DNA of 64,000 nucleotides, from contig NIVC01000300.1 of the NCBI GenBank assembly GCA_002269645.1, forward strand, positions 124,001 to 188,000, written 5' to 3'. The stretch is from Macrostomum lignano. Its lineage: Eukaryota. Both the position numbers and the translations under genes were made by a program. The notes under the pieces were generated by a model. It was not told the origin of the DNA, made no database searches, and saw only the letters and a list, made by a program, of their open reading frames with translations. Below, piece by piece: positions 1-64,000 of the stretch. Each line of letters begins with the position of its first letter. Position 1 is the stretch's first letter.

Positions 1-573
1 GCCTGTCCCCGCCGGTAGGGTGCCTGCAACGTAAGTAGCAGCACCTCCTGCACCGGCTCCGGACAGTAGGCCTCGGCGCGGATGACGTGGCCTGCCAGCT
101 GGAGTCGCCGACGGCGCAGCAGATCGCTAGGACGGGCCAGGCCGGCGCGATGATAGAGCGCCGTGTTGGTGACTCGCTCGTTGCCGATCTTGAAGGCGGC
201 GCGCAGCAGGCCAGCGTGCGCCGCGTCAACTTGAGCCTCGAGCGAGTCTGTCAGCGTCCAGGTCTCGGCGTTGTATAACAGGACGGTCTCGATCACCGCC
301 TGGAACAGCGCCGCCCTCTGGCGGTCCGGTAGGGCCTCGGACTGCAGGACTGACCTTATAGAACGAAAGGCAGCCCAGGCAAGTCCTCGGCGACGCCGCA
401 GATCCTCGCGGACGTCGGGAACCAGACCGCCGAGGTAGACGAACTGCTGACATCTTGGAAGCTCACTCGCCTGTCCGTTAGCGCCTCGGCAGAAGATTGC
501 AGCCTCGGTGTCGTCCGGCACGCATAGCACGACGGTCTTCTGCGTGTTGACCACCAAACGCAGAAGACCGTCG
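1..573 (-). mobile_element. 5'-truncated non-LTR retrotransposon (LINE); C-terminal RT/thumb region, runs off window edge
   Basis: Minus-strand translation LVVNTQKTVVLCVPDD...CQQFVYLGGLVPDVREDLRRRRGLAWAAFRSI...LFQAVIETVLLYNAETWTLT...LQLAGHVIR is typical of the end of a LINE RT. The 5' end carries a 16-bp fold-back (530-545 vs 558-573). Confidence 0.85.
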
Positions 574-1487
574 ACGCTCAAACGCACACAGCTTGGTGCG
601 ATTTCGCTATTCTCCGTCTTCGTTGCAGCAAAAATCGAATTCATATTATCGCTTGTCTTGTGTGGCTTTCCATTCCTGCATTGCTTAGCAAAATGGTTAG
701 CCTTACCGCACTTGGTGCACGATTTCCCCCAGGCTGGACATTTCTCCTTTCCGCGTTCGTGCTCACATCCGCAGAATTTGCAGATTGGGTGCTTCGCCAC
801 TATCTGACTTCGTTGAGCGGGTCCACCTGCCTGGCGGGCATCTGCGGCGGCAGTTTGCTTGGCCTTCTTGTAGCTCGAAACTCTTCGAACTGCAGAGATT
901 GTCGACGTCTCGCCCTTCATCGCGGCACAATTCTTCTTGGAGCTTTCCATTGACTCACAAATCGTCTTGGCTCTTTCTAGTGTCAGCTCGCTGCCTTCTT
1001 CCAGCAACTTCTCCACTGTGCTGTGATCTCGAAGCCCCATGACGATTCTGTCTCTGATCTGGCACTCCGCACATATACCACAGCAGCGCTCAAAGTTGCA
1101 TCGCGATGCCATTTCCTTTATTGCCACGTACCAGTCGCTGAACGATTGGCCCTCCATCTGATTCCGTAACGAAAACTCGCGGCGCTCGAATATTTCATTT
1201 CGCTGGCCCGTGATGAACAGCTCCAGGGCCTTGATGATCTCTCCGGCGTCGTTCTTGTTCTCCTCGGTCAGATGCGGCAAGCTGTCCACGACGCGCAGTG
1301 TCTCCATGCTCAGGCATTGGCGTAGCGCGAAAAGACGGTACTTCTTTTTCTCGTCCTCGTTGTCCAGACTGTTGAGTCCTGAGAGCTCCTCGAAGGCCTC
1401 CCACAGTAGCTTCCAATGTGGGTATAGCTCCTTCTGTGACTCGATGTCGAAGTGCGGCGCACTTCGGACGTCGATCTTGGGTGCCAT
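574..1487 (-). CDS. gag: Ty3/gypsy Gag (element B), truncated before protease
   Basis: ATG at 1487 follows an in-frame TGA at 1506-1508. Translation MAPKIDVRSAPHFDIE...RNQMEGQSFSDWYVAIKEMASRCNF...IRDRIVMGLRD...CPAWGKSCTKCGKANHFAKQC includes a CCHC knuckle. Absent from the ORF track because the frame has no stop before the window edge. Confidence 0.9.
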
Positions 1488-1510
1488 CTTGCACTTTTGG
1501 GCTTTTCACT

Positions 1511-1664
1511 TGGCTGCTTGCGATGCCATGTTGTGTACGAAGCCGAGCGGCTCAATATCGCGCAAACCTAAACTTTGCCCAGAGGGCTGTGCCGCGCTGT
1601 AGCCCACGCATATATTTCTACCATAGATATAAGGTTATAAGGGTACTGAGCCCAATACCCAACA
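1511..1664 (-). mobile_element. 5' LTR (1529-1664, 136 bp) and PBS of gypsy element B
   Basis: Minus strand reads TGTTGGG...ACAACA and is followed directly by a TGGCATCGCAAGC PBS-like sequence and then gag. It interrupts the RT of element A exactly at 1664/1665. Confidence 0.75.
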
Positions 1665-3468
1665 GGATGCACCTGTCAGCCAAAGGCATCCAACCAGCTG
1701 CTGAGAAAATCCGCGCAATGCAAGACTTCCGGCAGCCCGCCAATGTCTCAGAAGTTCGGTCGTTTCTCGGCACCGCAAACTTTCTGGCGAAATTCATCCC
1801 AAGATTCGCCGACGTGTCAGCCCCGCTGCGCCATTTGACCAAGAAGGGCCAGCCATGGGAATGGACTGCCAGCCACACTGAGGCGTTCAGCACAATCAAG
1901 AAGGCCATCGCCGGAGCCGACACGCTGGCGTTCTTCGACCGCAAGCGGCAGACGGAGCTTCTGGTGGACGCATCTTCCATCGGTCTCGGCGCCATCCTCA
2001 CCCAGAAGCAGCCAGACGGCAGCAGCAGACCCGTGGCCTACGCCAGATGTGTCAGCAGGTGCCGTGCCAAAGGGATTCAGCCTTCAGCAGATCTGAGACT
2101 CTTCAAGGACTGACACGGAGATCCAGGCTGCGCTCAGCGCGATCAAAACCGGCAGCTGGAACATGCTCGACCCGGTGCAACGCGCACTCAAGTCCAGCAG
2201 CAGCGAACTTTCCGAGAGCGACGGAATTCTGCTCCGCGGAGATCTCATCGTTGTCCCCGAGTCGCTGCGGAGACCGATACTGCAGCTGGCCCATACGGGA
2301 CATCTCGGTGCGGACAGAACCCTGAAGCGACTGCAGACCAAAGTCTGGTGGCCAAAGATGCGCAGCGACTGCAAAGTATTCGTCAAGTGCTGTGTCGGTT
2401 GCCAAGCAGCGGCCACGCACGTGCACCAGACGCCTTTGAAGCCGACGGAGATGCCGGGCGGACCTTGGCAACTGCTCGGCATGGACTTCTACGGCCCGGT
2501 GCAAGGTCAGATGCTGCTGGTCACCACGGACCTGTGCTCCAAGTACCCGGAAGTCGACATCATGCAGTCAACGACGGCCGGCAACGTGACACCGCATCTG
2601 AGACGGCTGTTCGGTCGGCACGGCATCCCTGCTGAGGTCATCACGGACAACGGACCGCCCTTTAACTCTGCCGACTTTCGCAGCTTCCTCAGCGGATACG
2701 GAGTTCATCATCGGCTCATCTGTCCGCTGCATCCGGAGTCCAACGGAGCCACCGAGCGTGTCAACCGCAGCATCGGGAAGGTCGTGAAGACTGCTGTCGC
2801 TGAAGGTCGGAACTGGAGAGAGGCCCTGGACGACTGGCTTCTGGCGTTCCGCACAACGCCTCACCGAGCAACTGGGCGGACTCCGGCCGAGCTCTTCATG
2901 GGCAGGCCGATCAACGACGGAATCCCAGCCAGCAGGCAGCCGAAGTCATCTGACGTCAGCCAGGAAGCCGTGAAAGATGAAGAGTGCGTTCGACAGGCGC
3001 TCGGCCGCAAAGAAGCACCGCATCGTTCCCGGCATGAGTGTTCTTCGCAAGCAGCAGGCACGCAAAAAAACGCAGCTGCCATTCGAAACTCAGCCATGGA
3101 CGGTGCAGGAGGTTCGAGGCGACACCTGCGTCCTACGGCGAGGCCAGCAGTATTGTATGCGGCACGTGACCCAGCTGCGGCCTCTGATGGAACCGGCGGG
3201 CCAGTCCACCGGCCAGTCCACCGGCCAGTCAGCCGGCCAGTCCGCCGGCCAGTCCACCGGCCAGTCCGCCGGCCAGTCCACCGGCCAGTCCGCCGGCCAG
3301 TTAGCCGGCCAGTCCGCCGGCCAGTCCGCCGGCCAGTCCGACGGCCAGTCAGCCGGTCAGTCCGCCGGCCAGTCCGCCGGCCAGGCCGCTAGTGAAGAAG
3401 CAGAGTCTGTGGCTCAGAGACGGCATCCAAGAGCAGCCCGCGACACGCCGAAGTGTTATACGAGTTAA
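1665..3468 (+). pseudogene. pol: Degenerate Ty3/gypsy pol (element A): RT C-terminus, partial RNase H, integrase
   Basis: VRSFLGTANFLAKFIP and LLVDASSIGLGAILTQ...PVAYA (RT/RNase H). Integrase HHCC (HTGHLG...CVGC) and core (LLGMDFYGP, ITDNGPPF, NGATERVN). Internal deletion near 2045, frameshifts near 2110 and 2975. Confidence 0.9.
3199..3386 (+). repeat. 12-bp tandem repeat (ggccagtccrcc) in the integrase C-terminal tail
   Basis: About 15 copies, encoding GQST/GQSA in the 2977-3468 frame. Confidence 0.9.
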
Positions 3469-3567
3469 GTAACTGATCCGCATTTCCTGAAGCGGCATAA
3501 CTCAAGCTGAAGCGGTGTACTTCGTAAACAGTCAATTTTCTTTAGTTCGAAGTTTTTTTAATTCCTT

Positions 3568-3787
3568 GGGGGGGGGGGAGAAGTGTAGGCAGCGCCTACT
3601 ATCGTGTGTGTTGGGGGGTTGTTAGCGGCTGCGCTGCGTGACTCTGCTAGCTCAACCCTTATGCGTACAATATCAAATGTGCATGGTGCGACTTTAACCA
3701 CCATTCTGACTCAGCTCAATAATTCAATAAATATACTGATCGCTATTATTCTCGCCTGCAAGCTTTCGGCAACTATCGACTACAACA
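3568..3787 (+). mobile_element. PPT (3568-3583) and 3' LTR (3584-3787) of gypsy element A
   Basis: G-rich tract ggggggggggagaag is followed by TGTAGG...TACAACA, with AATAAA inside. Confidence 0.75.
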
Positions 3788-3811
3788 AGCAGTCTAGCCT
3801 CGTTTCACTCA

Positions 3812-4318
3812 CTACAGCAGCCTCTTTGCAATAGGGACGAGAATGGCCAGCATTTTGTCTGTCACCGCCTCATCTTCAACAGCGATGCCATTGCTCAAAG
3901 CGGCCTCTCGGAAAAATACGATACGAGAATAAAATTTCAAAGGAGCTACTAAAAGGACTAAAGGACTAAAGCTAAAAAAGGAGCAACTTTCTTCAGCTCG
4001 CGCGAACTTACCGCGCACAAAGACGTCGCACAGGCCGGTGCTGACCCAGGCGTTGGCATTGGAAAACGCCACAAAGTCGAACAGCCGACAGGCCTCGACC
4101 AGCCAGTAGAAGCCGAAGCAGTCCGGCCTGCGGCTGCACACAAAGCTGCAGTGTTTGTCGCTGAGTGCGGGCTGCGAGCGAAACTCCGTCAGAGCGACAG
4201 CGCTGCCCGTCACGTTGGCGGTGAATTGAGCAGATCCGCCGGGGGTCTTCACCGCAGCACCCAACAGGGCCACAGGAACAATGATGGCGACAAGACGGCA
4301 GTGAAGGCTTTGCTGCAT
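3812..4318 (-). CDS. Small secreted PAN/apple-like domain protein; probable exons 4318-4012 and 3906-3812
   Basis: Signal-like MQQSLHCRLVAIIVPVALLGAAV precedes CSFVCSRRPDCFGFYWLVEACRLF, the PAN-type C-x3-C...C-x2-F...C pattern. Donor gtaagt at 4011 and a phase-compatible acceptor at 3907. The 105-nt intron is also readable in frame. Confidence 0.6.
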   Translation of the reverse strand: MQQSLHCRLVAIIVPVALLGAAVKTPGGSAQFTANVTGSAVALTEFRSQPALSDKHCSFVCSRRPDCFGFYWLVEACRLFDFVAFSNANAWVSTGLCDVFVRGKFARAEESCSFFSFSPLVLLVAPLKFYSRIVFFREAALSNGIAVEDEAVTDKMLAILVPIAKRLL

Positions 4319-5278
4319 TACGAGTATTTTTAGTGCGGCCGATGCGGGTTTTTTTTGAAAGTCCAACTCGAACTTGATGCAGCTGAAGCTTGTGCTTGCC
4401 GAGGTGCGAGCCCATTGTATGCTTGGCAACTGTGCTCGGACATGCCGCGGTGATAAAAGCAAAGCATTCTGATTGGCTGAATTCACTTGCATTGCTCCAA
4501 AGTATATACTTGAAAATTTATACTATTAACAAGATCAAACTATAGTTTCTATATAAATCTTTACTAGCACTGTTACCTACTCGAGCTTACTGAACTTACT
4601 CGAGCTTACTGTACTTACTCGAGCTTACTGTACTTACTCGAGACGTGTCTACCTTCTGGTTCTAAATTGATCCCTGGTTCCCTGGACTGACGCTCTCTAT
4701 AAAAGGAGGCGGATGGATACAACAAACTGCCGCCCATCCCAAGCGACTCCGGAATGTGCTGTTGTATCTCAGCAGAAGACATCCGGGCTTTCCACCATGA
4801 GCCTCACGGGCTACACGAGGCACCTTTTACTCCGTGAAAAACACCCGAAGCTAAATTAGCCATTTTTGTGGTCTAGACAGTTAAATGAGCAGCATTCTGG
4901 CTGCCAATGCCTGGCTTTAACAAATATCGGCTGCTCCACCTCCGGTGAAACCCATTCGTCTGTGAATGATGAGGCCTGCGAACTCGGGAACAGCTCGCGG
5001 TTTCTCCGGGCAACCAGACGAGTCACTTTCAACCCTAGCGCTGCAGAACCGCTTGGAGTTGATAGAGCATTTGTCCTTGTCTATGGCCTCACTCAGCCGG
5101 TAAAAGGCAACAAGGCGAACTGAAACGTTTGGAATCGTAAAACTTGACTTTTATGGGTTAAGATGAGCGAACCGGGCGCGAGTTTGTAAATATTGATTAT
5201 TGACACAAAGCTTGATTCCCTCAAGACGTCGAACTTCGCATAATTACTGAATATTTCATCCTTCATCCTTCGATCGAG

Positions 5279-5869
5279 ATGAAATCAGATTTCTTGTTAG
5301 TAGCGGTAATCTTGGTGCTTTCATTTCTTGGTAAGTCTGGTGGCTTAAGGTGGGAATAGTTAAAGATTTCTATGAACACTAATCTTTCAGTTAATTGCTG
5401 TAAACTTGAGGTCAAGAAAATAAGAGTGATAGCCGGAGTGACAATCAGTGATAACCGGAGTGACAATCAGACTTATAGCCGGAGTGACAATCAGACTGAT
5501 AGCCGGAGTGACAACCAGACTGATAGCCGGAGTGACAATCAGACTGATAGCCAGATTGACAATCAGAGTGATTGGCCGGAGTGACAATCAGATTGATAGC
5601 CGGAGTGACAACCAGAGTGATAGCCAGAATGACAATCAGAATGACAGCCAGAGTGATTATCGGAGTGACAGCCAGAACATCGTAGTGCAAGCCGAACTCT
5701 TTATCCTGCAGGTAGCACTTCAGGATGCACTGGTCGAAGAGACGCCGGCAGCAGCGTGCCCAAGTGCAAGAAGCTGAAGTCAAAGGAGTTTTGCATATTC
5801 GACAATGAGTGCTGCTCCGACAGATGCTTGCCATACACGAGGCTGAAGCCCTACCGCGACTGCGAATGA
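5279..5869 (+). CDS. Two-exon secreted cystine-knot (ICK/knottin-like) peptide precursor, 69 aa; exons 5279-5330 and 5712-5869
   Basis: Spliced product MKSDFLLVAVILVLSFLG-STSGCTG-RR-DAGSSVPKCKKLKSKEFCIFDNECCSDRCLPYTRLKPYRDCE*. Donor gtaagt at 5331, acceptor ctttatcctgcag at 5711, matching phase 1, C-C-CC-C-C framework, AATAAA near 6027. Confidence 0.8.
5428..5675 (+). repeat. ~24-bp minisatellite (gatagccggagtgacaatcagact) filling the knottin gene intron
   Basis: About 10 degenerate copies are visible. Confidence 0.9.
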
Positions 5870-6144
5870 ACAGGAGTTCAGCAGGTGATCTGTGTAATCT
5901 GGATGTCGCTACATGTAGGTACATTGTACAATGTTCAAAAGATCCTGTTTTATTGTGCGTGTATTTAATGTAAATTTGAATCTTTTCAACCATAATCGTA
6001 GATATTTTCTTTCATCTCTTACTGTTCAATAAAACTTGCATGGCGTACAGCTTTCAAATACTCGAAAAGAAAATTTCGTCGTTCTTTATGACGGCTTTCG
6101 ATGTGTGAACGTGTTTTTTCAGATCAAGTATCTATAAAGTCGAG

Positions 6145-6182
6145 TCTGTCTGTCTATCTGTCTGGCTGTCTGTCTGTCTTAG

Positions 6183-6239
<57 letters not shown>

Positions 6240-6332
6240 GCCTGTCTGTCTGTCTGTCTGTCTGTCTTAGTGTCTGTCTGTCTGTCTTAGTGTCTGTCTG
6301 TCTGTCTTAGTGTCTGTCTGTCTGTCTGTCTG
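6145..6332. repeat. (TGTC)n microsatellite
   Basis: Direct reading. Confidence 0.95.
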
Positions 6333-6939
6333 TAGCTGGTCTCCGCCGATCTACAATGCATGTAACTAAGCTTTTGTGCAGTTTCGAATCTCAATGTCAT
6401 TCCGGCTTATCGGACTGACAATTAGAGTGGCTTAGTCAATGGAGGTTTAAATTGAGGTCAAGTTTCCTTTTTGACATGTGATGTATGTACCCACACTGTA
6501 CAGCACATGTAAATGTATGCACAATACAAGAACAAGCAGTTGCACCCGTCTTTGCTTTGGAAAATGTGTACTTTTTCTCAGTACTAGCTACTTATTGTAA
6601 CAAATTATAAGTAGCGATTGCAACGGAATTGTAAACATGAGGGCGTCAACAAGCTATTAGTAAGATATATGTACACGAATTTAGATGTACAGTATTATAC
6701 TAAGTACGTCCCGGCTATTATTTTATTGTCCTAGGGTCCCACACTAAGATAATTAGTTAACTGTAAAGTAAAGTGTGAATGCGCGAATCTAATGAAGCCT
6801 CTTTCTATTTCAGTGAGTATTACGCTCGTATAGCAAAAAACACCCCGCGGCAGGCACACCGCGGGGCGCTCAAACCGGCCGGGAGAAGCAAACCGAGGAG
6901 AGGCTCGACTTAGTCTTAGACAGCACTTAGACAGCACTT

Positions 6940-9420
6940 TTCTCTACTGTATTCATTTTGACTATAAATTGCTATGCCAGGTTTAACAAATTTCTCAATG
7001 ATTAGCAAGAGAGTGGCCTTGTCTTATAAGACAATAGGTCAAATGATAATGTTGAAAGATATTGTCTTATTCTACATACTAGGCCTATTCTAAAAATCTA
7101 GCTCTAGATACTTTTCTAAGAACCTTCATAGTGTTTTAGCTTTTTTCCAAAAGGGGTTCATTGATATTAATCTTACAATTTATCCAGTGCAGTGCCTTTG
7201 ACTTGAAGGCTGTCCTTTTTATATTTGAACTATTTATCTAATCTCCTAAGTAAAGTTATACTAATTGATGATATATTTAGACTCAAATATTTATATTTGA
7301 ATTAAGGATTTACATTAAATGGTTTTGTGCAAATTGTTCAAATATTCTTATTGTGGCCATTCTAGTGTGTGCAGCAGTGAGCCCCCTTATTTATATACTT
7401 AAAATATACTTTTATCATAGGCGACACAGGTGATATTTCTTCTTACTCTATATATTTCAATCCCACCATTAAGCCACCAAGTTGTAACAAGCATTTTGGC
7501 TCTCTCTTTATTAATCCCACTGCTGCAACCAAGTTGTTGCAGGTCTACTTCTGTCTTGCCACCATAGTTGTCTCTCTATTATTCTATTAAATTTCTACTG
7601 CTGACAATAAGGTTAATGCTTGGTTTGTATTAGTTTCCTAACTGTTTCTTAGAATCCCATTTAAGATGTTTCTGGTACCGTTTAAGGTATTAGTCTGGTA
7701 GCGTCTAATATGTCTGGTAGTGTCTAGTGTATGGCCTAAGTAGTCTACTGGTACTTTTACTGTTCTTCCAATCTCTAGGGTGTCATCTAGATCAAAGGGT
7801 CACGGCTCTTCTTTCTCTGGAATTCCTTTGTATATTTCCCTAATCCTTTCTCTTAGTAAGTTTCTGAGCACTTCAACTTTTAGTTTTATAAATAACTAAC
7901 TTGGTAAGAATTTCAAGTTTTAAGTCTGAGAATATTACTATGAATTCAGCAAACAAACAAGCTAAGCACTAGTTGGTTTATTTAGGAGCAAATTGGCTTG
8001 TATATATAGGGTCTGGGAGGCTACATTTATAACAAATTATATTTATTGTCAATATTTCGCGTAGTAAAACTATTTACTAGTAGCTTACTAGTACTAGTAG
8101 CTAAATTATTTCTAGTTTTGTGCGTGGATTCAACATGGCTAATAATTGACTATTTTATTTGTATAAATCACAATAATAACTACACTACTATTATATATAT
8201 TTATTAGGCACATAAAAATACAAAAAGAAAAGCTTATAGGAGTATAGGCTAGCACACTTATTTCAATAGAAACCTCTCAAATATCAATGAGATAACCTAG
8301 ATAAAAGAGCATAATATTGATTAGGTAAAGATTTGACTTGAAAAAGTAACTTTATTATTCTAACTAACACTGTGCCATTTCTTATGGATACTACTATGTG
8401 CAGGATTTAGTATAGATTTCTTGCATTAAAAGACAAAACTATCCTGCAGAAATATAGGTCACAGATCTTATACATATTGGACAAAGGACAGTTTTTAGAA
8501 ATAGACCATTTTAGCATAAGAATGATATCCAGTTGTTTTCATTCAAAAACCTCATACCATAAGGTGCACCAAATCTTTAATGGTTGCTAGTGGTTTTAAT
8601 AAATTGATAAAAAAGTAACTAGAAGATTTACAATCTGCCAACATTGCTACTACTGCTAAAATGATTTATTTAGGCTTTATTAAAAGTGAAAATCAACATA
8701 GAATATATTCTTTCGACGCGTTTCAAGGGTCCAACTAGGGCCATCTTCAGGTCTGGACCAAAATGCGTTGAAAGAATATAATGTATGTTGATTTTCACTT
8801 TTATTTTTCTTCGTTAAAAGTGGCTTTTCCATTATCCACTGGGAAGCAGAGCTGGAGAAGCTGTGGCTGGGTCTAGACTAGCAATGAGTGCTGCTTCATT
8901 TTAAATAGGTTGGCAGTGCACTCTATCTCACATTGTTGCTTGAATGCCTTTAGCCAAATATGGATGGCCTATTATGTGTGCTTTACAATCTTTACTTTCT
9001 TAAGCTCACTGCTCAATCTGTTGCTGCAGGCTGTCGTAATTATTCTCTTGTCTTGGTGTGCCATGTCCTAGCTGATGTTGTCCTTGTAGAAGCTCATCAG
9101 GTGGATCTTTAGACATGTTGCTTCCCGCATCTTGCCTTGGTATCAACTAACAGAAGTTATTGGTTGCTGCTGCTGTGACAGCTTCTGCTGACTCAGTAGA
9201 CTACTTATTGCAATGCCATTCCCCAGCCTATACACCAGGATGCCAAAGTTAAAGTTCATGCATCATGACACATGCTATGATATAAAATATCCGAGTTTGC
9301 CAGTTGCAGCTTTTTCAAAATCAACACTATATTCTATTAAATATTTGATATTCTATAAATACATGGTTAAAAATTGATTAGCCACTAGATTGAACTTTTA
9401 AATAGAAATGACTTTGTTTA
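6940..9420. other. AT-rich, CpG-depleted block; probable decayed transposon relic
   Basis: CpG is almost absent and TpA is abundant compared with the CpG-rich flanks. No ORFs over 60 aa. A 43-bp-arm inverted repeat lies at 8681-8803. Confidence 0.45.
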
Positions 9421-9473
9421 TATTGTTACAAAAACTTTACTAATGCCATCTGCAGAGCGACTGTCTCAAGGTG

Positions 9474-9794
9474 ATGGAGTCGGCAAGCAGACAGCAAGCG
9501 CTGGCCTCTCTAGCCAGCATTGAGGAACCCATGGACCTCATCCGCGTGTCCTTAGACGAAATTGTTCACGTGAAGATGCGCAACGAACGGGAGCTGAGAG
9601 GCCGGCTGCACGCTTTCGACTCGCATCTCAACATGGTGCTCGGCGACGTTGAAGAGACTGTCACCACGCTGGAGATTGACGAGGAGACCTACGAGGAGGT
9701 GTACAAAGCCACGAAGCGGACGGTGCCGATGCTCTTCGTTCGAGGCGACGGAGTCATTCTGGTGTCGCCTATTGGGTCAAGTCAGGCCGCCTGA
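9474..9794 (+). CDS. LSM3: U6 snRNA-associated Sm-like protein LSm3, coding region in one exon
   Basis: [83 protein letters not shown] matches the LSm3 signature. Branch point and acceptor (ctaat...tgcag) at 9455; AATAAA cluster near 10065-10078. Confidence 0.95.
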
Positions 9795-10641
9795 GGAGCT
9801 GAGAGTCTCGCAGTGCTGAACTGACTGCTAAAATAGCAAAAGTTGCAGTAGGATAGATCAGTTTTGTTCATTTTTTCTACACAAAATCCTTAATCGTGGG
9901 TAAACTCGCATGATTTCAATTATATAGCTATGGTTCTTAGAAGCCACTGAAAATTCAAGCGTTTTCACAGTGAAATTATCATTCTGCGTTTAGTACCAGC
10001 AGTAATATATGCGTATACTACTACTATCAATGTCTTTAGTGATTTTGTAAGACGATTATTAACTAAATAATAAATAAACTGATGTCCCCGTGGCCTGTCT
10101 CTGTGTCTATATTTTGTGCATGAGCAGTTTTACACTGAACAAATTTTTGTGCTCTTTTTATGCTTGCTTTATTTTAATACGGAAAGAAGTCCATGCATTC
10201 TTGAAGAATCGAATGGGGGGATTCTTGAGCCGACAAGCCAGTTGAGACTCTTGAGTTGGGAGTTTTTCAACTCAATAATTGCAATTGAGCTGATCAATTG
10301 GCAATGGCCATACATATTAGCAATGGACGCTCAGGGAGCTCCCAAGTCGCCTATCGCCTGCACCTGGCCTCTTCTCCGGCCCTCCGTTCCTATTGTTGTT
10401 GCTGCTGGCCCAATGCTGGTAGACTGGCTGGCTGTGCGCAGCCTTGGAGCAATGGAAGCTCAGCAACCCTGCTACAGAGCCACCGCAATATGCGGATATA
10501 AGCCTGGCGCTGCGGTTGTGCAAACCGAGGGTGGCACGGACTAGTTGGAACTGAATCTTGAGGTCTCTTACGTTGATTCGCGCTGCTTAGTGTGTTTGAA
10601 GCAGCGAGCCGCTTCGGCGAAGGAAGATCTTGTTTTGGATT

Positions 10642-39683
<29,042 letters not shown>

Positions 39684-40599
39684 GGCTGCTGAAGGCCGGG
39701 ACACGGGAAATTCGGATGGGTGGGGCAGGCGAATCGATCCAAGGACTGCTGGAGCACTGGACTGGAATCCGAAACCACTAGACTCTTAGTTTGGGGCCAC
39801 TGAACAAGAAACTCAGGGCCGCTGTGCACCAAATTGAAATCCTTCGGTCTCCTGGATGCTTTCCAATGCCAAGACTTTGGGGTGCGAGTGTTTCTCTTCC
39901 AGTCCAGGTATCTGGTGGTCCCTGGCCAATTTTCGTAGCCAATTTGGCGACCTTTCTGACTTTCGCGCAGATCGGGGTTGTTTTTTTAGTATTAAAAAGT
40001 GTGAACTTTTACAAGACGGTGCAGAGAGAATGTGTTCCTTAATATTTAACCACTTACAGGGTTTTTGTATTCAATAAACTGTCCATTGAATTGTTAATTA
40101 ACCTCTCCAGACGTTGTATATTTATTTTGTCTGAAAATTTGCTCTTATTTTGGTGCTCTTTATTCGAAACCAATTCGGCCGGCACACACGGCCGAACTTC
40201 CGTCCAGCCCACGCATTTTTTCAGGAAAAAAAACAATTTTAATCCGCGTGTCGTTGACGGTTTTTGCCTCGCCGTCACCGACACGGCTGTCAGCGGGGCC
40301 GGCGGGCGAAGTGAATTATTGATGACGCGGCGTGTGACAGAAACCCAGCGTCGATCCTTGCTCGACAGTTTTTGGTTGCCTTTCAGCGGGACTTTTCGGC
40401 TAACAAAATTAGCCAGCAGCTGGGTTGAAGGGGAGAACCGCGTTCAACATTTTGTGTTATGATAATTCGCGCTCAGAATTTAGAGTGAACGGAATTGCGG
40501 CGGCTCTGAACTCCAAGTTCAAAATTTCGCTTACTGAAGGGTGACTTCACCCTGGCGGCAGCACTGAACTGGGAGATCCGCATCACACCCATCAAGAGG

Positions 40600-41010
40600 C
40601 CGGGCGTCCATCCAAGAGACAGTGGTGCCCTGCATCAAGAGACATTGGCGTCCACCGAGAGACAGGGGAGCCCATCGAGATACAGGGTCGTCCATTAAAA
40701 GACAGGATCGTTCATCAAGAGACAGAGTTATCCATAAAGAGACATTGGCGTCCACCAAGAGACAGAGTTATCCATAAAGAGACATTGGCGTCCACCAAGA
40801 GACAGGGGAGCCCATCGAGAGACAGAGGCGTCCATAAAGAGACCGGGTCGTTCGTCAAAAGACAGGGTTGTCCATAAAGAGACAGTGGCGTCCATCAAGA
40901 GACAGGGTCGTTCGTCAAAAGACAGTGTTGTCCATCAAGAGACAGTGGCGTCCACCGAAAGACAGGGGAGCCCATCAAGAGACAGTGGCGTCCATCAAGA
41001 GACAAAGGCG
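40600..41010. repeat. Degenerate ~20-bp repeat (caagagacagtggcgtccat)
   Basis: Related to the 60930-62715 array. Confidence 0.8.
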
Positions 41011-41869
41011 GTCACCAAGACACCCAATATTGGCAATCAATCAATATACCAATATACCCCCTTCAATACACGAGCTGGAACGCCTAGGTGCTATGCACTT
41101 TGATGTCACAGCTCGTTTCATCTCACTGCAGCCAATCAATATTAGGGTATTCGAGGTATCTCCTGCGTACGACACCTCTGCCTGCAAGTCGGGTGGCAAC
41201 TCTACCGGATCGTATCGCCTTTTGTCCTCTACCCATTCCACTCCATCTAGCTGAATTTCTGCACTTAGAGATGAAACGATAATTCACGGCTACATTTTCG
41301 CGAGTTGCCCTGCCGTTTGGAGGGGTGGCATGCTGTAAATGAGCTGCTCTATTCCACAATTCATCTGTTGCATCTCTATCCACTAGCTGCATCGTTTTGC
41401 GTGCATACGTAGCGATGGGCTGGTCGGGAATTCTTATCTGACGAGCCCGATAATGAGCCCGAGATGTGTGGGGCGTTTAGGCTGTAGCAAATGGCACCGG
41501 ATTGACACCCGATATCCATTTGTGCTCAGCCATAATAATTTGAGCCACACGCGCGCCATTGTGCGTCGTTCTTCGCGAAAAATCAAGCTATAATGGCTGA
41601 ATTCCTAAAGCTCCTGAAGCTCCTGATGCTACCAACCTTAGTTTGCAGTGCGACTTTGAACAAATCAAGGCGACCGTTGATACGGCAAACCTCTGAACCG
41701 GATACGTAGGCAGGCACACGCTTACACAGCTCACACTGCAGTCCTGACTGCTTCATCCTCACGCATGTACACATTGCGCCTTGAAGGTTGGCTCTCGCCT
41801 GATCAATTGCGTAACAAGCTCCAGGCTAATTTTCCTGCACGAGCCCAAAATTAATGTTCTTTGACGTCA

Positions 41870-43060
41870 TAGTCAGATGTGTCAGTGTCAGATGTGTCAG
41901 AGCCAGATATGTCAGAGCCAGATGTGTCAGTGTCAGATGTGTGTCAGTGTCAGATGTGTCAGAGCCAGATATGTCAGAGCCAGATGTGTCAGAGCCAGAT
42001 GTGTCAGAGCCAGATGTGTCAGAGCCAGATGTGTCAGAGCCAGATGTGTCAGAGCCAGATATGTCATAGTCAGATGTGTCAGAGCCAGATGTGTCAGAGC
42101 CAGATGTGTCAGAGCCAGATGTGTCAGAGTCAGATGTTTCAGAGCCAGATGTGTCAGAGCCAGATGTGTCAGAGCCAGATATGTCAGAGTCAGATGTGTC
42201 AGAGCCAGATGTGTCAGAGTCAGAGCCACTTTGCCCCCGCTCGCAACCTTTATACGTCCTCTGAAAGATAAAGAGTGGGATCAGGTATGCTCGTAATCCG
42301 TTGCGCACTAAGCGATTTTCATTTAGCATTCATGTCAGTCAAGAGTCAGATTGTCAGAGCCAGATCTGTCAAGAGTCAAATTGTCAGAGCCAGATCTGTC
42401 AAGAGTCAGATTGTCAGAGCCAGATCTGTCAAGAGTCAGATTGTCAGAGCCAGATCTGTCAAGAGTCAGATTGTCAGAGCCAGATCTGTCAAGAGTCAGA
42501 TTGTCAGAGCCAGATCTGTCAAGAGTCAGATTGTCAGAGCCAGATCTGTCAAGAGTCAGATTGTCAGAGCCAGATCTGTCAAGAGTCAGATTGTCAGAGC
42601 CAGATCTGTCAAGAGTCAGATTGTCAGAGCCAGATCTGTCAAGAGTCAGATTGTCAGAGCCAGATCTGTCAAGAGTCAGATTGTCAGAGCCAGATCTGTC
42701 AAGAGTCAGATTGTCAGAGCCAGATCTGTCAAGAGTCAGATTGTCAGAGCCAGATCTGTCAAGAGTCAGATTGTCAGAGCCAGATCTGTCAAGAGTCAGA
42801 TTGTCAGAGCCAGATCTGTCAAGAGTCAGATTGTCAGAGCCAGATCTGTCAAGAGTCAGATTGTCAGAGCCAGATCTGTCAAGAGTCAGATTGTCAGAGC
42901 CAGATCTGTCAAGAGTCAGATTGTCAGAGCCAGATCTGTCAAGAGTCAGATTGTCAGAGTCAGAGCTACTTTTCCTCCGCTTGCAACCTTTGTGGGTCCT
43001 CTGAAAGATAGAGTGGGATAAAGCATGCTCGCACTAAGCGATTTTCATTTAGCCTCCCAT
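41870..43060. repeat. Duplicated unit of [array + ~100-bp tail]: 15-bp array 41870-42225 and 30-bp array 42335-42962
   Basis: Both arrays end in a similar tail (cagagcyact...gcaacctt...cctctgaaagata...gagtgggat...gcactaagcgattttcatttagc). Confidence 0.85.
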
Positions 43061-43474
43061 TGTTCCTTTTTAAATAGTAAATATGAACAACAATAAAACG
43101 CGACAGAAAGACAGTTTGCGGGCATATTGCCATCAGTCTGCTGGCTAGAATCACTCGCCAAAGAGATTTATTGATTACTTAGTCGCGGTGTATTAGATAT
43201 TTATGCGATCGAGGACAGAGCATTTTTGGGACGTTTCGAACCACGAACTGATTAGTACAACAAGCAATTGGAATCAGTAAAGAGCGTCTGTGCTTCGGAT
43301 AGTCCCGGTAGACAATCTCGCTACCGTAAACCGCCTTTTCTTGCCGCCACTTTGATTGTTTTTTTTTCACGGGAGGGTCTTTGCAATGCGGGACTGGGAT
43401 AACTTTGGGCTTGGTGCGGAGGAACTCTCGGGAATGACGTTGCAGGGCTCCAACACGTTTGTTACAGGCCGGAT

Positions 43475-43948
43475 CTAGTCCGACTCGTCATCGATGGCGT
43501 CCATCGAGCCTCGCTTGCCTCCAAGCCTAGGGCTCTTGTAATAGGCCTTCTTGCCGAGGCGTGGGCTGACGTACCAGGCCTTCTTGCCGAGGCGTGGGCT
43601 GACGTACCAGGCCTTCTTGCCGAGGCGTGGGCTGACGTACCAGGCCTTCTTGCCGAGGCGTGGGCTGACGTACCAGGCCTTCTTGCCGAGGCGTGGGCTG
43701 ACGTACCAGGCCTTCTTGCCGAGGCGTGGGCTGACGTACCAGGCCTTCTTGCCGAGACGAGGGCTGACGTACCAGGCCTTCTTTCCCAGCCTAGGACTGG
43801 CATAGTAGGCCCTCTTGTCGTCGCTGCTCTCAGCTGCTACACTTTTCTTGCTAGCCTGACTGTCGTCGTGCTCTTCTGCAGTTGCCATGACAACCAGAGC
43901 AGCCACGGCTAGAGCGGCAATGACGCTGCCTGTTCCGCAGAAACGCAT
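43475..43948 (-). CDS. Neuropeptide precursor encoding AYYASPRLamide, 7x AWYVSPRLamide and AYYKSPRLGamide (PRXamide/pyrokinin-like)
   Basis: Signal peptide MRFCGTGSVIAALAVAALVVMATA, acidic spacer, KR/KK dibasic sites, Gly amidation donors, acidic C-terminal tail. Minus-strand AATAAA near 43170. Confidence 0.95.
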   Translation of the reverse strand: MRFCGTGSVIAALAVAALVVMATAEEHDDSQASKKSVAAESSDDKRAYYASPRLGKKAWYVSPRLGKKAWYVSPRLGKKAWYVSPRLGKKAWYVSPRLGKKAWYVSPRLGKKAWYVSPRLGKKAWYVSPRLGKKAYYKSPRLGGKRGSMDAIDDESD

Positions 43949-44038
43949 CGCTGGTCTTCGTAGAATGAACGAGGTCGCTTTTTATTGTTCTGTAAAGGCA
44001 GCTTTGAATCAGAGCTCTTTGTACAACCGAGCGCAGTA

Positions 44039-44135
44039 ACTGAGTCGAAGCAAAAGTCGTGGCTCTGCAAGTTATACCCCTCTATATTCTCCCCAAGAAC
44101 GAATGAGGATACAGAAGGCCTCTGCTTCCATTGGT
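44039..44135 (-). promoter_or_regulatory. Putative core promoter of the neuropeptide gene
   Basis: Minus strand shows CCAAT (~44130), TATA-like gtataact (~44075) and Inr-like TCAGTT (44044-44039) at plausible spacing. Confidence 0.35.
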
Positions 44136-46400
44136 TTCTCAGTTTAAACGCTGCAGACGGAATGTCCACGCCAATCAGAGCTGGACTGACGGTCTCTCCG
44201 CTCACACAAATAGCAGAAGACTCGGACATACAAATGGCAATTGCTGGTGATTTTAAAGGAAAATTTATGTAGGAAATTGAAACCATCAGCTAAAAGCTGG
44301 CTCATATTACAGCTAGTGGCTTCGAGGGGTCAACGATAGGCCAGTCAATGTACAGCTGCAAGGAGTTTTCTGAGAAATAAAACACCCAGCCCAATTTCTA
44401 GCAGTCCTTGAGTGCATCACGCTAGCAGTCTTCTTTACGAGCGTAGTCTGCTATCAGCGTGTTAGCTGCTGAAATAGCTTTCAATTCCTTCTGCTTCATT
44501 ATCCGGTGCTCATTTTGTTAACCCCGAATTCGTTGCTACGGACACAAAATGTTCTGCTCAGGACTGTATTTACCTGACAGACATTCGTAGCTTCAAAAGC
44601 ACCTAAGAGCTACTTTAAAAATCACCGTGAAAGCGACTATAAGGCTGGGACTTATTGTAATCATTATGATTGCTGCAGGGACTGCACGCACACTCGAAAT
44701 CGTCCCACATCCAGCGCAGTGAGGCAATTGTGCTGACTCCTGAGCCTGAGCAATTGCGCAGGTACTGTGTGAGCAGGCACGCACTCGTGCCATTTTTTAT
44801 GAGAGGCAGGGGCTGTGCGCACCCTGGCGCACTTTTAGCGACATTGTCACACAACCGAAACCATTGCAAGAGGCATTACTGCCCATTCCGCCGACTCCCC
44901 TGAGCAGGCACACAAGCGCGCGGATACGTACGCAGTCACACAGGAGTGAATGATTCCTGCACGCCGATGAGTGTGTCAATGGCAAAAGCACGAGTGCGCG
45001 AAGCGCACGAGTGCTTTTCTGCCATTGACGCACGAGTCGGCGTGTTGGAATCCCATTGTCGATTGACTATTAAGTTGCATCATAAATTTGAGTGAGTGCA
45101 CAGAGAGGGGTCAAGGGGGCGAAGCCCCCTTGCGGGGGTGTGGGGCCAGAGTTTCCAGAGAGGGGTTAAGGGGGCGAAGCCCCCTTGCGGGGGTGTGGGG
45201 GCGGAGCCCCGGCCCACATACTAACATTAAGAAGTTTTATCAAAATGCTGCGCTTATCAAAATAATTGACTGTGTGGCGGCCAGAGTGTACGCGACCGGC
45301 AGCACCAGTGCAGCCACACTGGAAACCCCCCCAACCTCTGTCTAGCTGAGGTGGGGTGGTTGCGCACCATGCTAGCCGGCTCGCTAAGCCGGGGAGGTTG
45401 GCGTAGCCTATCACGCTACGTCATCTTTTCACACCTTCCTAGGCCCCTCAATCTCGAGCAGTCTGTGTAAATATAAATATACGAGTGGAACTCCTCCTTC
45501 GGAGGAGAAAGGGGAAGAACTCCCATCACCGGAATTCCATTCCCTGAAATATCCATCAACTGAAATTGCATTTCTTGAACCCTATCTTCCAAATCGTCTC
45601 CAAATTCTTTACAAAACCTTTCAAAGACCATAGCTCAAAGACTCTTACGTCTCTCATATCTCCTCTCTCCTCTCTTTGCTATTATCGTGACTCTCTTCTT
45701 TCTCCTCTCTCTCATCTCATCTCTACCCCTAATCCTTATTTATCTCTTCTCCCTTGTCTTTCGTCTGTACCTTCTCCTGTCTCTTGTCTCCTCTCTTCTC
45801 TCATATCTCTCCTCTTCACTTCTGCCTCCTGTATCCTCTCTTCTCTCTTTTCTCTTCCTCTTCTCTTCTCTCTCATGTCATCTCTACTCACTTGTCTATC
45901 GTCTCTCTTAACCCTCTCTCTCTTCTCTTTTCTCTCCTCTCTGCTCTCATTTTTCATATCTCATATACGCTCTCACACTCTACTTTCTTGTCTCCCATCC
46001 TTCTTTCCTCCTTTCCACTGTAGCGTTAGGTTACCGCTACAAGCTTACGAGTGTAAGTGGCACTTCGAAGATAGCTAGCAAAAGCGGGAGGTTTTTTAGT
46101 ATATTTTGTCATTGCGTTGGGGGCTATTTAGCGCTGGGGCGAACGAATAGTACAGAAGTGTCTATGGGTGAACTAAAGCGATTGGAATATAGAATAAGAA
46201 ATAATTAGAATAAATTATGAATGCTTTGGTGCTGCTACAAGATACTCCCCCTTCCCCATAACGGAGTACTTCTAGGATTAAAACAACGAATTAACAGGAG
46301 GGAAATTTGGGGTAACAGATTCATGGCGCTACTTCTCTAGAATCAAATTGTCAAGTGTAATCAAGGAGTGTAGAATCAAGTTAAGTCAAGAAGTGTAGAA

Positions 46401-49400
46401 TCAAGGTGTAAAGTATTTTATCGACGGCTGAGAGGCAAATCGAACATGGCGAGAACTTCTTGAATGAGTATTAGCGGCTGGTGACTCATTAGGCGGAGCA
46501 GTAGGCTCTGGAAGGGTCTCCGGTGGCGGCGGCGGTAGCGTAGCTGGTTTAAGTCGGTCGATTGACACTGTGGTGGGCCGGCCGTTGATCTCTAGCGTCA
46601 TTGTTGTTTCATGTCTGCTAAGAACAGCGAACGGGCCTTGATAAGGTGCTTCAAGCGAACGCCTCACGCGATCTAACCGTAGCCACACGTGTGTGCAGGA
46701 GTCCAGCGCGGTCGGCATATGGGTGGGGACCGGACGAGTTCGCGGTAGGCGGTAGGGGAAAAACATTTGGTGGAGCTTGGTCGATAGCTCTGTCAGAGTC
46801 GAAGTGTCGGCCACTACTTGCGGAACCATGGGTTGCTCTCCAGTAACAAGTGAGAAAGGTGATGATCCGGTTTCGTCCGCAAAGATACGCATTCCAAGAA
46901 GAACGAGAGGCAGTTGGCTCAACCAGTATTTTCCGCGTGCTTTTAGGCCCGTCTTCAACGTTCTATGAGCGCGTTCGACGATGCCGTTGGCTCGCGGATT
47001 GTATGAAGAAGTTCGGATATGGTGAATCCCCAGGTGCTGCGTCAGGTTTTTCATGAGCTCGGCTCGGAACTGCGTCCCTTGGTCGCTAATCAATGTAAGC
47101 GGTGGTCCGAAGCGGGCAATCCAGGATGCTAGGAAAGTCCGCGCGACGGTCTCAGCCGTGGTGTCCATGACGGGAGTAGCCTCGATCCAGCGTGTGTATG
47201 AATCCACCATGGTCAGCAGGTATCGGGGTTTTGGTCCAACCGCGTCGGATTCGGGCGGCGTCAATGGTCCGACTAGGTCGATGTGCACCGTCGTGAATCG
47301 TTGCGATGGTACTGGTAACTGGTGGAGCGGCCGGTGAATATGCTTGCTAACTTTGCATTGCTGGCAGCGCTCACATTCAGTGACCCACTTCTTGATGTCG
47401 GCGAACATATTAGGCCAGAAAAAACGGTATCCGACAAGCCTCTGTGTCGCTTTTACTCCCGGGTGCGCCAAAGTGTGTAGCGAATCAAACACTTTTCGGC
47501 GAAGCGGTCCTGGTACTTCAGGGCGTGGGTTGGCTTGTGAAGTCTCGCAGCGAAGCGGGCACTCTGGGATTCCGATGTCAAAGTGCTTGAACTGGCCGGC
47601 CGGAGTGTCTTCAGGCGTTAGATCTTTCTGAGCTCTTGCAATAGCCGGAAGGTCAACGGCTGTTGGGACATCTTCTAAGAGTCGCACGTTGTTGGTCTGG
47701 GTAACTGAGGGTGGTTCTGGACGAGACAGTGCGTCGGCTACTACGTTGTCTTTACCGGCGATGTATACAATGTCGAGAACGTACTCAGTTATCGCTGAAA
47801 GTTGGCGCTGTTGGCGGTCAGAGAAACGCTGTTTCCGATTCTTGAAAGCTCCCACGATTGGCTTGTGGTCACAGAACACCGTGACAGGGCGACCTTGGAC
47901 CATGTGCTTCCAGGTTTTGACGGCGGCGAAAATAGCCAGTAGTTCTCTGTCGAACGTGCTGTAGGCTCTCTCGGTATCCGACAGTTTGCGCGAGTAAAAA
48001 GCTAGGGGTGCAGACTTGTCGTCTACCACTTGATGTAGGGCTGCGCCTAAGGCCGTTGAGCTTGCGTCCGTAGTGATAGTGAGCATTGCGCTAGGTTCGG
48101 GGAACGCTAAAGTTACGGCCTCAGCCAGGCTGTTTTGAAGCAGTTTCCAAGCTTCGTCATGCTGGTTCGTCCAGACGAACTGACTCGAACTGACGAGTTG
48201 GCGAAGAGGCTGTACTACTTGGGCGTATGCGGGGATGCAACGTTGGTAGAAACCAAACATTCCCAGATAGCGCTGGAGCGTCTTTTGATCGGTCGGGGCC
48301 TGCAGTTTGCGAAGGGCCTCCACTCGAGTGGGAAGTGGCTTGATTCCCTCGGCTGATACGAGGTATCCCAGAAATTCCACTGAGTCTCGGAAGAACTGAC
48401 ACTTTGCTGCGTTAACCCTCAGACCTTTGTCCGTTAGACGCTGAAGGATGGCTTGCAGATGTTGCTCGTGTTCTTGTCGAGAAGTGCTGTGCACTAGGAT
48501 GTCGTCGATGTATGAAACGACAAAGGGGAAATCTCGAAAGATTGCGTCGACGAACCTCTGGAACGTGCTAGCTGCGTTGCGCAGTCCGAAGGGCATTCGA
48601 AGGTATTCGAAAGATCCAAAAGGGGTGCAGATTGCGGTCTTTTCTATCGCGTCTTCAGCCATGGGGACGAAGTGATAGGCCTTGACGAGGTCAAGGGTGC
48701 TGAATACTTTCGACCCATGCAGCTGGTTGTGGAAGTGGTTAATGTTCGGTATGGGGTACCGATCGGGCTTGGTCACGGCGTTCAAAGCTCGATAGTCACC
48801 ACAAGGGCGCCAAGATCCGTCTTTTTTTCTCACCATATGAAGGGGCGATGCCCACGGGCTGGAAGATGGTCGGACGATTCCGAGTCGAAGCAGCTTGTCA
48901 AACTCTTCCTTTGCAACAGTGAACTTTTCCGGTGACAGTGGTCGTGGTCGGCGGAAGATCGGCTCGCCTTCCGTTTCGATCGGATGTCGGACGCCTGTTG
49001 CGGATGGGGTCGTGTAGTCGGGCGCCTCTAGTACGCGTGGAAACTGGGTGAGCGGGTTTGATGGTTCCATTTCCGTTGTCACGTTGATTTGTGGAACTGG
49101 ATCGGAAGAGCAGTTCAGGGCTGTGGATAATTCCGTTACTGGGTCTGTGATGCGTCTCGACTTAAGGTCGATGATCAAACCGAACTTTACGAAGAAATCC
49201 GCTCCGAGAATCGGTGCCGTATTAGTGACGATGAATGTTGCTGGGTATGGTCGCCGGAGCCCCGGAATAGAGAGAGTCAGGCAGCATTGTCCAAAGGTAC
49301 GGATCTCATGTCCACCAATGCTGCGCAACTTCACGGGTGTCGGAGTTAGCAGATTTTGAGGGACGTACTGTAGAGGCAGGAGTGACCGTTCGGCTCCAGT

Positions 49401-49616
49401 GTCAACAATAAACGAAACCATGGTGCGAAGAACGTTGCAACGGAGTAACAAAGTGGTGGCCTTGCTCTGGTCACGGGTCGGCCAGGGCACGTGACCGACT
49501 AGTTTGAAGCACTTTCTAGAGTTGGGCTGTTTGCACGCGAGTGATCTGGTGTTGTCTGGCGGCTGCTGAGCATCGTTGTGGGTTTGGGACCGGGCCATTT
49601 GCACCAAGGTCAGCAC
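46401..49616 (-). CDS. pol: Pol polyprotein: protease, RT, RNase H, integrase with GPY/F motif
   Basis: IVDTGA, WASPLHMVRKKDGSWRPCGDYRALN, SYIDD, TTDAS, HTLAHPG...CERC, VHIDLVGP, ISDQG, NGIVERAH, APYQGPF. The frame is -1 relative to gag. Confidence 0.97.
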   Translation of the reverse strand: MLTLVQMARSQTHNDAQQPPDNTRSLACKQPNSRKCFKLVGHVPWPTRDQSKATTLLLRCNVLRTMVSFIVDTGAERSLLPLQYVPQNLLTPTPVKLRSIGGHEIRTFGQCCLTLSIPGLRRPYPATFIVTNTAPILGADFFVKFGLIIDLKSRRITDPVTELSTALNCSSDPVPQINVTTEMEPSNPLTQFPRVLEAPDYTTPSATGVRHPIETEGEPIFRRPRPLSPEKFTVAKEEFDKLLRLGIVRPSSSPWASPLHMVRKKDGSWRPCGDYRALNAVTKPDRYPIPNINHFHNQLHGSKVFSTLDLVKAYHFVPMAEDAIEKTAICTPFGSFEYLRMPFGLRNAASTFQRFVDAIFRDFPFVVSYIDDILVHSTSRQEHEQHLQAILQRLTDKGLRVNAAKCQFFRDSVEFLGYLVSAEGIKPLPTRVEALRKLQAPTDQKTLQRYLGMFGFYQRCIPAYAQVVQPLRQLVSSSQFVWTNQHDEAWKLLQNSLAEAVTLAFPEPSAMLTITTDASSTALGAALHQVVDDKSAPLAFYSRKLSDTERAYSTFDRELLAIFAAVKTWKHMVQGRPVTVFCDHKPIVGAFKNRKQRFSDRQQRQLSAITEYVLDIVYIAGKDNVVADALSRPEPPSVTQTNNVRLLEDVPTAVDLPAIARAQKDLTPEDTPAGQFKHFDIGIPECPLRCETSQANPRPEVPGPLRRKVFDSLHTLAHPGVKATQRLVGYRFFWPNMFADIKKWVTECERCQQCKVSKHIHRPLHQLPVPSQRFTTVHIDLVGPLTPPESDAVGPKPRYLLTMVDSYTRWIEATPVMDTTAETVARTFLASWIARFGPPLTLISDQGTQFRAELMKNLTQHLGIHHIRTSSYNPRANGIVERAHRTLKTGLKARGKYWLSQLPLVLLGMRIFADETGSSPFSLVTGEQPMVPQVVADTSTLTELSTKLHQMFFPYRLPRTRPVPTHMPTALDSCTHVWLRLDRVRRSLEAPYQGPFAVLSRHETTMTLEINGRPTTVSIDRLKPATLPPPPPETLPEPTAPPNESPAANTHSRSSRHVRFASQPSIKYFTP

Positions 49617-50347
49617 GTACGGGCTTGTGAAGCGTAGAATAGATGGCCATTACAGATCTTAGGTCTCTTACGATAGGAGCGCTGTTGCCGGTGATCTCCT
49701 TCGTACGCCTGCCTAGGCTTGAACGCGCCGTGCGGTCTTGAATCCCTGGCTTCGGACGTGCGCTGAATGGGTAAAAACGGAGTTCGGCTGCCCGCGACGG
49801 CTAACATGCTGTCGGCGATTTTGGCGAAGTCTTCTAGCGGAGATTTTTCATGACCGACCAACGCTGAACGGATGTGCGTTGGGAGCGCCGTGAGCAGGCG
49901 TGACTTGATGATAGACTCGTCGGCTGCTAAACCCACTTCGATGAAGCGGCGCTTAATGTCAGTTACCAATTGCGAAGGGCGTTTGTCGCCGAGTTCTACT
50001 GCTGCAAGGGCTTCCTCGATACGCTGGTGGCGGTTGGCGCGCAGTGAGTCTAGAACAGCTGTTTTGAGTCGGTTGTATTCGACGATGTCTATGTCGATGT
50101 AGCAGGCAACATCCTCTGGGAGAGCGGCCAGTGCGTGGTGGAATTTGGTGCTGGCGGAGCTGATTCCAGCCAGGGTAAATTGTGATTCGAGTTGGCGGAA
50201 CCAAATCTCGGGTGCTTGACGGTAGAACGGCGGTGGTCTAATTGTGGCGCGTTGTACCGACGCTACCGGTTCCGGTATGGCGTTCTCCGAAGAAGCTGCC
50301 GCAGGTGGAGTGTCTGATGGAGGTTGTTGACGTTGGGTGTCTTCCAT
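49499..50347 (-). CDS. gag: Gag with CHCC motif, interrupted by TGA at 49610-49612; natural-looking end TAG at 49499-49501
   Basis: PPFYRQAPEIWFRQLESQF...LGDKRPSQL; CNGHLFYASQARTC*PWCKWP completes C-x2-H-x9-C-x3-C if the stop is read as a codon. Confidence 0.9.
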
Positions 50348-53300
50348 TTGTCGTAGTCGTCGAGTGTTGGGATTGCACGCTCTGCTACCAATTTGTAGCG
50401 TTAGGTTACCGCTACAAGCTTACGAGTGTAAGTGGCACTTCGAAGATAGCTAGCAAAAGCGGGAGGTTTTTTAGTATATTTTGTCATTGCGTTGGGGGCT
50501 ATTTAGCGCTGGGGCGAACGAATAGTACAGAAGTGTCTATGGGTGAACTAAAGCGATTGGAATATAGAATAAGAAATAATTAGAATAAATGATGAATGCT
50601 TTGGTGCTGCTACACCACTATCCCCTGTCTCTTCTCTTCTCTCTTTTCTATCCTCTCCATTCTCTCTTCTCTCCTCTCCTTGCTCCTTTCATCTTCTCCC
50701 CTCTCTTCTCTAATCTCTAATCTCTTCTCTGTTATGTCCTCACTCATCTCTTCTCATCGCATCTCTCATCCCTCCTCTCCTCACTACTTTCCTCTCTTAA
50801 CTCTCTCATCTCTGATCTTTCATCTCTCTCCTTTCTCCTCTCTCTCTTCTCCTCTCGCTTCTCTCTCCTCTCTCTCTTCTCATCTCTACTACCTTATTTA
50901 TATCTTCTCCCTGGTCTTTCGTCTCTACTCTCTCCTGTCTCCTTCCTCCCCTCTTTTCTGCTCTCTTCTCTCTCCCCTCCTCTCTCATCTCTCATCCTTC
51001 ATCTCACTCTTTCTTTCTCCTCTACTCTCCCCTCTCTTCTATTTCCTCTGTACGCTCTTATCCCTCATCTATTCTCTATCCTATCATCTCTCTTGTCTCC
51101 CTCTGTTATCTCATATCTCCCCTCATCTCCTATCTCCTTTTCTCTTCTCCCTCCTTTGTTCCGGCCTTACTCCCCTCTTCTCTCCCATCTGTTTAGCGGA
51201 ATGGGCGTTCGCGCCTTCCCGCTGTGTCCCCCCGGGACAGCCCTGCAGCTAAGTCTCCCATCTGTCATGTCTAATCTCTCCACTAATTTCTGCTCTGTTT
51301 TCTATCATCTCATCTCTCTTCTCTTTTCATTCTTCTCTTTACTCTCTTCTCTGACTGATTGAAGATGCCAAATTCATCAAGATCCTCTCCGCAAAGCAGT
51401 CCGTGCATCTGAAAACCATCGAAATCCTCTTCTTGAAACTTAAATCCATTTAAATCGTCTCCATAAAACAGAAATCAATCATAAATTATCTCCGCGAAAC
51501 AGAAATACTCTCCGTGAAACTGAACATCATCGAAATCCTCTCCACGAAACAGAAATCCTCTCCGTCAAAATTAAAACATTGAAATCGTCTCCGCTAAACT
51601 GGACTCAATCGAATTTTTTCCGTCAAACAACTCAACTCTCCGGATTCATTGGCTAGGGTTAGGGTTAGGGTTAGAACTACACACAGCTTCGTGTTAAAAG
51701 GCACTGATAAAAATATTGAACTAATTGAATCAATTCATTGCGCAACCGATTTCACAGTCAGTCAGTATCAGTCTCAGTTAAAGTTAACAAAAACATTGCG
51801 CAATCTAAATCAACCCTCCAATACACAGCAGCAGTGAGAAGTTGAACCCTCCCCCCAACTTTATCTATTACGTCTCGCAAAACTGAGTACAATCTTTGCA
51901 AAAAGTTAAAAGTATGGAAATAGTTTTCCAAATGCTGTGCTTTTTCTTTTCATATTTAAAGCAAACAACTTACATCCCCGAACTCAGCGTTGCAAGATCT
52001 TTCCAACAATATAAGTTTCTCCTATCAAAGTTTAAAACTCGAGGAACAGTTAGCGTTTAAAGCTGTCTGATTTATAGCATTGAAGTATCGAGTGTACGTT
52101 AACTGCCTGCTTGCAAGTTGATGCATTGAATTTCAATGTCCAACAAATACACAGGGCTGCCCATTGAAAGGCAGGAAAACTTATCAGTAGCCATATTATT
52201 GCGCAATTATCTATACAGTCAGCCAGTGAGCCAGGGTCCAAGTGTACACACGCAGCCACTGAGAACGCTCCCACCCCCCACTGGAAAGAAAATACACTAC
52301 AGAGATAGGGAAAAGTTGTGGCGCAATCACTAAAAATTCATGCATTTTTCAGCTCCAAGCAGAAAGAGGGGACAATTAAGATTATCAAAGGTCAAGATTC
52401 AAGTTTTCTGCTTTTTTGAGGATCTTAGAAATTAAAATTTCAGAATTAAAATAGCCTATAGCCGACCTCAGATAATTTCCACTCTTCCCATATAAGTTTC
52501 AACGCTGAGTTGGCACTATTCAAGGAGGAGTTGTCGAAATGACAGACAGACATACAGACAGACAAACAACGCGTCAACTTTAGTATATGTAGAGAAGAAG
52601 ATAGATTCGCAAAGCAGCACAAGACTTCGCTGCCATTCCGTCTATTGAAATAAGAAGGCCTTCCGCCTCACTATGTAAGAGGGCCCCCTGTCTCTCTGGT
52701 ATGAATCTGACCAGAGATGCAGCAGTCGATCGGATAAGGTCTAGGTAGACAAATTAACTTAATTTTTAGGGCTGGCTGTGCCTTTTTAGGGGGTGTCAGA
52801 CAGAGGCGCGGCTAAGGGTAGAAAATATTTTATGGCAGACGCAGCGAGGGCTTGGGGGAGGTGGGTCTAGGACTCACGTGACTCACGATCGATAATTGAT
52901 GGCTGTGAAATGTACAGTAAGCGAGACGGCCTGAAGAAGTTCATCAAATTCCACGATAGTATACTGTCTACTTTATCTATCGGTCCTCAGTTCTTATCTC
53001 ACAATCAGTTCTCTTATCTCCGCAACGCAATGCCAGTTTTACGAGCGTAAAAGGAGCCCCCGCCTCTCTAACTTGCACGAATAAAACTTCGTGCAGGAAT
53101 GAAATCTTGCACGCGTGGTCAATCGACAGTGTACAGCGACCCTAACTTTTTATATCGTTAGGCATGTAGACTTCACTGTGCCTTGGTGTGGTTGGGTCTC
53201 AAGGCCGCTAACTGCACAAGCAGAGCCAAGCCGAGAATCCAATTTAGCCCCAAATCAATGCGACTGCACTTGGAATCGAGCCTGGGCCGCTGGCAAATCC

Positions 53301-54304
53301 GAGCGCTGCGCAGACCGCTGGGCTACGGCACTCGCGCTCACACAAAATGCGTCCTTGATCTGTTGAGCATTTTTAGCATTCTTTCATAGAAGTACTTTAG
53401 ACAAACTAAAGTACAAGCAAAGCGAATTCGTTTCCGAAAATTGTCTGCTGGAAAATGAAAGGCTGCAGTAATTGAAAACGATCGATTGTCAATCGCACTG
53501 CTTCACAGGTGAGGATTGGAAATGACGCTTTGAGTCAATATTAAAAATAGTCTGCTCCAGAGATGTGGCGTGAAGCTCCAGTGCCACTGCTTTCATCTGC
53601 ATGCATGAAAATAGCTGGTTGAGCACTTGACTCACTAACGCATTTTACAGGGCATTGGGAACCTTTTGTAGAATAGTGTTAGGAAAGGCAAAGTGAGCAG
53701 ACGTCTGGAGACTGACCCAAACTCCAGCTGCAGCACCCAGCCCTGAGTCCTCTCTAAGATCAAGAACTCTACCTACCAATGTGCCCTCCATGGTCTCCAG
53801 CTTGGATGAGTTGAAATTTTAAAATTGCTTTTTTATTTTTGTGACAAGTTTCCCCAGGAGAGGGCCGGCTTCAGTGATGAACTTCTCCCTAACTACTGCT
53901 GAAAACCAAACTGGAAGAAATTCTTTAGAATCGCAAATTTATTCTGCAATTTCATCATCTCACGTATTGCGAATATTTCTGCTTCGTGAATTAAATAGAA
54001 AAGCCTCTCCTCCAAAACACGGACTACTTATAGCAGTATTGATAGATCCTTTGTCTCATTTTTCCCTTTACGTAACTTCTACATTACAAATGCAGTTTTC
54101 AGGGCGTTTGCAGCTTAAAATAGAGGCTGGATCATTACTCATCTGTTTATAAACTATTTGACAAAATATTTAAGCACTTTTGTATCAGAACACAAAGGTA
54201 ACTTCTAGTGGTCCTTGAAATAATAATATTTTGAAGTTCATTCGGACTCTTGTGGATATAATTACGCCCTACATGTAAGAAGGTCCATGTAAAGTGAGTG
54301 AGTC

Positions 54305-55810
<1,506 letters not shown>

Positions 55811-56169
55811 TTAGCTACTTAGTTTTAGTATTCTTGAGAGTTATCTTCATTATGAACTTTTCCCTCTATTTGCGCTTGTAATATTCTTTCAAGCTACTCC
55901 TCGCATTCAGTGAGTAGCTTATAAGGACATGCTTTTTTTGCGAATGAATTGTTTACACAAAGAAAAATTTCGTAGAAAAGAGGAATATTTTAGCCAGGAC
56001 AGTCAATTAATAGCTGTTAATTAATTTTGTTAAAATCGTGTTTTTTATCTGTTGATTGTGCCTTTGATATACTTTTCTTGACCGCTTTATTAAATAAACA
56101 AAAATCTGGAAAAAGAATTTTCAGTAATCTGAAGAGCCTTGCACTGGGATTTTGTAGAATTAATCGGTT

Positions 56170-58119
56170 ATAATAATCTCCTTTGCCTGCCGATTTGCGC
56201 TGGTCGGAGCTCAGATCGGATTGGCACAAGTTGTGCAGGTAGGACACGGCAGAATTTGCAGCACCAATTGTAAACAATGTCGTCGCTCCTTGTGAGACAC
56301 CTCAGCTGGCTTAGCGACCTCTGGCGCTTGCTGGCCAGCGGCTGGGTAGCTGGAAAATATTAGACTGATGAATTTAAATATGTCAATGACTACCAGAGGT
56401 TGATGGGCGAGGATTTTAGGTAAAAGAAGCCCCAAGCTCCCTTCCAGTTCAGATGGGCTGCAGGGTCCATGGTTCAGTTGGCTCCAAGCTCCCTTCCAAT
56501 CCAGATAGGCTGCAGGGTCCATGGTTCAGTTGGCTCCAAGCTCCCTTCCAGTCCAGATAGGCTGCAGGGTCCATGGTTCAGTTGGCTCCAAGCTCCCTTC
56601 CAATCCAGATAGGCTGCAGGGTCCATGGTTCAGTTGGCTCCAAGCTCCCTTCCAGTCCAGATAGGCTGCAGGGTCCATGGTTCAGTAAGCTCGAAGCTCC
56701 CTTCCAGTCCAGGTGGGCTTCAGGGTCCATGGTTCAGTTGGCTCCAAGCTTCCTTCCAGTCCAGGTGGGCTGCAGGTCCATGGTACAGTTGGCTCCAAGC
56801 TTCCTTCCAGTCCAGGTGGGCTTCAGGGTCCATGGTTCAGTAAGCTCCAAGCTCCCTTCCAGTCCAGGTGGGCTGCAGGGTCCATGGTTCAGTAAGCTCC
56901 AAGCTCCCTTCCAGTCCAGATAGGCTGCAGGGTCCATGGTTCAGTAGCCTCCAAGCTCTCTACCAGTCCAGATAGTCTGCGGAGTCTATGATTTAGTAAA
57001 CTCGAAGCTCCCTTCCAGTCCAGGTGGGCTGCAGGTCCATGGTTCAGTTGGCTCCAAGCTTCCTTCCAGTCCAGGTGGGCTGCAGGGTCCATGGTTCAGT
57101 AAGCTCCAAGCTCCCTTCCAGTCCAGGTGAACTGCAGGTCCATGGTTCAGTTGGCTCGAAGCTCCCTTCCAGTCCAGGTGGGCTGCAGGGTCCATGGTTC
57201 AGTAAGCTCCAAGCTCCCTTCCAGTCCAGGTGGGCTGCAGGGTCCATGGTTCAGTTGGCTCGAAGCTCCCTTCCAGTCCAGGTGGGCTGCAGGGTCCATG
57301 GTTCAGTAAGCTCCAAGCTCCCTTCCAGTCCAGGTGGGCTGCAGGTCCATGGTTCAGTTGGCTCCAAGCTTCCTTCCAGTCCAGGTGGGCTGCAGGGTCC
57401 TTGGTTCAGTAAGCTCCAAGCTCCCTTCCAGTCCAGGTGGGCTGCAGGGTCCATGGTTCAGTTGGCTCCAAGCTCCCTTCCAGTCCAGGTGGGCTGCAGG
57501 GTCCATGGTTCAGTAAGCTCCAAGCTCCCTTCCAGTCCAGGTGGGCTGCAGGGTCCATGGTTCAGTAAGCTCGAAGCTCCCTTCCAGTCCAGGTGGGCTG
57601 CAGGGTCCTTGGTTCAGTAAGCTCCAAGCTCCCTTCCAGTCCAGGTGGGCTGCAGGGTCCATGGTTCAGTTGGCTCCAAGCTCCCTTCCAGTCCAGGTGG
57701 GCTGCAGGGTCCATGGTTCAGTAAGCTCCAAGCTCCCTTCCAGTCCAGGTGAACTGCAGGTCCATGGTTCAGTAAGCTCCAAGCTCCCTTCCAGTCCAGA
57801 TAGGCTGCAGGGTCCATGGTTCAGTAGCCTCCAAGCTCTCTACCAGTCCAGATAGTCTGCGGAGTCTATGATTTAGTAAACTCGAAGCTCCCTTCCAGTC
57901 CAGGAGGGCTGCAGGGTCCATGGTTCAGTAGCTCTTAACTGATCCCTTCCAGTCCAGGTCGGCTGCAGGGTCCATGGCTAACTCACTCAGCCGCCGCAAC
58001 GCCGTCCCTCGCTTGTCTTCGTACAGGCCGGCGGTGCTGTCGTAGACGCCGCCCCAGTCGGCGCAGGCGGCGGTCACCTCCTCGATCAGGCGGAGGCCGC
58101 ACTCGGTCAGCCAGCGGGC
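56170..58119 (-). pseudogene. Insulin-like peptide paralog 2, damaged; B-chain exon 58119-57987, A-chain exon from 56349
   Basis: ARWLTECGLRLIEEVTAACADWGGVYDSTAGLYEDKR | TTQPLASKRQRSLSQLRCLTRSDDIVYNWCCKFCRV[frameshift]SYLHNLC. Intron phases match paralog 1. No signal-peptide exon was found. Confidence 0.8.
56430..57975. repeat. 52-bp minisatellite filling intron 2 of ILP paralog 2
   Basis: gctccaagctcccttccagtccaggtgggctgcagggtccatggttcagt(tg/aa). Confidence 0.95.
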
Positions 58120-58127
58120 CTGCGAGT

Positions 58128-58572
58128 ATGTGTGACTCAGCAGCCATAGCATGTGTGACTCAGCAGCCATAGCATGTGTGACTCAGCAGCCATAGCATGT
58201 GTGACTCAGCAGCCATAGCATGTGTGACTCAGCAGCCATAGCATGTGTGACTCAGCAGCCATAGCATGTGTGACTCAGCAGCCATAGCATGTGTGACTCA
58301 GCAGCCATAGCATGTGTGACTCAGCAGCCATAGCATGTGTGACTCAGCAGCCATAGCATGTGTGACTCAGCAGCCATAGCATGTGTGACTCAGCAGCCAT
58401 AGCATGTGTGACTCAGCAGCCATAGCATGTGTGACTCAGCAGCCATAGCATGTGTGACTCAGCAGCCATAGCATGTGTGACTCAGCAGCCATAGCATGTG
58501 TGACTCAGCAGCCATAGCATGTGTGACTCAGCAGCCATAGCATGTGTGACTCAGCAGCCATAGCATGTGACT
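58128..58572. repeat. 23-bp minisatellite, ~19 copies, each containing TGACTCA
   Basis: atgtgtgactcagcagccatagc. Confidence 0.95.
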
Positions 58573-58810
58573 CACAGGATCGCTAGCCGATTGGCTGTCT
58601 CGACTGATTGGCTGGCCTCAGAACCCGCGCGAGTTTGCAATTTTACGCAATAAGCTCACAATGCCGCATCTTCCGAACTTCTGAAGTTTCTCAACTATAG
58701 TTTATGGCGAAACCCCATTTTTAGTATATGGATTTGCGAAATCTGTTTTAAAATCTTAAGTCTGTATTTAGAGCGTTGTAATCTATCTGAAGTAATATAC
58801 TAGATTTGTG

Positions 58811-59360
58811 CAGCCCATTTGGGCTTACGCGCACCTCCATTAGCAACTGCTTTGGAGGAGTAAGATCAGTCACTATGACCCTATGCTAGGCTGATGAACG
58901 AATGCCATTGGCTTGTGATCGAAGCGCTCGACATAAATGAACACCCAAATGACATTGTAAGGTTGTAAGATTGTTGAATATAAAAGAAAAGATGGTTAAC
59001 AGCATCCATCGGCGCGTTGAAACCACTGCCGGCAGAGGTCGCCTACGAAAGGGTGGCAATCGCCAAGGCAAGTTGGTCGAGAGCCTCAGCCCCAGGTCGA
59101 ACCCTTTGGTGACGGAGCAGAAAATGCAGCAAAGTTGAAGGAACAGTTCTGATTGGTTATCAGATTTTGACTATCAGAAGAGCTCTGGAAAAGGCACTGA
59201 AAATTGTTGGTAGAGACGCTGACAGTTTGCCGAATGACTGACGAGGGTTTGGACCAAATTAAGTGCCGCTGTGCCAGCCTTGCTACCATAGACAAAAGCT
59301 CCACTGCACTGGCAAGCGTGTCTTGGATTGAATTAAATGCATGTAAGCCCAAATGGCCTG
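58811..59360 (-). mobile_element. ~550-bp non-autonomous TIR element (copy 2)
   Basis: Ends cagcccatttgggcttac and gtaagcccaaatggcctg are inverted repeats, and the interior matches 32995-34640. No TSD was recognised. Confidence 0.7.
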
Positions 59361-59639
59361 AAAAGGCCATATTTAATTTTACAGATTTTTCCCAACGAGC
59401 TTGTGAAACATCCTTCGACGAAACGCTACGCGCAGATGCAGTGGGAAACACAGAGCTAAAATGTCCGTACGCCAAAAGAGCCATGATTTTGAGAGTTATT
59501 TGGGAAACTTTTTGGTCGCAGAACTCTCTGCGTTCGATTTTAATGAATTTTTATTCATGTTAATATCGTATTGGTGGCAAGTTTGTCAAATTCATTCGAG
59601 CTTTGTCACTCCGGATCAGAGAGGCAGCTCAACTCGGAC

Positions 59640-60211
59640 TCAGACGGGCTCAGGCAGGGCGCAGAACTGCTGCAGGTAGGAGACGCGGCACCAGCGGCAG
59701 CAGCACTGGTTCACCACGTCGTTGCTCTTGTTGAGCCGGCAGCCAAGGTCGAAGATGCTCGGCACGCTGCTCCTCTTGCTGGCGGCGACGCCTGCGGGCA
59801 GCGAGACGGGGCGAGTTTGCAACGGGTTTGCTGCTGGGGATTCCCTATTGGGAAGAGAGAGGAGAAAATGCACTGGGCGAGCTTGCAGCAAGACACGCAC
59901 GGTCCAGCAGTGCCGCGGTGGCCAGTCTCTGCCGGCGCCGGCTCACGAGCTGCCCGTAGATGCCGCTGGTGCTGTCGTAGACCCCGCCTCGGTCAGCGCA
60001 GGCGTTCCGGAGCTCCTGCACCAGACGCTCGCCGCACTCGTTGATTGACTCATTCTGCGAATCAGGTTGCGAGGCCGGTTGGCGAGTGGCTGCACGGAAG
60101 CGAGTCCTGGCATGGGAGATTCAGGAGAGAGGGACTTACCGGATCCTTGTAGGCCGCGCAGGAGGCGGTGAGGCAGGCAAAAGCCAGGGCGGTCAGCGCG
60201 AAGGCGTTCAT
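59640..60211 (-). CDS. Insulin-like peptide precursor 1 (~139 aa); exons 60211-60140, 60054-59901, ~59833-59640
   Basis: Signal MNAFALTALAFACLTASCAA; B chain ECGERLVQELRNAC; RRR and KR sites flank the C-peptide; A chain ...LGCRLNKSNDVVNQCCCRWCRVSYLQQFC (CC-x3-C-x8-C). The exon 3 acceptor is ambiguous between 59833/59830 and 59844. Confidence 0.9.
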
Positions 60212-60294
60212 GTTGGTTTTGTCTCAGGCAACTGCGCGGTTGCTCTCACGGGGCCGGTGTCTCTGGATGCTGTCCGGGACAGCTCAAGCCATCC

Positions 60295-60330
60295 CCCTAT
60301 TTATGCTTTCCGGGCTGCGGCCTCATTGGC
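60295..60330 (-). promoter_or_regulatory. Putative CCAAT and TATA-like core promoter of ILP1
   Basis: Minus strand ggccaatg (~60325) and cataaatag (~60304-60297), ~90 nt upstream of the ATG. Confidence 0.4.
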
Positions 60331-60929
60331 CCCCGCCCCAGCTTCCGGCGCCGCTTTGGCGCTCGACTTTCAAAAGAGTCCCCCACGAAAAAGAGGAGAT
60401 TTTGCCGCGTTTTTGCCGACTCAGTGGCTGCCGGATTTGCTCAATCAATTATTTCGCTCTGCTAGTGCAGTAATTGAATGTAAACAGCAAATTCTGTTTA
60501 AATACAGTGCATGTATGAAGCCTCGGGACTAAAAATAGTTAGTGAGTTTGGCCGCGGTGCCTCCATGTGGATCAGCTCTATGCAGATGCAGACGCTAATC
60601 CTCACCCTATGTGTCAGTCTCCCGCTGACTCAATCTTAATCTCAAAAACCTCAAAAACAGGGGAGTGGCATGCCTTATAGGGGAGAAGAACTGGCTTTAA
60701 ATCCCCTTAATGCATTGATTAGAGACTACGCAAATCCCAATGACATTCAAGCGGCACCCGGTAGGGTAACACTCAGTTCTCTGTAGAGTACTCAGAGCTG
60801 CCATATCAGAGTCTCAGAGGCCCTCAGATCACGCCGCAAAGAACACCCCCCGCCCAAAAAAACAAAAGAAGGAAGCCATCAAGACGCGCCGGTGTCCATC
60901 AATAAACAGTGATGCTTACCAAGACACAA

Positions 60930-62715
60930 TGGAGCCCACGATGAGACAGAGGCGGCACTTTCTAGGAAACAGGGACAGGGGCGCCATCCCAGAGACAGTG
61001 GCGCCACCCCAGAAACAGGGGCGCCACCCCAGAGACAGAGGCGGCACCCAAGAGAAAGGGGCACCACCCAAGAGACAGGGGCGCCACCCCAGAGACAGGG
61101 GCGCCACCCCAGAGACAGAGGCGGCACCCAAGAGACAGAGGCGCCACCCAAGAGACAGGGGCGCCACCCAAGAGACAGGGGCGCCACCCAAGAGACAGGG
61201 GCGGCACCCCAGAGACAGAGGCGCCACCCAAGAGACAGGAGCGCCACCCAAGAGACAGAGGCGCCACCCAAGAGACAGGGGCGCCACCCAAGAGACAGGG
61301 GCGCCACCCCAGAAACAGAGGCGCCACCCAAGAGACAGGAGCGCAATAAACAGGGAAGCGCCAGACAGAAGTGCCCTCGCCAAAAAGACAGGGGCCTCCA
61401 CCCAAGAGGCAGGGGCGCCACCCAAGAGACAGGGGCGCCACCCAAGAGACAGGGGCGCCACCCAAGAGACAGGGGCGCCATCCAAGAGACAGGGGCGGCA
61501 CCCAAGAGACAGGGGCGCCACCCAAGAGACAGGGGCGCCACCCCAGAAACAGAGGCGCCACCCAAGAGACAGGAGCGCAATAAACAGGGAAGCGCCAGAC
61601 AGAAGTGCCCTCGCCAAAAAGACAGGGGCCTCCACCCAAGAGGCAGGGGCGCCACCCAAGAGACAGGGGCGCCACCCAAGAGACAGGGGCGGCACCCAAG
61701 AGACAGGGGCGCCACCCAAGAGACAGGGGCGCCACCCAAGAGACAGGGGCGCCACCCAGAAACAGAGGCGCCACCCAAGAGACAGGAGCGCAATAAACAG
61801 GGAAGCGCCAGACAGAAGTGCCCTCGCCAAAAAGACAGAGGCCTCCACCCAAGAGGCAGGGGCGCCACCCAAGAGACAGGGGCGCCACCCAAGAGACAGG
61901 GGCGGCACCCAAGAGACAGGGGCGCCACCCAAGAGACAGGGGCGCCACCCAAGAGACAGGGGCGCCACCCCAGAAACAGAGGCGCCACCCAAGAGACAGG
62001 AGCGCAATAAACAGGGAAGCGCCAGACAGAAGTGCCCTCGCCAAAAAGACAGAGGCCTCCACCCAAGAGGCAGGGGCGCCACCCAAGAGACAGGGGCGCC
62101 ACCCAAGAGACAGGGGCGGCACCCAAGAGACAGGGGCGCCACCCAAGAGACAGGGGCGCCACCAAGAGACAGGGGCGCCACCCCAGAAACAGAGGCGCCA
62201 CCCAAGAGACAGGAGCGCAATAAACAGGGAAGCGCCAGACAGAAGTGCCCTCGCCAAAAAGACAGAGGCCTCCACCCAAGAGGCAGGGGCGCCACCCAAG
62301 AGACAGGGGCGCCACCCAAGAGACAGGGGCGCCACCCCAGAAACAGAGGCGCCACCCAAGAGACAGGAGCACAATAAACAGGGAAGCGCCAGACAGAAGT
62401 GCCCTCGCCAAAAAGACAGAGGCCTCCACCCAAGAGGCAGGGGCGCCACCCAAGAGACAGGGGCGCCACCCAAGAGACAGGGGCGCCACCCCAGAAACAG
62501 AGGCGCCACCCAAGAGACAGGAGCGCAATAAACAGGGAAGCGCCAGACAGAAGTGCCCTCGCCAAAAAGACAGAGGCCTCCACCCAAGAGACAGGGGCGC
62601 CACCCCAGAAACAGAGGCGCCACCCAAGAGACAGGAGCGCAATAAACAGGGGAGCGTCAGACAGAAGTGCCCTCGCCAAAAAGACAGAGGCCTCCACCCA
62701 AGAGGCAGGGGCGTC
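60930..62715. repeat. 20-bp satellite (ccacccaagagacaggggcg) with a higher-order spacer unit
   Basis: Monomer blocks are punctuated by the recurring ggagcgcaataaacagggaagcgccagacagaagtgccctcgccaaaaagac segment. Confidence 0.95.
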
Positions 62716-63224
62716 ACCAAGCCTCAACATCTGTAGAGTAAATGCCTAAGCGCGATAAATTTATTAAATGAAAAAGCATTCATTGTTTTTAATTTTGCTT
62801 TATTGAAAGTTAAATGCGGCGGGGGTTTTCCGCTGCCAACCAGCCGGCCGCCCCTGCAGAAGTTATCCTGCAGGACTTCAACTGTCACACCGGGCCAATT
62901 CTGTTTGCCAAACCGCCCACGCATTCATCTGCCCGACTGTGCCCGCCTAGCAACAGAAAGAGCTCGGGGATCTCAGGTATCAAAGACTGCAGAAGTAGGC
63001 CTGCTTTTTTCGCGCCAATTTTCAAGCTGTGAATCTGCAAAACTTACTGGCGCTTTTTTGCGCCGCTTTCGCTTTGAGTCTCGCCTGACGGAACCCGACG
63101 CTTCCTGGCTATAAAGCGATTCTTTGTTGCAAAAAAGCGAAAATGAAAGTCGCTTCATGCCCGTGAAAAGTCCTTTTGCCTTTTGCTGTTTGCCTCAATG
63201 TGTTCTAGTTAATGTCCAAGTATA

Positions 63225-64000
63225 TCTCTGTGTCTGTCTCGGAGCATGTTTCAGTGTCTGTCTCAGTGTCTGTCTCAGTATCAGTCTCAGTGTCTGTCTC
63301 AGTGTCTGTCTTAGTGTGTGTCTCAGTGTCAGTCTCAGTTTGTGCCTGAGTATCAGTCTCAGTGTGTGTCTCAGTATCAGTCTCAGTGTGTGTCTCAGTG
63401 TCAGTCTCAGTGTGTGTCTCAGTATCAGTCTCAGTGTGTGTCTCAGTGTCTGTCTCAGTGTGTCTCAGTGCCTGTCTTAGTATCTGTCTCAGTGTGTGTC
63501 TCAGTATCAGTCTCAGTGTGTGTCTCAGTGTCTGTCTCAGTATCAGTCTCAGTGTCTGTCTCAGTGTCTGTCTCGGAGCATGTTTCAGTGTCTGTCTCAG
63601 TGTCTGTCTCAGTATCAGTCTCAGTGTCTGTCTCAGTGTCTGTCTTAGTGTGTGTCTCAGTGTCAGTCTCAGTTTGTGCCTGAGTATCAGTCTCAGTGTG
63701 TGTCTCAGTATCAGTCTCAGTGTGTGTCTCAGTGTCAGTCTCAGTGTGTGTCTCAGTATCAGTCTCAGTGTGTGTCTCAGTGTCTGTCTCAGTGTGTCTC
63801 AGTGCCTGTCTTAGTATCTGTCTCAGTGTGTGTCTCAGTATCAGTCTCAGTGTGTGTCTCAGTGTCAGTCTCAGTGTGTCTCAGTATCAGTCTCAGTGTG
63901 TGTCTCAGTGTCTGTCTCAGTGTGTCTCAGTGCCTGTCTTAGTATCTGTCTCAGTGTGTGTCTCAGTATCAGTCTCAGTGTGTGTCTCAGTGTCTGTCTC
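63225..64000. repeat. GTCTCA-type repeat with ~330-bp higher-order duplication
   Basis: The marker gtctcggagcatgtttcag recurs near 63235 and 63570. Confidence 0.9.

Follow-up and report, generated by a model that had tools for sequence, protein, structure and literature searches.

The window analyzed here is a stretch of 64,000 nucleotides of the Macrostomum lignano genome, and all positions given below refer to it. On its plus strand, at 5279-5869, lies a two-exon gene whose spliced exons translate into a 69-aa precursor of a cysteine-rich secreted peptide. The features of this gene are as follows.

5279-5330, plus strand: exon 1 (52 nt; the ATG, 17 codons and 1 nt), coding for MKSDFLLVAVILVLSFL, which comprises the signal-peptide n- and h-regions
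5331-5711, plus strand: phase-1 intron of 381 nt, GTAAGT...TTTATCCTGCAG
About 5419-5673, no strand assigned: intronic 24-nt minisatellite found by TRF, consensus AATCAGACTGATAGCCGGAGTGAC, ~10 copies (5419-5656)
5712-5869, plus strand: exon 2 (158 nt)
5712-5725, plus strand: start of exon 2, coding for the signal-peptide c-region (G)STSG, assigned from the sequence and the -3/-1 small-residue rule
5726-5740, plus strand: CTGRR, holding a seventh Cys and a dibasic site; a pro-segment of 5 residues or, alternatively, the first residues of a secreted form of 47 aa
5741-5866, plus strand: putative mature peptide of 42 aa and six Cys, DAGSSVPKC...RDCE (4.88 kDa, pI 8.3, net charge +2)
5867-5869, plus strand: stop codon TGA, from the translation, one codon past the last Cys
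6028-6033, plus strand: AATAAA, by sequence match a likely polyadenylation signal, 159 nt beyond the stop

Genomic surroundings

Several other features lie in the window around the peptide gene.

2163-3392, plus strand: fragment of an LTR-retrotransposon integrase (Integrase_H2C2 and rve), with the peptide gene ~2 kb downstream
9471-9794, plus strand: single-exon gene of the LSm family, downstream of the peptide gene, 107 aa from a GTG
About 10630-30000, plus strand: very large gene with VWA, VWA_2 and TIL domains, downstream of the LSm gene
18010-18459: interstitial, telomere-repeat-like array of the hexamers GGTTTG/GGGTTT/GGGTTA, ~74 copies
46401-50347, minus strand: pol-type ORF of 1071 aa with protease, RT, RNase H and integrase

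The integrase fragment enters a 12-nt tandem repeat at its 3' end (3199-3389) and contains a chance out-of-frame C-C-CC-C-C pattern at 2473-2565. At the allelic locus, the LSm gene is annotated as a 102-aa LSM protein and the VWA/TIL gene as a protein of >1621 aa. The first ORF of the latter (10630-11601) crosses a CT-rich 26-nt repeat that codes for a Ser/Pro/Leu-rich repeat, and a clean VWA exon is present at 28247-29245; the product may function in the extracellular matrix, in mucus or in adhesion. A DUF7041 ORF of 245 aa stands right before the pol-type ORF on the minus strand, and the element looks like a Ty3/gypsy-like LTR retrotransposon whose coding capacity is apparently intact.

Mini- and microsatellites account for 44 TRF rows with a score of at least 300 in the window. 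Tandem repeats are exceptionally dense, for example at 14322-15595, 19889-20576, 24013-24763, 33095-34171, 54318-55824, 56427-57977 and 60974-62640; the types include a CT-rich tract of 1.3 kb, (GAGT)172, (AGTT)188, a 20-mer in 54 copies, (TTAG)376, a 52-mer in 30 copies and a 20-mer in 86 copies. These repeats produce strong local GC and AT skews and many spurious long ORFs (e.g., 60916-62730 and 33143-34645). Given this saturation with tandem repeats, a minisatellite inside an intron is ordinary for the M. lignano genome.

Structure of the peptide gene

Joining of the two exons (5279-5330 and 5712-5869) yields a CDS of 210 nt, and the product is MKSDFLLVAVILVLSFLGSTSGCTGRRDAGSSVPKCKKLKSKEFCIFDNECCSDRCLPYTRLKPYRDCE*. 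At the donor site, TTG is followed by GTAAGT; at the acceptor site, TTTATCCTGCAG is preceded by a pyrimidine tract and followed by G, and the phases of the two sites match. The cis-splice motifs that are enriched in M. lignano are GT[G/A]AG and CAG, and both ends of the intron fit them (PMC8629364). Trans-splicing of a spliced leader (SL) onto the AG that lies right before the ATG was also considered; this idea was dropped because the acceptor motif of the species, [T/C]TNCAG, is missing at that position. The 24-nt minisatellite of the intron has no second occurrence within the 64-kb window.

Read without splicing, the frame that opens at the ATG meets a stop after 26 codons. In the ORF list, the plus strand at this site has no entry at the default cutoff of 60 aa and, at a cutoff of 20 aa, only pieces of 26 aa and 37 aa, the second of which starts with GTG. 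The first-pass annotation had described a 69-aa precursor encoded by two exons on either side of a minisatellite-filled intron, and our own splicing and translation reproduced all three elements. It had also described the gene as invisible to the ORF track. This description holds for the unspliced ORF list but not for the annotation of the genome, where the gene is public as BOX15_Mlig026414g1 / A0A267GL20.

The sole ORF of more than 150 aa at this site is on the minus strand, a frame of 182 aa (5445-5993) that runs through the minisatellite. That this frame, and not the spliced one, is the true gene is scarcely credible: its first part is antisense to the 3'UTR and exon 2, and the rest is a repeat of 8 residues to which the minisatellite gives rise; Pfam has no match for it, and the transcript-based annotation has no gene on the minus strand. 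It was rejected as a repeat artefact.

A second copy of the gene and its transcript-based annotation

A word-indexed search of 5.8 billion proteins with the spliced product returned a single match, PAA85982.1 / UniProt A0A267GL20, described as hypothetical protein BOX15_Mlig026414g1 [Macrostomum lignano]. This protein is also 69 aa long and is 99% identical to the window product, the sole difference being D67G, and its splice junctions are the same. It is encoded on NIVC01000299.1, a 332-kb contig of GCA_002269645.1, which aligns to positions 573-12249 of the window at about 91-98% identity. From this alignment, we take the copy on NIVC01000299.1 to be another allele, homeologue or assembly version of the same gene. 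Exon 1 is identical in sequence in the two copies. The intron of the NIVC01000299.1 copy has four more minisatellite units (96 nt), and there are three intronic point differences, all inside the minisatellite. With ~10 units in the window and ~14 in the GenBank contig (10140-10500 of the allelic locus), the minisatellite (about 5419-5673) behaves as a VNTR and is usable as an allele or homeologue marker. The coding differences are one synonymous and one nonsynonymous substitution; dN/dS between the copies is uninformative on selection because there are just these two.

The annotation of GCA_002269645.1 was built solely from transcripts, namely a de novo transcriptome and RNA-seq assemblies guided by the genome, with removal of noncoding and repeat-overlapping transcripts (Wudarski 2017, PMC5730564). 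As the annotation was made exclusively from transcripts (PMC5730564), a spliced mRNA exists for this gene. The question of a spliced transcript, by which the first-pass annotation proposed to judge the gene, is therefore largely answered by the identically spliced CDS in GenBank, whose annotation drew on transcripts only. We found no expression record for Mlig026414 in a full-text search of the literature or in the supplements of the M. lignano expression papers examined. The peptide gene at 5279-5869 is a real gene, and it is already public as an uncharacterized hypothetical protein.

Signal peptide and proposed processing of the precursor

The N-terminus of the precursor consists of an MK-SD n-region with a Lys, a hydrophobic run of 13 residues, FLLVAVILVLSFL, and a GSTSG c-region, as delimited by rule. 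Over nine residues, the Kyte-Doolittle mean of the signal region reaches a maximum of 3.8. By the same rule-based reading, all of the parts of a secretory prepropeptide are in place: n-, h- and c-regions and a site with small residues at -3 and -1. Signal peptidase is predicted to cut after S21 or G22. Exon 1 would provide the hydrophobic core of the signal, and the phase-1 intron would divide it from exon 2, which codes for all else. A phase-1 intron between the signal core and the remainder of the precursor is common in secreted-peptide genes.

Co-translational cleavage of the signal at about residue 21/22 would release the product into the secretory pathway. The CTGRR segment would then probably be cut off at its dibasic site by a protease of the prohormone-convertase type, leaving a mildly basic peptide of 42 residues and 4.9 kDa. 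The C-terminus of the mature peptide is without a Gly for amidation. Two features of the precursor are awkward, namely the odd seventh Cys and a pro-segment that, at 5 residues, is unusually short. In an alternative reading, the RR site would be left uncut and the secreted form would be a peptide of 47 residues and seven Cys (CTGRRDAG...), the N-terminal Cys of which would be unpaired and would form a disulfide-linked homodimer or a link to a partner protein. Besides the shortness of the putative pro-segment, this alternative draws on the cleavage site itself, T-G-R-R followed by D, which is without the furin motif R-x-[KR]-R, and on the presence of the seventh Cys in both gene copies. However, the conservation of this Cys carries no weight because the two copies are near-identical, and in toxin-like and neuropeptide precursors, maturation is usually signalled by a dibasic RR that directly adjoins the start of the cysteine-rich domain. 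We regard secretion of the uncut form as unlikely, and prefer the reading in which the cleavage at RR would remove the seventh Cys together with the pro-segment.

The cysteine framework and its occurrence by chance

Past the RR, the six cysteines of the mature region fall within 33 residues and are spaced C-x8-C-x5-CC-x3-C-x11-C, the seventh Cys being that of CTGRR. Their order and span agree with the knottin class, for which C-C-CC-C-C or an equivalent arrangement inside ~25-50 residues is expected. This framework, as given in the first-pass annotation, was recovered in our own translation. All six frames of the window were scanned for stop-free segments with exactly six Cys in a C-C-CC-C-C arrangement, with generous ranges for the loops; composition-preserving block shuffles served as the control. 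Three matches were obtained in the window, compared with an expectation of 0.07 per shuffled window; the pattern alone would occur by chance in ~1 window in 14. The matches were the gene at 5279-5869, its own antisense and one out-of-frame segment inside the retrotransposon integrase ORF.

The antisense match lies at 5715-5795 on the minus strand within exon 2 and is also a stop-free C-C-CC-C-C; it is apparently a by-product of a sense strand rich in Cys and Ala codons. Its presence is a caution for scans that use the pattern alone.

The framework at the gene exceeds chance; it also coincides with a signal-peptide exon, canonical splice sites that are in phase, a stop codon one codon past the last Cys, an AATAAA and an identical independent annotation.

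Relatives of the peptide

In a Pfam scan at E<=10, run with both the precursor and the mature peptide, there was no match to Conotoxin (PF02950), Toxin_18, Conotoxin_I2, UPF0506 (PF11703) or any other knottin model, and the gathering threshold of Conotoxin PF02950, 25.1 bits, was not reached. The lone Pfam match of the peptide was to Tryp_inh (E=0.045), which is under the cutoff of that model and was not retained.

When 1.84 billion representative proteins were searched exhaustively with phmmer, five matches reached E<=0.001. One was the GenBank copy. Three others, to two repeat proteins (one K/S/D-rich, one phage-fibre-like) and an LRR protein, were discarded as compositional noise. The fifth was a secreted Anopheles protein of 397 aa (LOC125948376 / A0A2M4CIE0; E=8e-4), in which five stretches were matched. 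This protein is composed of six repeats of C-x6-C-x5-CC-x3-C-x6-C and is recognized by Pfam Conotoxin PF02950 (66 bits) and UPF0506 PF11703; its cluster includes a protein with the name "phenoloxidase inhibitor-like." When a profile of five Anopheles repeats was aligned to the window peptide with hhalign, a probability of 93.9% was obtained over 21 columns, from CysII to past CysV. In a sequence search of the PDB, the only near-significant match (E=0.025) was chain A of 6PX7, a 34-residue "Venom polypeptide" aligned from CysI to CysV (KCKK..E.C...ECCS.RCL.Y). Presumably, 6PX7 is an assassin-fly knottin.

We compared these scores with those of 2000 permutations of the peptide in which the non-Cys residues were shuffled and the cysteines were held fixed. 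The real score was reached by 2/2000 shuffles against the HMM of the Anopheles repeats (17.4 bits for the real peptide, shuffle mean 1.2) and by 1/2000 against the 6PX7 fragment (17.8 bits, shuffle mean 4.9). The resemblance to knottins thus goes past the spacing of the cysteines. It is weak but real, and would reflect either distant homology or shared constraints of the fold.

The likeness to the Anopheles multi-knottin proteins extends to secretion, the C-C-CC-C-C arrangement, identical middle loops (x5, CC, x3) and a common motif, [E/D]-x-C-x5-[DE]CCS-x2-CL-x-[FY]. The differences are considerable. The Anopheles proteins are ~400 aa long and contain six tandem repeats joined by linkers, whereas the window peptide is a single domain; loop 1 has 8 residues in the window peptide and 6 in Anopheles, and the last loop 11 and 6, respectively; and the Anopheles protein passes the Pfam Conotoxin and UPF0506 models, both of which the window peptide fails. 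With 6PX7 chain A, the positions from CysI to CysV align, including ECCS-RCL-Y, but the score is marginal, loop 1 contains a two-residue gap, the C-terminal loop is unaligned, and the organism and its biology are other ones. UPF0506 (PF11703), whose members are mainly Schistosoma proteins, is a comparable family among Platyhelminthes: its members are small cysteine-rich secreted proteins, and the model also matches the same insect repeats, but the window peptide has no match to it even at E<=10.

The O-superfamily conotoxins of cone snails (framework VI/VII) and the ICK toxins of spiders share with the window peptide the C-C-CC-C-C arrangement, a precursor built in the order signal, pro-region, basic site and mature peptide, and a length of 25-45 residues. 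However, there is no detectable sequence relationship to either group, and their pro-regions have ~20-40 residues, compared with 5 in the window peptide. The term "conotoxin-like," which the first-pass annotation had used, is therefore apt for the cysteine framework but not for family membership, as the Pfam Conotoxin models gave no match. The peptide would operate in the manner of a knottin prepropeptide. By these comparisons, the nearest measurable relatives are the insect knottin repeats, with the peptide itself falling outside the curated families tested (Conotoxin, Conotoxin_I2, Toxin_18 and UPF0506).

No orthologue or paralogue was present among the phmmer matches in the 1.84 billion representatives, a search in which short peptides of ~30% identity are invisible at database-wide E-values. 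The tblastn search for paralogues that had been proposed covered the window and the allelic locus of 20.7 kb; with the signal peptide, the mature peptide or exon 2 as query, none was found. On this evidence, the peptide appears to be lineage-restricted.

A gene with so short an ORF, with no orthologue in protein searches and in surroundings rich in retrotransposon fragments and satellites might be transcribed without being translated, or its ORF might be fortuitous in a noncoding or repeat-associated RNA, in which case there would be no peptide. We consider this very improbable. This ORF combines a signal peptide of textbook form with an in-phase intron placed exactly where the signal region meets the mature one and with a known six-Cys framework; the stop comes right past the last Cys, and the similarity to knottin domains is better than chance. 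Moreover, the GenBank "coregenes" left out noncoding and repeat-overlapping transcripts (PMC5730564).

The fold of the mature peptide

The six C-terminal Cys would form three disulfides, most probably in the ICK arrangement I-IV, II-V and III-VI, in which the third bond would pass through the ring closed by the other two. Framework VI/VII usually indicates an ICK, and the mini-granulin fold is adopted where every loop has just 2-4 residues (PMC11035057). Since the loops of the window peptide are 8/5/0/3/11 residues long, the ICK is favored over the mini-granulin fold. The mini-granulin conotoxins TxVIIB, H-Vc7.2 and Phi-MiXXVIIA have framework VI/VII in common with the peptide, but their loops are all of 2-4 residues (PMC11035057); membership of this group was rejected, as uniformly short loops are what defines it.

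In accordance with a proposal of the first-pass annotation, the structure was predicted with AlphaFold2 from the single sequence. The model is of only moderate confidence (pLDDT 76.5, pTM 0.45) and has strands at 18-20, 23-26 and 36-37, the first two of which form a hairpin at CysII-CysIV and not the classic hairpin at CysV-CysVI. Foldseek searches with this model gave 0 matches in the PDB and only noise in BFVD, a 42-mer being a short query that is poorly served by the method; the prediction thus yielded a model but no usable structural match. AlphaFold is known to mis-assign disulfides in disulfide-rich peptides (Raffaelli et al. 2024, PMC11035057).

It is unlikely, in our estimation, that the same gene encodes the same secreted peptide with a non-ICK fold or connectivity, such as a stacked hairpin like that of mini-granulins or another three-disulfide isomer, the framework being a coincidence. 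The mini-granulin fold is documented for some framework VI/VII conotoxins (PMC11035057), the main hairpin of the AlphaFold2 model is in the wrong place for a classic ICK, and neither Pfam nor Foldseek lends support to a knottin. However, loops of 8/5/0/3/11 residues stand against 2-4 throughout in the mini-granulin cases, and the similarity beyond the cysteines is to bona fide knottin-family domains.

Loop 1, with 8 residues, is slightly above the classical ICK consensus length. An insulin/relaxin-like reading was also examined, as CC-x3-C is shared with this family. The insulin/relaxin pattern is a B-chain with C-x11-C, a connecting peptide and an A-chain with CC-x3-C-x8-C. The spacing in the window peptide (C-x8-C, 5 residues before CC, then C-x11-C) rules this reading out because it leaves no room for a B-helix and a connecting segment.

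The first-pass annotation had assigned the peptide to the inhibitor cystine knots. The framework and the weak similarity to insect knottin domains beyond the cysteines lend this assignment some support and make it plausible, while no Pfam model and no Foldseek match supports it. We conclude that the fold is probably that of a knottin, and think it fairly likely that the mature peptide contains a true cystine knot. Taken as a whole, the best explanation of the locus, and one to which we give reasonable credence, is a small secreted pre(pro)peptide with a six-Cys domain of the knottin type.

Discussion

By analogy with other knottins, the peptide would be an extracellular ligand or inhibitor, rigid and resistant to proteases, with a protein such as a channel, receptor or enzyme as its target. 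The first-pass annotation had proposed a toxin, an antimicrobial or a seminal-fluid peptide, and the analysis yielded no evidence on any of these functions. Every functional role considered here is one that we infer, and the weights given to the roles are rough. To our knowledge, M. lignano is a grazer of diatoms and has no known venom apparatus; hence, a predatory toxin would not be the first reading to consider. A defensive or antimicrobial secretion of a gland is the role to which we tentatively lean. A reproductive peptide of the seminal fluid and an endogenous signalling peptide are each unlikely, and to the same degree. An enzyme inhibitor of the type of the insect phenoloxidase inhibitors is rather doubtful, and the chance that the role is some other one appears small. 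Nothing in the analysis points to an unusual mechanism.

A more specific and decidedly speculative proposal, in which we place little confidence, is that the gene encodes the first characterized knottin-fold peptide of a free-living flatworm. The peptide would be a Macrostomum-restricted orphan expressed in a specialized gland (e.g., of the prostate, epidermis/rhabdites or pharynx). It would then either be transferred to mates or released on prey and microbes as a ligand of channels or receptors, or act, in the manner of phenoloxidase inhibitors, as a regulator of the tyrosinase-based tanning of the eggshell. A literature search found no paper that joins Macrostomum with knottins or conotoxins. 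If the proposal is true, a scaffold of the toxin type would be in use in a nonvenomous animal that is genetically tractable by RNAi and transgenesis.

The locus also illustrates how short two-exon genes for secreted peptides are missed by ORF scans, recovered by transcript-based annotation and then left unclassified as "hypothetical protein." Knottins rank with the most widely recruited peptide scaffolds, as toxins and antimicrobials as well as enzyme inhibitors and hormones draw on them, and they are a framework for drug design. A confirmed knottin of M. lignano would widen the phylogenetic spread of this scaffold, and RNAi, in situ hybridization and transgenesis in this species make the native function of the peptide directly testable.

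What the first reader, a model, noticed from the sequence alone, without database searches (positions are those of the whole stretch)
56170..60211. Tandem pair of insulin-like peptide genes with an 8-cysteine, CCC-type A chain
Seen: ILP1 has 2 Cys in the B chain and 6 in the A chain (an extra upstream Cys plus CCC-x2-C-x8-C), implying a fourth disulfide within the A chain. ILP2 shares the intron phases, GGVYDST, ASKR and the upstream Cys. Neither precursor appears whole in the ORF track. Known: canonical insulins have three disulfides. I recall a CCC A-chain motif being reported for parasitic flatworm ILPs, which needs verification. Inference: a local expansion of insulin signalling ligands.
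Basis: partly seen in the sequence, partly recalled or inferred. Interest (0 to 1): 0.8.

Follow-up and report, generated by a model that had tools for sequence, protein, structure and literature searches.

The report
Flatworm insulin-like gene plus decayed copy
The region holds one intact insulin-like hormone gene of the flatworm Macrostomum lignano, with the eight-cysteine pattern already seen in other flatworm insulins, followed by a broken duplicate, so it is a sound but ordinary finding.

Summary
The window is Macrostomum lignano genomic DNA (contig NIVC01000300.1, assembly Mlig_3_7). Both features lie on the minus strand.

It is real and intact.
- It has three GT-AG exons and encodes 125 aa.
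- It scores above the Pfam Insulin cut-off.
- It has C-x11-C in the B chain and C-x11-CCC-x2-C-x8-C in the A chain.
- It is identical to GenBank gene models BOX15_Mlig006842g1/g3, named "hypothetical protein". That annotation was built from RNA-seq.

**The cysteine pattern is not new.**
- A published paper states the CCCX2CX8C signature for schistosome insulin-like peptides (ILPs).
- The published planarian Smed-ILP-1, Fasciola gigantica ILP and two other M. lignano ILP families all show CCC plus the upstream Cys.
- A fourth disulfide within the A chain is inferred, not shown. Both structure models were too poor to test it.

It is a true paralogue (47% identity) but looks like a pseudogene.
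- It has no start or signal-peptide exon.
- The first Cys of the CCC is Trp.
- The last A-chain Cys is lost through a 2-bp deletion here and an independent 11-bp deletion in the two sister genomic copies.
- The ancestral stop codon is out of frame, and both introns are filled with minisatellites.

The "local expansion of ligands" reading is therefore not supported.

The parts
60298..60329 (-). Putative core promoter of the intact gene: CCAAT (60329-60325) and a TATA-like ATAAATA (60304-60298), about 90 nt upstream of the ATG
   Evidence: Read directly from the sequence. Promoter function is inferred only.
60140..60211 (-).
   Evidence: Identical to GenBank proteins PAA85949.1 / PAA85986.1.
59901..60054 (-). 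ILP-U exon 2: B chain (Cys31-x11-Cys43, GGVYDST), the RRRQR cleavage site and the start of the C peptide. It ends with a phase-1 donor GTGCGT.
   Evidence: The Pfam Insulin match covers residues 31-119.
59640..59791 (-). ILP-U exon 3: rest of the C peptide, the KR site, and an extended A chain SSVPSIFDLGC(93)RLNKSNDVVNQC(105)C(106)C(107)RWC(110)RVSYLQQFC(119)ALPEPV. Stop TGA at 59642-59640.
   Evidence: The alignment to IGF-II puts C105/C106/C110/C119 at A6/A7/A11/A20 and C107 at A8.
59550..59555 (-). AATAAA polyadenylation signal of ILP-U, about 85 nt after the stop codon
   Evidence: Read from the sequence. Inferred.
58128..58569 (.). 23-bp minisatellite (19 copies, 100% matches) that abuts the acceptor of the downstream copy's B exon, where an exon 1 and intron 1 would be expected. 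Copy number differs between genomic copies (14, 18, 19).
57987..58119 (-). No upstream start or signal exon was found.
   Evidence: 100% identical in all three genomic copies.
56350..57986 (-). ILP-D intron, almost wholly a 52-bp minisatellite (56427-57977, about 30 copies)
56168..56349 (-). ILP-D A-chain exon remnant. It keeps ASKR and the upstream Cys (TGT 56299-56297). TGG (Trp, 56266-56264) replaces the first Cys of CCC. A 2-bp (AG) deletion lies between 56247 and 56246. The final Cys codon (56226-56224) is therefore out of frame. The homologous TGA (56213-56211) is also out of frame. The reading frame runs on to TAA at 56170-56168.

Best explanation
The locus contains one functional insulin-like peptide gene of the free-living flatworm Macrostomum lignano, followed 1.5 kb downstream by an old, decayed tandem duplicate. 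The intact gene is Mlig006842, on the minus strand at 60211-59640. It encodes a 125-aa prepropeptide with a signal peptide, a B chain, a short C peptide and an A chain. The C peptide is flanked by RRRQR and KR, which are probable prohormone-convertase sites. The A chain has a 17-residue N-terminal extension. Six cysteines sit at the canonical insulin positions (B7, B19, A6, A7, A11, A20) and should form the three canonical disulfides. The two extra cysteines lie at position A8 and 11 residues before A6 in the extension. They most likely pair with each other, tying the extension back onto the first A-chain helix. This architecture is shared by the planarian, the liver fluke and the three M. lignano ILP families examined, and at least its CCC part by schistosomes. 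By analogy with planarian ilp-1, the mature hormone is expected to act on an insulin-receptor tyrosine kinase and to control growth, stem-cell division and the germline. Shown here: gene structure, family membership, cysteine pattern, identity to a transcript-derived gene model, conservation of the pattern, and the lesions of the downstream copy. Inferred: cleavage sites, the fourth disulfide, the receptor and the physiology.
For: Gene model: canonical splice sites and an open 378-nt CDS. It is identical to BOX15_Mlig006842g1/g3, with the same 572-bp start-to-stop span. GenBank annotation of this assembly was derived from RNA-seq-based transcript assemblies (PMC5730564). Family: Pfam Insulin is above its cut-off, and phmmer matches IGF-II, IGF-I and insulin on both chains. 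Constraint on the intact gene: across the three genomic copies the CDS shows three synonymous changes and one non-synonymous change, the latter in the signal peptide. Conservation of the 8-Cys pattern: M. lignano Mlig029872/027486 (C-x11-CCC), Mlig020476 (C-x10-CCC) and Fasciola gigantica ILP (C-x14-CCC); Smed-ILP-1 (C-x10-CCC-x2-C-x8-C; PMC2953531 supplement); schistosome CCCX2CX8C (PMC5391603); alignment. Decay of the downstream copy: no signal exon; Trp at A6; a 2-bp deletion in this copy against an 11-bp deletion in the two sister copies, each removing the last Cys; dN/dS of about 0.66 against the intact gene, with dS of about 0.54; no gene called there in any of the three copies; no protein match to its A chain in 5.8 billion sequences.
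Against: No direct RNA reads or cDNA were available to me. Transcript support for the intact gene is indirect, resting on how the GenBank annotation was made. Both AlphaFold models were of low confidence (pLDDT 54 and 52), and the fold search returned nothing meaningful. Neither the insulin fold nor the disulfide pairing is therefore shown structurally. For the downstream copy, the 2-bp and 11-bp deletions both shift to the same frame and the same tail (PIRSELRPAQIGRQRRLL*). This would also be expected if that frame were under selection, although chance alone gives it 1 time in 3. Its two exons are identical in all three copies. The GenBank annotation also excluded transcripts that overlap repeats, so the absence of a gene model there is weak evidence.
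Confidence: 0.85

Rival explanations
1. Both copies are functional, and the downstream one is a divergent ILP that borrows the signal-peptide exon of the upstream gene by alternative splicing. The exon-1 donor and the downstream B-exon acceptor are both phase 0. The product would be a peptide with an unusual cysteine set.
For: The phases are compatible. Splice sites of the downstream exons are intact and identical in three genomic copies. Both deletion variants end in the same reading frame and tail. Older automated gene models (UniProt A0A1I8F3V9, A0A1I8INL0) string exons of both copies together.
Against: Such a product would lack two invariant insulin cysteines (A6 and A20), leaving B19 and A11 without partners. 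The sequence around the lost Cys differs by frame-disrupting indels between copies. The ancestral stop is out of frame. The intact gene has its own polyadenylation signal before the downstream exons. No transcript-based gene model exists. The old fused models come from an error-prone earlier assembly and contain obvious frameshift artefacts.
Confidence: 0.07
2. The lesions in the downstream copy are assembly errors of a long-read assembly, and the real gene is intact.
For: The assembly was built from error-prone long reads, and the region is flanked by minisatellites. The indels cluster within 25 bp.
Against: The same A-exon sequence occurs identically in two independent places (L001 and L002) and differs from the window copy. 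The copies also differ by many ordinary substitutions, so they are separate loci rather than one locus mis-assembled. The Cys-to-Trp change and the missing signal exon are not indels. Even after the 2-bp deletion is mended, the frame runs past the homologous stop.
Confidence: 0.05
3. The two extra cysteines of the intact peptide do not pair with each other. For example, the upstream Cys could lie in a segment removed during processing, leaving the A8 Cys free or used for dimerisation.
For: In planarian Smed-ILP-1 a KK site lies between the upstream Cys and the CCC. A peptide ending at that site was reported by mass spectrometry, with low score (PMC2953531 supplement). The spacing between the upstream Cys and the CCC varies (10, 11 or 14 residues).
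Against: In the M. lignano and Fasciola sequences there is no dibasic site between the two cysteines. The two extra cysteines always occur together in the flatworm sequences examined. An unpaired Cys in a secreted hormone is unusual. Cleavage at KK would not prevent the piece from staying attached through a disulfide.
Confidence: 0.3

Closest known systems
Smed-ILP-1 (insulin-like peptide 1 of the planarian Schmidtea mediterranea)
   Same: Same phylum and the same 8-Cys layout: B chain C-x11-C and A chain C-x10-CCC-x2-C-x8-C (PMC2953531 supplement). It is a prohormone with a signal peptide and basic cleavage sites. It is expressed in the nervous system and testes and is implicated in keeping stem cells dividing (Miller and Newmark 2012, cited in PMC3552358).
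   Different: Only about 19% identity in the alignment. It has a much longer C region and a KK site between the upstream Cys and the CCC, which the M. lignano peptide lacks. The spacing is x10 rather than x11.
Schistosome and liver-fluke ILPs (SjILP, SmILP, ShILP; Fasciola gigantica FgILP)
   Same: The A-chain signature CCCX2CX8C is stated for the schistosome ILPs (PMC5391603). FgILP (WUG45439.1) was recovered as a homologue (E = 2e-6, 40% identity). It shows an upstream Cys plus CCC-x2-C-x8-C and the motif NDVV-QCCC.
   Different: The schistosome genes have two exons with an 8-12 kb intron, whereas this gene has three small coding exons with introns of 85 and 109 bp. In FgILP the upstream Cys is 14 residues from the CCC. 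I could not read the schistosome sequences to check for their upstream Cys.
Echinococcus multilocularis emilp1 / emilp2
   Same: Two ILP genes lie next to each other on one contig, 17 kb apart. A tandem ILP arrangement is therefore already described in a flatworm (PMC3923246).
   Different: Both Echinococcus genes are expressed, were cloned as cDNA, and bind the receptor EmIR2 in yeast two-hybrid assays. Here the second copy is degenerate and lies only 1.5 kb away.
Four-disulfide insulins of molluscs and nematodes (molluscan insulin-related peptides; C. elegans beta-type)
   Same: They have eight cysteines and one disulfide beyond the canonical three (my own knowledge of these families, not tested here). 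The Pfam nematode beta-type model gives a weak sub-threshold hit (14.8 bits against a cut-off of 21).
   Different: In those families one extra Cys is in the B chain and one in the A chain, so the extra bridge runs between chains. Here both extra cysteines are in the A chain or its extension, and the B chain has only two.
Vertebrate IGF-II / IGF-I / insulin
   Same: These are the best solved-structure sequence matches, covering both the B and A regions. The conserved features are CG-x-LV, C-x-DRG followed by an aromatic residue, and VxxCC-x3-C-x8-C.
   Different: They have six cysteines, no N-terminal A-chain extension, and Phe or Thr at A8 instead of Cys. The IGFs remain single-chain.

Membership tests
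Insulin/IGF/relaxin superfamily (Pfam PF00049): upstream gene | Profile match above the curated threshold | tested here: met
   26.4 bits against a gathering score of 23; residues 31-119 cover profile positions 4-81 of 81.
Insulin/IGF/relaxin superfamily: upstream gene | B-chain C-x11-C and A-chain CC-x3-C-x8-C cysteine framework | tested here: met
   Cys31-x11-Cys43; Cys105-Cys106-(C,R,W)-Cys110-x8-Cys119.
Insulin/IGF/relaxin superfamily: upstream gene | Secretory signal peptide and basic cleavage sites bounding a connecting peptide | tested here: met
   The N-terminal hydrophobic segment MNAFALTALAFACLTASCA, RRRQR and KR are present in the sequence. Actual cleavage was not tested.
Insulin/IGF/relaxin superfamily: upstream gene | Insulin fold (three helices held by three disulfides) | tested here: inconclusive
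   The AlphaFold2 models had pLDDT of 54 (single sequence) and 52 (9-sequence alignment). Helices fall where the B, A1 and A2 helices are expected, but the Foldseek search gave no match with E < 1.
Insulin/IGF/relaxin superfamily: upstream gene | Spliced mRNA that joins the B and A exons | tested here: met
   Indirect evidence. The GenBank gene models (PAA85949.1 / PAA85986.1) give an identical product and span the same 572 bp from start to stop as my model. That annotation was built from RNA-seq transcript assemblies (PMC5730564). I did not see reads.
Insulin/IGF/relaxin superfamily: upstream gene | Binding to and activation of an insulin-receptor-type tyrosine kinase | not testable with these tools
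   This needs a binding or signalling assay.
Flatworm-type ILP (CCC A chain): upstream gene | A-chain signature CCC-x2-C-x8-C | tested here: met
   Cys105-107, x2, Cys110, x8, Cys119. The signature is as stated in PMC5391603.
Flatworm-type ILP (CCC A chain): upstream gene | Additional Cys 10-14 residues upstream of the CCC, after the last basic cleavage site | tested here: met
   Cys93 lies 11 residues before Cys105. The same feature is present in Mlig029872, Mlig020476, FgILP and Smed-ILP-1.
Flatworm-type ILP (CCC A chain): upstream gene | Fourth disulfide between the two extra cysteines | not testable with these tools
   No model coordinates of usable confidence were obtained. Disulfide mapping is needed.
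Insulin/IGF/relaxin superfamily: downstream copy (as a working gene) | Profile match above the curated threshold | tested here: not met
   20.1 bits against a cut-off of 23, even after the frameshift was mended by hand.
Insulin/IGF/relaxin superfamily: downstream copy (as a working gene) | Complete cysteine framework in one reading frame | tested here: not met
   Trp (TGG, 56266-56264) sits at the A6 position. The A20 Cys codon is out of frame in this copy and deleted in copies L001 and L002.
Insulin/IGF/relaxin superfamily: downstream copy (as a working gene) | Start codon and signal peptide | tested here: not met
   There is no homologue of exon 1, and no convincing ATG-to-donor exon between 59640 and 58120. 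The only in-frame ATG (58152) gives MLWLLSHTYSQA from the last minisatellite unit.

The most novel reading that the evidence does not exclude
Flatworm insulins may form a phylum-wide structural class of their own. In this class a fourth disulfide lies entirely within an N-terminally extended A chain (A8 to about A-6) and closes a variable 13-17-residue loop. In the mollusc and nematode types the fourth bridge runs between chains instead. The presence of this architecture in Macrostomum, an early-branching free-living flatworm, as well as in planarians and flukes would date it to the base of the rhabditophoran flatworms. It would be a ligand feature absent from the hosts of parasitic flatworms. 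The open literature I could search states the CCC motif but not this pairing.
Probability: 0.5. Interest if true: 0.45.

Novelty: new member of a known kind. Interest (0 to 1): 0.3.

Why it matters
Macrostomum lignano is a transgenic model for stem cells, regeneration and germline biology, and insulin signalling controls stem-cell division and body size in planarians. I found no paper in the searched library that describes its ILPs, and this gene is labelled only "hypothetical protein".

Three results should be useful to people working on that model:
- This locus is a bona fide flatworm-type ILP.
- The species has at least three such families (Mlig006842, Mlig027486/029872, Mlig020476).
- The neighbouring copy is dead.

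The last point helps with designing RNAi probes or knock-outs that avoid or account for the pseudogene and for the three near-identical genomic copies. The wider point is modest. The eight-cysteine layout is shared between free-living and parasitic flatworms, so the free-living model could be used to work out the structure and receptor pairing of a ligand type that parasites also use.

Tried and rejected
1. Structure prediction was tried twice, once with a single sequence and once with a 9-sequence alignment. Both models had pLDDT near 52-54, and the Foldseek search against the PDB was meaningless. There is therefore no structural test of the fold or of the disulfide pairing.
I could not collect a deep alignment or the schistosome and cestode sequences.
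3. The downstream copy's conceptual protein found no homologue in that database.
4. I searched for a third paralogue in the window by tblastn. Only the two loci were found, and the remaining hits were noise.
5. I searched for a signal-peptide exon for the downstream copy. The candidates were weak. The best hydrophobic ORF (59005-58943) has no similarity to exon 1 and a poor donor.
I used the identical database entry P0004 instead.
7. Wang et al. 2014 (FEBS J), the original description of parasitic flatworm ILPs, is not held in the library.
8. P0010, a 1469-aa Schistosoma haematobium product, was rejected as a spurious hit to a repetitive protein.
9. I considered whether the window and L001 were the same locus from different assemblies. 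This was rejected. The window is 100% identical to L003, while L001 and L002 differ by ordinary substitutions.
Full report
**Origin and orientation.**
- The conceptual product of the upstream gene is 99% identical to the Macrostomum lignano protein BOX15_Mlig006842g2. It is 100% identical to the product of g1 and g3, PAA85949.1 / PAA85986.1.
- The window is 100% identical, over every segment I compared, to locus L003. That locus is contig NIVC01000300.1 of assembly GCA_002269645.1 (Mlig_3_7), around 173.6-194.2 kb.
- Both ILP sequences are on the minus strand.

- Reading the minus strand gives three exons: 60211-60140, 60054-59901 and 59791-59640. The donors are GTAAGT and GTGCGT, both acceptors are CAG, and the intron phases are 0 and 1.
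- The 378-nt CDS encodes MNAFALTALAFACLTASCAAYKDP NESINECGERLVQELRNACADRGGVYDSTSGIYGQLVS RRRQR LATAALLDRVAAS KR SSVPSIFDLGCRLNKSNDVVNQCCCRWCRVSYLQQFCALPEPV.
- Two cysteines lie in the signal peptide. The B chain has Cys31-x11-Cys43. The A-chain region has Cys93, then 11 residues, then Cys105-106-107, x2, Cys110, x8, Cys119.
- Pfam Insulin matches above its gathering score (26.4 against 23 bits).
- IGF-II, IGF-I and insulin are the best matches among solved structures, and they align to both chains. These alignments, and my multiple alignment, place Cys105, 106, 110 and 119 at A6, A7, A11 and A20. Cys107 falls at A8, which is Thr in human insulin and Phe in IGF-II.
- A CCAAT box, a TATA-like ATAAATA about 90 nt upstream of the ATG, and an AATAAA 85 nt after the stop are visible. 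Their function is inferred.

**Transcript support.**
- I had no reads. However, the GenBank annotation of Mlig_3_7 was produced from a genome-guided RNA-seq transcript assembly plus a de novo transcriptome, with ORFs called by TransDecoder (PMC5730564).
- The annotated gene span in L003 covers exactly the 572 bp from my ATG to my stop, and it gives the identical protein.

**Copies of the locus.**
- The assembly holds three copies: L001 and L003 on one contig about 130 kb apart, and L002 on another contig.
- All three copies carry an intact upstream gene. Their coding differences are three synonymous changes and one Ala3Thr change in the signal peptide.
- All three copies also carry the downstream copy, so the tandem duplication is older than the triplication.

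- It is a real homologue. The B-chain exon is 58119-57987 (acceptor CAG, donor GTGAGT, phase 1) and the A-chain exon starts at 56349 (acceptor TTTTCCAG).
- It shares 47% identity with the upstream protein and 36% with the next closest M. lignano family.

It carries a series of defects:
1. No exon with a start codon and signal peptide exists between the two genes. There is no similarity to exon 1 and no convincing candidate. A perfect 23-bp minisatellite (58128-58569) sits exactly where exon 1 and intron 1 would be.
2. Gap-free alignment shows NWCCKFC opposite QCCCRWC. The motif is therefore WCC, with TGG at 56266-56264 in place of the invariant A6 Cys.
3. After CRV the window copy lacks 2 bp (AG, between 56247 and 56246). 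This puts the YLHNLC codons, including the A20 Cys at 56226-56224, out of frame.
4. The two sister copies L001 and L002 keep those 2 bp and read RVSYL in frame. They lack the 11 bp CACAACTTGTG that encode HNLC.
 - The simplest history is an ancestor with ...CRVSYLHNLC... that suffered two independent deletions, each removing the last cysteine.
5. The TGA homologous to the upstream gene's stop (56213-56211) is out of frame in every version.
6. dN/dS against the upstream gene is about 0.66, with dS about 0.54, over 58 codons. This is a small sample but consistent with relaxed constraint in an old duplicate.
7. No gene is called there in any copy. No protein in the 5.8-billion set matches its A chain. 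Even a hand-mended translation falls below the Pfam cut-off (20.1 bits).

- I conclude that this copy is a pseudogene.
- Three caveats apply. Both deletions land in the same frame. The exons are identical among copies, but at the local 0.5% divergence only about 1.4 differences are expected. The GenBank annotation also dropped transcripts that overlap repeats.
- The phase-0 acceptor could in principle accept the upstream gene's exon 1, and I keep that as a low-probability rival.

**Is the eight-cysteine pattern new? No.**
- The exhaustive HMMER search found two further M. lignano ILP families: Mlig029872/027486 and Mlig020476, the latter with four copies. It also found the Fasciola gigantica ILP. 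All of these have an upstream Cys followed 10-14 residues later by CCC-x2-C-x8-C.
- The published prohormone sequence of planarian Smed-ILP-1 reads ...SPESINCNAYKKSLVDECCCKSCTMLNLFKYC..., which is the same layout (PMC2953531 supplement).
- Every flatworm ILP I could read, from a macrostomid, a planarian and a liver fluke, has this layout; for schistosomes I have only the stated CCC signature.
- An adjacent pair of ILP genes is also already described in Echinococcus multilocularis (PMC3923246).
- I found no paper in the searched library that describes M. lignano ILPs or names Mlig006842.

**Mechanism.**
- What is shown is the precursor architecture. What is inferred is as follows.
- Signal-peptide removal is expected after ...ASCA. 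Convertase cleavage is expected at RRRQR and KR, releasing a 13-residue C peptide.
- The mature product would be a two-chain hormone whose 43-residue A chain keeps a 17-residue N-terminal extension. It would have the three canonical disulfides plus a fourth between Cys93 and Cys107.
- The fourth bridge rests on three points: the two extra cysteines always occur together, a free thiol in a secreted hormone is unlikely, and the variable spacing suits a closed loop.
- The low-confidence model places short helices at 88-95 and 101-107, which could form a hairpin bringing the two residues together. I give this no weight.
- In the planarian a KK site lies between the two cysteines, and a low-scoring mass-spectrometry peptide ends there. 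Processing may therefore differ between species, and the pairing remains open.
- The physiological role is taken by analogy from planarian ilp-1. That gene is expressed in the CNS and testes and is linked to stem-cell maintenance.

**Verdict.** The finding is sound but ordinary. The one open question of some interest is the fourth disulfide within the A chain, which would be a structural hallmark of flatworm insulins.

Noticed in passing
window 46401-50347 (-), and 1418-3392 (+): A Ty3/gypsy-type LTR-retrotransposon pol ORF of 1071 aa (protease, reverse transcriptase, RNase H, integrase) is preceded by a DUF7041 gag-like ORF. A second, broken pol fragment (RNase H plus integrase) lies near the left end of the window.
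   Followed up: partly
window 28247-29245 (+): A long open exon encodes a von Willebrand factor type A domain (Pfam VWA, E = 5e-39). It probably belongs to an unrelated neighbouring gene.
   Followed up: no
window-wide, e.g. 54318-55824, 19889-20576, 24013-24763, 14322-15595, 33095-34171, 60974-62640, 63225-64000: The window has an exceptional density of micro- and minisatellites: TTAG x376, GAGT x172, AGTT x188, a 1.3-kb CT-rich block, and arrays of 20-bp and 12-bp units. They explain the extreme GC- and AT-skew blocks in the composition profile.
   Followed up: partly
window 56246 and leftwards, compared with L001/L002: Divergence between the window copy and the two sister copies rises from about 0.5% on the intact-gene side to about 2.5% at the indel cluster in the pseudogene's A exon. 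This may be a recombination or gene-conversion boundary between duplicated blocks.
   Followed up: no
window 58128-58569 and 56427-57977; L001-L003: The 23-bp array has 14, 18 or 19 exact units in the three genomic copies. The intron filled with the 52-bp array is about 520 bp longer in L001. The minisatellites are therefore evolving faster than the flanking sequence.
   Followed up: partly
Smed-ILP-1 sequence in PMC2953531 supplement (not in the window): The planarian ILP has a KK site between the upstream Cys and the CCC, and a reported mass-spectrometry peptide ends there. The Cys-bearing extension may be cut off and perhaps held on only by the disulfide, giving a possible three-piece hormone. 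M. lignano and Fasciola lack that site.
   Followed up: no
UniProt entries A0A1I8F3V9 (207 aa) and A0A1I8INL0 (681 aa): Older automated M. lignano gene models fuse the intact ILP, pieces of the pseudogene and unrelated downstream exons, with frameshift artefacts. They are mis-predictions that could mislead domain or orthology surveys.
   Followed up: partly
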